DNA from: Nitrosopumilus sp.
GTDB taxonomy: Archaea; Thermoproteota; Nitrososphaeria; Nitrososphaerales; Nitrosopumilaceae
Reading direction: 5' to 3'
Assembly: GCA_965218785.1 (NCBI GenBank)
Contig: OZ244650.1
Coordinates: 512,001 to 576,000 of the forward strand
Length of the DNA: 64,000 bases
In this document: piece by piece, positions 1-64,000 of the stretch
Position numbering within the stretch: position 1 is the stretch's first letter
Layout: each line of letters starts with the position of its first letter
Translations under genes and position numbers: made by a program
The notes under the pieces: model-generated
The model's input: the letters and a program-made list of their open reading frames with translations, nothing else
Databases searched by the model: none
What the model was told of the DNA's origin: nothing

Positions 1-144
1 CAACACCAGAACCAACACCAGAACCAACACCAGAACCAACACCAGAACCAACACCAGAACCAACACCAGAACCAACACCAGAACCAACACCAGAACCAAC
101 ACCAGAACCAACACCAGAACCAACACCAGAACCAACACCAGAAC
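1..144 (+). repeat. Perfect 12-bp tandem repeat (CAACACCAGAAC) x12, coding TPEP
   Basis: Directly visible; no spacers; probably continues beyond the window edge. Confidence 0.97.
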
Positions 145-371
145 CAGATTCTTCTTCTGATGATCCTTTTGAGGGAATTAGCGATGATGATATCACAACT
201 TATTCAGAAATGTATGATATTCCTCCACCCGAAAATGACGCTGAGGCAATCAAACTAGGAAATAAAATTCGTGAATGGATAAAAAACGGTCGGCTTAAAC
301 CTGATGATTCTAAAGATAAAGGGGAAAACCCTAAAAAGCAACGAGGTAGATTTGGATTCCTTAGGAAATGA
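1..371 (+). CDS. 3' part of a Pro/Thr/Glu-repeat protein (5'-truncated by window edge)
   Basis: Open frame from nt 3: (TPEP)x12-DSSSDDPFEG...KKQRGRFGFLRK*. Stop TGA 369-371 overlaps the argF ATG (ATGA). Confidence 0.75.
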   Translation, partial: TPEPTPEPTPEPTPEPTPEPTPEPTPEPTPEPTPEPTPEPTPEPTPEPDSSSDDPFEGISDDDITTYSEMYDIPPPENDAEAIKLGNKIREWIKNGRLKPDDSKDKGENPKKQRGRFGFLRK

Positions 372-1282
372 AACTTGAAACAAAAGATTTACTCACTTTA
401 GCGGAATTAACCCCAAAGGAATTTGTAGACCTGATAGATTATTCCATTAAACTAAAACAAGAATTTCAAAAAGGGGGAAACAAACCCATTTTAAAAAATA
501 AAACATTAACTATGATTTTTCAAAAGCCCTCTACTCGAACACGCGTTAGTTTTGAAATTGGAATGTATCAACTGGGAGGATATGCAGTTAATTTGTCTTC
601 TAATGACATGCAATTATCCCGCGGCGAGTCTGTGGAGGATACGGCAAAAACTCTTTCACGATATACTGACTGTATAATGGCACGTGTTTATGAACATGAG
701 TTGCTAGAAAAACTCTCTAAACATGCCAGCGTACCAGTAATTAACGGATTGTCTGATACTTTCCATCCCTGTCAAATTTTGGCAGACTTTATGACAATTA
801 AAGAAAAGAAAGGCAAACTCAAAGGATTAAAAATTGCATGGATTGGTGATGGCAACAATGTTTGCAATTCCATGATTTACGGTGCCGCACTAGCTGAAAT
901 TAACATGTCTATTGCTACACCTAAAGGCTTTGAACCAAACAAGAACGCTGTCAAAGAATCCAAAAAATCCACATCTATCGAATTGACTACCGATCCGATT
1001 ACTGCCGTCAAAAATGCCGATGTAGTCGTGTCTGATACTTTTTCATCAATTCATAATTTTGATAAGACAAGACTAGAAAAATTCTTGCCAGCGTATCAAG
1101 TAAATGACAAATTAATGAAATCTGCAAAAAAGGATGCGATTTTTTTACATTGTCTTCCTGCAAAGCGGGAACAAGAAGTTACTTCATCTGTAATTGACGG
1201 TCCTCAATCTGTTGTTTGGGATGAAGCAGAAAACCGTTTACATACTCAGAAAGCTTTGCTTGCCGCCCTGATTCACGCTTAA
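368..1282 (+). CDS. argF: Ornithine carbamoyltransferase
   Basis: STRTR, HPCQ and FLHCLP motifs. Confidence 0.96.
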   Translation: MKLETKDLLTLAELTPKEFVDLIDYSIKLKQEFQKGGNKPILKNKTLTMIFQKPSTRTRVSFEIGMYQLGGYAVNLSSNDMQLSRGESVEDTAKTLSRYTDCIMARVYEHELLEKLSKHASVPVINGLSDTFHPCQILADFMTIKEKKGKLKGLKIAWIGDGNNVCNSMIYGAALAEINMSIATPKGFEPNKNAVKESKKSTSIELTTDPITAVKNADVVVSDTFSSIHNFDKTRLEKFLPAYQVNDKLMKSAKKDAIFLHCLPAKREQEVTSSVIDGPQSVVWDEAENRLHTQKALLAALIHA

Positions 1283-1318
1283 CGTATATAAGAGCAGATT
1301 CAAACTCGATTTCTATAG

Positions 1319-1801
1319 ATGGCATATTCAAAGATATTGAGGAGGCTCCGGGAAGAAAAGACCAATTATAAAAAACGTGGAACCATGCTGATGGGAAAAC
1401 GTGATTTTATTACTGTAAATATTACTAATGAAAACACCCAAGTCCAGATTCTAAAACCTGGCATGACTGGGGACAAGGTTGTAGCCTCTGCCCACTCTAG
1501 ATATCTCCTTGAAAAAGGCTGGAAGGGCTCTAGAAAGAGCATTCCTGCGGCATATCTTACGGGATATTTGGCAGGTAAGAAAGCACTAGGTCAAGGCGCA
1601 AAGGATGCCATTCTTTATACTGGTACTAAAAAATATACACAGAGAATGGCTGCGGCTCTTAAAGGAATCATCGATGCCGGCGTTAAAGTACCAGCTAGTA
1701 AAGAAACATTTCCCTCTGATGATAGAATTAACGGAGAACATCTCACCGTTAAAAACGAAGTTTCAAAAATAAAATCTGGTATTGATAGTGAGGTAAAGTA
1801 G
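1319..1801 (+). CDS. rpl18: 50S ribosomal protein L18 (uL18)
   Basis: RRLREEKTNY and AAYLTGYLAG motifs; first gene of the L18-S5-L30-L15-secY cluster. Confidence 0.96.
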   Translation: MAYSKILRRLREEKTNYKKRGTMLMGKRDFITVNITNENTQVQILKPGMTGDKVVASAHSRYLLEKGWKGSRKSIPAAYLTGYLAGKKALGQGAKDAILYTGTKKYTQRMAAALKGIIDAGVKVPASKETFPSDDRINGEHLTVKNEVSKIKSGIDSEVK

Positions 1802-1803
1802 AA

Positions 1804-2535
1804 ATGAGTCAAACAACACAATCCGGTCCAAAAGGACGAGGCACATCATCATATGGACGAGGTCCGCCAATATATGGAAGAGGTCCGCCGGGACAATCCA
1901 AGGGAGGCAGTGATCGTCCTAGACGACCAAGACGTGAACCAGAACCAGAAATATGGATTCCTAAAACCATCTTGGGACAAAAAGTTTCATCCGGAGAAAT
2001 TTCATCCCTAGAAGAAATTATTGAATCGGGATTAAGAATTCAAGAAGCTGGAATTATCAAAAAATTACTTCCGGATTTAAAAAGCGAAGTCGTTGATGTG
2101 GGAATTATTCAAAAAATGACTTCAAATGGCCAATCTACCAGGTTCAAAGCAATAGTTGCGGCAGGAAATGAAAATGGTTATCTGGGAATCGGTCAGGGAA
2201 AATCAAAACAGATGAGAATAGCTATTGAAAAAGCAACAAGCCAGGCTTTTCTAAATGTCAGCCCAATCAAATTAGGATGTGGTAGTTGGGAATGTAGATG
2301 TGATCAAAAACATTCCATTCCGTTCAAGGTTCGTGGAAAGGGAGGAAGTGTCACAATTGAAATCATTCCTGCACCTAGGGGACTGGGTTTGGTTGCAGGT
2401 GGTAAAATTAAACGATTATTGGAATTGGCAGGTCTAAAAGATGCATGGACTACTGCAAAGGGTTCTACTCCTACAATGAACTCGACTTCCAAAGCCATCT
2501 TGGACTGTCTTAGACAGACATTTAGTCAGGGTTGA
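1804..2535 (+). CDS. rps5: 30S ribosomal protein S5 (uS5)
   Basis: WIPKTxLG, GCGSWEC and PAPRGLGLVAG motifs. Confidence 0.97.
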   Translation: MSQTTQSGPKGRGTSSYGRGPPIYGRGPPGQSKGGSDRPRRPRREPEPEIWIPKTILGQKVSSGEISSLEEIIESGLRIQEAGIIKKLLPDLKSEVVDVGIIQKMTSNGQSTRFKAIVAAGNENGYLGIGQGKSKQMRIAIEKATSQAFLNVSPIKLGCGSWECRCDQKHSIPFKVRGKGGSVTIEIIPAPRGLGLVAGGKIKRLLELAGLKDAWTTAKGSTPTMNSTSKAILDCLRQTFSQG

Positions 2536-2541
2536 TGAAAA

Positions 2542-3009
2542 ATGGCAAACGCGTTTCTCGTAGTCCGGATAAAAGGTCAGGCTGACGTTCCTTATTGGGC
2601 AACTCATACCATGACTCTGTTAAAATTAGACAAAAAATACCGCGCCACAATTTTGCCGGCCAAGGAGAATACCTTGGGAATGTTAAAAAAAGTACAACAT
2701 TATGTTTCTTGGATTGAACTGGATAATACTTTGGCCAAAGAATTAATTGATAAAAAGGCAAGAAAATCCGGCTATCAGAAAATAACTGTCGATGATCTGA
2801 AGGAACTCGGTTTTGCAAATTCTGATGAATTGGCAACGGCATTGGCTGAAGGCAAAGCCACCCTATCCAAATTAAAACCCCTAAAACCTTGGTTTGCTCT
2901 AGCACCCCCAAGGCATGGATTCAAAAGAAGCACCAAGAAGCTATATGGGCAAAAAGGCGTCCTTGGACAAAACAAGGAACTCGGTGACATGGTACGGAGA
3001 ATGATCTGA
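2542..3009 (+). CDS. rpl30: 50S ribosomal protein L30 (uL30, archaeal long form)
   Basis: LVVRIKG, GMLKKVQHYVSW and LAPPRHGF motifs; synteny. Confidence 0.95.
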   Translation: MANAFLVVRIKGQADVPYWATHTMTLLKLDKKYRATILPAKENTLGMLKKVQHYVSWIELDNTLAKELIDKKARKSGYQKITVDDLKELGFANSDELATALAEGKATLSKLKPLKPWFALAPPRHGFKRSTKKLYGQKGVLGQNKELGDMVRRMI

Positions 3010-3010
3010 C

Positions 3011-3436
3011 ATGGCAACAAGATTAAGAAAAACCAGACGACTTAGAGGCGGACGGCATATGGGCTGGGGACAGGTAGGCCAACATCGTGCAAGTGGGCAT
3101 AAGGGCGGTCTTGGAATTACCGGCATGATGAAACACCACTATAGTACTTTGCTAAAAGAAGATCCTGATCATTATGGACATGATAATCCTAGACCTCCTC
3201 ATCCAAGTATTACAAAGAAATGGGCCAGCGTCAGAGATCTAGATGATCTGTTCACAAAGTTCGGCAAGGAACAGGAAGGAAAGAAAATCGTAGACCTTAA
3301 AAGTGCAGGATACGACAAGCTCCTTGGCGGTGGAAAACTAACTAACGCTTATTCTGTCAAAGTACAACGATTTACCGCATCAGCAGAAGAAAAACTCAAA
3401 GCTGTTGGGGGCGAGGTGTTATCTGATAATGGCTGA
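3011..3436 (+). CDS. rpl15: 50S ribosomal protein L15 (uL15)
   Basis: RKTRRLRGGRHMGWG and KLLGGG motifs. Confidence 0.96.
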   Translation: MATRLRKTRRLRGGRHMGWGQVGQHRASGHKGGLGITGMMKHHYSTLLKEDPDHYGHDNPRPPHPSITKKWASVRDLDDLFTKFGKEQEGKKIVDLKSAGYDKLLGGGKLTNAYSVKVQRFTASAEEKLKAVGGEVLSDNG

Positions 3437-4859
3437 AGGTAGTCTAACTGCTACTATTCGAAAAATTGTCTTTAAAGTAGAACCGTATCTTCCTCAAGTA
3501 CCAAAACCAAAAAAGAAAATCCCACTTCAAATGCGACTATTGTGGTGTGGGGTTGCATTGCTCATCTATATGGTCATGGGCCAGACTCCCCTGTTTGGGG
3601 CCACAACACCGGAATTTGATTTTCTGCAATTTGCCAGGGTTATTTTTGCATCCCAGCAAGGCACCCTTGTTGAATTAGGAATCGGGCCGATAGTTACAGC
3701 TGGGCTGCTGATGCAGTTGTTGAGAGGTTCAGATATTCTCAAATTTGATTTCAAAAAACCCGAAGAGAGAGGAATATTTCAGACAGCGACTAAACTGGTG
3801 TCATACATCGTCATCGTGGCCGAATCCATCGTATATGGCGTCGCAGTTTACGGTCAGAATATTTCTGATCCCAACATCTTGTACATCTTGGTCGGGCAGT
3901 TGATGGCCGCATCGATTATCATCATGTTCCTGGATGAATTAATCCAAAAGGGCTGGGGTCTTGGCAGCGGAATCAGCCTGTTCATTATGGCAGGAGTTGC
4001 TCAACAGATTCTTTGGAGCCTGTTTAGCCCGTTGGCTGCAGGTGACGGGGGGACAATTGGCATCCTCCCATATGTAGGACAATCCATAATGAACGGTGAT
4101 GTTTCAAATGTTCTATTCCGTCTAAATCAACTCCCGAGTATCTTCGGATTGTGTCTTACTGCGGGAATATTGCTGATACTTGTATTTACACAAGGCATGA
4201 AGATTGAGATCCCCATTGTCTCAACAAAATACCGGGGCTTTTCTGCCGTCTATCCTATCAAAATGATGTATGTCTCTAACATACCTGTAATCTTGGCTTC
4301 TGCTCTTACTGCAAACGCAGTTTTCGTCTTCCAAATGTTGTGGGCAAACGCAAACCCGCAGAACAATCAGTTCTTCATGAATTTTATAGCGCAGTTTGAC
4401 CCGGCAAATCCATCTAGTCCTATAGGAGGTCTGATCTACTATATCACTCCTCCAAGAGGTCTGGAGACTGCAGCTTTAGATCCAATGCGTGCCGTAGGTT
4501 ACGTGCTGTTCATGATTGGAATTGTAGTTGTATTTGGCAAATTATGGGTGGAGCTTGGAGGTCTGTCGCCAAAGAGTGCAGCTCAGAACCTACTTGATGC
4601 AGACGTTCAAATCCCTGGATTTCGAAGATCAAACAAACCAGTTGAGGCACTACTAAACAAGTACATTCCATCAGTGACCATTATAGGTTCCGTTATTTTG
4701 GGTCTACTGGCAGGTGTATCTGATGTTCTTGGTGTATTTGGTTCTGGAATAGGAATCTTACTTATGGTAGATATTCTCATAAACTATTATACGCAGTTGG
4801 TTCGGGAACAAGTAGAAGTCGTTATGCCGCGTCTGGGTGGTTTGCTTGGCAGAAAATAA
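3429..4859 (+). CDS. secY: Preprotein translocase subunit SecY
   Basis: GTLVELGIGPIVTA, GWGLGSGISLFI and YVSNIPVIL motifs; multiple TM segments; likely start ATG 3429 (MAEG). Confidence 0.97.
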   Translation: MAEGSLTATIRKIVFKVEPYLPQVPKPKKKIPLQMRLLWCGVALLIYMVMGQTPLFGATTPEFDFLQFARVIFASQQGTLVELGIGPIVTAGLLMQLLRGSDILKFDFKKPEERGIFQTATKLVSYIVIVAESIVYGVAVYGQNISDPNILYILVGQLMAASIIIMFLDELIQKGWGLGSGISLFIMAGVAQQILWSLFSPLAAGDGGTIGILPYVGQSIMNGDVSNVLFRLNQLPSIFGLCLTAGILLILVFTQGMKIEIPIVSTKYRGFSAVYPIKMMYVSNIPVILASALTANAVFVFQMLWANANPQNNQFFMNFIAQFDPANPSSPIGGLIYYITPPRGLETAALDPMRAVGYVLFMIGIVVVFGKLWVELGGLSPKSAAQNLLDADVQIPGFRRSNKPVEALLNKYIPSVTIIGSVILGLLAGVSDVLGVFGSGIGILLMVDILINYYTQLVREQVEVVMPRLGGLLGRK

Positions 4860-5424
4860 AAAGGTCATGATGGTAGGAATACCAGGTGTTGGAAAAACTA
4901 CTTTGCTTGAAAAAATAGTTGAAACCATAAAAAATCATGACAAGAGCGTTAAAGTGATTAGTTTTGGAACCCTGATGTTTGATATTGCCAAGAAAAATGG
5001 TCTTGGCAACAGAGACGAGCTTAGAAAGCTACCCGTATCTGAACAGCAGAATCTTCAAAAAATCGCCGCAGAACAAATCGCCGAGCATACCGAACAAGTC
5101 GTAATTGTTGATACCCACGCATTTATCAACTCCGTGGAAGGGTACTATCCTGGCTTGCCAGAACATGTCTTGAAGATCATAAAACCCACAAATTTTGTTT
5201 CCATTTCTGCAAAACCTGAAGAAATCTACAATCGAAGAATGAAGGATGACACCCGAAACAGGGATAAAATCACCCTTGCCAACATTAAGAAGGAGCTAGA
5301 TCTTCAATCAGGCATGATCTCAGCATGTGCGGTTATTTCCGGCTCCCCAGTCAAACTCGTGCTCAACGGTGAGGGAAAGATTGATGAAGCAACAGATAAA
5401 ATAATCCATGCCATAGGACTGTAG
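4846..5424 (+). CDS. adkA: Archaeal adenylate kinase
   Basis: GIPGVGKTT P-loop, VDTH and YYPGLP motifs; follows secY; likely TTG start 4846. Confidence 0.93.
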   Translation: MAENKKVMMVGIPGVGKTTLLEKIVETIKNHDKSVKVISFGTLMFDIAKKNGLGNRDELRKLPVSEQQNLQKIAAEQIAEHTEQVVIVDTHAFINSVEGYYPGLPEHVLKIIKPTNFVSISAKPEEIYNRRMKDDTRNRDKITLANIKKELDLQSGMISACAVISGSPVKLVLNGEGKIDEATDKIIHAIGL

Positions 5425-5426
5425 AT

Positions 5427-6050
5427 ATGGACTTTAACTTTATTTTACTATTTATCGAATTAATCCCACTTCAATTTGATTTTATGGGAGGAGCCGAACG
5501 AGGCGCACTTGGCAGCGATGATCCAATAATCCAAGGCTTGATTCTTTCAATGTTTGCAGTATCTGGATTTGGGATCCTGCTTAATATTTTCAATGCCGCA
5601 GTCCGAAAGAAGATGGTTGATCAAACAAAACTTACACGTATCATGAAGGAGACCCGTACATGGCAAAAAGAAAGAATGACTGCCATGCGATCCAAGGATC
5701 AGGCCAGAATCAACGAGCTGGGCAAAAAATCTTCCTACATGAACAAAATGTCCATGGAGATGATGCAGATGAACATGAGACCTATGATGATTACCTTTGT
5801 ACCATTAATCCTGATATTCTATCTTGTGTTGCCGCAATTATTCTCTTATACGGTAGCCCTGTCCCCAATTCCACTAAATGTGATTCCCGGAGATTTCTTC
5901 CAGTTGACATGTACTGCAGAACAAGCAGCTGATGTAGAACATGTCTGTCAGGAAGAAAATTCAATATATCTTTGGGCCTGGTATTTCCTATCCTCCATCG
6001 CTTTTAGCGGGATTATCATGAAACTAACAAAAACAACAATGGGCACTTGA
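5427..6050 (+). CDS. EMC3/TMCO1 (DUF106) family membrane insertase-like protein
   Basis: TM-coiled coil-MRPMMITFVP-TM and WYFLSS motifs; canonical position after secY-adk. Confidence 0.88.
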   Translation: MDFNFILLFIELIPLQFDFMGGAERGALGSDDPIIQGLILSMFAVSGFGILLNIFNAAVRKKMVDQTKLTRIMKETRTWQKERMTAMRSKDQARINELGKKSSYMNKMSMEMMQMNMRPMMITFVPLILIFYLVLPQLFSYTVALSPIPLNVIPGDFFQLTCTAEQAADVEHVCQEENSIYLWAWYFLSSIAFSGIIMKLTKTTMGT

Positions 6051-6607
6051 CTAAATCCATTGTTATTTCCGGTCCCCCTGCAGTGGGAAAAACAACTGTT
6101 GCCAAGGGACTGGCAAAAGAATTCCAATTGAAATATCTAAGCGGAGGCGATGTGCTAAAACAAATGGCAAAGGAACAGGGTTTTGATTCTGATGGTAATG
6201 ATTGGTGGGATACCCAAGACGGCATGAAGTTTCTCCGTCAGCGTGAATCAAATCCAGAATTTGACAGAAAACTGGATGAAAAATTAGCTGGATTGTTCAA
6301 CCAGGGATGTATGGTTATCACAAGTTACACTCTGCCGTGGTTGGTAGATGACGGCATCAAAATCTGGCTAGACGGATCTCATACAAGCAGTACTGAAAGA
6401 ATGCAGTCCCGGGACAACATGAGTTCTGAAAAAGCCTATGAAATTACCCGGGTGAGATTTGATAAGAACAAGGCATTGTACAAAAAAATATACAATTTTG
6501 ATTTTGGCAGTGACAAGGACGTGTTTGATTTGATAATTAATACGGATAATCTTACCGCACAACAAGTAATCGATCATACAAAGGAAACGGTGAGAAAATT
6601 ACTGTGA
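6047..6607 (+). CDS. cmk: Cytidylate kinase
   Basis: ISGPPAVGKTT P-loop; synteny. Confidence 0.88.
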   Translation: MTKSIVISGPPAVGKTTVAKGLAKEFQLKYLSGGDVLKQMAKEQGFDSDGNDWWDTQDGMKFLRQRESNPEFDRKLDEKLAGLFNQGCMVITSYTLPWLVDDGIKIWLDGSHTSSTERMQSRDNMSSEKAYEITRVRFDKNKALYKKIYNFDFGSDKDVFDLIINTDNLTAQQVIDHTKETVRKLL

Positions 6608-7605
6608 CTCTCAAACAACTTGAGAATCTTGTTGAAATTGATCAAGATATCACAGACGACTCTTTTGGAACATATTATGATAAAAGAACGATTGAACAAC
6701 TGCTAAATTATGGAATCATACTGCTGGACAAACCTCCTGGTCCTACCAGCCACGAGGCTGTAGCATGGACAAAACGTATCTTGAAACTCCCAAAGATTGG
6801 CCATAGTGGGACACTTGATCCACAAGTTTCGGGTGTTTTACCGCTGGGTCTTGGCGAGGCCACAAAGGCATTGGGGATTTTACTTCTTGGTCCAAAGGAA
6901 TATCATGCGTTAGGCAGGCTCCACTCCCTTCCATCTAAGGAAAAACTGGATCAAACAATTGATCTGTTTAGGGGGGAGATCTTTCAAAAACCTCCTCAAC
7001 GCTCTGCTGTTCTAAGACAGACACGAACAAGAACTATTTATGAATTTGAAGTTTTAGAACAGAAAGAAAGACTGCTTTTAACCCGGATTTTATGTGAATC
7101 TGGAACCTATATTCGAAAATTATACTATGATTTGGGCGAAGTTCTTGGACCTGGTGCCACAATGATTGAACTAAGACGAACCAGAGTGAATCAATTCTAT
7201 GAAACTGACGGGCTGGTAACACTTCATGAACTTGCAAATGCATTTGCATTATGGGAGGAAAAAAAAGATGACAGTAAACTGACGAGTATTATCAAACCAG
7301 TTGAATATGCATTAAGTGAACTAAAATCCGTGGTAATCCGTGACTCTGCAGTAGATGCCCTGTGTCACGGGGCACAACTGGCAATTCCGGGAATTTTACA
7401 AATTTCTCCAAACCTAAAGCAGGGTGATACTGTTGGAGTTTATACACAAAAAGGAGAGGCAGTCGCCCTGGCCGAATCTACAATGTCCGAAGATGTGATC
7501 CGTGATGCCACAAAGGGATATGCGTTTGAAACAAAAAGAATCATTATGGCACCTAATACTTATCCAAAAAAATGGAGAACAAAACCAACCCCTCCAAAGG
7601 ATTAA
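6604..7605 (+). CDS. cbf5: H/ACA RNA-guided pseudouridine synthase Cbf5 (TruB family, PUA domain)
   Basis: DKPPGPTSH, GHSGTLDP and GTYIRKL motifs. Confidence 0.96.
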   Translation: MTLKQLENLVEIDQDITDDSFGTYYDKRTIEQLLNYGIILLDKPPGPTSHEAVAWTKRILKLPKIGHSGTLDPQVSGVLPLGLGEATKALGILLLGPKEYHALGRLHSLPSKEKLDQTIDLFRGEIFQKPPQRSAVLRQTRTRTIYEFEVLEQKERLLLTRILCESGTYIRKLYYDLGEVLGPGATMIELRRTRVNQFYETDGLVTLHELANAFALWEEKKDDSKLTSIIKPVEYALSELKSVVIRDSAVDALCHGAQLAIPGILQISPNLKQGDTVGVYTQKGEAVALAESTMSEDVIRDATKGYAFETKRIIMAPNTYPKKWRTKPTPPKD

Positions 7606-7631
7606 AAAATCAAGAGACGGTCTTAAAATAA

Positions 7632-8078
7632 TTGTTAGCAAAAAGTCTTGTAATCTTCATTGGTATTGGTCTGATTTCAGGCCTTGCCATAGGTGTTTAT
7701 CTCATTGATGTGAAAAATACAAGCCAGTTAGTTTTTGTTGACGGGCTCTCAGTTTCCATAGTTACAGAAAAATTTGATTTCAAACGGGGTGAGGAGATAA
7801 AAATTCAAATTGTAAATTCTGGAACCGTTCCATTAATCTTTCCTGATGTATCATCTGGCCTTAAAATCACCGGCCTATTTGGAATACTCATATATTCCCC
7901 GACTGCACCACAGGTGCTCTCCCCCCTCGAACCCGGAGATGAAATGGTATTATTCTGGGATCAAGTAAAAAACGACGGTGATCTGGCATTGGAGGGTCTT
8001 TACAAAATATCTGTAATGGGAACAGACAAACTGGGAAATCAAGTCGAAAAATCGACTATTGTAACAATTTGGAAGTAG
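7632..8078 (+). CDS. Membrane-anchored hypothetical protein with Ig-like beta-sandwich
   Basis: N-terminal TM; LEPGD...WDQ...G...GLYKI pattern typical of Ig-like surface domains. Confidence 0.7.
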   Translation: MLAKSLVIFIGIGLISGLAIGVYLIDVKNTSQLVFVDGLSVSIVTEKFDFKRGEEIKIQIVNSGTVPLIFPDVSSGLKITGLFGILIYSPTAPQVLSPLEPGDEMVLFWDQVKNDGDLALEGLYKISVMGTDKLGNQVEKSTIVTIWK

Positions 8079-8143
8079 TTTTTCTATTCCCAAGCAGCAT
8101 AATATATAATGAAATCTTATCAAATAACTCTGTCGTAAGACGT

Positions 8144-8244
8144 GCCGGGGTCGCCTAGCCTGGTAGGGCGCGCGCCTGGAAATAATTTACCATAAAGCGC
8201 GTTCTCGCAAGGGAACGGGAGTTCAAATCTCCCTCCCGGCGCCA
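8144..8244 (+). tRNA. tRNA-Ser(GGA) with a 14-nt intron at position 37/38 (8182-8195); CCA encoded
   Basis: Acceptor stem GCCGGGG/TCCCGGC; anticodon stem CGCGC/GCGCG with CT-GGA-A; long variable arm TTCTCGCAAGGGAA; GTTCAAATC T-loop. Confidence 0.92.
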
Positions 8245-8259
8245 TTTCAAAATCAATTA

Positions 8260-9582
8260 ATGTCTAGATTCCATAATTTAGATATGTCACAATACGATGT
8301 TGCCATTATCGGCGGAGGCATCCTGGGTACCTGTATCTCTAATTGGATTTCATCCCTTTATGACGCAGACGTATGCGTGATTGAAAAAGAATCAGATGTT
8401 GCCATGCATGCTAGCAGCAAAAATACGGCAGTCATCCACTCCCCGTTCTATCTGAATCCCAAAACAAAAAAAATCCTGGCAAAATCCTCACTCATCTCTT
8501 ATGACATGTGGGCCAAGCTTGCAAAAATCTCTGATGTTCCTTGGAATAGGACCGGGGTATTGGAATTGGCACTCGATGAGAATCAACACAAGAGTCTTGA
8601 AGAGTATGCACGGTGGGGCTGTGAAAATGGCATTCCTTCAAATGATATAGAACTTTTAGATGGCAGGGAGGTTTCTAAAATGGAGCCTAATGTGGTGTGT
8701 CACTCTGCAATTTTTTGCAGACGTGAGGTCTCCACTGACTTTGGCGCATTTACCCGTGCAATCAAAAAGGAATCAGAAAAACATGGAACGGATTTTCTTT
8801 TGGGACAAAACGTAAAAAATATCAAACGAAACGAAAACGATTCTTCAATAATTTTTGATGATGCCTCCAATGTTTCTGCTAAATTCATAATAAACTGTGC
8901 TGGAGGCAACTCCCTGGATATAGCACAAATGCTGGGTCTTGCAACTGACTACTCTGATCTTCATTTCAGGGGCGAATACTGGATTGCAGACTCTCCGTAC
9001 AATGATCTTGTAAGGACCACAGTCTACACGGTTGCAGAATTCAAAGGATATCCATTTTTAGATCCACACTGGATAAAAAAGGCAAATGGACAAACCGAAA
9101 TTGGTCCTAATGCGGTTCCGGTTCCAAGTCCTGAAACTTATGAGGGATACATCGGTGATATTGGAACCTCGCTTTTGAAATTAAAAGATATAGTTACTGG
9201 CAATGCAAAAAAATTATTTTCTGACCCTGAATTCCTATCTATGATCTCCAAAGAATGGCTCAGCTCCTTATCGAAAACCGCGATGATTAGCCGCGTGCAA
9301 AAGTTCATTCCAAAAATTCAACCCGAATTCTTTTCACAAAAAGGAACTGCCGGTATACGTTCTCCAATTATTACTCCTGGAGGTAAATTCATGCCTGATG
9401 TCATGGAACTTGAAAACGAGCATTCCTTTAACATAATTAATTACAACTCCCCCGGGGCAACAGGGGCTCCCGCATATTCTGCATTTGTCATTAAAAAATT
9501 ACAAGAGAAGGGATTTTTGGATTTGAAGAAAGACACCAAAGAATCATTTTGGAATTTTGATGATGTTCTCAATCAAGCTTAA
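8260..9582 (+). CDS. FAD-dependent oxidoreductase, L-2-hydroxyglutarate oxidase (LhgO)-like
   Basis: IIGGGILG dinucleotide motif, HASSKNTAVIH, FRGEY, GPNA and NSPGATGA motifs; start may be 8284. Confidence 0.85.
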   Translation: MSRFHNLDMSQYDVAIIGGGILGTCISNWISSLYDADVCVIEKESDVAMHASSKNTAVIHSPFYLNPKTKKILAKSSLISYDMWAKLAKISDVPWNRTGVLELALDENQHKSLEEYARWGCENGIPSNDIELLDGREVSKMEPNVVCHSAIFCRREVSTDFGAFTRAIKKESEKHGTDFLLGQNVKNIKRNENDSSIIFDDASNVSAKFIINCAGGNSLDIAQMLGLATDYSDLHFRGEYWIADSPYNDLVRTTVYTVAEFKGYPFLDPHWIKKANGQTEIGPNAVPVPSPETYEGYIGDIGTSLLKLKDIVTGNAKKLFSDPEFLSMISKEWLSSLSKTAMISRVQKFIPKIQPEFFSQKGTAGIRSPIITPGGKFMPDVMELENEHSFNIINYNSPGATGAPAYSAFVIKKLQEKGFLDLKKDTKESFWNFDDVLNQA

Positions 9583-9608
9583 TATTCTGTAACATTCAAA
9601 GCTGTATT

Positions 9609-9896
9609 ATGCTTCCTGACAAATGCTCCATGACTGAAGAAGGAAAACAATGTCTCAACCCTCCGGAATTCATCGTGTCAATCCTTGCAGATAAGGACGA
9701 ATACATGGTTGGGGTTACATGCGAAAAGCACAAACAAATTGTATCTGGCAAGATTGGTGCTCTTCAAAATGAAGGCAAGATTTATGACGGAAAAATTAGT
9801 TTTTCCCCCGTAAAGGCAGTTGGAACTGATTGCATCCGTGGAGATGCCGATGATTTTGTTCAAATTGACATGAAACCTTCCCAAAAACTGAAATAA
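9609..9896 (+). CDS. Conserved hypothetical protein, possibly Zn-binding
   Basis: Cys...Cys...CxxH pattern; ORF fits between neighbouring genes. Confidence 0.7.
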   Translation: MLPDKCSMTEEGKQCLNPPEFIVSILADKDEYMVGVTCEKHKQIVSGKIGALQNEGKIYDGKISFSPVKAVGTDCIRGDADDFVQIDMKPSQKLK

Positions 9897-9914
9897 TTCC
9901 AACATATAGCATAT

Positions 9915-10292
9915 TTGTTGCTTTTAGAAATACTCTCAGATCTGCTCAAAATTGATGACATCCTGTTTATCATAAAAAATAATGGAGCTACAAGTGAAAT
10001 CCGGGGCGATTCTCTTAGTATTAGACAAAATAAAAAATGGATTACCATTGGTGATAATGACGGTCCTGCACACATGCACATTGACTCGGATTCAATAAAA
10101 TACGCAGAGTTTGTACAAGAAGAAAAGCCTGAACGTACTAGTTTTAGCGTGCGATTTTTCAATAAAAATGAGGAGCGTGTTTTGGCTGCATTTTTCACAA
10201 AAATGTATGACGAATCTAAAACACTGATTTCAGAAAGAAAAAAAATTTATGATGAATTGAATCTAAAGTATTCTTGTAAAATTTTATTTTAA
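9915..10292 (+). CDS. ChuX/HutX/HemS-like heme-utilisation family protein
   Basis: HMHID...AEFV...SFSVRFFNKNEERVLAAFF resembles the ChuX/HemS fold signature. Confidence 0.65.
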   Translation: MLLLEILSDLLKIDDILFIIKNNGATSEIRGDSLSIRQNKKWITIGDNDGPAHMHIDSDSIKYAEFVQEEKPERTSFSVRFFNKNEERVLAAFFTKMYDESKTLISERKKIYDELNLKYSCKILF

Positions 10293-10319
10293 AAAAAAAC
10301 CTTGTCTGAAAAAGACAAG
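10291..10319 (-). terminator. Hairpin followed by a T-tract on the minus strand
   Basis: CTTGTCT-GAAAA-AGACAAG (10301-10319) followed on the minus strand by a T9 run (10299-10291). Confidence 0.55.
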
Positions 10320-10330
10320 TAGAAAAAATA

Positions 10331-10420
10331 TTATTGTTGGGCTTCTTTTTTCTTCTTCTCTTTTTCAGATTGTAGTTTAGCTAATTCCAATTCTTCATTA
10401 GTATGTTTGAATTTTTTCAA
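10331..10420 (-). CDS. Putative 29-aa charged peptide (MKKFKHTNEELELAKLQSEKEKKKKEAQQ)
   Basis: TTG start; TTTATA box about 26-30 nt upstream; hairpin/T-tract downstream; below the ORF-track cutoff. Confidence 0.45.
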   Translation of the reverse strand: MKKFKHTNEELELAKLQSEKEKKKKEAQQ

Positions 10421-10489
10421 TCTAATACTATATTATAATTTAGATATAAAAACTGCTCATTTTCCTGGACTGTGAGTCAGGCGTAAAAA

Positions 10490-11458
10490 TCAGTATCCGA
10501 CAGAATAGATCGGTCTTTTTCCATTCATTCCAAGATTCAAGTTTTTTACGGTAATTTCTGCCATTTTTTGCCTTGTCTCCTTTGTTGAACTTCCTATGTG
10601 TGGTGCTAGTATCACATTTTGTAGTTTTACTAATGGATGTTTCTTACTGATGGGCTCGACTTCAAACACATCTAATCCCGCACCTGCAATAATTTTTTTC
10701 TTCAGTGCCGTTACAAGATCCTTTTCATTTACTATCATGCCGCGTGATGTATTTATCAGAAATGCGGTCTTTTTCATTTTTCTAAAAATTTTCATATCAA
10801 ACATGTGTTCTGTCTCTTTTGTGTATGGCACATGAATTGAAATTATGTCGCTTTGGGAAATTAGTTCTTCAAACGAGACGTATTTTATTCCCAACACGCC
10901 TTCCATAGTTTTAGAGACACGGTTTCTGCTGTGATATGTTAATTTCATTTCAAATGCCCTTGCTCTTTTTGCAAGAGTTTTTCCAATTCTACCCAGACCT
11001 AAAATACCGAGGGTCTTGCCTTGCAGATCCGATCCCGTATAGTCATATGCTCCAAATACCTCCCTCCATCTTCCCTCTCGAATAATTCTGTCTCCTTCTG
11101 AGACTCTTCTTAGTATGTCCAACATTAATGAAAACGCAAGATCCGCAGTCGCATCTGTTAATACCTGCGGGGTATAACCTACACGGATTTTCTTGCTCTT
11201 TGCATGTGCTATATCTATATGATCAAAACCAACACTATAGGTGCTAATCACCCTGAGATTTTCAGCCAAATCCAGTGTTTCCTTGTTGATTTTGTCATAA
11301 GGAAAACAGATCAATCCGTCTACTTTCTTTATCTTTGAACGCAATTTGGTCTGAGGAATTGGAATTTTCCCTGAATGAACTTCGATTTGATATCTTTTTT
11401 TCAGTTCCTTTAATGAGGAATCATGTATTCTTCTTGTAAGAAACACTTTCTTTTCCAT
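10490..11458 (-). CDS. D-2-hydroxyacid dehydrogenase (glyoxylate reductase/D-glycerate dehydrogenase family)
   Basis: GLGRIG, INTSRG, GLDVFE and PHIGS motifs. Confidence 0.92.
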   Translation of the reverse strand: MEKKVFLTRRIHDSSLKELKKRYQIEVHSGKIPIPQTKLRSKIKKVDGLICFPYDKINKETLDLAENLRVISTYSVGFDHIDIAHAKSKKIRVGYTPQVLTDATADLAFSLMLDILRRVSEGDRIIREGRWREVFGAYDYTGSDLQGKTLGILGLGRIGKTLAKRARAFEMKLTYHSRNRVSKTMEGVLGIKYVSFEELISQSDIISIHVPYTKETEHMFDMKIFRKMKKTAFLINTSRGMIVNEKDLVTALKKKIIAGAGLDVFEVEPISKKHPLVKLQNVILAPHIGSSTKETRQKMAEITVKNLNLGMNGKRPIYSVGY

Positions 11459-11509
11459 TAATTTGGGATTTATATCAAACCATTTATACGATTTCCTTGT
11501 AAATGTAAC

Positions 11510-11650
11510 ATGTCTTCTGAGACTGAAGAAGAATTTGCTATCTGTGTAGAATGCGGCAGTTCCATTGAAAAATGTGTCTGTGTATGTCCTTATTGTGGGG
11601 AACGTGACAAATGTGAATGTGCGTTATTTGATGCGGCAACCGGGGGTTGA
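11510..11650 (+). CDS. 46-aa Cys-rich protein (MSSETEEEFAICVECGSSIEKCVCVCPYCGERDKCECALFDAATGG)
   Basis: 8 Cys with CxxCG twice; TTTATA about 25 nt upstream; lies just before the oxidoreductase operon. Confidence 0.75.
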   Translation: MSSETEEEFAICVECGSSIEKCVCVCPYCGERDKCECALFDAATGG

Positions 11651-11699
11651 TCAAACTGTTAAAACAGATTGTTACAATTCAAATCATGGGTGATTTACA

Positions 11700-13613
11700 G
11701 TGAGTACCGTTGATTTTACATGGCTGATGGGAGGCCCGCAGGGAAGCGGCGTAGAATCAGGGGCAAATATCTTCTCCAGGGTATGTGCGGCAATGGGATA
11801 CCAAATATTTGGCAAACGGGAGTTTTATTCTAACATCAAGGGTGAACACAGTTATTTTGCAGTCAGAGTTTCAAATGAGAACATTCATTCCAACGTAAAT
11901 GACGTGACATTGATGGTCTCATTTGATGCGGAGACTATCTTTCGTCATTTTGACGAGGTTTCTTCAGACGGCGGGATAATCTATGATTCTGAATTGGAAA
12001 ATACTGATACTGACAAAGTCCGTACTTTGGACTCCCCGTTCAAGGAACGATTACATAAATTCCTTGAATCAAAAAACAAGCCATTTACAATCGCCGGCGT
12101 TCTTGAAGTTGCTAAAGAAAAGGGCGTCAGTCTCTACCCGGTATCATTTAAGAGCATTTTAGAGGATATGGCTCAAAAGGCTGACAATCCAAAACTGCGC
12201 GGACTAGTTAGAATGTACAATGTAATTGGCGTTTCATTATCTTTGGGGATGATCAAAATGCCGTCTGACTCTTTACTTCATGCAGTAAGTGTGATATTTT
12301 CAAAAAAACCCCGGATTGCAGAGATAAACAAACAGGTTGCAAATTATTCATACAATTATGCTTCAACCAAATTTGAAAATTTCGGACACAGTCTAACTGG
12401 AACTACAAAACAGTCTGAAACAATTCTTGTTCAGGGTCATTATGGAACTTCGATTGGAAAAATGGTCTGTGGGTGCAGATTCCAGTCGTACTATCCAATC
12501 ACCCCTGCCTCTGATGAAAGCGTGTACTTGGAATCAAATGAAATTTTACAGGTTCGAAATGACAGACCCGGATCTACTGCGGTAATTCAGACCGAGGATG
12601 AAATTTCTGCAATGGGTATGATGATTGGTGCTGCATTGACTGGTACGCGTTCTTCAACATCCACTTCCGGTCCCGGATTTGCGCTGATGACTGAGGCATT
12701 AGGATGGGCCGGAATCAACGAGGTTCCTGTTGTAATTACTTTGTATCAGAGAAGCGGACCTTCAACTGGTCTTCCAACTAGACACGGACAGGATGATCTG
12801 CTTTTTACAGTTTTTGCAGGACATGGGGATTTTCCAAAGATTGTTTATGCATCCGGTGACATCGAGGAAAGTTTCTATGATACTGGCAGGTGCTTTAATT
12901 ATGCCGATAAATATCAAATTCCGGTAATCCATATGATGGACAAGTTTATGTCCAGTTCGGTAGTTACCTGTAAAAAGTTTGATCCAAACAGAATCTCCAT
13001 TGATCGAGGCAAGCTGCTAGAGCGAGTAGAGGGTGGTGAATACAAGAGATTTGCCTTTACTGATGATGGTATCTCTCCACGCTCCAGACTTGGGCTGGAT
13101 AATGGCGTGTTTTGGAACACCGGGGACGAATCTGATGAATATGGACATATTACCGAAGATCCTCAAATCCGAATAAGGATGATGGATAAGAGGATGTCAC
13201 GACTGGATCTGGCGCTAGAAAAAATCCCAATCGATGAGCAGGTGGTGTCTTTTGGCGTTCATAAATACACGATAATTTCATGGGGATCTACAAAGGGTCC
13301 GATCATTGATGCACAATCCATGCTAAAAAAAGAGGGAATTGACATTGGTTTTATCCAAATCAAGCTTCTCCATCCGTTCCCCGGCCAATACGTAAAATCC
13401 CTTCTCAAGGACGCCAAAATACTAATTGACATAGAGGCAAACCATTCCGGACAACTGGGAAGACTCTTCAAACAAAACGTATCTAGGGAAATCGACTATC
13501 ATGTTTTAAAATACACGGGCAGGGGAATGACTAGTACGGAAATTTATGATTCACTAAAGAAGATTGTTGAAAACAAGGCTTCAAAAAGGGAGGTTCTAAG
13601 TCATGGCGCTTAA
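11700..13613 (+). CDS. 2-oxoacid:ferredoxin oxidoreductase alpha subunit (gamma-alpha fusion)
   Basis: [28 protein letters not shown] and [11 protein letters not shown] motifs. Confidence 0.95.
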
Positions 13614-14565
13614 ACTTGCCGACTACAAAACCGACGTTCACAATGATTGGTGTCCTGGCTGCGGGGATTTTGGAATAGTAAATGCACTGCAGATGGCATT
13701 AGCTGAAATGGGAATAAAACGAGACAATGCGACAATCTTTTCTGGAATCGGATGTTCTGGTAAAACCTCGCATTTCATCAATACATACGGGGTTCACACT
13801 CTTCATGGCAGGGTTCTCACTTTTGCACAGGGTGGAAAACTTGCAAATCCTGAGATGACAGTGATTGCAGTTGGCGGTGACGGTGACGGTTTGGGAATTG
13901 GCGCGGGTCACTTTGTTGCAGCTGGTAGAAGAAACGTGGATATGACTTATATTATTTTTGATAATGGTGTTTATGGTTTAACAAAGGGACAGGCATCTCC
14001 TACTCTTAAATTGGGTGAAAAGACAAAGTCACTTCCTTCACCAAATACGAACTATAATGTCAATCCCATCGGACTGGCTATCGTCAGCGGCTTTACATTT
14101 GTTGCCAGGGGATATTCTTATGATGTGCGACACCTCAAGGATCTGATAATTCAAGCAGTCAAACACAAAGGCCTGTCATTTCTTGATGTTTTGCAGCCGT
14201 GTCCTACGTATAATGATATCAATACACGGGATTGGTATGCCGGCGTGGATCTGGCCGAGGAATCCCTGCAAAGACATTCTAGAATTTACAAACTTGAGGA
14301 CACGCATTATGAGCCATACGTGCATTACAATGAAGAATCCGAGGTCAATGAAAAACTCTCCCAGGCCCTGATTAAATCCCTGGAATGGGGAAACAAGATA
14401 CCAACGGGCGTATTTTACCAAAATGAGCTGATCTCCCCCTATGCCGTGAGAATTACCGATAAAATCCCAAATTATCTTGAAAATCCCCCCGCCAAGCAGA
14501 AAATCTCGGAAAATGGATTGCCTGTTACGGATGTCTCTGGAATTCTTGATTCTTTGGAAGTTTAG
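13603..14565 (+). CDS. 2-oxoacid:ferredoxin oxidoreductase beta subunit (TPP-binding)
   Basis: [26 protein letters not shown] and QPCPTYN motifs. Confidence 0.95.
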
Positions 14566-14614
14566 ATGTGGCACCTAAGAAGTTATAGACTAGTTTGTAG
14601 TTGATATTCTGCTG

Positions 14615-15049
14615 TTGAATATTTACGAGGCAAATAAAATATTCCGGAAATCCATCATCCGGGGATTCTTTGAACCGCAACTACTGAGTCTTGATTTTAA
14701 AAAATCCCCCATAAAACACCCCTCCATAAATGATGACGGTCTAATGCAGTCTGATCTGCTTCATATTTTTTTTGATGTGGAAACTGGTTCTGACTATCCT
14801 GACGGTGATGAATGGTTTATTGTGGATATGTTGTTTCCTCATGACGTGAAGTTTCCTGACAGTCTGAAGGGTCCTGATTATTTTATCACTCTTTCAGTTG
14901 ATGGTGACAAAACATACTGGCATCATCGTGAATTAATCCGTTACAAGTATGGAAAATCTAAAAAACTGGACATGGCTTTGGAATTTTTGGAAGTAAAATA
15001 CAAGGAACTTCATAAATTGCTAGAACCACTACAAAACGATCTCAAGTAA
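14615..15049 (+). CDS. Hypothetical protein
   Basis: 144-aa ORF with a TATA-like element upstream; no family recognised. Confidence 0.75.
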   Translation: MNIYEANKIFRKSIIRGFFEPQLLSLDFKKSPIKHPSINDDGLMQSDLLHIFFDVETGSDYPDGDEWFIVDMLFPHDVKFPDSLKGPDYFITLSVDGDKTYWHHRELIRYKYGKSKKLDMALEFLEVKYKELHKLLEPLQNDLK

Positions 15050-15575
15050 TTTCTTTCCAGCAATCCCCTACAAAGGAATATTTCTTGTTTTCAGAAGATG
15101 CGGTACTAAGACGCCATCTAACTGATTTTGAATCAAACACGTACGTAATCTCTGAAATCTGCGATGGCAGCTTTTCGGGATCCAAGTGGTACGGCAGCAG
15201 TTCCAAAACAAAATCAATCTTTTCCACAGCGTTATCAAACCACTGCTTGTCCTTGCTATCTACTGTAAACACAGTTTTTGGTTGTCCGACAAAATTAATC
15301 CTAATCTTCAAGGCATTGCCTGTCCCTCTTCTCCGCTTCATCTCCTTGAAAATTGCCTTGACTCCTTCCCAGCGTTTAAACTCAAACCATTGAAAAAATG
15401 CCTCATTAAATGCCAGAGGGATACTCACATCCAGAAAACTTACAAAATCCTTGTCATCTGGTTCTACCTCGTCTTGGATCACCTTAAAACGGGAATTTAG
15501 GAATCCATACAGGACCTCGATCTCCCAGGGCGATATTCCATAATATCGTAATTTGACTTCCAAACTTTCTGACAA
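15042..15575 (-). CDS. Hypothetical protein
   Basis: 177-aa ORF with protein-like composition; convergent with the previous gene. Confidence 0.75.
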   Translation of the reverse strand: MSESLEVKLRYYGISPWEIEVLYGFLNSRFKVIQDEVEPDDKDFVSFLDVSIPLAFNEAFFQWFEFKRWEGVKAIFKEMKRRRGTGNALKIRINFVGQPKTVFTVDSKDKQWFDNAVEKIDFVLELLPYHLDPEKLPSQISEITYVFDSKSVRWRLSTASSENKKYSFVGDCWKEIT

Positions 15576-15680
15576 TATTATATAAAATTGAAAATTGTAA
15601 TTAAATCTTCAAGCCTAGTAACCATTAGGTCAATTTCGTCCTAAAATTAAAATTATATGGCGTGAGTTAGTTATTCAAGC

Positions 15681-16010
15681 ATGAAGAAGGAATTTGTGGT
15701 AAGAAGCATCGATGCGGCACCTGATGGAGCGCCATACGTCTTGGTTTCATTATCCTCAATTAAAGATCTTAAAGGAGACACCAAAAGTCCCCAACTGCCT
15801 TTTGGAAGCCCCAAAGTCATGGGATTTACAAACATGAATGACATGATGAAGGATCTAAACAAGATGTTGTCTGGTGCGGGGGGGTCAATGGGAATGCAAA
15901 ACGGTGTTACGCAATTAAAACTTGAAATGCATGAATACAAAGACATGGCTCTTGCAGTCGGAGATAAAGTGTTTCTGGAATTGAGCAAGGCCGAAACACT
16001 GGGCATCTAA
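15681..16010 (+). CDS. Hypothetical protein, arcadin-1-like sequence pattern
   Basis: Beta-strand VVRSIDAAPDGAPYVLV, low-complexity middle, C-terminal LKLEMHEYKDMALAVGDKVFLEL. Confidence 0.6.
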   Translation: MKKEFVVRSIDAAPDGAPYVLVSLSSIKDLKGDTKSPQLPFGSPKVMGFTNMNDMMKDLNKMLSGAGGSMGMQNGVTQLKLEMHEYKDMALAVGDKVFLELSKAETLGI

Positions 16011-16577
16011 CTATAAGATCGTGTTGAAATATTTCCAGCCATAAAAGGCGGCAATCGTTCCGATTACAAACAGCATCGGCTTCCATGCAAACACCGGAAT
16101 ACTTGGAGTTGCAAGTTTCACCTTGTAATTATCTAAAATAACATGAACATTTTTCTTGATTTTATCGTGCCAGATACTGTACTCTATTTGATATTTTTTC
16201 AGAATTTCCTCCACTTCATAAACAACCGGCGTTCTCTGTGAAAAAAGATGTTGAAGGTAATCCCTTGAAACTTCCACCTCTGCATGAATTCCAATCAATC
16301 CTTTTTTAAGATCAACCATTCTAACGTGCATCTCCCACGGTTTTTTTAACTTTAGATTAAGCCCGTTTCCAATTTGTTCTGGCTGCTTGTGCTCAAACTT
16401 TACCTTGGTAAATCCCTCCTCGGTAAAAATTTTCATCAATTCTTCAAAACTTTTCTTTACTACGATGTGGAGCTGTTCTACTCCCTTGCTATCAACATCT
16501 ATCTTGCGTTTTAATCCATCTAGAAACGAAATTGTTTTTGGATATGTTGTAAGATATTCCATTATTCTGTCCACCAA
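16011..16577 (-). CDS. Hypothetical protein with C-terminal TM anchor
   Basis: 188-aa ORF; hydrophobic C-terminal segment PMLFVIGTIAAFYGW. Confidence 0.75.
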   Translation of the reverse strand: MVDRIMEYLTTYPKTISFLDGLKRKIDVDSKGVEQLHIVVKKSFEELMKIFTEEGFTKVKFEHKQPEQIGNGLNLKLKKPWEMHVRMVDLKKGLIGIHAEVEVSRDYLQHLFSQRTPVVYEVEEILKKYQIEYSIWHDKIKKNVHVILDNYKVKLATPSIPVFAWKPMLFVIGTIAAFYGWKYFNTIL

Positions 16578-16767
16578 AATACCTCTATTTAAAGCAGAAC
16601 CATGTTAAATTTATTGATGGTGCGAATTGGCGTTGAATTTCAAACGGTTATTGGATCTGGATAATGCTGGAAGGACGGCATTTCTTCCATCTCATAACTG
16701 TATTATTTTATCCGCCGGATGGTCTGCATTACTGATTGTTCCCTGTAATGGAATATCATTTGGAATG

Positions 16768-17553
16768 CTAAGAATCCTGACTGTTTGGAGATCCTGATAG
16801 TCCTCTTACGTAGAGACACTGGTCTGGCGATATTGCCATTTCTGAAGGGTTGATTTTTCTATCTGTAAGTTTTGCATCCGAGTCTCTTACTATTGCAAAC
16901 GGTTTTGATTCTGCACCTTCACCCATCTTGTGATTTGCAATGGTTGCAAGATTATCTGCCACTGCTTGAAATGTCACTTTTAGCGGATTGCCATCCAGAT
17001 CTTTTCTGGCCCTCATATCTAAAACCGGCTCTATTCCGGCACATGCCACAGCAACTCCCGAGGTTCCAATCCTTGCCGGCATTAATCGACTGTCTACTAA
17101 AACCACTCCGACATGAACAAGCATTTTTAAGAAAATCTTTCTGCGAATTTGCTCTGCAATAAGATATGGGTTTGCAGGATACAGGATTACACTGCCTTTT
17201 TTTGCATTGGACTTGTCAATTCCCGCATTTGGGGCCATTATATCATCTGATGATGTAATTACAAACCCCCCTATCCCGCCAAAAATTTTGTCAGACTCTC
17301 TTACAATAACTTCGGCAATCTCCGGTTTTAGCCGAAATTCTTTTGAAACTTTTGAACCCTGATCTGACGTTCTAATTTTTTGAAGATCTATGATCCTACC
17401 CTGTGAATTTGAGATATATTTTGTTGAAATGACCAAAACATCCCCGTTTTGTAACTTGGCATTGTTTTTTTCTAATGTTTTTGAGAGTGCCTCAAAAACC
17501 TCGAATTTCTCCTCCATTCTTTCTGCCAAGAGAGGCAAAACGGTTAACTGCAT
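16768..17553 (-). CDS. cofE: Coenzyme F420-0:L-glutamate ligase
   Basis: GDVLVISTK, NAGIDKSN, DSRLMP, DLDG and MGEGAE motifs. Confidence 0.9.
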   Translation of the reverse strand: MQLTVLPLLAERMEEKFEVFEALSKTLEKNNAKLQNGDVLVISTKYISNSQGRIIDLQKIRTSDQGSKVSKEFRLKPEIAEVIVRESDKIFGGIGGFVITSSDDIMAPNAGIDKSNAKKGSVILYPANPYLIAEQIRRKIFLKMLVHVGVVLVDSRLMPARIGTSGVAVACAGIEPVLDMRARKDLDGNPLKVTFQAVADNLATIANHKMGEGAESKPFAIVRDSDAKLTDRKINPSEMAISPDQCLYVRGLSGSPNSQDS

Positions 17554-17756
17554 GAGATTCCAAGCCTTCTTTTGTTTTTTATTGTTTTGATGGTGATAAT
17601 AATGATGATTGGATTCAGTTAATCCTTGGTTTTTGACATCAGTCTCAAATGCGCCGGTGATAAATGGAATTAGAAATATGATAAAAACAAAAGATAATCC
17701 TGATTAAATCCGCGCCTCCTAATATTGAAAGCTTTTAATCTGTATGACGGGCTTTT

Positions 17757-19031
17757 TTGATTATGAATATTGTCGAGAAGATTCTGGCACGTGCATCTGG
17801 CAAATCCTCCGTGTCCCCAGATGATGTTATTTTTGCCAACGTCGACAAGGTCATGGTTCATGACGTATCCGGACCTGGTGTAATGAAGGTATTTGATAAA
17901 TTAAAGAAACAGGGCGTCTCCGTTGATAAATTATGGGATCCCACAAAAGTCTGGGTGGCCGAAGATCATTTTGTTCCTTCAGCAGAAAAAGTATCTGCGG
18001 AAAATATTGTAAAACTATCAAACTTTACAAAAAATTACGGAATTGAAAAACATTTCAAATATGGCATGGGGCAATACGGAATCTGCCATACCCTGTCTCA
18101 CGAAGAAGCAATGGTGATGCCAGGCGATGTTTATGTTGGCGGAGATTCACACACAAACACAACTGGTGCCCTGGGTGCATTTGCCTGTGGATTGGGACAT
18201 ACCGATATTGCCTACGTACTGCTTAATGGAAAGATCTGGTTCAAGGTTCCAGAAACCTATTACTTTAAGCTTAATGGAAAATTGCCTGACCATGTTATGG
18301 CCAAAGACCTGATTCTGAAGATAATCGGTGAAATAGGTACTGATGGCGGTGCATATAGAACAATGCAGTTTGGCGGCAGTGGCGTTGATGAGATGTCTGT
18401 CCAAAGCAGGCTGACGCTGTGTAACATGACTACTGAGGCAGGTGCAAAAAATGGAATTGTCGAGCCGGATCAAAAAGTCGTTGATTATCTTTCCAACCGT
18501 GGCGCAACAAATGTAAGTTTGATACACGGTGATGGTGCAGAATATGCCAAGGTGTTTGAATATGAAAGTTCGGAGATGGAGCCAATCGTGGCAAAACCAT
18601 TCTCTCCTGAGAATATCTCCGTTGTAAGAGAGGCACCTTCTGTGGAATTGGACAAGTCTTACATTGGATCTTGTACAGGTGCAAAGTACGAAGATTTAGA
18701 AGCTGTGGCAAAAATCCTCAAAGGAAGAAAGGTAAAGATTAGGACTCAAATCCTGCCTGCGACCATTTCGATTTACCAGCGTGCAATGGAAAACGGCCTG
18801 TTGAAAATTTTCTTGGATGCCGGCGTGACTGTTGGTCCTCCTACCTGTGGGGCATGTTGTGGCGCCCACATGGGCGTCCTGGCAAAAGATGAAATCTGTA
18901 TTAGCACCACCAATCGAAATTTTCCTGGAAGAATGGGCCATGTAGAATCTCAGACCTATCTTTCATCCCCGCTGGTAGCTGCAGCATCTGCTGTCACTGG
19001 AAAAATCACCGATCCGAGGGATTTGAAATGA
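17757..19031 (+). CDS. Archaeal-type homoaconitase/isopropylmalate isomerase large subunit (HacA/LeuC family)
   Basis: About 420 aa; DSHTNT, IGSCTG, CGACCG and STTNRNFPGRMG motifs. Confidence 0.9.
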   Translation: MIMNIVEKILARASGKSSVSPDDVIFANVDKVMVHDVSGPGVMKVFDKLKKQGVSVDKLWDPTKVWVAEDHFVPSAEKVSAENIVKLSNFTKNYGIEKHFKYGMGQYGICHTLSHEEAMVMPGDVYVGGDSHTNTTGALGAFACGLGHTDIAYVLLNGKIWFKVPETYYFKLNGKLPDHVMAKDLILKIIGEIGTDGGAYRTMQFGGSGVDEMSVQSRLTLCNMTTEAGAKNGIVEPDQKVVDYLSNRGATNVSLIHGDGAEYAKVFEYESSEMEPIVAKPFSPENISVVREAPSVELDKSYIGSCTGAKYEDLEAVAKILKGRKVKIRTQILPATISIYQRAMENGLLKIFLDAGVTVGPPTCGACCGAHMGVLAKDEICISTTNRNFPGRMGHVESQTYLSSPLVAAASAVTGKITDPRDLK

Positions 19032-19519
19032 AGGGCAACATCATAAAATACGCACAAGACGATATTGACACGGATGTGATTATTCCAGGCCAATATCTCA
19101 AAGTGCATGATTATGCCGAGCTTGCCACACATGCAATGGAGGGACTGGATCCTGATTTTCATTCAAAGGTAAAAGACGGTGACTTTATCCTGTCTGGCAG
19201 AAATTTTGGATGCGGTTCATCACGTGAACATGCGCCTATTGCCCTGTCCCACTCTGGGGTAAAGGCAGTTCTCGCGTTATCTTTTGCAAGAATTTTTTAT
19301 CGCAACTCAGTTGACGGTGCATTCTTGCTGCCAATTGAAATCGACAAAGACGCATATGATGGTATTTCAGAAGGTGACGAAATCGATATAGATATCTCTT
19401 CTAATCAAATCAAAAACATCACCAAAAATCAAACATACAAAATGAAGCCGTTTTCAGAAATTATCGGAAAGATAATTGCCGCAGGCGGTCTCTTCAAGTA
19501 TAAACCAGACCTGGATTAA
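19028..19519 (+). CDS. Archaeal-type homoaconitase/isopropylmalate isomerase small subunit (HacB/LeuD family)
   Basis: [24 protein letters not shown] and FARIFYRN motifs. Confidence 0.9.
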
Positions 19520-19520
19520 A

Positions 19521-20933
19521 ATGGACCAGACTCTCTTTGAAAAAATTTGGAACTCACACACCGTTGTTGAAAAACAAAACAGACCCTCCCTAATCTATGT
19601 TGACAGACACCTGGTACACGAGGTGACGTCTCCGCAGGCCTTTGATGGATTGCGCATAAATAAGAGAAAGGTTCGTCGGCCTGATCTTACCATTGCTACA
19701 ATGGATCATAACGTTCCTACAAATGATCGTTCCCTCCCCATCCTGGATCAGACCTCGGCGATTCAAATCCAGACATTGGAAAAAAATTGTAAAGACTTTG
19801 GAATTAAATTATTTGATATCAACAGTCCCAACCAGGGAATCGTGCATGTGATTGGACCACAGTTGGGAATAACACTGCCTGGTTCTACGATTGTCTGCGG
19901 TGACAGTCATACCTCCACTCATGGGGCCTTTGGGGCACTGGCATTGGGAATTGGAACCAGTGATGTCGAGCATGTTTTGGCATCCCAGACTTTGTGGCTG
20001 GAAAAACCAAGTCCTTTTGAAATCAGAGTTGAGGGAAAACGGAAAAACACCCATGCAGTAACAGCCAAGGATATCATACTCTCCATAATCAAAAACATCG
20101 GGACCGGGGGAGGAACCGGCACTGTAATTGAATATTGCGGTGAGGGCATCACTGATCTTTCCATGGATCAACGAATGACCATCTGTAACATGTCCGTTGA
20201 AGCCGGGGCACGTGCCGGTCTGATTGCACCTGACGAGAAGACATTTGATTACCTCAGAGGTAGAAAATACACCCCGAAAAATTATGAATCCCTTGTTGAT
20301 TCTTGGAAAGAAAATTTAAAGACAGACAACGATGCAAAATTCGAAAAACAGTTCATACTGCATATAGACAATATCGCACCCCAGGTTAGCTGGGGAACAA
20401 ATCCCGGAATGACCTGTGATGTTACTGAATCCGTCCCCTCCCCTGATGAATTCTCCAAAGGCGATGTGAATCAAAAAAAGAGCGCCCAAAAGGCACTTGA
20501 CTATATGGATCTCAAAGCCGGAACCCCTATTGAGGATATCAGAATTGACAGGGTGTTTATTGGCTCGTGTACCAACGCCCGCTTGGATGATCTCATTGAG
20601 GCATCCAAAATAGTCCAAGGACGAAAAATTTCGCCAAATGTCAGGGCAATGGTCGTTCCCGGCTCTCAGATGGTAAAAAAACAGGCAGAAGACATTGGTC
20701 TTGATAAAATTTTCATCGATGCTGATTTTGAATGGCGGCAAGCCGGATGCAGCATGTGTCTTGGAATGAATCCCGACATCCTGGCCCCAGGCGAGAGATG
20801 TGCTAGTACCTCAAATAGAAATTTTGAAGGCAGGCAGGGAACCGGCGGAAGAACCCATCTGGTAAGTCCGGTTATGGCAGCAGCAGCTGCAATCAATGGA
20901 CATTTTGTGGATGTCCGGAGTTGGATGAGTTAA
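19521..20933 (+). CDS. leuC: 3-isopropylmalate dehydratase large subunit, bacterial-type
   Basis: [29 protein letters not shown] and [12 protein letters not shown] motifs; likely start ATG 19521. Confidence 0.94.
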
Positions 20934-20934
20934 A

Positions 20935-21519
20935 ATGGAGTCTTTTAAAAAAGTAAAGAGCATTGTGACTCCGCTTGACAAGATAAATGTGGACACTGAT
21001 CAGATTGTTCCAAAACAGTTCTTGAAACTGGTTCAAAAGTCCGGCTTTGGAAAATTTTTGTTCTATGATTGGCGATATGATCAAAAAGGAAACATGAAAC
21101 CTGATTTTGTTTTAAATAATTCTGCTTATGATGACTCTAAAATTCTTGTAGCCGGGGATAATTTTGGCTGCGGCTCAAGCCGTGAGCATGCAGTCTGGGC
21201 GCTTGATGACTATGGTTTTTCTGTCATCATTGCGCCTTCTTTTGCCGACATCTTCTTTAGCAACTGCCTTAAGAACGGGATATTGCCGATCTCATTGGAT
21301 GCAAAAACAGTTGAGACACTGCAGCAACAAACAGACCCAATTGAAGTAGACCTGGAAAAACAGACCATCAAAACTTCCTCGGCTGAAATACCATTTGAGA
21401 TAGACTCCTACAAGAAAAAAACCCTCCTAGAAGGGCTGGATGATATTGCACAAACCTTTCAATTTGAAGAGAAAATCTCTGAATTTGAAAAAGAGTCTAA
21501 AATCCCATCTGTTTTATGA
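20935..21519 (+). CDS. leuD: 3-isopropylmalate dehydratase small subunit, bacterial-type
   Basis: NVDTDQIVPKQFL, GFGKFLFYDWR, GSSREHAVWAL and GLDDI motifs. Confidence 0.94.
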   Translation: MESFKKVKSIVTPLDKINVDTDQIVPKQFLKLVQKSGFGKFLFYDWRYDQKGNMKPDFVLNNSAYDDSKILVAGDNFGCGSSREHAVWALDDYGFSVIIAPSFADIFFSNCLKNGILPISLDAKTVETLQQQTDPIEVDLEKQTIKTSSAEIPFEIDSYKKKTLLEGLDDIAQTFQFEEKISEFEKESKIPSVL

Positions 21520-22216
21520 TTTTTTGTACGTCTTTTCTGTTTCTTTCTAAAACCATTGGTGATTCGGCATCAATCCATTGCCTGTCTCTGACATCAAATG
21601 CGCTGACCTTTCCCTCCTTTGATAACTGCTGCAAGATATCATATGATAAATTGATCGTTTTTTGCCTCCGTTTTGCTTTAATCCGTTCAATGACGTCTTT
21701 TCCAAGTATGTATACTCCGAGACATTCTGATAACTGTAACTTTATGACCGGTTTTTCCTTAAATTCAGTCACAATTCCATCTTCCACAACTGCAAATCCC
21801 GTCTCCTCCCTTCTCTTTGTCCTGGTGGCAATGCATGCCGAACTGTTCTTTTCTCTGAAAACATCACTCATTTTTTTCAGATCTACTGCGCACAAGTTAT
21901 CTGCAAACCACAACAGGAATTCTGATTCCGTTTTGAGTTTTTCTTCAAGATGTAGCAGATCCCCACCCGTGCCGCTCTGTGAATCCTGAACAAAACTGAT
22001 ATTTCTCTGATCCCCGTAGTAATTTCTGATCTGGCCTCCAAGCCCGTCAAAGTCTGAAACTATGATGATCTCTTTTATAAAATTAAATGATTTCAGATAT
22101 CTTACAATATAATCAATTAACGGCTTGCCGTCAATTGGGGTCATTGCCTTTGGAAAATACTCTGTATATGGTCTGCCCCTTGTTCCCTTGCCGCCTGCTA
22201 AAATCACACCTTTCAA
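21497..22216 (-). CDS. Sugar-phosphate nucleotidyltransferase (NTP_transferase family)
   Basis: ILAGGKGTR...PKAM, GTGG and EKP motifs. Confidence 0.9.
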   Translation of the reverse strand: MKGVILAGGKGTRGRPYTEYFPKAMTPIDGKPLIDYIVRYLKSFNFIKEIIIVSDFDGLGGQIRNYYGDQRNISFVQDSQSGTGGDLLHLEEKLKTESEFLLWFADNLCAVDLKKMSDVFREKNSSACIATRTKRREETGFAVVEDGIVTEFKEKPVIKLQLSECLGVYILGKDVIERIKAKRRQKTINLSYDILQQLSKEGKVSAFDVRDRQWIDAESPMVLERNRKDVQKIIKQMGF

Positions 22217-22218
22217 AT

Positions 22219-22668
22219 CTAACGGTATGATTTCTGTTTTCTTCTTCTTGCACCAGGACCGCCAAATTTCTTTGGCTCTTTTCGTCTGGCATCCCCGCTA
22301 ATCAGATATTTGTCAAATTCCGTAATTCGCTTTCGCAGGTCTTCCCTGGTTGATTTTGGGAACGGATGATCCTTTGGCTCCTTTTTGGATTTTGTCCATC
22401 CCGTAAGCGCCCTTGAGATTCCTGTTGCAGCGGCGCTGGCCTGTCCCATAAAACCTCCGCCTCTTACCCTGACTGAAATATCTATCTTCTCTCTGAGGTC
22501 TCCTGTAATTTCCAATGGTGCAAAAATTACCTCTCGGGCAGTCTCCTGTGGGATCATTTCAACTGGAATATTGTTGATTCTGACTTTGCCCTGTCCTTTT
22601 GTAATGTAAACATGTGCGCTGGCTGTTTTTCTAGTTGCAAAATAAATTTCAGTCTTTGGAGTTGTCAT
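22219..22668 (-). CDS. rps9: 30S ribosomal protein S9 (uS9)
   Basis: RGGGFMGQA and EPKKFGGPGARRRKQKSYR motifs. Confidence 0.97.
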   Translation of the reverse strand: MTTPKTEIYFATRKTASAHVYITKGQGKVRINNIPVEMIPQETAREVIFAPLEITGDLREKIDISVRVRGGGFMGQASAAATGISRALTGWTKSKKEPKDHPFPKSTREDLRKRITEFDKYLISGDARRKEPKKFGGPGARRRKQKSYR

Positions 22669-23129
22669 TCAGTCCACCCTATTACCCTGCCTAGCTCTCC
22701 CATCGTGGTATAGTTTGATGCCGATCTTTTAATTTTTGCTTTTTCAAATTGAATTTTTTCAAATGGTTTTAGTTCCTTTGGCGAGCCAATGTATGCCCGA
22801 AGTCTCTTGTGTGCCGTAATGCCTGATGGTTTCTTTTCAAAAGGCAGCATTCCACGAATCATTTTTGTAATCATCGTATCTGGCCTTCTGTAGTGGACTG
22901 GTCCGTGCTTTGGATGAATAATGCTGTTGATCTCTAAAAATTCCTTGTATTCCTGGATGATGTTTGCCCTGGTTCCACTTAGCATGATTTTCTCACAATT
23001 TACAAGTGAGACCCTGTTTCCCTTTAGCAATAATTTTGCAACATGTGATGATAACCTGCCGGCAATATGATCCGTCGTATCTACGACAATCGGCCTGTCT
23101 GTTCTTACAACAGTCTCTTGTTCAGCCAA
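22665..23129 (-). CDS. rpl13: 50S ribosomal protein L13 (uL13)
   Basis: HIAGRLSS, GPVHYRRP and IRGMLP motifs. Confidence 0.96.
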   Translation of the reverse strand: MAEQETVVRTDRPIVVDTTDHIAGRLSSHVAKLLLKGNRVSLVNCEKIMLSGTRANIIQEYKEFLEINSIIHPKHGPVHYRRPDTMITKMIRGMLPFEKKPSGITAHKRLRAYIGSPKELKPFEKIQFEKAKIKRSASNYTTMGELGRVIGWTE

Positions 23130-23469
23130 GTAAAACGACTCCTTTTCCTGTGGGATTTTGTTTGATTAATTCCGAATAGCTGATAAGACTGCCGCCGTTA
23201 TCTATGATTTTATCTGCTGCCGAGTTTGAGATTGAAAATGAACACAATGTGATTTTATGAGAAACACTGCCTGTTCCAAGAACCTTTCCCGGAAAGACTA
23301 CCGTATCGTTTTCCTTTGTCAACTGATTAATCCGATTCAAATTGATGTCCCGTCTTGCAATGGATGGCTTTAGCGCGTATTTTGCCAACCTTGCCCAGAT
23401 TGGGGCGTCGTTTTTGATTGAAGCCTTTTTTAGATCCCTGGCCATGCGTATAACCACCTGATTAGTCAT
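23122..23469 (-). CDS. rpl18e: 50S ribosomal protein L18e (eL18)
   Basis: INLNRI, VVFPGKVLGTG and NPTGKGV motifs. Confidence 0.96.
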   Translation of the reverse strand: MTNQVVIRMARDLKKASIKNDAPIWARLAKYALKPSIARRDINLNRINQLTKENDTVVFPGKVLGTGSVSHKITLCSFSISNSAADKIIDNGGSLISYSELIKQNPTGKGVVLLG

Positions 23470-23517
23470 GTGAATATTGCGGTTTAAAACCCAAATATAA
23501 TGTGTATGCTTTGATTA

Positions 23518-24153
23518 TCACTCGATTTTGCTGATCATGTCTTTGAATTGACCCAATCTGCTGCTTACTTCATCGACTCCTGCAAGAATAACCTGTTCCG
23601 GACTGAGAGCACCTGTTGATTCCACGGTGAGAACCCTTTCGTTTTTCTTGTCTGTTTCAGTAAGTGTTGCTATGTTTGCAGAATTCCATTTGGCATGCTG
23701 TGTCCCACGTCCAAGTTTTGCGTAACACTCTACCTTGACTCTCTGACCTGGAGCCAATTCAACTAGTGCGATTTTATCTGAGGTCGGTCTTATCGAGTCG
23801 TCCTCGGAGGATAATTCATCTGAAAAAACGACTCTTGTTTCATCTGATTCCCCAGAATCCAAAACCAGCATGACTTTGCAGTTTGAACAGCCTGCCTGGC
23901 TTTGGCATTCACATTTGACTGGCTCGTTAAATCTGACCAGATCCGTTTTTAATGGAATCAATCCCAGTCTGTGTGCCAGTCCCTCATCAGGCACTACTGA
24001 AGAATTTTCTATAACATCTACCGTATCGATTGCAAAAACCGGCACGCCGTTTAGACATATGCGTCTAAGTGCGTTTGCATACTGTAAGGGAACATTTTTC
24101 AGCTTTATGGACATTTTCTGATTATCCTTACTAATTACTTCTAAAGATGACAA
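23518..24153 (-). CDS. rpoD: DNA-directed RNA polymerase subunit D (Rpo3)
   Basis: ANALRR, LAHRLGLIP, CECQ..GCSNC and HAKW motifs; likely TTG start 24153 with TTTTAT box about 28 nt upstream. Confidence 0.96.
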   Translation of the reverse strand: MSSLEVISKDNQKMSIKLKNVPLQYANALRRICLNGVPVFAIDTVDVIENSSVVPDEGLAHRLGLIPLKTDLVRFNEPVKCECQSQAGCSNCKVMLVLDSGESDETRVVFSDELSSEDDSIRPTSDKIALVELAPGQRVKVECYAKLGRGTQHAKWNSANIATLTETDKKNERVLTVESTGALSPEQVILAGVDEVSSRLGQFKDMISKIE

Positions 24154-24197
24154 ATCTTGAACAAAATCCTCAATGTCCACATAAAAATCTAGCTAGT

Positions 24198-24408
24198 TTA
24201 CTGCATCTGGAATGGAACCTACCAACAATTTGGCAGAGCGCATGCCAAGACCTGTGGTAATTGTAAGAAAGGTGCGCAACGATCTGATGACTGCCGGTGG
24301 AATGAAGATGTCTGGGATACTGATGACGTGTATTCTGATATGGTGCAGAAGAGGGCTAAATATGACAGAAAAACTGCTTGAGATACTAGGGTCGACTTGA
24401 CCTGTTAC
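24198..24408 (+). mobile_element. IS66-family transposase C-terminal remnant with probable right end
   Basis: EPTNNLAERxxRPVVIxRK is the IS66 TnpC C-terminal motif. The preceding LLH(P)G is frameshifted. The element ends in ...CCTGTTAC (24408), matching the GTAA/TTAC IS66 termini. Confidence 0.8.
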
Positions 24409-24868
24409 CTTTGGAGTTGGGTCAATTAACCATAAACCCTATTATTTAATTTTCATCCAATTCATCTACAATTCCATGGTCTAGCTTAGATTTAGTAGTA
24501 TTACTAATTCTTGTACCAGAATGTAGTAAATAAGAAGAAACATCTTCCTTACATCCATACAATGCTTTTATTCGTTTTTTTGTTCCTCATCCATTGTTAA
24601 TTATCTCCAATATCTCATCCTTTTATCACATTAAAATCAGCCTCAAAAAAGAGTATAATTGTAAGTACAATAGGAATAAAATATAGCCAAAGGCAGGCAT
24701 GCCTAATCTCTACATTGGAAACAAACCTTGGAATAAACATGCTTGAAGAAACAACAAACAAAGTTATCTCAATTTTGCGTTCCAGTAAACTTTCAGACAA
24801 TGCTCATACCTGAAGCATGTTAAATTAATTTTGAAGGTATCAAAGTTAATTTTTTGCCTTGTTTTGTA

Positions 24869-25657
24869 TTATTCAAATCTATTAATCCATCTTTGAATGA
24901 TCTCCCTTGATTCCTCTGGTAATTCTCCTTTAACTATTACTGGAAATTCAAATCTTTTTTGTAATTCCAACACTTGATTCTCTTGTCCAAAAGGATAGAT
25001 TTGCTGTTTAAATTGCCATAACAACCCCCCCTCTTTTTGAATTATATCCCGGTGAATCTCTTGCCATCTGCATGCAAATATTGGGTATATTCCCAACATT
25101 TTACACATTTCTAATTTTGTAACAATTTCTGATTTTGGTGTTTGACTTAGCATATTTTTTATTTCTACCCCTACTGTAATTTTTTTTATTTTATGTTCTG
25201 CAATAATATCTAACGTATGTCTAGTTCTGAACCACTCTTTTCCCCTATGTGATCTAACTTGTTTCTCTTTTAGTATCTCAAACCCATTTGCGCGTAATTC
25301 ATTTTTAACAAGATAATGAAGGTGCTCTCCTACCATCTTAGATGTCTTAACATCCGAATATCTGGAAATCCAATATCCCATATTTTCTATTTTTTTTACC
25401 ATGTTTTTTTCAATAAATTTGATTGGTAGTTTGGATGGAAAATAGAATTTTGCAGTGCCTACATCCCTAATATCATATTTTAGTGATTGAAGAATTCTTG
25501 ATTCCTCCAAATTATTTAACGCGTTTTTTACCTGACTTGCCGAATATCTTGTTTCTAGCATTATCTGTATGGTTGATTCATGTCTTGGTGTTTTTTTTGG
25601 ACGGTTTGAACTATCAAAAAAAAGTTCGATTATCCTTTTTTTTAACTCAACATCCAT
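24869..25657 (-). CDS. Winged-helix-like N-terminus + PD-(D/E)XK restriction-endonuclease-fold protein
   Basis: N-terminal ...SQVKNALNNLEESRIL...TAKFY wHTH pattern; GEHL, LDIIA and VEIKN nuclease motifs; probable start ATG 25657 (ORF is open to 25696). Confidence 0.72.
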   Translation of the reverse strand: MDVELKKRIIELFFDSSNRPKKTPRHESTIQIMLETRYSASQVKNALNNLEESRILQSLKYDIRDVGTAKFYFPSKLPIKFIEKNMVKKIENMGYWISRYSDVKTSKMVGEHLHYLVKNELRANGFEILKEKQVRSHRGKEWFRTRHTLDIIAEHKIKKITVGVEIKNMLSQTPKSEIVTKLEMCKMLGIYPIFACRWQEIHRDIIQKEGGLLWQFKQQIYPFGQENQVLELQKRFEFPVIVKGELPEESREIIQRWINRFE

Positions 25658-25665
25658 GCTTTTTT

Positions 25666-25695
25666 TGCGTAAAACATGAATTTGTATTTTACGCA
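25666..25695. promoter_or_regulatory. Palindrome TGCGTAAAA-N12-TTTTACGCA, putative operator of the nuclease gene
   Basis: Perfect 9-bp arms, 8 nt upstream of the probable ATG 25657. Confidence 0.6.
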
Positions 25696-25772
25696 TTTTA
25701 ATTGCTTATTTTATGCCTATTTTTCTAATTATTTAAATGAGCCAGATTCTATAATTCTGCTTAGATATTATA

Positions 25773-25889
25773 GTCAAGATCTTACAATGCTAATCCATGA
25801 TTAATTTAGCACATAACTTTTGTCAAATTTTATAATGTAAGTATTATATTTGCTAAAATATGCTAAAAATAGCACCATAAGATCTTGAC
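25773..25889. promoter_or_regulatory. Nested inverted repeats in the divergent promoter of the ATPase-toxin operon
   Basis: GTCAAGATCTTA (25773-84) and TAAGATCTTGAC (25878-89) are perfect inverted repeats. Two 24-bp boxes are also present: TGCTAA-N12-TTAGCA (25788-811) and TGCTAA-N12-ATAGCA (25851-874). Confidence 0.65.
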
Positions 25890-27800
25890 ATGACAGAAAA
25901 AACAACTGTGGATATCACACCTGATAAAAGCCTAATTCAGAAACTAGGCCTTACTGGATACAGAACTGCAGAAGCTATCTCTGAATTATTGGATAATTCA
26001 ATAGATGCAAGAATTTCAGGCCAAACTCAACGAATAGATGTCGTTTTAGATTATAGCAGAAAAGTCATATCGATATCTGACGGTGGTCTTGGAATGAATC
26101 TTGAAGAATTAAAAAATGGATTAACCATAGCGAAAGGTACAAAATTTGAAAAAGGGAAACTAGGTAAATTTGGATTGGGAATGAAAAGTGCCTGTTCTAC
26201 TTTGGGAAAGGAATTTACAATTACCACATCAAAACCTGATTCGAATTTGGAATTTTTTATACATTATGATGAGAAAAAATGGCTTGATGATTCATCAAGT
26301 ACTTGGCAAAATTTTGAAATTGAAACCAGTAAAAAAACACGTCCAGGGCATGGTACAACAATTAGAATTAGAAAACTAAATGTCCCATTATACCCAAATC
26401 AGTCATCTACATTAAGAAAAAATTTTGGAATACGATATGAACCATACATAAAATCTAATCAAATTTCTTTGTATATTAATTCAAGAGAATGTAAAGCACT
26501 AGAAATTTTAATCCAACCCGAAAGTAAACAGGAATTAGAGATAGAACTAGAGAATAATAATTATCTGAGAGGGTATATAGGATTGTTAGAGAAACGTTCC
26601 ATAAGAGGTGATTATGGAATTCATTTATACAAAAATGATAGGTTAATCAAGGCTTTTGACAAATTTGGCATACGTAGTCATCCTGAAGTTGCTAAAATAA
26701 TGGGTGAACTTCATCTTGATCATGTCCCAGTTAATTTCCATAAAACTGGTTTTATAGAGGAATCTTTAGAATACAGAGAAGCATTACATGTATTCAAAAC
26801 AGATCCTAAAGTTGTTAAGGCATTACGTAGTTCAATCAGTAAGGCCCCCCCTGCAACCTCTATCCAATCAGTCTTAAATTATTTTGTTAATGACAAAACA
26901 AAAGGAAAAATAAAAACCAGAATGAGCAATACCAACTCCAAAATTTTACTCAGCAAGGCAGATTCTTATGATATTCAATATGGGACAAAAAAAATTGAAT
27001 TTGATTTTGAAAATGGGAATGATGGTGAATTATATCGTATTGAAAGAATGCCTAATGGAGCAAAAATCAAAATCAACAGAAAAAGCCCAATTTTTACGAT
27101 AATTGGCAATCCCCTGTTCCTTATAGGCATGATAGAATTGGAGGTTAAAACCATAATAGATGATCCTGTAAAATACCGGGATTTTTTGAGAGAAAGAAAC
27201 GCCAATTGGAATAAATTCGTACAGGATTGGTCTGAAAAACAAGAAAAAATAACGAAAAAAAAGTCTCCTAAAGTAATTCCATTACTTAATTATTCACTAG
27301 TTGATGATTTGGGTGAACTACATGCATTTTTGAAGGAGACATTTGAATTTAATTTTCAATTTACGGCCCTTAGTACACTTGCACCATATTTACAAAATGC
27401 ATACAACAAAATGATCTATAATGTGGAGACTGTTAGAAACACCGGTCAGAATCTATATGATTTGTTAATTGATTATGGCGGTATGGAATTTACTGTTCTT
27501 CTAAATCCCAAAACTGAGGATATACAAAAAGCATTAGAATATTCTGAAAAAAAGAAGTTTATTGTAATTAGAGAATACTCTAACGTATCCAAAGATACGT
27601 GGGCTCCACCAGATAAAGCATGGTTGGATTTATTTGGAGAAATGAAACGTGGTTCATATTATATCAGGAGTGATGAATTGACAAATATTCTTGATAATTT
27701 ATTAGAAAAGCGTCTTACAAATCAAAATAGATTGGAAACTATAGCCAGACATAAAAATATGATAAATGAATTAAAGGTGTATTTGGGGAATACTGGATAA
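25890..27800 (+). CDS. MORC-type GHKL ATPase (HATPase_c_3 + S5-like) fused to a C-terminal type IV TA antitoxin-like (AbiEi/DUF6577-like) domain
   Basis: GHKL boxes ELLDNSIDA, DGGLGM, GKFGLGMK and GTTI; MORC S5 region GIHLYKNDRLI..GELHL..VNFHKTGF; C-terminal VLLNP..IVIRE..PPDKAWLDL..ELTNIL..RLETIARHK. Confidence 0.8.
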   Translation: MTEKTTVDITPDKSLIQKLGLTGYRTAEAISELLDNSIDARISGQTQRIDVVLDYSRKVISISDGGLGMNLEELKNGLTIAKGTKFEKGKLGKFGLGMKSACSTLGKEFTITTSKPDSNLEFFIHYDEKKWLDDSSSTWQNFEIETSKKTRPGHGTTIRIRKLNVPLYPNQSSTLRKNFGIRYEPYIKSNQISLYINSRECKALEILIQPESKQELEIELENNNYLRGYIGLLEKRSIRGDYGIHLYKNDRLIKAFDKFGIRSHPEVAKIMGELHLDHVPVNFHKTGFIEESLEYREALHVFKTDPKVVKALRSSISKAPPATSIQSVLNYFVNDKTKGKIKTRMSNTNSKILLSKADSYDIQYGTKKIEFDFENGNDGELYRIERMPNGAKIKINRKSPIFTIIGNPLFLIGMIELEVKTIIDDPVKYRDFLRERNANWNKFVQDWSEKQEKITKKKSPKVIPLLNYSLVDDLGELHAFLKETFEFNFQFTALSTLAPYLQNAYNKMIYNVETVRNTGQNLYDLLIDYGGMEFTVLLNPKTEDIQKALEYSEKKKFIVIREYSNVSKDTWAPPDKAWLDLFGEMKRGSYYIRSDELTNILDNLLEKRLTNQNRLETIARHKNMINELKVYLGNTG

Positions 27801-28921
27801 TGACATATCATTTTTCAACTGAATTAGAAAAAGACAATATAGAAAGAATCGCGAATAAATTTAATTTTGCAAATCCATTATACGTTGAAAAATTCATCAT
27901 GGATTTTGAAATGAATTATCACATTTCTCAAAATATTGATTGTTTGTTACGGGGTGGTATGTGCATGCCGTTTCATTCAGAGTTGAAAGTGAGACGATTA
28001 AGTATAGATATTGATTTGTTAACTGGTTTGGGTGTAGATGAAATACACGAGGCGATGGAAGAACTAGATAATAAATTACCAGATGTAAAAATTATAAAAC
28101 ATGAACCGAGAAATCCATACCCAATTCCCAATCTAGCCTCGTATTATGTTGAGTATGATTCCTGTTTTGGTAAACCTGAAACAGTGAAAATTGATTATTT
28201 GTGTGGTTTTTCATCAAATCTCCCAACACAAACTATTTCCAATGAACAAGAAATTATTGAATTCAAAATTGACTATCCTGCAAAAATTTTAACACGTGGT
28301 GCAATAATTGGGGATAAAATCACTACTCTTGCACTTGAAAAAATTGGTTTACAAAAATCAAAATTCCATGATATACCTAAGCAAATCTATGATATTGCAA
28401 CCTTGTTGAAAGGTGCTACAGAAAATGACATTAGTGAATCTTTGGATGCATTCATAACTCTTACTGGATTCAAAGTTAAAATATTTGGAAATGGGCTTTA
28501 TACGATTGGTGAAATAATTGACAGAATTAATTCTTCAATTCAAGGCTTATTTTCATTTAAATCCACTTTGACTACTACGGATGATTACGAGGGGTTTTTT
28601 GGTTCTTTTACAGGAACCTATCTTAATAGTACACAACGGTATAAAAAAACTCAACACATTTCCGATATTTTATTGGTATGGTTTTATGGAATTATTTTAA
28701 AAAAATTCTTTGAACATTCTATTTCAAAACAAGAAGCGGCTGCAAAAATATTTTCTATGGTTAGATCATATGATGTCATTCTTAATTCAAGTGTTGAAGA
28801 AAAAAAATCTACTAGCGAAGATCTTCTTAATACTATGCCAGAACTTTCATTTAAAAAAAATATTCTTAATGGAGTTCCTGCAGAACAGGTATTTGTTATA
28901 AACGAAATTTTTTCAGATTAA
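27800..28921 (+). CDS. AbiEii/AbiGii (MenT-like) nucleotidyltransferase toxin
   Basis: LRGG, RLSIDID, KIDY, GDKITTLA and KQIYDI motifs; TAATG stop/start overlap with the upstream gene. Confidence 0.88.
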   Translation: MTYHFSTELEKDNIERIANKFNFANPLYVEKFIMDFEMNYHISQNIDCLLRGGMCMPFHSELKVRRLSIDIDLLTGLGVDEIHEAMEELDNKLPDVKIIKHEPRNPYPIPNLASYYVEYDSCFGKPETVKIDYLCGFSSNLPTQTISNEQEIIEFKIDYPAKILTRGAIIGDKITTLALEKIGLQKSKFHDIPKQIYDIATLLKGATENDISESLDAFITLTGFKVKIFGNGLYTIGEIIDRINSSIQGLFSFKSTLTTTDDYEGFFGSFTGTYLNSTQRYKKTQHISDILLVWFYGIILKKFFEHSISKQEAAAKIFSMVRSYDVILNSSVEEKKSTSEDLLNTMPELSFKKNILNGVPAEQVFVINEIFSD

Positions 28922-29196
28922 ACATACCACACAATTTTGATATTTTTTGTATTGGATCTCTTGCGTAATTGAATCAATTTTATCAAATTACACGCATTTC
29001 TTCACAGCAAGATCTCAAAGCTGGGAATAACATACAATCCCATGTACATTGGGTGTTCATGAGTGTCAGTTGTGGGATTATTATCACGATCCTAGAGGAG
29101 GAAGAAAAAAGAGAGTATACTAGCATCCAAACCAGTCAGAAGACCCAGTACCGTTTTGCGTATAGATAAATACCGATATACCGTGACTCCTTTGAG

Positions 29197-29883
29197 ATGG
29201 TCGATGTTACATTGGTAAGATACTCCTTTGAGGGTGAAAAGTTTGAACTCTTGGTAAAGCCTGATCCTGCACTAGATTACAAGCTGGGAAAAAAGAAGGA
29301 AATTTCTGCAGTTTTGGTTTCAGAAGACATCTACACTGATTCAGGAAAGGGCACAAAGCCATCTGCTGAAAAACTGCTCAAGGTCTTTAAAACCGAAGAC
29401 CTGACTGAGATTGCTCAGATAATTATGCAGAAAGGTGATCTGAATCTTACGACTGATCAAAGACGGAAAATGGTTGATGACAAGAAAAAACAGATTGTAG
29501 AGTTCATTGCAAAGACCTACGTAGATCCCAAGACCCATCTACCTCATCCTCCACTGCGAATAGAGAATGCCATGAAGGATGCCAGAATCTCAGTCGAACC
29601 ACAAAAGGGTGTAGAGGAACAGGTAAAAGACATCGTTGAAAAACTGCGTTCTATAATCGCATTAAAATCCGAGAACCTCACATTGGAGATTATAATTCCT
29701 GCACAATTTGCCTCCCAGTCCTACTCTGTTCTCAAATCCGTAGGATCCCTCAAAAACGAAGAGTGGCAAAACAACGGTTCCCTAAAAGCAATACTTGAAA
29801 TACCTGCTGCGGCAAGACCAAACGTGATAGACAGATTGGGTTCTATAACCAAGGGTTCTGCTTTAGTTGAGGTAATGAAATGA
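29197..29883 (+). CDS. Ribosome maturation factor SBDS/Sdo1
   Basis: GEKFELLV, LTTDQRR and DPKTHLPHPPLRIENAM motifs; first gene of the exosome cluster. Confidence 0.96.
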   Translation: MVDVTLVRYSFEGEKFELLVKPDPALDYKLGKKKEISAVLVSEDIYTDSGKGTKPSAEKLLKVFKTEDLTEIAQIIMQKGDLNLTTDQRRKMVDDKKKQIVEFIAKTYVDPKTHLPHPPLRIENAMKDARISVEPQKGVEEQVKDIVEKLRSIIALKSENLTLEIIIPAQFASQSYSVLKSVGSLKNEEWQNNGSLKAILEIPAAARPNVIDRLGSITKGSALVEVMK

Positions 29884-30563
29884 TGGAAAACAAGCGAAAA
29901 TATGTTATTCCAGGTGATCTAGTAACCACGGGACCATTCAGACCCGAACAAAACGTCATACTTGATGGAAACAAGATAATCTCCACCACCGTCGGAATTT
30001 CTGAAATTTATGATGACTCTGTCCGCGTTATACCACTAACTGGAAAATATATTCCAAAAATCAACGACCTTGTAATCGGCAAAGTCCTCTCTCACACCTC
30101 CCTGTCATGGGAGCTTGATATCAATTCATGTTATGTTGGATTCCTGCCTGCACAAGATGTCTTTGGACGGGACTTTTCTGCCCATGCCGATGAACTTACC
30201 TCGAAACTCAAATCAGGAGATCTGGTTGCTACCAGAATTGCTAATTTTGACCGGACAAGGGATCCACTCGTAACAATATCTGATCGAGATCTAGGTAAAA
30301 TTGACTCTGGGATGCTTGTAACAATCTCTCCAAACAAGGTTCCACGCCTGATTGGAAAAAGAGGCAGCATGATTCAGACAATTGAGATGGCCACTAATGC
30401 CACAATTACAATTGGACAGAACGGCTGGATAGTGGTTTCATGCGAGTCTTCCGAGGGATTATTAAAGGCTAAAAAAGCAATACAATTGGTCGATGAGAAA
30501 GCACACGTTGCAAATTTGACTGATCAAGTGAAAGAAATGTTAGAATCAAAAGGTGAATCATAA
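29880..30563 (+). CDS. rrp4: Exosome RNA-binding subunit Rrp4
   Basis: S1 + KH domains (VPRLIGKRGSMI, IGQNGWI). Confidence 0.96.
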   Translation: MMENKRKYVIPGDLVTTGPFRPEQNVILDGNKIISTTVGISEIYDDSVRVIPLTGKYIPKINDLVIGKVLSHTSLSWELDINSCYVGFLPAQDVFGRDFSAHADELTSKLKSGDLVATRIANFDRTRDPLVTISDRDLGKIDSGMLVTISPNKVPRLIGKRGSMIQTIEMATNATITIGQNGWIVVSCESSEGLLKAKKAIQLVDEKAHVANLTDQVKEMLESKGES

Positions 30564-31297
30564 TGGGTGGAAGAGATGCTACAATGGTTCTTTTGGACGA
30601 AAATGGAATTCGATGTGACGGAAGAAAAGTCGATGAACCAAGACGAATCATGATTAAAGCAGGCGGACTAAAAAATGCAGACGGTTCTGCCTATATAGAA
30701 TTTGGAAATAATAAAATACTTGTTGGCATATTTGGTCCAAGGGATGTCCATCCAAAACACATGTCAAATACCGACACGGGGATTTTGAGGGTCAGATATC
30801 ACATGGAGCCCTTTTCAGTTAGCGAAAGAAAAAATCCCGCCCCTTCAAGAAGGGAGATTGAAATTTCCAAGGTAATCAAGGAGGCATTAGAGCCTGCCGT
30901 CATGTTGGAAAAATTCCCAAGAACCGCAGTCGATGTATTTATCGAAGTCCTGCAGGCAGATGGCGGTACCAGATGTGCGGCATTATCTGCGGCATCTGTG
31001 GCACTAGCTGATGCCGGAATTCCGATGAGGGACATGGTTGCATCCTGTGCCGCAGGCAAGGTAGCAGACACCATAGTGCTTGATGTCAACAATGAGGAAG
31101 ACCAGGCAGGTCAGGCAGACATGCCGATAGGTTACATGCCAAGTCTTGAAAAGATCACTTTATTACAACTAGACGGCATTCTTAGTCCTGAAGAATACAA
31201 AAAATGCGTCCAGGTTGGAATTGACGGATGCAAAATTGTCTATGACCTGCAAAAAAAGGCGCTCAACGACAAATACTTTGGAAAGGGGGATTCGTAG
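30563..31297 (+). CDS. rrp41: Exosome exonuclease Rrp41
   Basis: RNase PH fold; ADGSAYIE, RREIEISKVI and QADGGTR motifs. Confidence 0.97.
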   Translation: MGGRDATMVLLDENGIRCDGRKVDEPRRIMIKAGGLKNADGSAYIEFGNNKILVGIFGPRDVHPKHMSNTDTGILRVRYHMEPFSVSERKNPAPSRREIEISKVIKEALEPAVMLEKFPRTAVDVFIEVLQADGGTRCAALSAASVALADAGIPMRDMVASCAAGKVADTIVLDVNNEEDQAGQADMPIGYMPSLEKITLLQLDGILSPEEYKKCVQVGIDGCKIVYDLQKKALNDKYFGKGDS

Positions 31298-31299
31298 AA

Positions 31300-32121
31300 A
31301 TGGCTTCACGTTCTGTTATTGATGATTTAAAAAAGACACAGATTCTAGAACTGCTTGAACAGGGAAAAAGAATAGACGGACGCGCATTAGATGAGACAAG
31401 AAAAATTATAATTGAGACTGATGCAATTCCAAAGGCAAATGGCTCGGCAAGGGTCCGTCTTGGTGAGACTGAGGTTGTGTGCGGTGTAAAGATACAACCA
31501 GACAGGCCTTTTCCGGACATGGGTGACAAGGGCATCTTCATCTGCACTGCAGAATTACTGCCCCTCTCACATCCTACTGTTGAAACCGGTCCGCCAGGAC
31601 CTGCCGTTATCGAGCTAGCAAGGGTAGTAGACAGGGGAATTAGGGAGAGTCACATGGTTGACGTATCACAGCTAGTCATTGAAAAGAACAAGTCAGTAGT
31701 CGGCATATTTGCCGATAATGTGGTAGTTGATTACGATGGAAACCTCTTTGATGCCTGCTCTTATGCCTCTACTGCCGCGTTACTTTCGGCCAAAACCCCC
31801 AAATGGAACTGGGTTGATGACGCCCCGGCACTCGCCGATGATAAAGTATCCTCCGTACCAGTAACAACAATTCCGGTGTCAGTGACCATGGGAAAGATTG
31901 GAAGCCACATCATAGTTGATCCAAACGGCGATGAGTGGGCCAGCATGGATGCCCGGGTTACAATTACCACCAATTCTGATGGGAACATCTGTGCATTACA
32001 AAAGGGCGGAGCTGATGGATTCACGCAAGAGGAGATCAACCAATGTGGGGAGATCTCAGTTAGGGTCGGCGCAAAAATAAGAGAACAGTTAAAACAAGCC
32101 CAGCAGCAGGCAGGCCAATAA
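31300..32121 (+). CDS. rrp42: Exosome subunit Rrp42
   Basis: RIDGR, ELARVVDRGIRES and DGNLFDA motifs. Confidence 0.97.
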   Translation: MASRSVIDDLKKTQILELLEQGKRIDGRALDETRKIIIETDAIPKANGSARVRLGETEVVCGVKIQPDRPFPDMGDKGIFICTAELLPLSHPTVETGPPGPAVIELARVVDRGIRESHMVDVSQLVIEKNKSVVGIFADNVVVDYDGNLFDACSYASTAALLSAKTPKWNWVDDAPALADDKVSSVPVTTIPVSVTMGKIGSHIIVDPNGDEWASMDARVTITTNSDGNICALQKGGADGFTQEEINQCGEISVRVGAKIREQLKQAQQQAGQ

Positions 32122-32122
32122 A

Positions 32123-32335
32123 ATGGCAAAAGCAAAAAAATCCCTCAAGGGACTTGGGGCGCGGTACGGAATCAAACTTCGAAAACAGTATACAAAAATC
32201 CATCTTCAACTAAAGGAGAAGAGAACCTGCCCAGAATGCGGTTCAAAGACGTTTGGCCGGGATGCCGTGGGGATCTGGTCGTGCAAGAAATGCAGCTACA
32301 AGGTGGCCGGAACGGCATACGATGTTAAATTATAG
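32123..32335 (+). CDS. rpl37ae: 50S ribosomal protein L37Ae (eL43)
   Basis: GARYG, CPECG and GIWSCKKC motifs. Confidence 0.96.
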   Translation: MAKAKKSLKGLGARYGIKLRKQYTKIHLQLKEKRTCPECGSKTFGRDAVGIWSCKKCSYKVAGTAYDVKL

Positions 32336-32564
32336 TGCAAAAATAACAGTTGATGCCAAGGACAGGACAAAGGCAGTTTTTGATTCTGTAAATATTGACA
32401 ATGAGTTTTATCCGGAAAATCCCGTAAAAACCAAGATGACATTTGACAAAGAGATCGTCATTTCAGTTGAATCCAACCACCTGCCACACCTTAGAGCAAA
32501 CCTCAATTCCACACTTAGACTGATTCAGGCCAGCTATGATTCAATTGAATCGGTAAAGATATAA
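32322..32564 (+). CDS. pcc1: KEOPS complex subunit Pcc1
   Basis: LRANLNSTLRLI motif; lies between L37Ae and prefoldin; start ATG 32322. Confidence 0.85.
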   Translation: MLNYSAKITVDAKDRTKAVFDSVNIDNEFYPENPVKTKMTFDKEIVISVESNHLPHLRANLNSTLRLIQASYDSIESVKI

Positions 32565-32587
32565 TGAAACGGAATTTGTGATCATAC

Positions 32588-32977
32588 ATGTCATCCCCGC
32601 AGATGCCTCCATGGCTTCAGGAACAACTAATGAGATTACAGCAAACCCAGCAGGATCTCCAGTCAGTCATGACTCAGATGCAGCATCTTGATATTGAAGG
32701 AGCCGAAACAGAAAAGGCCCTTGAGGAACTAAAAAAGGCAGCAGACGATGACGTCGTATTCAAGCACGCAGGCACTGTCCTAATCAAATCAACAAAACAG
32801 GAACTAACGGCTCAACTAGAAGAAAGACAGGCCATGACCAAAACGCGCCGGATAGTCATTGAAAAGCAGCAGACACGTCTCAAGGAATCCCTCAAAGAGC
32901 AGGAGACGAAAATTACCGAAATGATGAAAACCGGTTCTACAGTCTCTTCCCCGACAGAAGACAATCCTAGGAAATAG
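32588..32977 (+). CDS. pfdB: Prefoldin beta subunit
   Basis: Coiled coil-VFKHAGTVLI-coiled coil architecture. Confidence 0.93.
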   Translation: MSSPQMPPWLQEQLMRLQQTQQDLQSVMTQMQHLDIEGAETEKALEELKKAADDDVVFKHAGTVLIKSTKQELTAQLEERQAMTKTRRIVIEKQQTRLKESLKEQETKITEMMKTGSTVSSPTEDNPRK

Positions 32978-33029
32978 CATTCTGAATAAATTTCAAACAA
33001 GATATTAACAAATCATTTCAACTAACATC

Positions 33030-33722
33030 ATGAAGCCGGAGAATCTTCGAATAATCGTAGATGAAAGGGAGCGAAAAAGCGGAATCCCCGAACTTTTAAA
33101 ATCAGTCGGTCTGAACATGGAGATGAAGACACTTCCAATCGGGGATTACATTGTTGCACCAGAAACCGTTGTAGAAAGAAAAACCATCCGTGATCTAATG
33201 TCGTCCATATTTGATGGAAGACTCTTTGATCAGTGCTCCCGACTCAAGGAGCACTTTGAACATCCGATTCTCCTAATTGAAGGCAATGTTGATGAAATCG
33301 AGGACATTACTGAGAACCCGCTGGTATTTTATGGTTCCATCTCCGCTGTAGTTCTTGACTTTAAAATTCCGGTAATACCGACTCCTAGTGCGGCCCATAC
33401 TGCCAAGCTGTTGGTGTCGATGTGTTCAAAAAAGTATTCCGCAAAGGGCCCTTATCTGAAAAGAATCAAAAAATCCTCGGATTTGGAGAAACAACAACTC
33501 TCGGTTCTTTGCAGCCTGCCGGGAATAGGGGAAAAATTTGCAGTCCGAATGCTTGAAAGGTTTGGAACTCCTTTCAAAGTTTTTACTGCGACTGCCGCTG
33601 ATCTTGCAAAGGTGGATGGACTGGGTCAGGCGCGTGCAAAGAAGATCAAAAAAATGCTCGATTCCAAAAGCAAGCTTTTTAAAAAATCCAGTCAAAAGAC
33701 ACTGCATGATGCCAGCACTTGA
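33030..33722 (+). CDS. xpf: XPF/ERCC4 structure-specific endonuclease (short form with HhH)
   Basis: VDERE, GDY, VERKT..D and DGRLFDQ motifs; two HhH motifs. Confidence 0.93.
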   Translation: MKPENLRIIVDERERKSGIPELLKSVGLNMEMKTLPIGDYIVAPETVVERKTIRDLMSSIFDGRLFDQCSRLKEHFEHPILLIEGNVDEIEDITENPLVFYGSISAVVLDFKIPVIPTPSAAHTAKLLVSMCSKKYSAKGPYLKRIKKSSDLEKQQLSVLCSLPGIGEKFAVRMLERFGTPFKVFTATAADLAKVDGLGQARAKKIKKMLDSKSKLFKKSSQKTLHDAST

Positions 33723-33735
33723 TATGAATTATCAG

Positions 33736-34239
33736 TTATTCGTTGGATAGAATCGCAGATTCATTCTTGAGCAGCTTTCTCTTTAGCGGGGTTGCACACA
33801 TCGGGCACTCTTTTGCACCTGAATGCTCTGTTCTACATCCCGGACAGTAGTGAATCCATTTTCCCACGGTTTTGATTCCCTGGGTCATTATTGGTGATAT
33901 CTTCAAACCCAGATTTTTTATCACGTTTGAAATTGCAAAATCATCACTGATTATCTCCCCGTTCATCTCTATGCACAATGCAATAATTGAAATATCCTGC
34001 TTTGATAACTGTGGAAGATCCCCCGTATCCCTTGCCGCCCTTGTTGCAGTAGCCGTTGATTCCTTCTCCGGCTCTCTGATTTTTAACCTGTTGGTTTCAA
34101 GCAGGGTTCCAAGCACGTCGTGACTTTTTTTTATATGCTTGATTTCCTCATAAACCAGGGAAGTCGTATAGCAGTCATTTGATGATCTAAATGGCACCCC
34201 TGCATAAAACGCACTAGCGTCTAAAATCCTATAGTCCAT
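33736..34239 (-). CDS. nob1: Nob1 PIN-domain rRNA endonuclease
   Basis: LDASAF, LSKQD and SDDFAISN motifs; CPGC..CPMC Zn ribbon. Confidence 0.92.
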   Translation of the reverse strand: MDYRILDASAFYAGVPFRSSNDCYTTSLVYEEIKHIKKSHDVLGTLLETNRLKIREPEKESTATATRAARDTGDLPQLSKQDISIIALCIEMNGEIISDDFAISNVIKNLGLKISPIMTQGIKTVGKWIHYCPGCRTEHSGAKECPMCATPLKRKLLKNESAILSNE

Positions 34240-34527
34240 CTTTATGTGGTTCCTTGGTTTCCAGTCATTTTATCTGCGGGCCGTTCATCACAAATACGTA
34301 TAATGTCAAAAGTAATTCTGCCGTTTTCTGATTTTAGCACTGGGTAATAATCAAGAATGACGTGTTATAAGTGTGAATGTCATTTGACCAGTCCCCCGTG
34401 TCTTTGTTAGATGTCACCAGGATGTCCAACATCATACGTGTGTTCTGAATGGAGGGCACATGAAAAAACATCGTAGATGAGGTCATGGCTAGGATTTAGG
34501 GCAGGTGACTCATACTCACCAAACCTG

Positions 34528-35343
34528 TTAGAATCCAAGCTTGCTCATCTGTCTTAACCCGCGTTTCTTCAGTCTTACAAAGACTGCCGGTTTTTTGTAC
34601 TTTCTGATAATTATCGATTCCCCGTATCCTGCAGATTTGACAACCTGGGCATCCATCACGATATTACAATCATGGGAACACGTGATCTCAATCTTTTCAT
34701 CTGGAACCACGATCGATTCGAGTCTGTATACTGGCGCGACAGGTGTGATGATTAGAACATCCAGACTTTCATGTAAAATCGGACCGCCCAGTGAAAATGA
34801 GTGGCCAGTTGATCCGCTGGGGGTTGCAATGATCACGCCGTCCATCTTTTGTTTTACGTTATCGTTTTGAAATTTTATCTGAATCTCTGCAGTCTTTGTC
34901 AGGTTTGTCCTGCTGATGTATATCTCGTTTAATGCCGGTGGAAATTCCTTCCCCTCACAGGATGCCATTACCCTTGTTCTTTTGTCCAAGAAGAACTTGT
35001 CCTTTAAAATCTGATCAATTGCCTCATCAAACTCTTCGATTGTTATTTCAGATAAAATCCCCCTGTTTCCGCCCACGTTGATTGTCAAAATCGGCGTCTC
35101 GTTTTCGAGATTTCTAAATACACGAAGCGTGGTTCCGTCTCCCCCCAGGGTAATGACAAGATCAAGTTTTATCTTTCTCAGATCTTCTAGTGCCTCAATC
35201 TTTTTTGCCCCCTCCACCTGAACCGGTGAAATCGTGTAGACTGTGGATTTTTTTATCAAAAGCTTTCTTACAACATTGTCTGCCGCCCTTTCTGAATCAC
35301 TTGATCCAACCTTGCTTACTACTGCGACTTTTTGTAGTTTCAA
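34528..35343 (-). CDS. nadK: NAD kinase
   Basis: LGGDGT, NE and DGVIIATPSGSTGHSFSLGGP motifs. Confidence 0.94.
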   Translation of the reverse strand: MKLQKVAVVSKVGSSDSERAADNVVRKLLIKKSTVYTISPVQVEGAKKIEALEDLRKIKLDLVITLGGDGTTLRVFRNLENETPILTINVGGNRGILSEITIEEFDEAIDQILKDKFFLDKRTRVMASCEGKEFPPALNEIYISRTNLTKTAEIQIKFQNDNVKQKMDGVIIATPSGSTGHSFSLGGPILHESLDVLIITPVAPVYRLESIVVPDEKIEITCSHDCNIVMDAQVVKSAGYGESIIIRKYKKPAVFVRLKKRGLRQMSKLGF

Positions 35344-35533
35344 ACAGTTCTTCTGTATCCTATTTACTTAAAAATGATATTTTTACAGGCTTTAATGATG
35401 TGCTGATGGTAAGAACAGGTGGAAGATCATCATTTAAAACGGTCTTTACAAAGAAAAACCAGTTTGGGTCTCAAAGATTGCCACGAACCAACCAGAAAAA
35501 CAATTAAGTATGCCAGAGAAATACGTACAATCC

Positions 35534-36379
35534 ATGAGTTATGCACATCCTGAAGTCCTAGTAGACACCGAATGGATATCACAAAACCCGCCCAATGAAA
35601 ACAGGCGACTAGTCGAGGTTGATTATGACCCTGTAAACGGATACCAAAAGGGTCACATCAGTGGCGCCAGCCTTATCTGGTGGAAACGCGACATTAATGA
35701 TCCGGTAACACGGGACATTATTGGCAAGAAACAATTCGAGGCGCTAATGTCCAAAAACGGAATCACATCTGATAGCGAGGTCATTCTTTATGGCGACTTT
35801 AACAACTGGTTTGCCGCATTTGTCTTCTGGGTTTTCAAATATTACGGACATGAGAATCTAAGGATTATGAACGGTGGAAGAAAAAAATGGGAGCTAGAAG
35901 GCAGGAACTATACCACCGATGAGCCACAATCCCCACAGACAGCATACCATGCACAGCCCCCAGATGAGGGACTGCGCGCTTATCTGTTTGATGTAAGCAG
36001 GGCGCTGGGAAGAGAGGATACCGTAATGGTCGATGTAAGATCTCCTGCCGAATTTTCCGGAAAGATCACCGCCCCTCCAGAGTATCCAACAGAGCATGCA
36101 CAAAGGGGCGGGCATATTCCAGATGCAAACAACATCCCATGGGCTACTGCGGTAAATGATGCTGATGGAACATTCAAAACGGCAGAGGAATTAAGACAAA
36201 ACTACGAACCAAAGGGTGTTACTCCCGACAAGGATGTAATCTGTTACTGCAGAATCGGGGAGAGGTCCTCGCACAGCTGGTTTGTCTTAAAGTACCTGCT
36301 GGGATACTCCAAAGTTCGAAACTATGACGGTTCCTGGACTGAATGGGGAAATATGATAGGAAACCCCGTGGAAAAATAA
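35534..36379 (+). CDS. Thiosulfate sulfurtransferase (tandem rhodanese, SseA/CysA type)
   Basis: GHISGA, GGHIP, YCRIGERS and YDGSWTEWG motifs; ORF is open from 35510. Confidence 0.94.
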   Translation: MSYAHPEVLVDTEWISQNPPNENRRLVEVDYDPVNGYQKGHISGASLIWWKRDINDPVTRDIIGKKQFEALMSKNGITSDSEVILYGDFNNWFAAFVFWVFKYYGHENLRIMNGGRKKWELEGRNYTTDEPQSPQTAYHAQPPDEGLRAYLFDVSRALGREDTVMVDVRSPAEFSGKITAPPEYPTEHAQRGGHIPDANNIPWATAVNDADGTFKTAEELRQNYEPKGVTPDKDVICYCRIGERSSHSWFVLKYLLGYSKVRNYDGSWTEWGNMIGNPVEK

Positions 36380-36691
36380 TTGCCTTTAGATCTTTTGGTT
36401 CTTGAAGAGGGGTCCTTTTATTTTATCAAAGACGGCAAAAATGATTTTATCCTGGAGGATAAAACCAAGCGGGGTCTTGCAGTTAAAGAGACGTCAATTG
36501 ATGAGAAATTAGGCGTAAATGCCGACAAGGGCATGATACATGACATGGATGGAATCGGACACCCGGTCCCCATCAGATGGTATTTTTCCAAGGATTCCCA
36601 CGATCTGCCCCACGTGGTACAGCATGCCAAGACAATGGAGGAAAAATACACCCGACTCCGGGAGCTTACCTGTCCTGATGGCGATGACTAA
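36380..36691 (+). CDS. Hypothetical protein
   Basis: 103-aa ORF abutting the rhodanese stop codon (TTG start). Confidence 0.75.
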   Translation: MPLDLLVLEEGSFYFIKDGKNDFILEDKTKRGLAVKETSIDEKLGVNADKGMIHDMDGIGHPVPIRWYFSKDSHDLPHVVQHAKTMEEKYTRLRELTCPDGDD

Positions 36692-36723
36692 ACCTTTTTA
36701 AATAAATTCAAGTTACGATAACC

Positions 36724-37671
36724 ATGTCATTACTGCTAAAAGATCGGGTCTGGTCAATGGAGACCTCCACTGCAAAGCGCGGTGTTTACCCGTTACATGG
36801 ATACAAAATCGGGCTTTATCGGTTACCCATCACACTTGAGGATCCTGCGGAACTAAAATCCGTCCATGACGGCCTCAAAAAGACATTCGAGATGGACATG
36901 TATGCAGACAGAATCTTTGCAACGTACAGCTGGATGGAACAAAACATGAAAGATCCTGATGCAAAGAGATACGAAAAGGCTGATCTGTCAGTTACAGTAG
37001 AAATTGTTACCGGCGAGGTCGTTGATATTATTTATCAAATCTTTCCGATTGAAAAATTCGGCGATCCCAACTGGGTTCGAGATTACAGAAAAAAGGCAGA
37101 TCATTTTGCAAAGATGGTAATTGATACCATTTTACGTAACACCATACTGGCAGACAAGATGATCTCCTATTATGTAAAGACTGAAAAAATCTCCGAGGTT
37201 GCAGCCATCCAAAAGCTCGAAGAACTCACGCCACTGGCAAAAATTGTTCTTGGTGCAAAAGCAAGGGCAATTGAAGCTACAGAGGATGATGATGAGGAAG
37301 ATGACAGTGCCATTGAAATTCCAGACGGTGCCAAACCCGGCCCAATCGACGTTGAATTCAAATCAAAAATAAAACCCTCTGCCTCATACGATGCCCCCGA
37401 ACACACTATCAAGACATGGGGAAGAAGGGGTACAAGCAACGGAATCATGGGAGTCTGGGGGGAGTTTGTTTCAGTGGACTATGATATCTGTATCGCAGAT
37501 GGCGGATGCATCGAGGCATGTCCTGTGGAAGTCTACGAGTGGTTTGATGCCCCCGGAAACCCCGCATCTGCTAAAAAGCCGCTAATGTCAAAAGAACCTG
37601 ACTGTATTTTCTGTCTTGCCTGTGAAGGAGTCTGTCCGCCTCAGGCAATCAAGATCTTTGAGCAAAAATAG
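36724..37671 (+). CDS. Ferredoxin-domain protein: unknown N-terminal domain + Zfx-like 7Fe ferredoxin
   Basis: CIADGGCIEACP and CIFCLACEGVCP motifs; acidic linker. Confidence 0.88.
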   Translation: MSLLLKDRVWSMETSTAKRGVYPLHGYKIGLYRLPITLEDPAELKSVHDGLKKTFEMDMYADRIFATYSWMEQNMKDPDAKRYEKADLSVTVEIVTGEVVDIIYQIFPIEKFGDPNWVRDYRKKADHFAKMVIDTILRNTILADKMISYYVKTEKISEVAAIQKLEELTPLAKIVLGAKARAIEATEDDDEEDDSAIEIPDGAKPGPIDVEFKSKIKPSASYDAPEHTIKTWGRRGTSNGIMGVWGEFVSVDYDICIADGGCIEACPVEVYEWFDAPGNPASAKKPLMSKEPDCIFCLACEGVCPPQAIKIFEQK

Positions 37672-37725
37672 TACAAATTCCTCGCAAGTATAAATAGCGA
37701 ATAGTAATTCTGAGAAACTAGGGAC

Positions 37726-39789
37726 ATGGCAGCCAACCCTTTTACACAACTTGTGTTTGATCTGTTTATTATTTCAGCTGTGATAATCACTGCATACACA
37801 TGCAACTTTTACTATCTTGCATTCCTTTCTCGAAAAAGAAAGGACATTATGCCTACTGTTGATCTGGGAACCCCGTCAATTACGATACAGCTGCCAATAT
37901 ACAATGAAAAATATGTTGCAAAACGTCTTGTGGATTCGGTGTGTACCATGGACTATCCAAAATCGAAGATGAGGATCATGGTACTAGATGACTCTGATGA
38001 TGACACCGTGGGTCTGCTTGAAGATACAGTTGATAATTACAGGAACCAGGGATTTCAGATTGAACATGTCCGACGCGGAACCAGAAAGGGGTACAAGGCA
38101 GGGGCATTAAAGCACGCCATGCAGACGACTGACACGGAACTTGTTGCAATCTTTGATGCCGACTTTATTCCGCCCAAATGGTTTCTCAAAAGAGCCATCC
38201 CTCATTTTTCAAAACCAAACATCGGACTCATCCAGTGTCGGTGGGGTCATGTAAACGAAAATTACTCTGCAATCACCCAGGCACAGGCACTGAGTCTTGA
38301 CTTTCACTTTCTTATCGAACAAAAGGCCAAAAGCAACTCACACCTGTTTATGAACTTTAATGGCACTGCCGGAATTTGGAAACGTGACTGTATTGTGGAT
38401 GCCGGCGGCTGGCACTCTGCCACGCTAGTTGAGGATCTCGACCTTAGTTACAGGGCACAGATGAAGGGCTGGAAGTGCGTCTTTCTGCCAGACATTGTAG
38501 TTGATGCAGAACTGCCCGTTCAGATGAACGCAGCTAAAAGACAGCAGTTTCGCTGGGCCAAGGGCTCCATTCAATGTGCGATAAAACTGCTTACTGATAT
38601 AACCGTCAAACGCAAGGTGGCAGTGGAGGCAAAGATTCAGGCCTTCATACAACTGACCCGCCACATCGTCTATCCGCTAATGCTGATACAGTTTCTGACA
38701 CTGCCGATTCTGCTGGCAGCAGAGATTAACCTGTATGTCGTAAGCGTTATTCCTGCCATAACCATTGCAACATATCTTGCAATGGGTCCTGGCGCATACA
38801 TCGTAATTATTCAGGGCATGTATCACGAGTCATGGAAGTCCAAGGCAAAGATACTGCCTGCACTGCTAATCTATAACGCCGGAATGTCAGTCAACAATAC
38901 AGTTGCCGTCTTTGATGCGGTATTTGGAAAGAGTAACGAATTTCTCAGAACCCCCAAATATGGAATCATTACAAAAGATGATGACTGGAAAAACAAGGCA
39001 TACAATCTGCCCTTCACACAGACGACCCTTCTGGAAATATTTTTTGGCGTGTATGGAATAATGGGGATATTTGTCGCGATATTTTCAAACAATTCCATAT
39101 TTGTACCGATAATTGCGCTTCAGGCCATAGGCTTTTTCTTTATTGCCTACATGAGCCTGTCCCATACACAGTTTAAAAGAAATAAATCCGGCGCCGCTCG
39201 GGTACTGACTAGGAGCGAGAAGATGGCCGATATTATCTACAAACTATCCATGATTGGAATTGCTGGAATCATAGTTTTTGGAGGATATATGGCCATTACG
39301 GGGTACCATGCCGATATCTACCCGCTTGATCTGATGAGGGGATACATGACTGCGATAATCGGCTCATCTGATCCGACTGCGATTCGCTCCTATTTGACTA
39401 CAACGCAGGTACAGATGGATATTATCTTAGAAAAACTGCCTGAAATGACAGGCATCGACGGCAAGATCTCTAAAAACCCTGTATGGCTGTTTCCCACCGA
39501 GGCTACAAACTTTCTAAGAATACAAAATGATATAGACACCATGATGGCAAGCATTGAAAAAATATCAACGGTTCCAAGGGACAGTTCTGCATACCATACT
39601 GGAATGCTGGATCTCAATGACAGGGCCATATCTTTGAGGGCCGATATCGTAGATGCCACTCCGTACATGTACGTGCAGATTCAAAACATTATCTTCAGTG
39701 TCATCTGGATTGTCGCCATATTGGGAATATTTGCTACATTAAAACGAAAGAAGGATCGTCTCATGAAAGTCGATGAATCCGGAGTTTAA
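37726..39789 (+). CDS. Processive GT2 glycosyltransferase (cellulose synthase-like)
   Basis: QLPIYNE, DDS, GYKAGAL, FDAD, VED and QQFRW motifs; multiple TM segments. Confidence 0.92.
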   Translation: MAANPFTQLVFDLFIISAVIITAYTCNFYYLAFLSRKRKDIMPTVDLGTPSITIQLPIYNEKYVAKRLVDSVCTMDYPKSKMRIMVLDDSDDDTVGLLEDTVDNYRNQGFQIEHVRRGTRKGYKAGALKHAMQTTDTELVAIFDADFIPPKWFLKRAIPHFSKPNIGLIQCRWGHVNENYSAITQAQALSLDFHFLIEQKAKSNSHLFMNFNGTAGIWKRDCIVDAGGWHSATLVEDLDLSYRAQMKGWKCVFLPDIVVDAELPVQMNAAKRQQFRWAKGSIQCAIKLLTDITVKRKVAVEAKIQAFIQLTRHIVYPLMLIQFLTLPILLAAEINLYVVSVIPAITIATYLAMGPGAYIVIIQGMYHESWKSKAKILPALLIYNAGMSVNNTVAVFDAVFGKSNEFLRTPKYGIITKDDDWKNKAYNLPFTQTTLLEIFFGVYGIMGIFVAIFSNNSIFVPIIALQAIGFFFIAYMSLSHTQFKRNKSGAARVLTRSEKMADIIYKLSMIGIAGIIVFGGYMAITGYHADIYPLDLMRGYMTAIIGSSDPTAIRSYLTTTQVQMDIILEKLPEMTGIDGKISKNPVWLFPTEATNFLRIQNDIDTMMASIEKISTVPRDSSAYHTGMLDLNDRAISLRADIVDATPYMYVQIQNIIFSVIWIVAILGIFATLKRKKDRLMKVDESGV

Positions 39790-41165
39790 GGAATATTTAG
39801 ATCCCTTCTAATTTCATCTACTGCCCTGATTCCGTAAATATCCCTTACCTGTTGAATTCTTACGGCCTCTTTTAGCATGTCCCTTCCAATTGCATTAGTC
39901 AGAATCGAGTAGACGTCACTGAATCGAATCTCCCATCTGTCTGCACAATCCAAGATCTTACTTACCGCCCACTGTCTTACCTCGTGTGGCAGTGGAATCT
40001 TTTCGCCTGACTCGATTGAAATCCTGTCAAACAGATTGACGATATCTGCAGTCTGTGCTGCCATTATTTCAAGATCCTTGGAATTCCCATATTTTGACTC
40101 TGTGTTCATTCTGATGTTTGACTGATATTCGGAGAGCTTTAGCAGTGCCATCATCTCTTTTGACGAGTCAGTTGATGTCTTGCTTGTAACGCTTTTGAGC
40201 GATTGCAACTCTTCAAACAACCTCTCGGATTTTTTATGAAATTCCGCAGTGGATACATCCTGTCTTTTTACGATTTCTGAAACCGAAGACATTTCCCCTT
40301 CAATCCTGCCTATCTTGTCTTCAAGCTCCTTTATTGATTCTAGGCTCAGCCCCTCCACGGAACTAGTCTTTAATGCTATGGTGTCAAACTGCTGCCTGAG
40401 CCCGTCTATTACACCGCCCAATGAATCAATCTTTGATGCCTTGGATGATATGGCATCAATTGTTATCTTGATTGCATCAAGTTCTGCGTTAAGCTTTGCT
40501 TGGTCTCCTGTCTCCTCTACAATCCTTCCAAGTTCCTCTTTGAGACTCTTGAGAACTTGGTCTCCTGCCTCCAACTTTACGGTCTTTCCTGAAATCTCAT
40601 CTATGCTGTTTTTCAATCTGTTTATCTCAGAGCCGATCTGCATGATTGAATCGGTCTTTCCGGAAACATTCCTGAGATCATCTCTTACCTCGTCGATTCT
40701 TTGTGCAATTTTGATGATCATCTCGGAGTTATTTTTAATCGAATGTATGCTGTCTTCTACCTGTTTGGATAACTCTTGGGATTTTGATGCCTTTTGTAAT
40801 TCTGTGACACTGTTAATCTCCTGTTGCAGTCTGTCAGTTTGATTATTAATCTTGCTTATCATGCTAGACTGTGTTCTTACCTGGTTTAATCCCGCGTACA
40901 ACTTTTGCGTGTCCTCCTCTATGATGTTGATCTGCCTTGATTGTTTTTGAATGTGCTCCAATGTTGATGTCAGCGTATCTATCATGCCCTTCATTGATAT
41001 CAGAACCTTTTGATTATCCCCGAAAATTTTTGACATTGCCTTGATCTCCTTTTGCAATGCCTTGTTGGAATCTGAAACCGATGCCACTTTCTTTAGTAAT
41101 GCTGATGGACTCGGCTCCCTGCCAGCTTTTTTCTTTACTGTCTTTTTGATGGCCATACAAATCAA
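39786..41165 (-). CDS. Long coiled-coil protein
   Basis: About 330 aa of heptad-rich sequence, basic N-terminus, globular C-terminus; no TM segment. Confidence 0.8.
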   Translation of the reverse strand: MICMAIKKTVKKKAGREPSPSALLKKVASVSDSNKALQKEIKAMSKIFGDNQKVLISMKGMIDTLTSTLEHIQKQSRQINIIEEDTQKLYAGLNQVRTQSSMISKINNQTDRLQQEINSVTELQKASKSQELSKQVEDSIHSIKNNSEMIIKIAQRIDEVRDDLRNVSGKTDSIMQIGSEINRLKNSIDEISGKTVKLEAGDQVLKSLKEELGRIVEETGDQAKLNAELDAIKITIDAISSKASKIDSLGGVIDGLRQQFDTIALKTSSVEGLSLESIKELEDKIGRIEGEMSSVSEIVKRQDVSTAEFHKKSERLFEELQSLKSVTSKTSTDSSKEMMALLKLSEYQSNIRMNTESKYGNSKDLEIMAAQTADIVNLFDRISIESGEKIPLPHEVRQWAVSKILDCADRWEIRFSDVYSILTNAIGRDMLKEAVRIQQVRDIYGIRAVDEIRRDLNIP

Positions 41166-41217
41166 ATTAAAATGTTAATGATAAAAAAGTTGGGAATAAA
41201 ATAAAAAATGTAAAGAG

Positions 41218-41325
41218 TTACTTGTTTACAACTTTGGGCTCGTGAAGTAATTCATGAAAGGTCTTTTCGGCTAGACCGTTTGCAGTCTCTATGAACCCTC
41301 TTGTACAGTATTCGCATTGAATCAT
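41218..41325 (-). CDS. 35-aa C2H2 zinc-finger-like micro-protein (MIQCEYCTRGFIETANGLAEKTFHELLHEPKVVNK)
   Basis: CxxC-x3-F...HxxxH pattern; TTATTAA box about 25-30 nt upstream; T-rich tract downstream. Confidence 0.7.
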   Translation of the reverse strand: MIQCEYCTRGFIETANGLAEKTFHELLHEPKVVNK

Positions 41326-41350
41326 ATAGTACGGTATGGTACCGTACTAT
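41326..41350. promoter_or_regulatory. Perfect palindrome ATAGTACGGTA-TGG-TACCGTACTAT between TATA box and start of the micro-protein gene
   Basis: 11-bp perfect arms with a 3-nt spacer. Confidence 0.65.
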
Positions 41351-41570
41351 TAATAACCGGGTAATTACAACCTAACCCATTATACAGTCAGATACCCCAG
41401 GTCATATCTCTACATTTTATTCAGTAGACCTAATCATCATCCTGCAGTTGATAACTCACATGAGGGAATTGAACATTTTGAAGGTTTTTGAGCCTGTCTG
41501 CTTGTCTGCCATCTCTGTCTCTTAGTTTCTGATGAGCAATCATTTTTAAACAATTTTATTAAATGATAAC

Positions 41571-42902
41571 ATGCAAAACGCCCCACTTCAGTTGGATTCA
41601 AGTGGAATTCAGACCTCGCTTAATAGTACTGTAAGCAGTTTGATTGAGCAGATTACTCCGGAACTTCCTCATACCAGCTTTGTCACTGATCTGGCGTTTA
41701 TCATGATTATCGGGGCAGTAGTCACACTTGCATTTTTCAAGATAAGGCAGCCGTTGATCATCGGGTATCTCTTTGCAGGAATGTTGATCGGACCATTGTC
41801 GCCGTTTTGGTCGTGGGTTCTACCAGAGGCCGGTCGGCCTACTGACGTACTTGAAGGTGTGGGAATCTTATCTGATATCTCTGCGTTGAATCTTTTCGCT
41901 GAAATCGGCGTCATCTTGCTTCTTTTTGTAATTGGCATTGAATTCCCGTATGCAAAGATCAAAAGCATTGGACGCGTGGCAGTAGGGGTTGGAACCATCG
42001 GATTGTTCTCAACGCTAGGTGTGGTATTCTACACTGCCGGCGCACTTGGAATGAACTTTATGGATTCTTTGTTTATTGCAGCTGCCATGTCCATATCAAG
42101 TACTGCAGTTATTGTCAAGATTTTAGAGGAGATGGGAAAAATCAAAAAGGAATCATCGATACTTGTTCTAGGTATTTTAATTGTTGAAGACATAATTGCC
42201 GTCATCCTGATCTCTACGCTGCAGTCTGTAGCCCTAGTTGGAACCGTCTCTATAGAATCAGTTATCGTGGTGGTGGTAGTTGCTGTGGGCCTGATCGTCG
42301 GAACATTTACTGTTGGAACCCGCGTAATTCCCCCGTTAATTGACAGGGTTGCAGGAGCAGAACACCGTGAGATTCTACTACTTAGCGTACTGGGTGTCTG
42401 TTTTGGATATGCGTTGCTGGCAAACATTGTAGGGTTGTCTGTTGCAATCGGGGCGTTTCTAGCAGGCGTCCTCGTCGCCGAATCAAAGTCCGCCGAAGTT
42501 GCAAAACTGCTTTCAAGTCCAATCAAGGACATGTTTGTGGCCATATTCTTCATATCAGTTGGTGCGCTGATGGATGTATCCCAACTTGAAAATTACATCT
42601 TTGTAGCTATTGCACTAATTGCAGTTGCAACTGGCATGAAGTTTGGAGGAAACCTGGTTGGAAATATGCTGTTCAGACAGGGACGTGGCAAGGCATTCCG
42701 TTCTGCATTTACGCTGGCAGCTCCCCGGGGTGAATTTTCAATCGTAATTGTAAAGGCCGGTGTCGATATAGGTGCTGTCAGCTCTTTTCTATTTCCATTG
42801 ATAGGAATCATCTCTATAATCACCGCGTTTATCTCCCCGTTTTTGGTAAAAGCAGGCGATAAAATAATTCCGATACTGGAAAAGAACGACGATGTCCGAT
42901 GA
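41571..42902 (+). CDS. Cation:proton antiporter (CPA2 family)
   Basis: Many TM segments; AEIGVILLLF, SSTAVIVK, LIVED, GAFLAG and RGEFS motifs. Confidence 0.93.
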   Translation: MQNAPLQLDSSGIQTSLNSTVSSLIEQITPELPHTSFVTDLAFIMIIGAVVTLAFFKIRQPLIIGYLFAGMLIGPLSPFWSWVLPEAGRPTDVLEGVGILSDISALNLFAEIGVILLLFVIGIEFPYAKIKSIGRVAVGVGTIGLFSTLGVVFYTAGALGMNFMDSLFIAAAMSISSTAVIVKILEEMGKIKKESSILVLGILIVEDIIAVILISTLQSVALVGTVSIESVIVVVVVAVGLIVGTFTVGTRVIPPLIDRVAGAEHREILLLSVLGVCFGYALLANIVGLSVAIGAFLAGVLVAESKSAEVAKLLSSPIKDMFVAIFFISVGALMDVSQLENYIFVAIALIAVATGMKFGGNLVGNMLFRQGRGKAFRSAFTLAAPRGEFSIVIVKAGVDIGAVSSFLFPLIGIISIITAFISPFLVKAGDKIIPILEKNDDVR

Positions 42903-43416
42903 GCTAAAGCGGTTGTTAGAGCAGGCACATGATGGTATTACCACGTTTGATTTTGACGGCAGGGAGACTCCCTGTATTGTTGTTGAGGCGGCAAAATATG
43001 ATGTGATACTATCAAAAGTTTCCGGACAGTCATTATCAATTGATACTGATCTAAACATTTTACAGGATGGGTTGGGAAATGTTTTTGTTGAAATAGTCCT
43101 GAGGTTTTCGAGGGGAAATATTGTTGAAAAATTCCTAATCAACGCAAAAGATGATCTAGTCTTTTTTGAAACACTTGCAAAAACATCCATGCTTGCACTC
43201 TCATCTCCGAAATCCCATTATGGAAAAGACAACGTGTTTATGATTCAACTGCCACGTCCTCAAAAGGCCCAAGATGCGTTGGAGATCATCCAAGATGCAT
43301 TGATGCCAAAAACCAGAAATAAGCGGCTCGGTATTGGCAGGGTATTTTTAAACTTTGTATGCTCAGCTTTGAGATATTTAAAGTGCAGTTACCGGGATTT
43401 GAACCCGGGTCCCTAA
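42892..43416 (+). CDS. Hypothetical protein (C-terminus runs antisense into tRNA-Gly)
   Basis: 174-aa ORF overlapping the antiporter stop; tail after about residue 140 looks non-native. Confidence 0.7.
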   Translation: MSDELKRLLEQAHDGITTFDFDGRETPCIVVEAAKYDVILSKVSGQSLSIDTDLNILQDGLGNVFVEIVLRFSRGNIVEKFLINAKDDLVFFETLAKTSMLALSSPKSHYGKDNVFMIQLPRPQKAQDALEIIQDALMPKTRNKRLGIGRVFLNFVCSALRYLKCSYRDLNPGP

Positions 43417-43457
43417 CTTGGCAAGCTAGAATATTAACCAAACTGTACTATAACTGC
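43384..43457 (-). tRNA. tRNA-Gly(GCC)
   Basis: Reverse complement GCAGTTA...CTAGC-TT-GCC-AA-GTTAG...GGTTCAAATCC...TAACTGC-A. Confidence 0.95.
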
Positions 43458-43790
43458 AACAATCCTAGAGGTTAAATATGGATATTAAACTGTTTTTTAA
43501 TTCTATTATACAAAAGTAGTTCATCCACCGCTTCATATGAAAAAAAATGGAGCCATATTGGCAAAAGACGCATCATGTCATGGAATCAATGAATTCTGTC
43601 AAATTATGGTTTTACGATCAGATATTTTTGGGATGAAATTTCGCAAAACACCATAATGTTAGTGCAGTGAAAACATACGCTTACTAACCAGAGTAATATT
43701 TTAATCAGATCCTGACAACTTTCGTATCAAAATACAACAAAATTTAAATGTTATAACTCACTCTATTAAAATAATTGGGGTTTTTCTTTA

Positions 43791-44024
43791 ATGGCTACCA
43801 AGTTTGTTAAAGATGAGTATAACGACTCCATATGGAATACTAGTAAATTCATTAAACCTAATGGGGATTTTCAACGTAATAAAGACAATCAGTTAACATT
43901 CATTCCAAAAACACTACCTCCTCCTCCAATGTCTTATGATGATGAATTTGTTATGTTGCTTGCAAAGGCTGAAAGAAAAGTAGGGGAATTAAAAGGGAAG
44001 GGAAGTGAACTGGAAATCCACTAG
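43791..44024 (+). pseudogene. Truncated Fic/DOC family protein (N-terminal fragment only)
   Basis: FIPKTLPPP...LLAKAERKVGELKG matches the Fic N-terminal region; stops long before any HPFxDGNGR motif; AT-rich context. Confidence 0.65.
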
Positions 44025-44247
44025 AGAAAATAATGCTTCCATTATCAGTCTAATCTTTTAAATGATTTAAAAAAATATCACAAATTTTTTACGAAATTTT
44101 AAAGAGTGATGCACCATGTCTGGAAAATTTAGTTTAATTTTTCTAAATCTAGTAAAACTTTAGGCATAAAACATATTTGTTTTGTTAGACAAAATAACGT
44201 AATATCGGGGATTAAACTGTTTTTAACTATTTCAGACAAGATCTAAC

Positions 44248-44511
44248 ATGGATGAAATTCTTCTAAAGAAGATGGAACAAAAAATTCAGGACGCAGTTTC
44301 AAACAAGGATGAAATCAAGCAATTAATCCATCTGTTCTCAGACATTGATGATTCAAAGTCATTTGCCCTGGGTGTCGTGGTGGGCAGAATTTACAATGCC
44401 TTTTACTATCAATCCAAGCGGATTCTAAACCGGGAACCCACTGATAAAGAGTTTGAAGAATTTTTGGAACTTGTCAAAAACATAAAGTCTGATCTAGAAA
44501 ATCTATGGTGA
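44248..44511 (+). CDS. Small hypothetical protein
   Basis: 87-aa helical ORF (FALGVVVGRIYNAFYYQ..R.P...EF.EF); TATA-like element upstream. Confidence 0.75.
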   Translation: MDEILLKKMEQKIQDAVSNKDEIKQLIHLFSDIDDSKSFALGVVVGRIYNAFYYQSKRILNREPTDKEFEEFLELVKNIKSDLENLW

Positions 44512-45012
44512 TGATTTATTCCAGTCTATGACTTTGATTGTTGGCGTACCTGGCAATTTCACACATGCACCCTTGAGTGCCTTTTTTGCGGCACTTAGGT
44601 GGTCTTCTCCATTTACATACAATTCCATTATGCACTGTCCTACCTTGACTCTGGCACCCAAACTTGTGGCCTTGCCCCACGCCCTTCTCATTCCTTCTGA
44701 AATTCTGTCTGCACCCGCAGTTGCAATCTGTTTGTTTTCTCTTAGAAGATTATGTGGATAAATCCTGAGTCTTGAATAATAACCTAGTTCACCTGTTGTC
44801 TTTTCCAATGTCTTGTTTGCTGCCAGCCTTGTTGATTCAATTGCCACGTGTCTAAGCTGAATTTTTTCATTTAGGCATAACTGGACACAGTATTGATATG
44901 TTGATCTTTTACCTCCCTGAAATTTTGCAATTTTAATCTGTGGTTTTCCCTTGATGTACTCTTTTCTGGTAAAGACCTGTCCATTACCATCCCTGTAATT
45001 GGCACCGTGCAT
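44503..45012 (-). CDS. rpl10e: 50S ribosomal protein L10e/L16 (uL16)
   Basis: YPHNLLRENK and GADRISEGMRRAWGK motifs. Confidence 0.96.
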   Translation of the reverse strand: MHGANYRDGNGQVFTRKEYIKGKPQIKIAKFQGGKRSTYQYCVQLCLNEKIQLRHVAIESTRLAANKTLEKTTGELGYYSRLRIYPHNLLRENKQIATAGADRISEGMRRAWGKATSLGARVKVGQCIMELYVNGEDHLSAAKKALKGACVKLPGTPTIKVIDWNKSSP

Positions 45013-45109
45013 GTATTCTCAAATAAAATTGCCCATATTTTAACGGTTAGTCGTGGCTTGCTCATGCCTTCCAATGCTTATATGGAAATCCATTGATTTT
45101 CTTTTCATT

Positions 45110-45673
45110 ATGGAAGAGACTCTCTTGGTCAAAGGCACTATGATTTCAGGCCAGACTTGTATTTCTGATAAGGACATGATCCACGAACTTGAAGAAAAGG
45201 GGTTCGGCGAGATTGAAAAAGAAAAATTATTCCTAAAAGAATTTGAAACTCTTTACCTACTATACACCAAGAGACTAGTCCTAAAAAAGGGAAAAACAAA
45301 GACCAATTTTGATTCCTTCATGAATCTTTGTCAAAAAAGTGATTCTGAGATTCTCACCAAATTCCTGATATACCGTGATCTTCGAAATCGTGGTTATGTT
45401 GTTAAAGACGGATTTGGATTCGGTTCTGATTTTAGAGTCTATGAAAGAGGTCACTTTGGCCAAAAGGGTGCAAAATTTTTAATCTTTGGGCTCAACGAGG
45501 GACAAAAAGAAAAGATGGGAAATCTACAAAAAAAGATCGAGGAGATCACCCAGATGGGAAAAGAACCGATAATTGCAGTAATTGAACGGCGCGGCGAAGT
45601 CATTTATTATAAAATTAACAAGATGAATTTTTATGAAAACAAATCCAGACTAGAAGAATCCTTTCAGCTATAG
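45110..45673 (+). CDS. endA: tRNA-splicing endonuclease (EndA family) subunit
   Basis: ETLYL and IYRDLRNRGYVVKDGFGFGSDFRVYERG motifs; probable start ATG 45110. Confidence 0.9.
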   Translation: MEETLLVKGTMISGQTCISDKDMIHELEEKGFGEIEKEKLFLKEFETLYLLYTKRLVLKKGKTKTNFDSFMNLCQKSDSEILTKFLIYRDLRNRGYVVKDGFGFGSDFRVYERGHFGQKGAKFLIFGLNEGQKEKMGNLQKKIEEITQMGKEPIIAVIERRGEVIYYKINKMNFYENKSRLEESFQL

Positions 45674-46329
45674 TCCTGTATTATCCATTTATATGAATAT
45701 TTTAAAAGATTGTTTTTTTCTGCATGAACAAAATCATAGACTTTGACATACTTTGTTTTATTTTCCCACAACTCTTCGAAATCCTTCACCTTTCTTTCAA
45801 CCCTTGATTTATCATTCCATGACGTAAAGACATCAACTGATTCAAAATCCCTCATCTGGGTAGAAAATGATTCACTAGACGTACCGGTAAATGCAACTGC
45901 TTGATCCTGCTCGTCTTTGAATATTCCAATTCTTTCTGAGAACGAGTCTGCAATATGCTCTGAATTTGGAATTGCTATTTTTAGTTCGATCTGACCCTTG
46001 TCTACAATACTTTGTAATTTTTTAATTTTGTTGTTTTTGATCACTTTGCCATCAAATGATCCCGTAAATTTCTCAGAAAAGAGCTTTGCAAGTATGTTAA
46101 GATCATCTGTTCTAAATCTATGACCTGTAATCATTCTTATCTTTGCCTTGCCCATGGCAAAATTATCAAATGCCATAGATATCGTGGCCAGTGTCTGAAT
46201 AGACAAAAAATCAACACATCTGTCGTATTCTATGCAGTTACTCAGACAGGGAAAGAAAAATTTCGATACTATGTCGTCCCTATCTGAACGATATTCCTCC
46301 TTTAGTTCAATCTCCCGTAAACCCAACAA
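45664..46329 (-). CDS. Stand-alone, degenerate PLD-like domain resembling the N-terminus of PLD-SF2 helicase fusions
   Basis: YRSDRDDIV..FF.P.L...YDR, IELKIA, FSERIGIFKD..VAFTGTSSE, ESVDVF.SW and FEELWEN motifs. Confidence 0.7.
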   Translation of the reverse strand: MLGLREIELKEEYRSDRDDIVSKFFFPCLSNCIEYDRCVDFLSIQTLATISMAFDNFAMGKAKIRMITGHRFRTDDLNILAKLFSEKFTGSFDGKVIKNNKIKKLQSIVDKGQIELKIAIPNSEHIADSFSERIGIFKDEQDQAVAFTGTSSESFSTQMRDFESVDVFTSWNDKSRVERKVKDFEELWENKTKYVKVYDFVHAEKNNLLKYSYKWIIQDYS

Positions 46330-46381
46330 TTCTCCATCGCTATTTTGTTATTTAAAGAAACAATTTTGTTTTTATTAGCAG

Positions 46382-46456
46382 TGCTCCCATCGGGATTTGA
46401 ACCCGAGTCTTTGGCTTGAGAAGCCAAAATGCTTAACCGGACTACACTATAGGAGC
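46382..46456 (-). tRNA. tRNA-Glu(CTC)
   Basis: Reverse complement GCTCCTA...TTGGC-TT-CTC-AA-GCCAA...GGTTCAAATCC...TGGGAGC-A. Confidence 0.95.
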
Positions 46457-46527
46457 TTGATAAAAAACAGACACAGTCTCAATTTAAAGGAAATGCTTGA
46501 ATGAATTTGTAAAACTTTGTGGGGTGA

Positions 46528-47445
46528 ATGCCTTATAGAAAATTCAGTACATCATATCCTGTGGATTTACAAAAATTTATTGAAGAACAATCCTTATCCG
46601 AGTTTCCGATTGGTCTGGGGGGCTGCAGAAATTCAGGTCTTCATTTTGACTCATGCGGGTATGACCTTGTTGTTTTTGATGGAAAATCAGAGCCGGAAAA
46701 AATCATCCAATGCGGAAGCGAATTTGTAATCCTTCACCATGCTTCACTCTCTGAGGGTTCATCAAGAAAACTCCTCGAGTATGACAATCTAAAGATTATT
46801 CATGACGAATCGTGGGATTTGCAAATGTTACTCTCCAAAATCAATGAGAAACGTTCTTCACTCTTTAAAGATCTTGCAAAAAACTGTTTGATTGAATCCA
46901 TGTTTTGTTCTCAAAAAACTAAAGAAGCAATCCAGTCATCTGACGTGTTTGCCCCCTGCTGGCAAAAATGCGCCTCTTACTATCTGGCCGATGCCGTATC
47001 TTCGCTGAACAGTCAAAGATCCGGCCCGTCCCACATGCTGGACTTGCTTCGAAGACTAGAAAAAACCTCGATCAACGAACATATCTCAGTTGTTACCCAG
47101 ACAGTTGGAATTGAAAGATCTACTCTGACCCTGCTTGAACGTATGTTAAAATCCACCATGGGCTTCTCTGATGTGGTAGAAAAAAACAACCATTCGCTAA
47201 TTATTCGGCAAAAACACGATTTCTTTGTAAAAAACTCGATGCTTTCTGACTGTTATTTCTACCTGGGTTATCTAAACAAGGAAAATTTTGTAAAAATCAA
47301 GGATACTTTGAATCGGAAACAGGATCTTATCCACATTCTCAAGGTCGCATTTGACGTTGAATCTGATTCAAATCTGTTGTCCCAACAGGCAGATCTCCTC
47401 CAGAAATCATGCAATGATCTGCTTGAGATGGTTTCAAGAGCCTAG
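46528..47445 (+). CDS. Hypothetical protein with degenerate Pol-beta-like nucleotidyltransferase N-terminus
   Basis: GLGGCR...SCGYDLVVF resembles hG[GS]x..DxDh; helical C-terminal domain. Confidence 0.65.
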   Translation: MPYRKFSTSYPVDLQKFIEEQSLSEFPIGLGGCRNSGLHFDSCGYDLVVFDGKSEPEKIIQCGSEFVILHHASLSEGSSRKLLEYDNLKIIHDESWDLQMLLSKINEKRSSLFKDLAKNCLIESMFCSQKTKEAIQSSDVFAPCWQKCASYYLADAVSSLNSQRSGPSHMLDLLRRLEKTSINEHISVVTQTVGIERSTLTLLERMLKSTMGFSDVVEKNNHSLIIRQKHDFFVKNSMLSDCYFYLGYLNKENFVKIKDTLNRKQDLIHILKVAFDVESDSNLLSQQADLLQKSCNDLLEMVSRA

Positions 47446-47498
47446 GCATTCCAGATTTTGCCACTACCTTTTAAAATGAGTAAGATTACTGACTTTTC

Positions 47499-47642
47499 AT
47501 GGTAGATCAAGCATGTGGATGCGAAGCTGATAGCGGCGATCCAGATTATTCATGTGATTGTGCAATGCAAGGTCATTGCATATGCAGTGCTGATTGCAGC
47601 TGTAAAACCGACGTTTGCAAAGAAGCAACTAAAGATATGTAA
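47499..47642 (+). CDS. 47-aa metallothionein-like protein (MVDQACGCEADSGDPDYSCDCAMQGHCICSADCSCKTDVCKEATKDM)
   Basis: 9 Cys including four CxC motifs, plus one His; TTTTAAAA about 25 nt upstream; T-tract downstream. Confidence 0.75.
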   Translation: MVDQACGCEADSGDPDYSCDCAMQGHCICSADCSCKTDVCKEATKDM

Positions 47643-47681
47643 TTTAACAGTTAATTACAATCTCATTTTTTATTTTTAAAA

Positions 47682-47849
47682 TTATTCCTCTTCTTCTTCC
47701 ATGCCCCATGATTTTACCAAATCCTTTTGGAACTTGTCTGCCTGTTTTTCATCTAATGCAAACCCACAATTTTTGTGTGTGGGAACCACGGTCATTCCGT
47801 CAAGTTTGAACTCTACCTCATACAAGTGAATTTTTGGACATTCACACAT
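47682..47849 (-). CDS. 55-aa small protein (MCECPKIHLYEVEFKLDGMTVVPTHKNCGFALDEKQADKFQKDLVKSWGMEEEEE)
   Basis: CxC and HxxC candidate metal ligands; acidic tail; convergent with the metallothionein-like gene. Confidence 0.7.
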   Translation of the reverse strand: MCECPKIHLYEVEFKLDGMTVVPTHKNCGFALDEKQADKFQKDLVKSWGMEEEEE

Positions 47850-47972
47850 TCTGAATTTTGGTAAATTTTCCTCTATATTTGCTTAATTGAATTGGGCATT
47901 ACCGCTGTTTTTCCCTTTTTTTGTAATCATGAATAACGTTTAACTATGTGAATTACCTATTTTTTTACAGAT

Positions 47973-49508
47973 TTGAAAGCAATATCACTTCTTCCAATCA
48001 TCGCGGTTTTATTATTGGGCTCAATGACGCTTCCATCCGTCTATGCACAAATCCAGGCCGGAGGTGTTGATAAAGAGGGTACGTGGTATGCAGGCGAAGG
48101 TCTCAAACAAGGAGACTATTTTTCCTATTCAATGTGTCATGTAGACTACAAAGATTGTACCCAATTTGACTTGGACTTGTGGATTAAAGGCGACATTAAA
48201 GTTGGAACTGAAACAAAGTGGGTGGCCGAAGCAGTTGTTTATGATGGTAGTAAAATTGTCGTAGGTGAAATACATTTGGGAAAGATTGCTCCAGAACCAA
48301 CAGGCGGCAGTGAAGAACTGGGAGTTTACCGCGGTGCGTTCAAATCTTCTATAGTATGGCTGTCTGCATTTGCAACTTCTGATGATCGTTCCGGTGGAAA
48401 AGGACCAAAAGCATTTAGCGATATATCCTGGGGTAAAATTGCAAACATTGGAGGCGAACAGGTTGTTCCACAGGCGCTTGAAACAATTACAACCCCTGCA
48501 GGAACTTGGGAAACAGTTGTAATTGGATGGAAGACTGGCGGCGCTACAAGTAAGGTTTGGATTGTAGATGACTTTCCATTTCCAGTAAAAGCTAAAACTT
48601 ACGTTCATACAAATACGGGAATTCCTCCAGTTGAATACGAGTTTACATTAATAGAATATCGGCAAGATGTACAAAAAAGTCCGTTTGAATCAATAGTGTC
48701 TACAAAAAATGAAGGTGTGGCACTAGGCTGTGAAACCAATTTTGCCAAGGATACTAGCATAAAAAAGCCTACACATGATTTTAATTATCAATTGCACATA
48801 TTCTACGGTCCGGAGGATCCTGTTCAGGGATGTGAAATGCAGTGGATAATTGAATTTATCAGCAAGTATAACGATGCGGAAAGATTGAATCAGGTTCAAT
48901 TTGATGTCTATGTGGTTAATGATGAGTTTGACTGGCCACCTCTTAGATCAATTGCGCAAGAAGCGGGCAAAGAATTTCTTTATTCCCAATCAGGACAATA
49001 CATTCTGGACTTTGTTGTACGTGAAAAACCAGGCATTGCAAACTATGTGATCTGGATAAATGGCTTGGCCCCTGATTGGGCTGTTCCAACATCATCTCCG
49101 GACTATCTGGAAATCAGCATTCCGATATTTGCAGCCGATAAAAGTTTCACGCCGCCATCTGTCCCGAACACTGATCCAGAAACTGTTCCGGACACTGATC
49201 CAGAAACTGTTCCGGACACTGATCCAGAAACTGTCCTGGAAATTCCTGACTGGGTTAAAAATAATGCCGGCTGGTGGGCAGATGGAACCATAGATGACGC
49301 CTCTTTTGTAGGAGTAATTCAATATCTAATTGAGAATGGAATTATGAAAATCCCCCCAACAACCCAGGGAGAATCTGGTACTGGTGAAATTCCCGACTGG
49401 ATTAAAAATAATGCTGGCTGGTGGGCAGATGGAACCATAGATGACGCCTCTTTTGTAGGAGGAATTCAATATCTAATTGAGAAAGGCATCCTGAATATAT
49501 CCTCCTGA
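47973..49508 (+). CDS. Secreted/surface protein with two thaumarchaeal IPxWxKNNAGWWA C-terminal modules
   Basis: Signal peptide; (DTDPETVP) linker; duplicated IPDW[VI]KNNAGWWADGTIDDASFV module. Confidence 0.88.
   Translation: MKAISLLPIIAVLLLGSMTLPSVYAQIQAGGVDKEGTWYAGEGLKQGDYFSYSMCHVDYKDCTQFDLDLWIKGDIKVGTETKWVAEAVVYDGSKIVVGEIHLGKIAPEPTGGSEELGVYRGAFKSSIVWLSAFATSDDRSGGKGPKAFSDISWGKIANIGGEQVVPQALETITTPAGTWETVVIGWKTGGATSKVWIVDDFPFPVKAKTYVHTNTGIPPVEYEFTLIEYRQDVQKSPFESIVSTKNEGVALGCETNFAKDTSIKKPTHDFNYQLHIFYGPEDPVQGCEMQWIIEFISKYNDAERLNQVQFDVYVVNDEFDWPPLRSIAQEAGKEFLYSQSGQYILDFVVREKPGIANYVIWINGLAPDWAVPTSSPDYLEISIPIFAADKSFTPPSVPNTDPETVPDTDPETVPDTDPETVLEIPDWVKNNAGWWADGTIDDASFVGVIQYLIENGIMKIPPTTQGESGTGEIPDWIKNNAGWWADGTIDDASFVGGIQYLIEKGILNISS
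49159..49235 (+). repeat. 24-bp tandem repeat x3 (coding VPDTDPET)
   Basis: ACACTGATCCAGAAACTGT core present three times at 24-bp spacing. Confidence 0.9.
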
Positions 49509-49554
49509 CCTGCCTACCTCTAACTTATAAAATCGCCCCGAATAATTAATTATA

Positions 49555-49914
49555 ATGGTCAGTCTTTTTCGATATCCAAAACGTCGTTTGAAAAAACTAA
49601 TCAGGGACGGCGAGTACATTCAAGCCATTGAATTTGGAAAACAGATAGAACCTGATTTTGCCGATGATCACGATTTCATGTTCATCATGGGAAGCATCTA
49701 CTTTATTGTAGATGATGCAAAAATGGCGCTTCCATATTTTGAAAAGGCCGTCCAACTAAGCAACAACGACATTGAAACCCTCACTCTAAAAACAAACGTT
49801 CATCTGGCTTTGCAGCAAAAAGATGAGGCAATTGACTGCTGCAAACAAATCATGCAGTTAAAACCAAAAAATTCCGAGGCGCGTGACCTGCTTGAAAAAC
49901 TAGAAAACCTGTGA
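49555..49914 (+). CDS. TPR-repeat protein
   Basis: A..YFEKAV and EAIDCC TPR helix pairs. Confidence 0.85.
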   Translation: MVSLFRYPKRRLKKLIRDGEYIQAIEFGKQIEPDFADDHDFMFIMGSIYFIVDDAKMALPYFEKAVQLSNNDIETLTLKTNVHLALQQKDEAIDCCKQIMQLKPKNSEARDLLEKLENL

Positions 49915-49915
49915 G

Positions 49916-50395
49916 TCACTCTTTCTTTTTCATCTGATATGCATTTTCCATCAGCCAATCACAAAACGCTGTGACTTTACCATCAAATTCCGTCCAGATA
50001 TGTACTGAATGAGGCAGGATGTCAATCTTCCAGTTTTTTGTATATATTCTGACCCCCTCTTTGTTTTCATACATGTATGCATCCTCAGTCTGCACATCCC
50101 CGAGCAGCTCTACTGCCTTTTGTTTTATTATTTCCCTATCTATGGGAAATCTTTTCCTGTCATAATCAATAATCAAGCTCAGATCCCTTTTTCCATACAT
50201 TTCAAACTCCTCAATCCTACCCTCTTTTGGAAAATTTACCACCAGTTTGATGTTGTAGTTTTTGCCAACCTCTTTTCCTATCTCCACTATTCTCGAATAT
50301 GCCATGCCTGGGTTTTTCTTTAAAAGAAACGTGATCTGTGCCAGGTCTTTCTTCAACTGGGTCTGAAGATCCAAAATCAATTCTGAAAATATCAT
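49916..50395 (-). CDS. Hypothetical protein
   Basis: Probable start MIFSEL at 50395; no family recognised. Confidence 0.75.
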   Translation of the reverse strand: MIFSELILDLQTQLKKDLAQITFLLKKNPGMAYSRIVEIGKEVGKNYNIKLVVNFPKEGRIEEFEMYGKRDLSLIIDYDRKRFPIDREIIKQKAVELLGDVQTEDAYMYENKEGVRIYTKNWKIDILPHSVHIWTEFDGKVTAFCDWLMENAYQMKKKE

Positions 50396-50474
50396 ACGTA
50401 TTCTCCGGGATTTCCTTTTATAACCATTAATTTTACCTAGATTGGTTTTTTTAGAACTCTGATTCATCTAAAAT

Positions 50475-51119
50475 ATGGCAATGCCTATGGATTATGACGG
50501 AATGAGAACCGATGATGCCTCTGAGAGGACCACCAATGTTGATGAGTATAGGCGGACCTGTATTGATTTTATCGAGGATATCTCCCATGACTATGAGGCA
50601 TGGGTTGATTATTACAAGCTGCCTGAGGATGAAGACAAAAGAAGGCGGGCAGGCATCCGTGCCACCATTACCAGAACAAACGAATGGATAGCCAAAGTCG
50701 CCCAGTCAATTCAGGCAGTTGATGTTGCCATGAATGACGGAATTCAAAAGATGGCCGAATCCACTGCCGGCAAGCCCCTAGAATTTGGCGTCTTTGTAAA
50801 TCGGCAATCCGGCTATACTGAAACAAAGCCTGGAATCATAGATGTCAATATCAAAGCACACGGGCGGAAAGGAAGAAAAATGAAGCTGGGATTTCATTTT
50901 AAGGATGACCGGTTTAGAATAGAATCCACATGTGGCGCGTATATTGATGAAAGTGATATCAGGACCGAAGAATTTGAAATGATGGATGTTCACTTGAAGC
51001 TTTATGCTAAAAACGCCAAACAGCGTGATGTCATATCATTTACAGTAACTGTTAGCGAGATTGAAAATGACGTTGAAATAGACAAAAGGGGGCTTTCAAC
51101 TATAGTCCACTTGGTGTGA
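50475..51119 (+). CDS. Hypothetical protein
   Basis: 214-aa ORF with helical N-half and beta-rich C-half. Confidence 0.75.
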   Translation: MAMPMDYDGMRTDDASERTTNVDEYRRTCIDFIEDISHDYEAWVDYYKLPEDEDKRRRAGIRATITRTNEWIAKVAQSIQAVDVAMNDGIQKMAESTAGKPLEFGVFVNRQSGYTETKPGIIDVNIKAHGRKGRKMKLGFHFKDDRFRIESTCGAYIDESDIRTEEFEMMDVHLKLYAKNAKQRDVISFTVTVSEIENDVEIDKRGLSTIVHLV

Positions 51120-51127
51120 TTGGTGTC

Positions 51128-53341
51128 TTATTCAAGATAATTGATGAATTTTCCGGTCTTTTCTAGCTCTATTGAATTGATCTCCTCTAGACTCTCAAAG
51201 GAGTTCATTTTTAGATGCAAGTCAGTTGCCGTATACAACACGTCATCAATATAGAATGTTCTGGGACTGTCAAGTTTGTAGTAATTTGAATCCCCGTCTG
51301 AATGAGTTATTACTCCCTTTAGATTGAATCCGGCAGTGTCATCCAAATCAAATACATAGAATCCACTCCAACCATCGTCAGTCCCCCTCACATGGCCTGA
51401 TGCATCGCTGAGGTCTTTTGCATTTCCTGATATTGGAATTGAAAGAATCTCCCTTGTCTTATCAAAGAAGAACGCTTTGTGATCGTATAATGCATCTGAA
51501 TGCGTGCGGCTGCCTCCTATGACTATCTCATCTGCAACTTTGGGATTGCTAACATCTGCAACGTTAAATAATGCTATCTTTATCCCCAGCTGAGTTACGC
51601 GACTATCCACTGCATTCGTGTCCCTGCCTATCCCGATGATGTGTTCCTCGTCATATGGATGCAAATAATTTGAAAATCCAGGAATCTTTAATTCTCCTAA
51701 AATCTTTGGGGTATCTGTTGACAAGTCAATTACAAAGAATGGATCAATCTGCTGGAATGTCACCAGATATAGCCTGTCTCCTATGAATCTGGCTGAAAAA
51801 ATGCTCTCATCAGGCGCAATATTCTCCAGTTCCCCTACGATGTTTAGTTGTTCATCTAGGATGTGGACTGCATTTGCACGAATTAACCCCTGGTACTGTG
51901 TATGGTATTCGACGGTAGTTGCAATCCTGAATCGGTCCCCGTTCTGATCCATGGAAAACTGGTTAAGGAGACGTCCGGGCACCGTTCCTTTTGCAATATA
52001 CTCTATTTTATCCTCATCAATTGATATTTTGTGAATTATTGTTTTTACTATGTCCTCTTGATTTTTTAGATCATATTCATGTAATGCCTTTTTAATCGTT
52101 GCAAACAACTCTTCTTTGTCATCTTTGTCCATTTTATTGTATGACTCTTGCAACAATCCTGAAATTTTCATCCACTGTGTAGCTGAATTTAATGAGGAAT
52201 CATTCTGAATTGTTTTGATCTCATTTTGAATGCTCTCTGGCAGCAGCGGTACTATGATGTCAAAGAATCTGTCCCGTACTATACTCTCGTGAGACAAGAG
52301 CTGTGTCTTTTGCGTGTTTTGCTCATAAGTCAGATAAAAGTTGTCTTCAGATACATAAAATGCTCCGGAATACCCCATAAGGAATGTTTCAGAGTTTACC
52401 GTATCACCAAATATGTCAATTGCAGTCAGCGTGTTAAAGTTTGAAAATTCCTCTACATTATCAAAGTAAAACGCATCGGGTGTCACAATTGGAATGGAAC
52501 GCTCTAAAATAACCGGAAGTCTTGGATTAAGATGGTCAATATAACTACTAGTGACAAAGTATGCATAATCACCTATCATCCGTGCATCACTGAAGTGACC
52601 ATCAATGGAATAATCCTTGAGAATTATCGGATCTTCCTTGTCTGATACGTCAATAATTAACGCATGAGTAGCTGGACTGTAAGAACGCTGTGGAACAAAG
52701 TCATACGGCTGAATTGCCTCCTCATACTTGTGTCCATTATAAAATATCACCAGTCTGTCCTCATTTAGGAACATGTCTTGAATATACGATAATTCCACAT
52801 CTAGTGCAATTTTGAGAATTAAACTTGCATCCTCTGCAGGATATGCATCAATTATTGATAAGGTATTTCCACGTACGATGTAGACGTATTTTGAATCATT
52901 TTTGAGATAGTCTGACTCGTCAACATTTGCAACCTGGACATTCGTAGTTGAATATTCTGGGGTTTGCTTGTTGCGAATAGTCTGTGAAAATACGTCAGAT
53001 TGTAGAGCTCCTGGCTCCCTAAATACAGATTCCGAGGTTGAACCTATGTTAGATACTGTCCGGTCAAGGTTCACCGAACCTAGAGATCTTTCTCCGAACA
53101 AAGCAGCAGATGCCTCTAGAATGTTTTTCAACTCTTCCTGAGATGCTATTTTTTTAATGTCGTGTGTTCCTTCAAAATACTCGGATGCTGGTTTTTCAAC
53201 ATAGACTATTTCAGGAGGAGACTGTTCCCTGATGATCTCAGACTGTTGTTCAAAACCAACCAAATACATTATTCCTGCGGTACTCATTGCCGAAACGACT
53301 ATTGCAATTACAATTATTATTTTTGAATCCATTTTTTCCAC
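51128..53341 (-). CDS. Membrane-anchored secreted protein with C-terminal beta-propeller domain (Beta_propel family)
   Basis: YSTTNVQVANVDESD, GRLLNQFSMD, LVTFQQIDPFFVIDL and GELKIPGFSNYLHP motifs. Confidence 0.9.
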   Translation of the reverse strand: MEKMDSKIIIVIAIVVSAMSTAGIMYLVGFEQQSEIIREQSPPEIVYVEKPASEYFEGTHDIKKIASQEELKNILEASAALFGERSLGSVNLDRTVSNIGSTSESVFREPGALQSDVFSQTIRNKQTPEYSTTNVQVANVDESDYLKNDSKYVYIVRGNTLSIIDAYPAEDASLILKIALDVELSYIQDMFLNEDRLVIFYNGHKYEEAIQPYDFVPQRSYSPATHALIIDVSDKEDPIILKDYSIDGHFSDARMIGDYAYFVTSSYIDHLNPRLPVILERSIPIVTPDAFYFDNVEEFSNFNTLTAIDIFGDTVNSETFLMGYSGAFYVSEDNFYLTYEQNTQKTQLLSHESIVRDRFFDIIVPLLPESIQNEIKTIQNDSSLNSATQWMKISGLLQESYNKMDKDDKEELFATIKKALHEYDLKNQEDIVKTIIHKISIDEDKIEYIAKGTVPGRLLNQFSMDQNGDRFRIATTVEYHTQYQGLIRANAVHILDEQLNIVGELENIAPDESIFSARFIGDRLYLVTFQQIDPFFVIDLSTDTPKILGELKIPGFSNYLHPYDEEHIIGIGRDTNAVDSRVTQLGIKIALFNVADVSNPKVADEIVIGGSRTHSDALYDHKAFFFDKTREILSIPISGNAKDLSDASGHVRGTDDGWSGFYVFDLDDTAGFNLKGVITHSDGDSNYYKLDSPRTFYIDDVLYTATDLHLKMNSFESLEEINSIELEKTGKFINYLE

Positions 53342-53460
53342 ATCTTTTAGTTATCCTCTTTTTTTTGAGAACAGATATTTAGCGATTACTATTCCTTGTC
53401 GGTTTGGAATAAAAGGTTTAATGAAATTCCAGTTTTACCAAACAACTTACATATGCCGGA

Positions 53461-54636
53461 TTGACATTAACAGCTCTAATGACTGCAGATGATGCCTTAA
53501 ATGACGAAGTAACTGAAAAAATAAAGATTCTTGCAACAGACGATGAAAAAATAAAGTCATTTGGTGAGTTGCTTACAAACGATTCTAGCCGTGAAATTTT
53601 ACAACTGCTCTTCAATGAGGAATTATCTGCAACTCAAATTACTCAAAAAACCGACATTTCGCTACAACTTGTAAAATATCATCTAATCAAGCTTCAGGAT
53701 TTGGGAATTGTGAAAATCTCAAAGATTGAAAAAAACTCCAAATCCAAAGACATGAAGTTTTATTCTGCAACAAAATTCAGCATCGTAATCGTTCCGCCAA
53801 AACTGTCTAAAAAAACAAAGGAAAGTAAATTGTTGGTCAGATCCTTTAGACATATTTACAGGGTGGCAGGACTAGGAATCGCAACAGGCATTTCAGGACT
53901 GTTCTCCTTGGCTGCATTACCACAGGAAAGACAAATTCCTGCCAGTGATGTCGTATCAAACCAAGAATCTCTCTTACCTGAACAGTTGGATAAAAGCAAC
54001 CAAGATGTCTTGCCGACCGGAGAAGACACGGTCATACAGAAAGAAACATTTGAAGAATCAGATAAACTCGCCCAAAGCGTCCAATACACTGATACTGATT
54101 TATCTCACGAACCATCTGCTGCACCTACTACTGCTGAGACTGTTGCTCCTGATGGTGAGCCTCAAATGAATTTTGATACTGAGTCATCTCCTGTAACTTC
54201 CTCTGCACCTACTACTGATATTGCTGCCCCTGAAGGTGAGCTTCAAATGAATCTTGATCCTGAGCCATCCTCCCCAACTTCCTCTGCACCTACTGCCCCT
54301 GAAGGTGAGCCTCAAATACCGCTTGATCCTGAGCCATCTCCAATGCCATCCTCTACACCTGCCGCCCCTGAAGGTGAGCCTCAAATACCGCTTGATCCTG
54401 AGCCATCTCCAATGCCATCCTCTGCACCTAATACTGCCGCCCTTAAAGATGAGCCTCAAATACAGCTTGATGCTGATTTGAGTGTCGTGGCTGATGTAAT
54501 TGACTCTAATATTGCAACTTACTCCTTTTCTGATCTGCTGGCCCCGCTTGTCATAGTTACGGGAATTTTTGCTGGGCTGACTGTTTACTATTTGTACAAA
54601 TCACTGAAAAAACCGCGGATCCTAACTGGGGTATAA
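53461..54636 (+). CDS. Membrane-tethered ArsR-type wHTH regulator with Pro/Glu-rich repeat loop
   Basis: N-terminal SSREILQLL..LSATQI..SLQLVKYHL..L wHTH; TM; repeats; C-terminal TM. Confidence 0.85.
   Translation: MTLTALMTADDALNDEVTEKIKILATDDEKIKSFGELLTNDSSREILQLLFNEELSATQITQKTDISLQLVKYHLIKLQDLGIVKISKIEKNSKSKDMKFYSATKFSIVIVPPKLSKKTKESKLLVRSFRHIYRVAGLGIATGISGLFSLAALPQERQIPASDVVSNQESLLPEQLDKSNQDVLPTGEDTVIQKETFEESDKLAQSVQYTDTDLSHEPSAAPTTAETVAPDGEPQMNFDTESSPVTSSAPTTDIAAPEGELQMNLDPEPSSPTSSAPTAPEGEPQIPLDPEPSPMPSSTPAAPEGEPQIPLDPEPSPMPSSAPNTAALKDEPQIQLDADLSVVADVIDSNIATYSFSDLLAPLVIVTGIFAGLTVYYLYKSLKKPRILTGV
54110..54470 (+). repeat. About five imperfect 69-78-bp coding repeats (APEGEPQIPLDPEPSPMPSS-like)
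   Basis: GCCCCTGAAGGTGAGCCTCAAAT..CTTGATCCTGAGCCATC recurs; two adjacent 69-bp units are nearly identical. Confidence 0.88.
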
Positions 54637-54945
54637 CGTAACTTCAATTGTCACCCTCTTTTCTTTTGCCCTTGTCTCACCAGGATATTTTAACTCTGAA
54701 ATCTTCCTGTTTAACTCCTCGTCTGTGACAACTCTTGCCTCTCCTGAAAAAATCAAGTTATTGTGACTTATTCTCACTTTCGGATTCATTACGGCGTTTT
54801 TGAACCAATCCCCGTCTGGTCTGTGTCTTGAAAAATATATTTTTCCATTATAATTTACCGCACGTAGCATGACTGAATGCTGATTTCCAGTCTTTCTGCC
54901 CCTTGTGGTCAGAATTGGATGAAATAACTTTTCTTTTATCTTCAT
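54622..54945 (-). CDS. Deazaflavin (F420)-dependent nitroreductase/DDN-like split-barrel protein
   Basis: LTTRGRKTG..H and DWFKNAVMNPKV motifs; probable start MKIKEK at 54945. Confidence 0.8.
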   Translation of the reverse strand: MKIKEKLFHPILTTRGRKTGNQHSVMLRAVNYNGKIYFSRHRPDGDWFKNAVMNPKVRISHNNLIFSGEARVVTDEELNRKISELKYPGETRAKEKRVTIEVTLYPS

Positions 54946-55033
54946 GCGTGATTTTTTCCTGTCAAGTAATTTAACCCCATTGCTAGAAATTTCTGATATC
55001 TGGTCTGATAAGTAAATCTGATCATTTGAGACC

Positions 55034-55486
55034 ATGTCCGTAAAACTAGAAGGAATGCCTACACGCATTGCTACTGCAGACACGTTTACTGGAAAAAAAG
55101 TCATAGATAGGGAGGGAGTCGAACATGGCAAGGTCAAGCACATACATATCAATCAAGATACACTTACCGTATCAGGCGTGACTATCCGTTATGGATTCAA
55201 CAAGAATTATTTTCTTTCCGAAGACTATATAGACAAATTCTCTGAAAAGACACTGCTTCTTAGCAGGCCTCCTGTTAGGACCGGTGTTTCGGTGGTAGAC
55301 ATTGATCGACACAAGATTGGCAAGATAAAGCGGTTACATAGGAATCCTGACACCAATGAACTCGAATCAATTGAAGTGACCGCAGGTCTGACACGTTCTA
55401 AGATCCTCTCAAAATCGGAAATCTGGGGAATAGGAGAAAAAGTCATTTTAAGAATGACAAAAAAAGAGTTCAAGAATATCAAGTGA
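55034..55486 (+). CDS. Tandem PRC-barrel domain protein
   Basis: GKKVIDREGVEHGKV and VVDIDRHKIGKI motifs. Confidence 0.85.
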   Translation: MSVKLEGMPTRIATADTFTGKKVIDREGVEHGKVKHIHINQDTLTVSGVTIRYGFNKNYFLSEDYIDKFSEKTLLLSRPPVRTGVSVVDIDRHKIGKIKRLHRNPDTNELESIEVTAGLTRSKILSKSEIWGIGEKVILRMTKKEFKNIK

Positions 55487-55524
55487 TACCCTCAAACCTA
55501 TTTTTTCAAAATAACATTTTTTGA

Positions 55525-55623
55525 TTAACTTGTTTTTTTAGTACATGCCATACAAACAGGAATTCCTTCCTGAACAGTTATTTCTATATTTGATGAGTGA
55601 CATATCTGACAAAGCCCTTTCAT
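55525..55623 (-). CDS. 32-aa zinc-ribbon micro-protein (MKGLCQICHSSNIEITVQEGIPVCMACTKKTS)
   Basis: CxxC-x15-CxxC pattern; frame is open further upstream without a start codon. Confidence 0.5.
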   Translation of the reverse strand: MKGLCQICHSSNIEITVQEGIPVCMACTKKTS

Positions 55624-55899
55624 AAAGTCTGCTTCAAATTCCTCCTTAAATTTTTTTACGTGTGTGCCACGTTCTGATTGTGCTCCATTCTGAATAAAAC
55701 CATGCCGTAAATTCGAAATTTCCCAGTATTATGATCTAAGCTGTGCCTCAGTATATCCATTAGGTACAATCAGAATTTTTGGAGTGATCGGATCAATCTG
55801 GCAATTATCAAAACTGATGTAATCATTAGATCCTGCCAGTCTGGCATCTGTGACTGGAGACTGTCTTTTTACGATGAAAGGTAAATTAACAATTTATAA

Positions 55900-56922
55900 T
55901 TGACAAATGCGATCAGTGTATTGCATTCAATAGAAACAAAATCCCTCACAAAATCGTTTGGAAGCGTGACTGCCGTTGATGACGTATCCTTTTCAGTTCA
56001 AAAAGGCGAGATCTTTGGATTCCTGGGACCCAACGGCGCCGGAAAAAGTACCACGATAATGATTCTAACAACGCTGCTAAAACCGACGTCTGGCCAAGCC
56101 CTGATCTCCGGGTTTGATGTAATGACAGATGCAAAACATGTAAGGGAGAATATCGGATACGTGCAGCAGGAAACGACTGTCGATGAATATCTGACCGGGC
56201 GGGAGAATCTCCTGCTGCAAGCAAAACTCAATCATATCCCAAAATCTGAAATTGACAGGAGAATTGACGAGATTCTGAATCTGATCGAGCTTGGTGAGAA
56301 GCAAGACGACTCCGTAGTTACCTACTCTGGCGGCATGAGAAAGCGCTTGGATATTGCAGGCGGTCTTTTGCACAGGCCAAAAGTATTGTTCCTTGATGAG
56401 CCAACAGTGGGCCTTGATATTCAGACCCGTAGAAAGATTTGGGAGTATATCCGAAGAATCCATGATGAGTTTGATATGACCATCTTTCTTACAACTCATT
56501 ATATGGAGGAGGCAGATCAGCTCTGCGACAGAATTGGGATAATTGATGGTGGCAAAATTCAGGTAATTGATTCTCCGGCGAATATGAAAGCTGCAATGGG
56601 CAACGAGGTAATTTCCATAATCTTTGAAGGTCAAAACCGTGATTCATTCCTGTCTGAGCTGCAAAAAATTGAATCTATAAACAAAATTAATCAAGACGGC
56701 TCTAAGCTTACCTTGTTTGCATCAAATGGAACAAAAGTCATCCCAAAAGTTTTTCAAATCTCCTCCGAGCTTGATATTAAAATTACCTCCATCTCACTTA
56801 CACAACCGACACTCGATGACGTATTCATCTCTTACACCGGACATGAAATCCGGGATGATGATGCTAATTCCGGCTTTGATAGAAAACGTGAGCATGTAAA
56901 AATCAAGAGGCGGCGTACATGA
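55900..56922 (+). CDS. ABC exporter ATP-binding subunit (DrrA-like)
   Basis: GPNGAGKST, YSGGM, LDEPT and TTHYM motifs. Confidence 0.93.
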   Translation: MTNAISVLHSIETKSLTKSFGSVTAVDDVSFSVQKGEIFGFLGPNGAGKSTTIMILTTLLKPTSGQALISGFDVMTDAKHVRENIGYVQQETTVDEYLTGRENLLLQAKLNHIPKSEIDRRIDEILNLIELGEKQDDSVVTYSGGMRKRLDIAGGLLHRPKVLFLDEPTVGLDIQTRRKIWEYIRRIHDEFDMTIFLTTHYMEEADQLCDRIGIIDGGKIQVIDSPANMKAAMGNEVISIIFEGQNRDSFLSELQKIESINKINQDGSKLTLFASNGTKVIPKVFQISSELDIKITSISLTQPTLDDVFISYTGHEIRDDDANSGFDRKREHVKIKRRRT

Positions 56923-57704
56923 ATACTGTGATGTATGATACATACACAATTTTCTGGAGGGAGTTAAAGCGGTACAAAAAATCCCGAAGCGGGGTTTTAA
57001 TCAGGTTAATCCAGCCTGCGATTTGGATTATAGTGATCGGAAATACTTTTTCAGGAACCCAGCCGCTGATTGAGTCCGTTGGATTTCAGGGGGAATACAT
57101 TGAATTTATGGCCCCCGGCGTCATTGTTCTTACTGCGATTTTTACTAGTATCTTTGGTGGTGTCAACACGTTATGGGATAGACGGTACGGTTTTATGAAC
57201 AAGGCATTAACCTCGCCGATCTCCCGTTCTGCAATCGCCCTGGGAAAGATGTCTGCAATTTCCATGATTGCCGCCCTGCAGGCTAGCTTGATTCTGGGAA
57301 TCGCCCTGGCAATCGGAGTCAATTTCCCAAACCCCATCATGATTGTGCCGATTATGGCAGTCGTCATCTTGTTCTCGCTGGGATTTTCAGGAATTTCAGT
57401 ACTAGTTGCAGCGACTGCAAAGTCCCAGGAGACATTCTGGGGCATGATCAATTTTCTTGGAATGCCGTTGTTTATGCTAAGCCCTGCGCTATTCCCATTA
57501 GAGCTACTGCCAGACTGGCTTGCCACGATTGCAAGATTGAATCCTGTTACCTACACTGTTTTGCTGGTAAGGGAGATGATGACCGGAGTCTCTGAAGGGG
57601 GAGTTCCCGTATTGCTCAGCCTTGGAATAATCTTGGCATTCGTGCTTGCAATGGTGGGTCTGGCAAGCTATGTGTTTACACGTGAAGTAAACAAGCCATT
57701 CTGA
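56919..57704 (+). CDS. ABC-2 type permease (DrrB-like)
   Basis: About six TM segments; FMAPG, LPDWL and NPVTY motifs. Confidence 0.92.
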   Translation: MNTVMYDTYTIFWRELKRYKKSRSGVLIRLIQPAIWIIVIGNTFSGTQPLIESVGFQGEYIEFMAPGVIVLTAIFTSIFGGVNTLWDRRYGFMNKALTSPISRSAIALGKMSAISMIAALQASLILGIALAIGVNFPNPIMIVPIMAVVILFSLGFSGISVLVAATAKSQETFWGMINFLGMPLFMLSPALFPLELLPDWLATIARLNPVTYTVLLVREMMTGVSEGGVPVLLSLGIILAFVLAMVGLASYVFTREVNKPF

Positions 57705-57774
57705 TAGAAAATTGACAAAAATTGCAACATTTACAACCCCACGCATGGTTCTTTAATTCTGTCATCATAACCTG

Positions 57775-59343
57775 TTGAAATTAATCCTTGGAACAGTAAT
57801 GTTCTCTGTACTGTTGTTAGCCGGCTCCTTTTCCCAAGACTCATTTGGGTTTGGAGACTATGATCTTATCTCAGAATTTGGCTCATTTGGAATATCCAAA
57901 TCCGGTCATTTCTCGCATCCTCAATTTATTGCCGTAGGGGATGATGGTAGCATCTATGTTGGTGATTTTGGAAACAAACGCATTCAAAAATTCTCAGATA
58001 GCGGTAAATACATTGCTGAATGGGGCAAAAGTGGAAAACAGGCCGGAGAATTCCGCCATCCGACCGGAATTGCAGTATCTGCTGATTCTGTTTTTGTTGC
58101 AGACCGCGAACTGCATAGAATTCAAAAGTTTTCAACTGACGGTGAATTCATTGCTGAATGGGGTCAAAAAGGAATCTATGATGGACAGTTTCGATTTCCA
58201 AATGGAGTTGCCGTAAATAATGGAACCCTTTATGTCGTTGACACGGGCAACTACCGGGTTCAAATGTTTTCAACTGACGGGGAATTTATTTCATCATTTG
58301 GTTCTAGTGGACTTGGAGAAGGTCAACTACTGACTGGAATCGGCATTGATATTGACTCAGAAGGCAACGTTTATGTCGCTGATAGAGGCAACGGTAAAAT
58401 TGAAAAATTCACTGCTGACGGGGAATTTATTGAATCATTAAAATTCACTGCACACGATTATGTCTTTTTCCCTGAAGCAATAGCAATTGATCCTAACGAT
58501 GTGATATTCATTGCTAATGCCGGAAATAGTAGAATCCTACACTTGGGTCCGGGCTCTGATTTGTCATTAAACTATATTGAACAACACGGTCCATATCCTG
58601 ATTCGTTTGATCTCCTCGGTGGTCTGGCAATAGGATCTAACGGTCAATTGCTTGCTGTGGACTCGCTAAAGCATAAAATCAACTCTTTTGAAACACCGTT
58701 TTACATAGAACCTGAGATTGTCGATTCTGTAGAAATTCCCGTAGTTGAGGTTGTGGTAAAGGAACAAAAAAAGCCTGAAATTACCGCCCCACCTTCGTTG
58801 ATAATCGAGGCCGAAGACCTGCTAACTAGCGTATCTTATGGCGAGGCAACTGCAACTGATGGTGATGGCATCAAAAAAATCATCAATAACGCCCCAGAGG
58901 CATTTTCGCTGGGCATCACAAACATAATTTGGATTGCATTTGATAACGTGGGTTATTCTTCTAGCGTATATCAGACAGTCAATATACAGACATGCGGCAA
59001 GGCATACTATGACTATAACTTTATTGAAGGAACTCCCGGCGATGATGTAATAGATGGTACAGATGATGATGATCTAATCTTTGGACTGGAAGGAGATGAT
59101 CTTATCTCCGGCGGCCTGGGAAACGACTGCATCTTTGGAGGCTCCGGTGATGATACACTCTCCGGTGGTGATGGGGATGATACAATCAAAGGAAATTCCG
59201 GCAATGATATTCTAAAAGGAGAACTTGGCGATGATGTAATTTATGCCGGCTCTGGTTTTAATGAACTAGATGGCAACCATGGTTATGATCGATGTTATCC
59301 CTCAGAACTCAACCGTGATCTGCTGTCAGACTGTGTGGAATAA
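57775..59343 (+). CDS. Secreted NHL-repeat beta-propeller protein with HYR-like domain and RTX-type Ca-binding repeats
   Basis: F..P.GIAV....YVAD..N.RIQKF repeats; PEITAPP..ATATD; GGxGxD nonapeptides. Confidence 0.88.
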   Translation: MKLILGTVMFSVLLLAGSFSQDSFGFGDYDLISEFGSFGISKSGHFSHPQFIAVGDDGSIYVGDFGNKRIQKFSDSGKYIAEWGKSGKQAGEFRHPTGIAVSADSVFVADRELHRIQKFSTDGEFIAEWGQKGIYDGQFRFPNGVAVNNGTLYVVDTGNYRVQMFSTDGEFISSFGSSGLGEGQLLTGIGIDIDSEGNVYVADRGNGKIEKFTADGEFIESLKFTAHDYVFFPEAIAIDPNDVIFIANAGNSRILHLGPGSDLSLNYIEQHGPYPDSFDLLGGLAIGSNGQLLAVDSLKHKINSFETPFYIEPEIVDSVEIPVVEVVVKEQKKPEITAPPSLIIEAEDLLTSVSYGEATATDGDGIKKIINNAPEAFSLGITNIIWIAFDNVGYSSSVYQTVNIQTCGKAYYDYNFIEGTPGDDVIDGTDDDDLIFGLEGDDLISGGLGNDCIFGGSGDDTLSGGDGDDTIKGNSGNDILKGELGDDVIYAGSGFNELDGNHGYDRCYPSELNRDLLSDCVE

Positions 59344-59445
59344 ATCCGAGCGTTATGCTTGTTTGATAATTGAAGATTAACAACATGCAATCTTTCAGAT
59401 CATAATAAGGGATGTGATCACACACTTCCCGATATATTGGTCGGG

Positions 59446-59475
59446 GATCAATTACGTCTACTCTGATCTATATAG
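59446..59475. promoter_or_regulatory. Candidate phosphate-regulon motif upstream of pstS
   Basis: GATCAATT...TCTGATC/ATCTATATAG also occurs upstream of pstC (61100-61131). Confidence 0.4.
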
Positions 59476-59530
59476 TTGACCATACTATATGTTTGTTAAC
59501 TGTAAATAAATTTTAAAACAACGTACTCTA

Positions 59531-61078
59531 ATGAGAAAAAAAATAACATCACTTCTAATGATCGCAGCCTTGGTTGCCATCGTACCGCCATTAAACGCAG
59601 CTGCTGAATCAATGCCACAGATACCTGATGCAGATCGGGATTACAATCTAGTCGGAGCAGGTGCAACGTTTCCATTCCCGTTAATTGATTTGTGGAGAGT
59701 CGAATACAACAAAATTTACGACAATGTAAATCTAAACTACCAGTCAATTGGAAGCGGCGGTGGAATTAAACAACACATTGAAAAAACCGTAAATTTTGCA
59801 GCCTCGGACAAGCCCATGAGTGAGGCTGAAAGGAACCTGGCGTCTGGAACACTGCACATTCCAGAATCCCTTGGGGGCGTAGTAATGGTATACAACATTC
59901 CTGAAGTTCCAGACAGCGGTCTTAATCTGACTGCCGATGCCATATCTGGAATCTTTCTGGGAGACATTACAAGATGGAACGATCCCGCTTTAGTTGCAGA
60001 AAACCCCGGATTGAACCTCCCTGACAGGGAGATAGTTACCGCACACAGATCCGACGGTGCTGGAACCACTTTCATATTTACCGACTATCTATCCGTAATC
60101 AGCCCAAGATGGGATGAGCAAATAGGCGCGGGAAAATCAGTTCCATGGCCCTTTGGTCTTGCCGCTGCGGGAAATGAAGGCGTTGCAGGCATTGTAAAAT
60201 CCACAGAGTACGCAATTGGCTACATTGAACTTGCATATGCGTTCCAAACAGGAATGAGTTATGCATCCGTTCAAAACTCTGAAAAATCCGCATTCATTGA
60301 ACCCTCATTAGACAGCATCTCTGCGGCATCTAGTGGAATATCTGATTCGTTACCTGCAGCCCAAGACAGCTGGGTGGGAGTATCGCTAGTCAATGCACCG
60401 GGTTCTGATTCCTACCCTATCACTAGTTTCACATACCTGCTTTTGTATGGTGATCTAAAACCAGTGACAGAAAGCAGGGAACAGGCAAAGGCTGTAATCC
60501 ATCTGGTTAACTGGATGATTACAGACGGTCAGGAATTATCATCAAGCCTGTTATATGTTCCACTTGCCGAAAAGATAACAAAACTTGGACAGGACGGACT
60601 AAAACAGGTGACTTATGATGGTGTGGTCCTTTGGGACGGCACCGGGACATCTGCAGATTCAAAAGATACACAGGAGACAGAACAGGTGAACGTGTATAAT
60701 AACGATAACGGATGTCTTATTGCTACTGCAACATATGGCTCTGAAATGGCGCCACAGGTTCAGATGTTGAGGGAAATTCGTGATAGTCAACTGCTCAATA
60801 CCGCATCTGGTATGTCCTTTATGACCGGATTCAGCGAGTTGTACTATTCATTCTCGCCATATATTGCAGACATGGAAAGATCCAATCCCGCATTCAAGGA
60901 AATGGTAAAGATTGGAATAACCCCGTTGTTGTTGTCCTTGTCAATAATGCAACATGCTGAATCTGACTTTGAAGTGCTCGGATACGGTATTGGCGTGATT
61001 CTGATGAATCTTGGAATGTATCTTGCAGCGCCTGCCATGCTGTTTTACGGAATAACAAAGAGAGTACGACATTCTTAA
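59531..61078 (+). CDS. pstS: Phosphate ABC transporter substrate-binding protein with C-terminal CFI-box-CTERM domain
   Basis: GAGATFP, YQSIGSGGG, HRSDGAGTT and GNEGVA motifs; C-terminal GCLIATATYGS..V..LR..RD..YYSFSP plus TM. Confidence 0.95.
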   Translation: MRKKITSLLMIAALVAIVPPLNAAAESMPQIPDADRDYNLVGAGATFPFPLIDLWRVEYNKIYDNVNLNYQSIGSGGGIKQHIEKTVNFAASDKPMSEAERNLASGTLHIPESLGGVVMVYNIPEVPDSGLNLTADAISGIFLGDITRWNDPALVAENPGLNLPDREIVTAHRSDGAGTTFIFTDYLSVISPRWDEQIGAGKSVPWPFGLAAAGNEGVAGIVKSTEYAIGYIELAYAFQTGMSYASVQNSEKSAFIEPSLDSISAASSGISDSLPAAQDSWVGVSLVNAPGSDSYPITSFTYLLLYGDLKPVTESREQAKAVIHLVNWMITDGQELSSSLLYVPLAEKITKLGQDGLKQVTYDGVVLWDGTGTSADSKDTQETEQVNVYNNDNGCLIATATYGSEMAPQVQMLREIRDSQLLNTASGMSFMTGFSELYYSFSPYIADMERSNPAFKEMVKIGITPLLLSLSIMQHAESDFEVLGYGIGVILMNLGMYLAAPAMLFYGITKRVRHS

Positions 61079-61195
61079 TCCACCTTTTTTTATTTTTGAG
61101 ATCAATTCGCGATCTGATCGAATCTATATAGAACTATACCCTCCACATAAAACACGATGGGATCCTAGATAACTCCATTTTCATGCTCAACAGAT

Positions 61196-62173
61196 ATGGG
61201 CAATATAAGATTCAAACAAAAAAAGCCAAAAAGACATTCAATCTCTGATAAAATCTTCAAAGTCTGTGCAACGGCTGCAGGTGTCTTTGTTTTAGTGATG
61301 ATAGTCTTGCTGGTCTTTCAGCTGATCTCTGAATCGTATCCTATCTGGGAAGAAGAGGGACTTGGATTCATCACTGGTACTGATTGGAATGCAGTAGAAG
61401 GACGCGAGTCCTTTGGCGTCCTGCCATACATCCTGGGAACACTAGTTACCGCATCTCTTGCCATGGTAATAGGTGTCCCGCTGAGTATTGGTATTGCAAT
61501 GTTCATCTCTGATGCTCCAGCAAAGATTGGCGGACCTCTGGGATTTCTAGTTGAACTCTTGGCCGCCGTCCCAAGCGTGATTTACGGGCTGTGGGGCCTC
61601 TTTGTTTTTAGAATTTATTTTAAGGACTGGATTGAGACGCCGCTTCACAATGTCTTTGGTGATTCAATCTGGCTGTTTTCTGGCACCCCCTTTGGCTTGG
61701 ATATTATCACTGCAAGTATTATCCTGTCTATAATGATCATTCCGACAGTCTCCGCAGTATCACGTGAAGTGATGAAGGCAGTTCCCCAGCAGCAAAAGGA
61801 GGCCGCATACATGCTTGGTGCGACAAAGTGGGAGATGTTCAAACTCGCAGTCTTTCCGTACTCTAAAACCGGCTTGATTGGCGCGTCAATTCTCGGACTG
61901 GGAAGAGCAGTCGGTGAAACCATGGCAGTAACAATGCTGATTGGAAACGCCACGGGGCTTTCTGCAATCCCATCCTCGTTATTCAAACCGAGTCAGACCA
62001 TGTCCAGCATCATTGCAAATGAATTCGTTGAAGCGTCTCCTGCATCATTGCACCTTCCCGCACTGATTGCAGTTGCCCTGGTTCTGCTGCTCATTGCAAT
62101 TGTAATCAATATCGTAGCACATGTCCTGGTTACTAGAATGCTCAAGGTAAAGGAGGGTGCTATCAACAATTGA
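61196..62173 (+). CDS. pstC: Phosphate ABC transporter permease PstC
   Basis: ELLAAVPSVIYGLWG and LGLGRAVGETMAV motifs. Confidence 0.96.
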   Translation: MGNIRFKQKKPKRHSISDKIFKVCATAAGVFVLVMIVLLVFQLISESYPIWEEEGLGFITGTDWNAVEGRESFGVLPYILGTLVTASLAMVIGVPLSIGIAMFISDAPAKIGGPLGFLVELLAAVPSVIYGLWGLFVFRIYFKDWIETPLHNVFGDSIWLFSGTPFGLDIITASIILSIMIIPTVSAVSREVMKAVPQQQKEAAYMLGATKWEMFKLAVFPYSKTGLIGASILGLGRAVGETMAVTMLIGNATGLSAIPSSLFKPSQTMSSIIANEFVEASPASLHLPALIAVALVLLLIAIVINIVAHVLVTRMLKVKEGAINN

Positions 62174-63102
62174 GCATCACAAATCAACGAAGACAGGAAT
62201 ACAGGGCCATGTTCAAACAGAATGTGGAAAAACGGCTCGCCGTCGACAAAATTGTCAGAGTCATAGTATTTGCTTGTGTGGTAATTGCGATTATTCCACT
62301 GGGCAGCATTCTCATCGAGGTCTTTAAAAACGGTATAACTGCAATAAGTTATGAATTTCTAACTCAGACACCCGGCTCCATTGGTTCAGGTGAGGGTGGA
62401 ATCGGGCCTGCAATTCAGGGCACCCTGATAATAATCGGACTCTCCAGTCTGATTGGAGTCCCGATAGGTGTCATGTCCGGAATCTTTCTGGCCGAATACG
62501 GTGATAACAAACTTGCAAGATCAATTCGTTTCTTCAACGACGTGTTTATGGAATTCCCGTCAATCGTTCTTGGAATATTTGCATTCCTGGTAATCGTACT
62601 GATTCTTGGACACTTTTCAGTATGGGCAGGCGCGTTTGCATTGTCGTTGATCATGTTCCCAATCGTTGCTAGAACCACCGAGGAATCACTCAAGATGGTT
62701 CCTGTAACATATCGCGAGGCGGGAACCGCGCTGGGTCTTAAAAAATGGGTGATTACATTTAGAATCGTAATCTCTGCTGCCAAAAGCGGAATGATCACCG
62801 GAATCCTGCTCTCCGTATCTAGAATAGGCGGCGAGACTGCACCGTTAATTATGACTATTCTTGGCAGCAGCCAGTTCTTTAGCAGCATGGATGTCCCGAT
62901 GGATGCGCTTCCTCTGAGAATTTGGAGGCTCTCCCTGCTACCCTATGATAGTGCGCAGCTTCAGGGATGGGGTGCTGCACTAGTTCTGATCTTCATCATT
63001 TTGGGAATTAATCTTGCCGTGAGATACTTTTTTGCAGACAGGAGGCAAAGAAACAGGTTATTCAGAGAGTTAATTAAGAAAGGAATGAGGTCTAAAAATT
63101 GA
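62170..63102 (+). CDS. pstA: Phosphate ABC transporter permease PstA
   Basis: [18 protein letters not shown] and RIGGETAPL motifs. Confidence 0.96.
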
Positions 63103-63935
63103 CAGCGTTGAGTAGCAAACCATCTAACATAGACATGCAGATGATATCTGATCCTCCCCCCTCCACAAACGGCTCTGAAAAATATAAAATGATTGCAGAG
63201 AATGTAACCATAAGTTATGATGGTATCGCAGCCGTCAAAAACGTAACAATGAAGTTCAAAGAAAAATCAGTCACCGCCCTGATTGGCCCTTCGGGCTGTG
63301 GAAAAACCACGTTCCTCCGATGTCTTAACAGAATGCATGACATGACAAAGAATGCAAAAGTTGAAGGTAAAGTCATGATTGATGACATTGATCTTTATGA
63401 TAAATCAGTCGATCCCATTTATCACAGACGAAAAGTCGGCATGGTATTCCAAAAACCAAACCCGTTTCCGACAATGTCTATTTATGATAATGTCACTGCG
63501 GGCCTGAAACTAAACGGAGTCAGAGATAAAAAAATCCTCAATGAGATTGTCGAGGACACGTTAAAGATGGCATATCTCTGGGATGAAGTCAAACATGATT
63601 TGAAAAAATCTGCAATTGAACTATCTGGTGGCCAGCAACAGCGTCTTTGCATTGCAAGAGCGTTGGCGATTCAACCCGAAGTCCTGCTGATGGATGAGCC
63701 GGCATCTGCCCTGGATCCGATTGCGACCCAAAAAATTGAGGAGACTATAACAGAACTAAAAAAAGAATATACTATAATTATTATAACTCACAACATGCAG
63801 CAGGCAGTCAGGGTTTCAGATTATACTGGATTTATGTATCTAGGTGACTTGATTGAATTTAGGGAAACAAAAAAGCTTTTCACGGATCCTAAAAACGATT
63901 TGACTGCAAAATACGTTCAGGGGCAATTTGGATAA
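63099..63935 (+). CDS. pstB: Phosphate ABC transporter ATP-binding protein PstB
   Basis: [30 protein letters not shown] and THNMQQA motifs. Confidence 0.97.
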
Positions 63936-63941
63936 ATAATA

Positions 63942-64000
63942 ATGACCCGTTTAATTGATCCCTCCCTGGAAAAGCTCTCATCTATCATGGCTGATATGGG
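63942..64000 (+). CDS. phoU: Probable phosphate regulator PhoU, 5' end (truncated by window)
   Basis: MTRLIDPSLEKLSSIMADM.. immediately after pstB; call rests mainly on synteny. Confidence 0.65.
   Translation, partial: MTRLIDPSLEKLSSIMADM

Follow-up and report, generated by a model that had tools for sequence, protein, structure and literature searches.

An AT-rich insertion between rpoD and SBDS

The window, a 64,000-nucleotide stretch of a Nitrosopumilus genome, carries an AT-rich insertion of approximately 5 kb (24181..29196) between the divergently transcribed rpoD and SBDS genes, with an RpoD/Rpb3-like core gene as its left flank and the SBDS core gene as its right flank. In 7 out of 11 congeners' loci the rpoD-SBDS gap spans around 60 nt. 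The composition of the window gives a GC content of around 0.30-0.32 over positions 24500-28999, compared with 0.41-0.47 in the flanks. No tRNA was found in or beside the insertion. Near its left end, a 62-aa remnant (24212..24400, forward strand) resembles the C-terminus of IS66-family transposases, matching positions 252-283 of 284 of the Pfam DDE_Tnp_IS66 profile at E 0.0039 and 17.1 bits, below the 23.1-bit cut-off. The insertion harbors three open reading frames, all intact: one of 275 aa on the reverse strand (24869-25696) and two on the forward strand, of 636 aa (25890-27800) and 373 aa (27800-28921), which overlap as TAATG, stop codon into start codon. An earlier note on this DNA had described three intact genes in an AT-rich island between core operons, the TAATG coupling and a set of GHKL and AbiEii motifs, all of which were found in the reading frames and their translations.

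The divergent promoter region (25697..25889) is far better conserved in its ATPase-proximal half than in the remainder. It contains an imperfect 43-nt inverted repeat (25773-25815 / 25847-25889), whose right arm abuts the ATPase ATG, together with TGCTA/TAGCA half-sites repeated around an A/T-rich, TATA-like stretch; two base pairs of the inverted repeat are compensated in the related locus L002. The length of 230 bp previously given for this region does not hold from the first ATG of the reverse-strand gene, which leaves 193 bp, and is approached (232 bp) if that gene starts at Met14, about where its homologues begin to align. Perfect inverted repeats of at least 5 bp, located 7-27 nt upstream of codon 1 and separated by an A/T-rich, TATA-like spacer of 10-13 nt, were observed in 22 of 54 promoter regions, compared with 17 of 2048 windows drawn at random from these loci. 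The half-sites differ between lineages, and the window's own lineage displays a different arrangement, lacking the TATA-bracketing layout of the others. Given that lineage-specific inverted repeats bracket a TATA-like box in many of these promoters, the sequences suggest that the fusion-AbiEii operon is autoregulated through them.

Domain architecture of the fusion protein and its AbiEii partner

The 636-aa protein encoded at 25890..27800 can be divided into a GHKL ATPase, an S5 domain, a zincin-like domain and an AbiEi-type C-terminal domain. The GHKL (Bergerat) ATP-binding domain, at residues 24-127 by Pfam (25959..26270, forward strand), scores 70 bits with HATPase_c_3 (cut-off 25), and its best PDB profile matches are MORC4 (2e-15), followed by MORC3 and MORC2. 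Residues E32, N36, D64, G68, G92, G95, G97, K99, G155 and T156 are invariant across 30 sequences. The S5-fold transducer domain (residues 218-293; 26541..26768, forward strand) gives 23.5 bits with Morc6_S5, just below the 26.2-bit cut-off, a profile also listed for many close homologues, and the lysine of its NFHKTGF motif, K285, is invariant in the alignment. Proteins of the GHKL-S5 type dimerise on ATP. Judged by these profiles the ATPase is MORC-like, as first proposed, and we liken it to the MORC and paraMORC proteins as a group, naming no single family.

The middle alpha/beta domain (residues 322-446; 26853..27227, forward strand) has the consensus KNPLFLIGLIxIEA and no HExxH motif. Its VIA-align matches were 2ejq_B (Z 6.5, rmsd 3.0, 94 aligned), 3e11_B (Z 4.8) and 7y7o_A (Z 4.5), middling values from which a zincin/YbeY-like fold is tentatively predicted. 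The C-terminal, or antitoxicity, domain comprises residues 472-636 (27303..27797, forward strand). The PADLOC check of the locus that the earlier note had proposed places AbiEi on residues 473-634 (E 6.9e-6, model positions 75-236 of 240) and AbiEii on the downstream gene. DUF6577 reaches 26.0 bits on the window's protein, below the Pfam cut-off of 27.8, and matches 24 of 50 relatives (best E 2.9e-9), the same count as the PADLOC AbiEi models. The top structural match of the C-terminal model is AbiEi 6y8q_A (Z 9.4, rmsd 2.9, 123 aligned, chain residues 57-195). Foldseek of the model against the PDB gave no match, nor did PDB sequences searched with profiles of this region and of AbiEii, so the AbiEi fold assignment rests on the single VIA-align match at Z 9.4. 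Sequence profiles and predicted fold together identify the domain as AbiEi-type. No DNA-binding domain was identified in the fusion or in AbiEii.

The downstream gene (27800..28921, forward strand) encodes an AbiEii/DUF1814 nucleotidyltransferase and predicted toxin, in line with its original identification (Pfam AbiEii 38.3 bits, cut-off 22.5; PADLOC AbiEii E 1.4e-16). It looks catalytically intact from its sequence, with G52, G53, R66, S68, D70, D72, K173, K194 and D198 invariant in all 32 sequences. A complex prediction for the C-terminal domain with AbiEii, run on custom alignments, scored 0.51, the best of three controls scoring 0.00; at least 94% of contacts are shared between runs, and the partners have pLDDT of at least 85. 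Of the solved complexes, 58 of 80 reached the mark, as did 2 of 110 mismatched pairs, and the passes at 0.60 or below comprise 7 of the 80 solved complexes and both passing mismatches. The prediction lends weak support to binding, and since an AbiEi:AbiEii complex has already been solved, the pass may reflect likeness to that complex.

Linkage, distribution and proposed function of the pair

The 77 fetched loci comprise 53 with a full-length fusion gene and 24 sister loci, which share only ATPase residues 1 to approximately 320 with the window's protein. An intact AbiEii gene lies immediately downstream in 35 of the 53; the remainder show disrupted remnants (8), none (8) or a contig edge (2). 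Sister ATPases, found in CPR and DPANN genomes, have no AbiEii downstream in any of the 24 loci; Trypsin_2, Clp/SDH proteases, TIR/ThsB and SduA_C (Shedu-type nuclease) occur there. In an independent sample of 201 Nitrosopumilaceae genomes, the fusion C-terminal region was detected in 23 and the toxin in 22. All but one of the 22 intact toxin frames directly follow a fusion gene of the same orientation, the remaining one being at a contig start, and no intact toxin was otherwise seen without a fusion gene; around 12 full-length fusion matches have no adjoining toxin. An antitoxin that is often without its toxin, and a toxin rarely alone, is the asymmetry typical of toxin-antitoxin pairs. Pairwise identities of fusion and AbiEii correlate (r = 0.915, 32 pairs; 0 of 2000 permutations reach this value), as expected for linked genes. 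The ATPase-AbiEii pair is thus a conserved module, widespread in Nitrosopumilaceae, and the claim that a 636-aa ATPase fusion fills the antitoxin slot upstream of AbiEii is upheld by the conserved pairing and the AbiEi-type domain. The ATPase may also have a function of its own, since 14 loci retain an intact fusion without an intact AbiEii.

The cassette is accessory and mobile. The fusion is patchily distributed (8 of 27 genera, up to 6 matches per genome), and in the window's genome a further copy, at 43% and 37% identity, has other promoter half-sites. The genes upstream differ from locus to locus, transposases of the IS66, DDE_3 and DDE_Tnp_1 types among them; in L016 and L027 the module lies next to intact IS66 transposases.

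We favor, with a probability of roughly 0.6, a two-gene toxin-antitoxin cassette of the AbiE/MenAT type, abortive-infection-like, with the MORC-like ATPase fusion as antitoxin and neutralisation conditional on ATP. By analogy with MenT and AbiEii, the toxin would attach nucleotides to the 3' ends of tRNAs and so shut translation down. The fusion would fill the antitoxin slot with the AbiEi C-terminal toxin-handling domain alone, the MORC-like GHKL-S5 ATPase and zincin-like domain replacing the N-terminal winged helix, and this C-terminal domain would bind AbiEii and keep the toxin off. AbiEi binds AbiEii and induces its auto-phosphorylation at T65, and MenA3 does so for MenT3 at S78, according to the reports consulted (bioRxiv 10.64898/2026.01.19.700257; PMC11375011); the candidate residue in the window's AbiEii is the invariant S68 of R-x-S-x-D-x-D. 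The ATPase module would make neutralisation conditional on ATP and a cue, for instance invading DNA or a viral protein, and the toxin would then be released upon infection or cassette loss. Our inferences extend to the toxicity of AbiEii, its neutralisation and phosphorylation, gating by ATP, binding to DNA and any part that the cassette plays in defence.

A purely selfish addiction module, stabilising mobile islands without an antiviral role and using the ATPase as an unusual antitoxin scaffold, is a possible, if somewhat unlikely, alternative. It fits the toxin/antitoxin asymmetry, the multi-copy arrays, the transposases among the neighbours and the frequent decay, and Streptococcal AbiE, from S. 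agalactiae, is reported to give E. coli no protection against 32 coliphages (bioRxiv 10.64898/2026.01.19.700257), implying that a defence role of AbiE-type modules is not general. However, the same source describes L. lactis AbiE as a known abortive-infection system, the closest ATPase relatives adjoin the classical defence effectors named above (TIR/ThsB, SduA_C, proteases), and the ATP-binding motifs and S5 lysine are all invariant even in relatives at 42-43% identity to the window's protein, which speaks for a functional ATPase and against a scaffold.

The nuclease gene and relation to known systems

The reverse-strand gene (24869..25696) encodes a predicted winged-helix plus PD-(D/E)xK nuclease of 275 aa, possibly starting at Met14. 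Its AF2 model (pLDDT 96.3) shows an N-terminal winged helix at residues 6-108 (5aim_B: Z 10.7, rmsd 2.4, 91 aligned) and a nuclease fold at residues 120-275 (1y88 Z 9.5, 2vld Z 9.4, 7bdv Z 9.3), and Foldseek matched Bax1 and PspGI (E around 5e-4). D163 is invariant and E178 and K180 nearly so among 44 sequences. Although the gene has no family match, the fold and motif agree with the divergent nuclease first described.

The earlier note took the nuclease for a component of the system, either a second effector or a regulator; as a regulator it could be the DNA-binding substitute for the lost AbiEi winged helix. Such a three-gene system appears unlikely. In its favor, DNA similarity among the window and L001, L003 and L005 spans exactly the three genes and ends within tens of bases of the outer stops (window 24861-28981 vs L001: 95.5% over 4126 nt); since the flanks are unrelated, the three genes have moved together as one 4.1-kb block, and L007 has the same gene order up to its contig end. 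The conserved ATPase-proximal promoter half with its long inverted repeat, and the absence of TATA-bracketing repeats in a lineage whose nuclease carries a winged helix, would also fit. Yet by the nuclease-family profile the gene adjoins the pair in only these 4 of the 77 fetched loci besides the window, and it is absent from 49 other fusion loci, L002 with its 85% ATPase identity among them. Among the 201 genomes it is strong in 11, with the fusion in 8 and without it in 3, and only the window's genome has it adjacent to the pair; in other places it adjoins unrelated genes (Mrr_N, archaeal ATPase, TPR proteins). The nuclease is a separate gene, a travelling companion of the pair solely in the window's sub-lineage, where the shared block leaves room for a local functional link; as a general third component it is not upheld.

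[quoted passage not shown]

In keeping with the earlier note, which knew of no such system, no named system with a MORC-type ATPase fused to an AbiEi C-terminal domain was found in searches of the literature or in PADLOC-DB v2. The favored toxin-antitoxin cassette shares with AbiE (AbiEi-AbiEii of L. lactis and S. agalactiae; DUF1814-COG5340 pairs) a nucleotidyltransferase toxin with G-G, R-x-S-x-D-x-D, D-K and K-x-x-x-D motifs, an upstream antitoxin gene overlapping the toxin gene, an AbiEi-type C-terminal domain and inverted repeats in the promoter. It differs in its host, an archaeon of Nitrosopumilaceae, in a longer toxin (373 aa) whose C-terminal region is unaccounted for, and in an antitoxin with approximately 470 residues of GHKL ATPase, S5 and zincin-like domains instead of the N-terminal winged helix. 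MenAT3 and MenAT4 of Mycobacterium tuberculosis, whose MenA3 and Rv2827c are AbiEi homologues, have toxins of the same superfamily; Rv2827c is matched by the model of the C-terminal domain (1zel_B, Z 5.7 in VIA-align), and S68, with R66 two residues earlier, parallels the phospho-acceptor S78 with R76 as described for MenT3 (PMC11375011). In contrast, their antitoxins are two-domain proteins of around 22 kDa without an ATPase, and the window's toxin and C-terminal domain profiles matched no PDB sequences.

The prokaryotic MORC/paraMORC ATPases of Iyer, Abhiman and Aravind (2008, PMC2292703) share the GHKL-S5 unit with intact motifs, a sporadic, mobile distribution, varied C-terminal extensions and linked effectors, paraMORC4 being described with a fused or neighbouring TIR. 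However, those families are linked to restriction-modification genes, helicases and nucleases, and the words 'nucleotidyltransferase' and 'toxin' have 0 occurrences in the main text of that paper. Tiamat (TmtA), which its describers set apart from MORCs and paraMORCs, likewise combines a GHL ATPase, an inactive metalloprotease-like fold and a C-terminal effector swapped among relatives (bioRxiv 10.64898/2026.09.30.754977), but it is described as one far larger protein that includes a PD-(D/E)xK nuclease, and the window's protein matched no TmtA model in PADLOC. Against this background, the cassette would represent a case in an ammonia-oxidising archaeon where a large MORC-type ATPase, carrying only the toxin-handling domain of AbiEi, replaces the usual small antitoxin.

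The ATPase-AbiEi fusion and its putative toxin

The earlier note had proposed that an ATPase-antitoxin fusion, an AbiEii toxin and a nuclease form a new defence or toxin-antitoxin system, and the three open reading frames were confirmed intact in the window: the gene for a 636-aa protein (25890-27800, plus strand), hereafter the fusion, an AbiEii/DUF1814 nucleotidyltransferase gene (27800-28921, plus strand), hereafter the toxin, and a nuclease gene on the minus strand (24869-25696). The N-terminal part of the fusion is a GHKL ATPase, with HATPase_c_3 matched at 70 bits in Pfam. Among 30 aligned relatives, with identities to the window protein down to 42-43%, all ATP-binding motifs and the lysine of NFHKTGF (K285) are invariant, including residues E32, N36, D64, G68, G92, G95, G97 and G155-T156. 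The Morc6_S5 family scored 23.5 bits in the window protein, under its Pfam cut-off of 26.2, and is listed for many of its close homologues. A profile search of the PDB with this alignment returned MORC4 (2e-15), MORC3 and MORC2, with PMS1/MutL behind at 1e-4; MORC4 and MORC3 were each matched in two stretches.

The C-terminal part resembles the antitoxin AbiEi. Running PADLOC on the locus, as the earlier note had suggested, matched AbiEi models in the fusion and AbiEii models in the toxin. The AbiEi match (E 6.9e-6) begins at model position 74-75 and extends to 236 of 240, covering everything except the winged helix (positions 75-236). DUF6577 reached 26.0-27.6 bits in the window fusion against a Pfam cut-off of 27.8; among the C-terminal regions of 50 relatives, DUF6577 (best E 2.9e-9) and a PADLOC AbiEi model were each found in 24, and several further AbiEi models matched. 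Since Foldseek against the PDB gave no match at E <= 0.001 for an AlphaFold model of residues 301-636 (pLDDT 83.6), VIA-align was used over all PDB representatives. Its top match was the Streptococcus agalactiae AbiEi structure 6y8q_A (Z 9.4, rmsd 2.9 over 123 residues), in an alignment spanning the AbiEi C-terminal domain; the next match had Z 6.7, and the AbiEi homologue Rv2827c aligned at Z 5.7. In the predicted model, residues 322-446 tentatively resemble a zincin/YbeY-type fold, an assignment kept tentative because the Z values are middling (6.5 and lower) and the HExxH motif is absent. A profile search of the C-terminal region against PDB sequences returned no match at E <= 10, and the protein atlas placed residues 296-470 in unnamed clusters only (scores 0.91-0.92). 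Family searches found no HTH family in the fusion, residues 296-321 and 447-471 carry no assigned domain, and a word-based search aimed at short relatives consisting of the C-terminal domain alone returned only four fragments of the same fusion family.

The toxin matched AbiEii at 38.3 bits in Pfam (cut-off 22.5) and with E 1.4e-16 in PADLOC, and residues G52, G53, R66, S68, D70, D72, K173, K194 and D198 are invariant in all 32 toxin sequences compared; a profile search against PDB sequences gave no match at E <= 1. Its R-x-S-x-D-x-D arrangement mirrors R76 and S78 of MenT3, a correspondence drawn from spacing rather than from an alignment. According to passages of the MenT3 study, R76 contacts ATP and S78 is the phospho-acceptor (PMC11375011), and the AbiEii equivalent of S78 is given as T65 in a passage of a recent preprint (bioRxiv 10.64898/2026.01.19.700257).

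Linkage of the module and the place of the nuclease

In the window the antitoxin (fusion) gene comes first and overlaps the toxin gene as TAATG. Scanning one genome per species turned up 393 relatives; 77 loci were kept, 53 of them encoding a full-length fusion; these belong to Nitrosopumilaceae (including Cenarchaeum), one Nitrososphaera, one MAG labelled Dehalococcoidia and one 'uncultured archaeon'. A profile built from 32 toxins and searched over every open frame of all 77 loci found an AbiEii gene directly downstream of the fusion, intact in 35 of the 53 loci and disrupted in 8 (truncated, frameshifted or split by 1.3-1.4-kb insertions); none was found in another 8, and 2 loci end at a contig edge. 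The gaps between the fusion and an intact AbiEii gene run from -61 to +24 nt, mostly as small overlaps. Toxin genes split by insertions of ~1.3-1.4 kb occur at L013:8260-9504 and in L027 (between 8423 and 9758), two fetched loci where the upstream ATPase is intact; the inserted frame in L013 encodes 414 aa and has no Pfam match.

Because the fetched loci had been picked via the ATPase, an independent sample of 201 Nitrosopumilaceae genomes was searched with separate profiles for the fusion C-terminal region and the toxin. The former was present in 23 genomes and the latter in 22, largely the same ones. When the two match tables are compared, 21 of the 22 intact toxin frames directly follow a fusion gene, and the exception begins 111 nt from the edge of its contig. 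No toxin adjoins 12 full-length fusion matches, and the sole toxin in a fusion-less genome is a pseudogene. That antitoxins outlive toxins and never the reverse fits the prediction of a toxin-antitoxin relationship. Pairwise identities of the fusion and the toxin track one another (r = 0.915, with none of 2000 permutations as high), as expected of linked genes.

The nuclease matched no family in family database searches. Its own family comprises 240 cluster representatives, and the predicted structure (pLDDT 96.3) has a winged helix at the N-terminus and, at the C-terminus, a restriction-endonuclease fold that matches 1y88, 2vld, 7bdv and 9ibq at Z 8.5-9.5 and, in Foldseek, Bax1 and PspGI at E ~5e-4. 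In the D...(D/E)xK motif D163 is invariant and E178-x-K180 nearly so. The model, the fold matches and the conserved motif thus bear out its description as a wHTH-PD-(D/E)xK nuclease. A role as a general third component is not supported. The family profile was positive in only 4 of the 77 fetched loci (L001, L003, L005 and L007, all close relatives of the window); in the 201-genome sample strong matches occurred in 11 genomes, 8 of which also carry the fusion, and the nuclease adjoins the fusion only in the window's own genome. The link is therefore narrow, but within the window's sub-lineage the three genes move together: DNA similarity between loci spans exactly these genes and ends no more than tens of bases beyond the outer stop codons; the surroundings are otherwise unrelated. 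In this sub-lineage the three genes are one 4.1-kb mobile block, so that the nuclease may have a local functional tie to the pair.

Genomic island, copy number and upstream repeats

The island has a GC content of ~0.30 against 0.41-0.47 in the flanking sequence, which holds rpoD (Rpb3-like) and then ribosomal protein genes on the left and SBDS followed by exosome genes on the right. Of 11 loci in other genomes of this genus, 7 have rpoD and SBDS side by side in divergent orientation with ~60 nt between them and 3 have them separated by 0.5-1.2 kb; in the last, SBDS does not lie within 1.5 kb of rpoD. Since the ~60-nt spacing prevails in most of these congeners, the 5016-nt rpoD-SBDS interval of the window represents an insertion. 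The interval is enlarged or interrupted (0.5 kb to >1.5 kb) in 4 of the 11 congeners (L101, L102, L104 and L111), and insertions may recur at this divergent promoter gap. Just within the left end of the island, positions 24212-24400 encode 62 aa that resemble the C-terminus of IS66-family transposases (a weak, sub-threshold Pfam match of 17.1 bits). This remnant was probably left behind when the island arrived; in L016 and L027 the module lies beside intact IS66 transposases. No tRNA gene was found at the island borders, and the ends of the 4.1-kb block, inspected for terminal repeats and target duplications, showed neither. A 19-nt direct repeat (24852-24870 and 28935-28953, 79% identity) is not kept in L001, L003 and L005. 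Across loci, the genes upstream of the fusion are unrelated housekeeping genes or transposases.

The module is patchily distributed, occurring in 8 of 27 genera of the 201 Nitrosopumilaceae genomes with up to 6 matches in a single genome. The window's own genome holds a second copy (G000:C1:1096353-1099396, or L083:7351-10409), with an ATPase 43% and a toxin 37% identical to those of the window and genes overlapping by 4 nt; it has no nuclease, and its promoter half-sites are unlike those of the first copy. Two large genomes with the genus label g2 (G071 and G089, 3.7-3.9 Mb) each contain up to 5-6 matches to the fusion C-terminal region, several within ~80 kb of one another and some degraded; in these genomes the module has expanded and decayed. 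A complete module with an ATPase 47% identical to the window protein and an intact AbiEii gene also lies on the Dehalococcoidia-labelled contig CBDCTF010000004.1 (L012), next to a gene of the fructose-1,6-bisphosphatase family FBPase_3 (PF01950), reflecting either horizontal transfer or a mis-binned thaumarchaeal contig.

Shortly 5' of the start codon, many fusion genes carry a perfect inverted repeat around an A/T-rich, TATA-like stretch, as in ATTTGCGAA-N11-TTCGCAAAT, TCCGGAA-N12-TTCCGGA, TGTAAA-N11-TTTACA and CTAGAA-N11-TTCTAG. Because a generic search for the best inverted repeat ahead of each ATPase gene proved too noisy in this A/T-rich DNA, fixed criteria were applied. Under these, 22 of 54 regions upstream of fusion genes carry the pattern; among 2048 random windows drawn from the same loci, 17 do. 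AbiE/MenAT operons repress themselves through promoter inverted repeats, and the enriched repeats seen here are candidate operators for control of that kind. The repeats are perfect over 5-9 bp, lineage-specific, have spacers of 10-13 nt and lie within 70 nt upstream of the fusion genes; the loci bearing them include L008, L009, L011, L013, L016, L017, L020, L021, L023-L026, L029, L032, L038, L044, L046, L049 and L050, among others. Half-sites vary between lineages and between the two copies in the window's genome, which is the behaviour of self-specific operators. Judging from the spacing, the A/T-rich stretch would be the archaeal TATA box and the transcript would be nearly leaderless. The window lineage has a different layout, in which TGCTA/TAGCA half-sites are repeated and a long imperfect inverted repeat ends at the ATG; within this repeat, L002 (a fetched relative) shows two compensated pairs. 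Family searches recognised no DNA-binding domain in the fusion or the toxin, the two conserved proteins.

Sister ATPases, proposed mechanism and comparison with known systems

A further 24 loci, from CPR/Patescibacteria, DPANN, Acidoferrum, Dormiibacterota, actinobacterial MAGs and others, encode sister ATPases of 419-557 aa that have only residues 1 to ~320 in common with the window protein (near positions 6001-7640 in most of L053-L073 and L076). Morc6_S5 is at or above its cut-off in 21 of the 24. The genes downstream encode Trypsin_2 (2 loci), a Clp or SDH protease (2), TIR/ThsB (2), SduA_C (1) and an 8xMP membrane protein (1); 11 match no Pfam family at E <= 0.01, one shows weak sub-threshold matches only (FtsH_ext, L067), and no ORF was called in 4. 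In this clade a conserved ATPase seems to be combined with interchangeable effectors, and the clade may be an undescribed defence family of this kind. PADLOC v2 matched MzaB over the first ~100 residues only (up to ~210 in one), and some sister ATPases also weakly match N-terminal parts of TmtA or type II restriction-enzyme models. In L075:5980-7239 and L077:5968-7245, a Diapherotrites/Woesearchaeota pair, the GHKL-S5 ATPase is fused to a mobile (swivelling phosphohistidine) domain of PEP-utilising enzymes, matched at 91 bits, an odd combination. With these two forms omitted, a profile-profile comparison of fusion residues 301-636 with the C-terminal parts of the other 22 gave a probability of 2% and E 0.024, so that a middle domain common to the fusion and its sisters is not demonstrated. 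By eye, the aligned stretch appears similar.

A mechanism is suggested by the characterised homologues. In published work, AbiEi binds AbiEii and induces its auto-phosphorylation, MenA3 does likewise for MenT3, and a conserved antitoxin loop is required (bioRxiv 10.64898/2026.01.19.700257, PMC11375011). By analogy, the fused AbiEi C-terminal domain would induce auto-phosphorylation of the toxin at S68, and the ATPase would gate neutralisation, a role we infer because its catalytic residues are strictly conserved and because of the sister clade. A predicted complex of fusion residues 465-636 with the toxin scored 0.51, the best of three controls 0.00; of 80 solved complexes, 58 reach the mark set for complexes (only 7 of the 80 with a score <=0.60), and of 110 mismatches, 2 reach it, both at <=0.60. 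The runs agree in at least 94% of contacts with partner pLDDT of at least 85. This prediction lends weak support to the pairing, and its score may echo the solved AbiEi:AbiEii complex. In AbiE/MenAT systems the toxin halts growth unless its antitoxin neutralises it; for the present pair, the uneven loss of the two genes and this weak prediction are indirect pointers to such a relationship.

A wider reading would unite the module and the sister loci in a broad, undescribed class of MORC-ATPase immune switches, in which a conserved GHKL-S5 ATPase would detect an invader and spend ATP to license a swappable effector. In Nitrosopumilaceae this role would fall to an AbiEii tRNA nucleotidyltransferase restrained by the fused AbiEi domain, and to a protease, TIR domain or Shedu-type nuclease in CPR, DPANN and others; the archaeal form would be an energy-gated type VII toxin-antitoxin system coupling toxin auto-phosphorylation control to the ATPase cycle, with orthogonal autoregulation through co-evolving operator half-sites. 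We consider this reading rather unlikely, at roughly three chances in ten.

Few toxin-antitoxin families are as widespread as that of the AbiE/MenAT toxins. To our knowledge, antitoxin-induced auto-phosphorylation control has been worked out only recently, with small two-domain antitoxins as the sole examples, what triggers toxin-antitoxin and abortive-infection systems is still an open question, prokaryotic MORC ATPases have had a predicted defence role since 2008 with few experimental studies, and the virus defences of ammonia-oxidising archaea are poorly known. A natural, conserved fusion of an AbiEi domain to a MORC ATPase offers a way to ask how neutralisation becomes conditional on a signal. 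The module, conserved and abundant in an ecologically important archaeal family, would give a handle on toxin triggering and provide prokaryotic MORC ATPases with a concrete, testable partner, and ammonia-oxidising archaea would gain an accessory defence or addiction element. If the toxin were not toxic or the ATPase dispensable, the locus would be only an oddly built member of a known family.

In the full-text literature we found no description of a GHKL/MORC-AbiEi fusion, and supplementary tables could hold sightings, namely the neighbourhood lists in Additional file 1 of PMC2292703 and Table S11 of PMC7848895, on AbiE in sponge Thaumarchaeota. Neither 'nucleotidyltransferase' nor 'toxin' occurs in the main text of the 2008 MORC/paraMORC paper (PMC2292703), a 2013 defence-system review refers to DUF1814-COG5340 and, separately, to MORC, and a 2021 paper reports AbiE-family domains in sponge Thaumarchaeota, in a text passage that does not describe the partner (PMC7848895). 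MzaB, the ATPase of the MZA system, was rejected as an identity for the fusion, with an NCBIfam score of 38.8 bits against a cut-off of 850 over residues 18-118 only and a PADLOC match confined to residues 15-116. Tiamat (TmtA) unites a GHL ATPase, a DUF3684 core and a PD-(D/E)xK nuclease at the C-terminus in one large polypeptide, whereas the window fusion matched no TmtA model in PADLOC and ends in an AbiEi-like domain. With MORC and paraMORC proteins the fusion shares the four Bergerat-fold ATP-binding motifs and the S5-fold domain with its conserved basic residue (K285), but the neighbourhood of restriction-modification genes, helicases or nucleases (PMC2292703) is absent and AbiEii lies downstream instead. 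The module agrees with AbiE/MenAT in its DUF1814/AbiEii toxin with conserved catalytic motifs, in the AbiEi/COG5340 C-terminal antitoxicity domain and in a bicistronic operon with the antitoxin gene first, and differs in that the N-terminal winged helix of the antitoxin is absent, residues 1 to ~470 being GHKL, S5 and zincin-like. We read it as an AbiE/MenAT variant with a MORC-type ATPase fusion, an architecture that appears to be new judging from the literature searched.

Follow-up and report, generated by a model that had tools for sequence, protein, structure and literature searches.

[quoted passage not shown] The antitoxic activity of AbiEi resides in its C-terminal domain only, which lies across the active site of the toxin (10.64898/2026.01.19.700257, available sections). 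In their accessible parts, this 2026 preprint and a 2024 study (PMC11375011) conclude that both AbiEi and MenA3 induce auto-phosphorylation of the toxin, which does not support the view of the antitoxin as a kinase that was taken in the initial annotation of the locus described here. AbiEi shows no nucleotide binding and MenA3 no notable kinase motifs; a further homologue of AbiEi, MenA4, does not bind its toxin and leaves it unphosphorylated (PMC11375011 and 10.64898/2026.01.19.700257, same parts). In MenA3-MenT3 (TakA-TglT) of Mycobacterium tuberculosis, MenT3 carries the equivalent R-x-S serine (R76/S78), and the available text now treats MenA3 as an AbiEi homologue that induces toxin phosphorylation, no longer as a kinase.

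A second set of relevant systems is built on ATPases. ParaMORC proteins pair a GHKL+S5 core with exchangeable partner domains, and ATPases of the MORC type operate on DNA (Iyer, Abhiman and Aravind 2008, PMC2292703, portions available). The partners described for paraMORCs are nucleases, TIR domains and the like, and the words 'nucleotidyltransferase' and 'toxin' are absent from PMC2292703. MzaB of the MZA system aligns with the protein described here over the first ~100 aa only (38.8 bits against a cut-off of 850). In PARIS, the ATPase scaffold AriA keeps the tRNA-targeting toxin AriB inactive and frees it on a phage trigger; with an ABC ATPase and a Toprim nuclease, both from unrelated protein families, PARIS offers a functional analogy only.

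The window, which is the whole stretch of 64,000 nucleotides of Nitrosopumilus sp. DNA that was analysed, combines features of both sets (Table 1). It shares with AbiEi-AbiEii a two-gene antitoxin-toxin operon, a DUF1814 toxin, and a match to PADLOC AbiEi models, but its candidate phospho-acceptor is a serine in place of Thr65, it is without a wHTH, its host is an archaeon, and it carries an additional ATPase. MenA3 differs from the fusion protein in domain architecture, having no GHKL-S5-middle part, and its loop of interest spans H98-I108. As in the prokaryotic MORC and paraMORC proteins of restriction and defence systems, an N-terminal GHKL+S5 unit with intact motifs is joined to a C-terminal partner, which is variable in those systems. 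Within the literature on AbiEii, AbiEi, DUF6577 and DUF1814, judged mostly by titles and the openings of abstracts, we found no description of an ATPase fused to an antitoxin domain, and we regard the fusion in the window as a genuine AbiE-type variant that had not been described before.

Table 1. Coordinates (window positions) of the fusion-toxin cassette and its parts
Feature	Position	Strand	Basis
Mobile low-GC cassette, three genes (accessory ORF, ATPase-antitoxin fusion, toxin)	24861..28981	.	GC and DNA comparison
Accessory ORF, 275 aa, divergent from fusion gene	24869..25696	-	no family match
Intergenic inverted repeats around TATA-like TTTTATAAT, running up to start codon	25773..25889	.	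possible operator
Fusion gene ORF, 636 aa	25890-27800	+	
GHKL (Bergerat-fold) ATPase domain, aa 1-165	25890..26384	+	Pfam HATPase_c_3
S5-fold transducer-like domain, aa ~166-300	26385..26789	+	Pfam Morc6_S5 and structure model
Middle domain, aa ~301-449	26790..27236	+	secondary structure from model
Disordered basic linker, aa 450-464	27237..27281	+	pLDDT <50 in full-length model
AbiEi-like C-terminal domain (DUF6577, no wHTH), aa 465-636	27282..27797	+	HMM and profile comparison
AbiEii/DUF1814 nucleotidyltransferase toxin (putative), 373 aa	27800..28921	+	Pfam and PADLOC HMM
R66-L-S68-I-D70-I-D72 active-site motif, candidate phospho-acceptor Ser68	27995..28015	+	

The C-terminal domain is very probably a true homologue of AbiEi-type antitoxins, judging from profile comparisons that agree with one another and bear out the initial annotation, which had read this resemblance from the last ~170 aa by eye. 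Scanned alone, the domain matches Pfam DUF6577 (PF20217) at 30.0 bits (E 5.3e-7, cut-off 27.8) over model positions 38-200 of 204; a scan of the complete protein gives 26.0 bits, narrowly missing that cut-off. It also matches positions 75-236 of the 240 in PADLOC AbiEi model PDLC02235 (E 9e-7), a member of a context-defined set, so that the homology shown is to that set. Among 52 related domains, 31 match DUF6577 (E<=1) and 31 match PDLC02235, with each of 12 further PADLOC AbiEi models (13 models in total) matched by 1 to 22. An hhalign comparison between the 52-sequence domain alignment and 47 stand-alone wHTH-DUF6577 proteins yielded 99.9% (E 1e-36) across 166 columns, running end to end from domain positions 4-173 to stand-alone positions 69-236. 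These E-values rule out a chance similarity to AbiEi/DUF6577. The interval first annotated, 27280-27800, encodes residues 464/465-636 plus the TAA stop, and every string quoted for it (EKQEKITKKKSPKV, YNVETVR, VLLNP, FIVIRE, PPDKAWLDLF, ELTNIL and NQNRLETIARHK) is present in the translation, as is the basic linker that precedes the domain.

Despite a confident model of residues 465-636 (AF2, pLDDT 92.1, pTM 0.88), in which four beta-alpha units are predicted to be followed by a helical bundle, the structural likeness to AbiEi-type domains anticipated by the initial annotation did not emerge from Foldseek, and among the matches listed no sequence or Foldseek similarity between solved AbiEi and the domain is detectable. 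Foldseek against the PDB returned nothing at E<=0.001, the best match (E 0.044) being unrelated and Rossmann-like; AbiEi (6Y8Q) is not among the best 50 of at least 500 matches, and the AbiEi:AbiEii complex (9HLO) is likewise not seen there. The BFVD viral structures also gave no match at E<=0.001. Searches of PDB sequences produced 0 matches for the domain profile and, for the profile of the stand-alone family, only generic wHTH proteins and no AbiEi chain. When the domain by itself was used in a word-based search of proteins 94-301 aa long, only two fragments of the fusion family were recovered, and the ESM Atlas held no usable match for the domain. Because of the Foldseek result, it is sequence profiles and gene context, and not the fold, that connect the domain with AbiEi; with no similar solved structure and no AbiEi chain recovered from the PDB, the domain is only a possible equivalent of the AbiEi and MenA3 domains that have been studied, which counts against the best explanation offered below.

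Outside the fusion family, the domain has relatives that are stand-alone proteins. When 1.84 billion representatives were searched with a profile built from the 52 domains, 271 proteins scored at E<=1e-3, many of which are 230-310 aa long and carry the domain at the C terminus. Among 70 of these scanned with Pfam, DUF6577 was found in 63 and an AbiEi_4 wHTH in 23 at E<=0.01 (7 above cut-off), and others bear HTHs of the TrmB, DeoR or MarR type; the source annotations of 10 stand-alone relatives read 'DUF6577 family protein' or 'hypothetical protein' only. One stand-alone protein resembled a translocation domain of clostridial toxins below the Pfam threshold (E 0.0086, 15.7 bits where 25 are required), which was taken as chance. 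Whereas wHTH-DUF6577 proteins start with a wHTH, the fusion protein starts with ~460 aa of GHKL, S5 and middle domains and linker: the wHTH and the first ~37 positions of the DUF6577 model are missing, 464 aa of other domains stand before the domain, and no HTH family was matched anywhere in the 636 aa with Pfam, PADLOC or NCBIfam. The replacement of the wHTH by a GHKL module, as first proposed, is thereby upheld.

Stand-alone wHTH-DUF6577 genes on plasmids of Chondrinema, Hymenobacter and Bernardetia form pairs with AbiEii/AbiGii genes, are homologous to the fusion over the C-terminal ~165 aa, and have the same gene order as the window, including the overlap with a homologous RxSxDxD toxin. 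An annotated AbiEii/AbiGii toxin gene lies directly after the DUF6577 gene in four of six plasmid cases; these four toxins match the profile of the window toxin family (E 1.5e-29 to 5.9e-33) and contain RFS[IV]D[IV]D at positions 63-65, and their DUF6577 partners match the domain profile (E 1e-7 to 2.5e-5). An N-6 DNA methylase gene follows the DUF6577 gene in 2 of the 6, indicating that the DUF6577 family is not exclusively a toxin partner; neither of these two is matched by the domain profile.

The N-terminal part of the fusion protein retains the four GHKL ATP-binding motifs. Its match to HATPase_c_3 (E 2.6e-19, 70 bits against a cut-off of 25) covers aa 24-127, and E32, D35, N36, D39, D64, G68, G92, G95, G97, G155 and T156 are invariant in all 30 homologues. 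An S5-fold domain is predicted to follow, as in MORC and paraMORC ATPases, from a match to Morc6_S5 (E 6.1e-5, 23.5 bits, under the cut-off of 26.2) and from the full-length model, which resembles TRAP1/Hsp90, MORC4 (7k7t, TMt 0.55), SMCHD1 and MORC2 across their N-terminal and middle regions (E 1e-13 to 3e-15); K285 in the S5 domain is invariant among homologues. The middle domain, predicted to consist of helices, four strands and two long helices, matches no family in Pfam, PADLOC or NCBIfam and only unnamed clusters in the ESM Atlas. In bacteria, 22 proteins match the N-terminal ~300 aa only, and in the 9 of these that were scanned the GHKL+S5 core has as its fused or neighbouring partner an SDH-type protease, a DnaA_C or sigma-70 r4 HTH, Hypoth_Ymh or PDDEXK_3. 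Such variety of partners is the pattern reported for paraMORCs in the available text of Iyer et al. 2008 (PMC2292703), and the exchangeability of partners among the bacterial relatives suggests that the ATPase module is a portable switch.

The fusion gene and the toxin gene overlap at TAATG, with the start codon of the toxin on the stop codon of the fusion. The downstream ORF matches Pfam AbiEii (PF08843; E 1.8e-9, 38.3 bits against a cut-off of 22.5) and PADLOC AbiEii (E 1.4e-16), and has no meaningful match among PDB sequences. The RLSIDID motif attributed to the partner gene in the initial annotation is there at aa 66-72. Neither R66, S68, D70 and D72 of this motif nor G52, G53, K173, K194 and D198 vary in any of the 37 toxins compared. 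We take these invariant residues, from G52 to D198, to represent catalytic motifs I-IV.

To compare loci, 80 of 401 confirmed genomic relatives were kept. Among the 53 loci with a fusion, a full-length toxin ORF is present in 38 and lies directly downstream in 37. In 8 (possibly 9) loci a truncation, a frameshift or an inserted element disrupts the toxin, whereas the conserved domain residues of the fusion persist, and this one-sided decay, with the toxin lost and the fusion whole, is expected for an antitoxin; because sampling was seeded from the fusion, cases of a retained toxin beside a decayed fusion are under-sampled. Six of the 53 have no toxin remnant, and five of those six, represented in the domain alignment, retain the conserved domain residues; two loci per genome occur in 13 genomes. 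Fusions without a toxin but with a conserved domain imply that the domain may have another role or may act on the toxin of a second copy. The pair is conserved across the Nitrosopumilaceae, its genes are coupled, and the active-site residues of both ATPase and toxin are intact.

Both genes lie on a 4.1-kb cassette with a G+C content of 0.31-0.33, as opposed to ~0.42 in the flanking DNA. A related Nitrosopumilus MAG (locus L001, positions 4972-9097) contains the cassette at 95.5% DNA identity, the similarity ending at the cassette edges, and its flanks are without the rpoD and SBDS neighbours present in the window; the cassette is mobile, occupying a different genomic context in this MAG. No tRNA gene that might serve as an integration site lies close to it. 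The accessory ORF, which matched nothing in Pfam and PADLOC and reached NCBIfam families only weakly, below threshold, has homologues in only 4 of 78 loci (L001, L003, L004 and L053) and is outside the conserved core. The inverted repeats ahead of the fusion gene form a possible operator. The outer repeat has 43-nt arms that are 72% complementary, with perfect 12-nt ends (GTCAAGATCTTA/TAAGATCTTGAC), and the inner repeat (TTTAGCACAT/ATATGCTAAA) is retained at -85/-32 in L001, L002 and L053. In loci L007, L008, L011, L039 and L032 the arms differ in sequence (TTTCGCAA-like) but lie at similar positions, and the repeats are seen in the clade nearest the window only and not family-wide. A scan for sigma-70 promoters and terminators, a bacterial model that is not applicable to an archaeal host, performed no better than on shuffled sequences.

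Complex prediction, proposed in the initial annotation, weakly favours contact between the domain and the toxin. The predicted complex scored 0.41 while the best of three controls scored 0.00, and the three runs shared at least 97% of contacts, with a partner pLDDT of at least 86. Of 157 solved complexes, 116 attained the pass mark, as did 2 of 215 mismatched pairs, but passes at <=0.60 comprise only 18 of the 157 solved complexes and both of those mismatches. The pass is thus a weak one, and the output listed no interface.

Our best explanation, to which we give slightly better than even chances, is that the toxin-facing half of an AbiE-type antitoxin has been tethered through a flexible linker to a MORC/paraMORC-like GHKL-S5 ATPase, forming with the translationally coupled AbiEii a two-gene TA or abortive-infection module. 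The C-terminal domain probably neutralises the AbiEii toxin of the window. It would dock on the active-site face of the toxin and hold it inactive by occlusion, by pushing Ser68 to accept a phosphate from the NTP bound by the toxin itself, or by both; the domain would not be a kinase, the route being that published for AbiEi and MenA3. The ATPase module might act as sensor and switch, its ATP-driven cycle, possibly on foreign DNA, setting whether the toxin is held or released, and a released toxin would add nucleotides to the 3' ends of tRNAs, such that translation stops. That the ATPase gates neutralisation in response to infection is a tentative proposal, and a coupling of ATPase state to toxin phosphorylation, as the initial annotation envisaged, is purely conjectural.

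Several of these observations would also suit a plain addiction module, which we consider unlikely, in which the domain neutralises the toxin and the GHKL part stands in for the wHTH in DNA binding, autoregulation or stabilisation, without sensing infection. Mobility through various genomic contexts is in keeping with such a module, loci with a decayed toxin and a whole fusion match ordinary TA dynamics, and inverted repeats flank a TATA-like box although the protein has no wHTH, indicating that something binds there; MORC-type ATPases do act on DNA (PMC2292703, in the text available). However, it would be costly to replace a 70-aa wHTH by 460 aa of ATPase, all of whose catalytic residues are conserved, the repeats occur only in the clade nearest the window, and the other partners of the bacterial relatives (protease, PD-(D/E)XK, HTH) point to a switch of conflict systems. 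Those same C-terminal or adjacent partners, also described in the accessible part of PMC2292703, could instead mean that the domain is an adaptor through which the ATPase recruits and activates the nucleotidyltransferase as its effector, in the manner of paraMORCs with their fused nuclease or TIR domains, the enzyme being harmless or inactive without the ATPase. We regard this reading as distinctly improbable: it accords with DUF6577 genes adjoining N-6 methylase genes and with orphan fusions that retain the conserved domain, but the toxin family has homologues among AbiEii proteins whose genes follow stand-alone DUF6577 genes, in the classical order of antitoxin before toxin, and decay mostly hits the nucleotidyltransferase and leaves the fusion whole, in a fusion-seeded sample where the reverse is under-sampled.

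The GHKL superfamily includes protein kinases, and the ATP-binding motifs of the module and the phospho-acceptor serine of the toxin are both conserved, as they would be if the module itself phosphorylated Ser68 in the style of anti-sigma-factor serine kinases and the C-terminal domain only held the substrate. This is highly unlikely, given that the module, which has an S5 domain with its conserved lysine, belongs with the MORC/Hsp90/SMCHD1 ATPases and is not a kinase-type GHKL, that an ATP-binding part is missing from the stand-alone proteins related to the domain, and that the literature, in its available sections, points to self-phosphorylation of the toxin.

Few defence and TA systems are as abundant as AbiE, and an antitoxin whose head has been swapped provides a handle on how its toxin is freed, raising the question of whether ATP state or DNA binding controls release. 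With the tethered antitoxin domain neutralising AbiEii, as we favour, the paraMORC scheme of an ATPase core with an exchangeable partner would extend from nucleases to a TA toxin. That the locus represents a new class of archaeal immune module, in which a MORC-like clamp senses invading nucleic acid and gates a tRNA-modifying AbiEii through the tethered domain, is a more doubtful prospect; if true, it would be the first GHKL ATPase controlling a type VII (auto-phosphorylation) toxin switch, and the module would be common among the ammonia-oxidising archaea of marine and sponge-associated habitats, often with two copies each. The fusion also suggests that the Nitrosopumilaceae, globally important nitrifiers whose antiviral systems are poorly known, possess a widespread module that has so far gone unstudied.

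The window is archaeal and Nitrosopumilus-like in character, with Nitrosopumilus MAGs as its nearest relatives. Between its rpoD and SBDS sides lies a stretch with a G+C content of 0.31 to 0.33, as opposed to about 0.42, that holds three ORFs (see the table). The 636-aa and 373-aa ORFs meet at a TAATG, in which the stop of the first overlaps the start codon of the second; the AbiEi-like segment spans the final 172 codons of the 636-aa ORF. All peptide strings cited in the initial annotation occur in the translated window.

Features of the window and of related loci
Sequence	Feature	Position	Strand
Window	Ribosomal protein and rpoD genes	end at 24180	
Window	4.1-kb cassette	24861-28981	
Window	275-aa ORF	24869-25696	-
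Window	Nested inverted repeats	25773-25889	
Window	636-aa ORF (fusion)	25890-27800	+
Window	373-aa ORF (toxin)	27800-28921	+
Window	SBDS and exosome genes	start at 29197	
L011 (Nitrosopumilus MAG)	rpoD-SBDS gap with fusion	1221-8476	
L037	Insert in AbiEii gene	8275-9612	-
L042	Insertion in AbiEii gene	~8430-9750	
L045 (Cenarchaeum MAG)	Tandem fusion-type genes	681-7920	
L082 (Bacteroidota plasmid)	DUF6577 and methylase genes	379-3086	
L084 (Bacteroidota plasmid)	DUF6577 and methylase genes	1998-4702	

[quoted passage not shown] When scanned in isolation, it matches Pfam DUF6577 (30.0 bits; cut-off, 27.8; E = 5.3e-7) and the PADLOC AbiEi model PDLC02235 at model positions 75 to 236 of 240, which is the whole post-wHTH part. 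DUF6577 and PDLC02235 are each matched by 31 of 52 homologous domains, and 12 more AbiEi models are each matched by 1 to 22 of them. An exhaustive domain-profile search of 1.84 billion representatives yielded 271 matches (E <= 1e-3), comprising fusions of ~630 aa and many proteins of 230 to 310 aa in which the domain is C-terminal. Among 70 matches scanned, 63 contain DUF6577 and 23 an AbiEi_4 wHTH (E <= 0.01; 7 exceed its cut-off), with TrmB, DeoR or MarR-type HTHs in others. When profiles of the fused domains and of 47 stand-alone proteins are aligned (99.9%, E = 1e-36, 166 columns), fused position 4 pairs with stand-alone position 69. Both groups conserve an F-x-[FI]-T-G/A-L-S strand-helix, I-R-E, and the antitoxin-like motif singled out in the initial annotation, E-[KR]-A-x-x-D-L. 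The domain model (high confidence; pLDDT, 92.1) has no significant structural neighbors in PDB or BFVD, and no profile tried reached the solved AbiEi, such that "AbiEi-like" here refers to AbiEi proteins as defined by context and, among these, to the DUF6577 branch.

Stand-alone DUF6577 genes on annotated plasmids are followed directly by an "AbiEii/AbiGii toxin family" gene in 4 of 6 cases, 3 of them with overlapping genes. The window toxin family's profile recognizes all four of these toxins (E = 1.5e-29 to 5.9e-33), whose RFS[IV]D[IV]D motif lies in the corresponding position, and the window-family domain profile matches all four of their DUF6577 partners. The remaining two DUF6577 genes (L082 and L084) directly adjoin a large downstream N-6 DNA methylase gene, and their proteins do not match that domain profile.

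The proposed replacement of the wHTH by a GHKL ATPase module is supported both by the extent of the PDLC02235 match and by HATPase_c_3 at fusion residues 24 to 127 (E = 2.6e-19), which is followed by a weak Morc6_S5 match (residues 218 to 293). All Bergerat-fold ATP-binding residues and an S5 lysine are invariant across 30 homologues. The full-length model (pLDDT, 78; pTM, 0.50) matches TRAP1/Hsp90, MORC4, SMCHD1, and MORC2 (E ~1e-14) and contains a disordered linker at residues 450 to 464; the middle domain (~301 to 449) is without a match. A further 22 bacterial loci resemble the fusion over the first ~300 aa only; in the 9 scanned, HATPase_c_3 occurs in 9, Morc6_S5 in 8, and DUF6577 in none, and C-termini or neighbors include an SDH-type (ClpP-like) protease, DnaA_C with sigma-70 r4 (HTH), Hypoth_Ymh, and PDDEXK_3. 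Close GHKL+S5 relatives with fused or adjacent partners occur in Patescibacteria and related bacteria (L054, L058, L068, and L073). Such exchangeable partners follow the pattern published for paraMORCs (PMC2292703), and the bacterial loci may be further undescribed conflict systems of this type. Neither a nucleotidyltransferase nor a toxin partner is mentioned in that paper.

The 373-aa toxin matches AbiEii in Pfam (38.3 bits; cut-off, 22.5) and PADLOC (E = 1.4e-16), and G52, G53, R66, S68, D70, D72, K173, K194, and D198 are invariant in 37 toxin sequences. Ser68 corresponds to the phospho-acceptor of MenT3, in the same R-x-S context (R76 and S78 in MenT3). The initial view of the antitoxin as a kinase is out of date: in two reports (PMC11375011; 10.64898/2026.01.19.700257), AbiEi and MenA3 cause the toxin to phosphorylate itself, AbiEi shows no sign of binding nucleotide, and notable kinase motifs are lacking in MenA3. 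The AbiEi homologue MenA4 does not act by phosphorylation in these sources, so this mode is not universal among AbiEi homologues. Antitoxicity of AbiEi resides in its C-terminal domain, positioned over the toxin active site (10.64898/2026.01.19.700257), and, from homology and context, residues 465 to 636 would play the same role, with the ATPase as a switch substituting for transcriptional control. Such ATPase-to-toxin coupling is an attractive hypothesis.

Complex prediction for domain and toxin weakly supports their pairing (score, 0.41; best of three controls, 0.00). Of 157 solved complexes, 116 pass the score mark, as do 2 of 215 mismatches, and passes at <=0.60 comprise only 18 of the 157 and both mismatches. 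At least 97% of contacts are common to the runs, with partner pLDDT of at least 86 (interface not reported). Some of the score may stem from the predictor's prior exposure to a similar complex, since one of AbiEi:AbiEii type, 9HLO, is reported as solved (10.64898/2026.01.19.700257).

A genome scan retained 78 loci among 401 confirmed relatives, 53 of which have the fusion, nearly all from Nitrosopumilaceae or Cenarchaeum MAGs (exceptions: one Dehalococcoidia MAG and one "uncultured archaeon"); 13 genomes have two loci each. The toxin ORF is full length in 38 of the 53 (directly downstream in 37), split by a ~1.4-kb insert in 2, a truncated or frameshifted remnant in 6, a doubtful remnant in 1, and absent in 6, in a sample seeded from the fusion and hence biased as to toxin-only decay. 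Of the 15 fusions without a full-length toxin, the 14 in the domain alignment keep the conserved domain residues. The L037 insert encodes an IS605-type OrfB/TnpB with a Cas12f1-like TNB domain (E = 6e-18), and a ~1.4-kb insertion likewise interrupts the L042 toxin; the upstream fusion is intact in both. In L045, 577-aa and 700-aa fusion-type genes flank a single 484-aa AbiEii-like gene, an unusual tandem arrangement.

The cassette is 95.5% identical to L001, a locus without the rpoD and SBDS flanks, and this relationship ends at the cassette edges. The rpoD-SBDS gap of L011 also holds a fusion, ~50% identical and in opposite orientation, with a toxin remnant of only 75 aa. Together, these differences in flanks and orientation show that the cassette is mobile, and insertions may recur at this gap. 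The 275-aa ORF, divergent from the fusion gene, travels with the cassette and occurs in only 4 of 78 loci. It has no family match; by eye, its N-terminus seems HTH-like, and a possible D...E-x-K pattern (LDIIAE...VGVEIKN) recalls PD-(D/E)XK nucleases.

A TATA-like TTTTATAAT immediately 5' of the fusion gene is surrounded by nested inverted repeats, whose inner arms are TTTAGCA(C/T)AT / ATATGCTAAA at about -85/-32. These arms occur in the window and in L001, L002, and L053, with differing, TTTCGCAA-like arms at about equal positions in the more distant L007, L008, L011, and L039; the repeats are seen in only part of the fusion family. They look like a candidate co-varying operator, despite the loss of the wHTH. 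Literature on AbiE, DUF6577, MORC/GHKL, and Nitrosopumilus, mostly titles and abstract openings, offers no description of such a fusion, which represents a new AbiE variant widespread among ammonia-oxidizing archaea.
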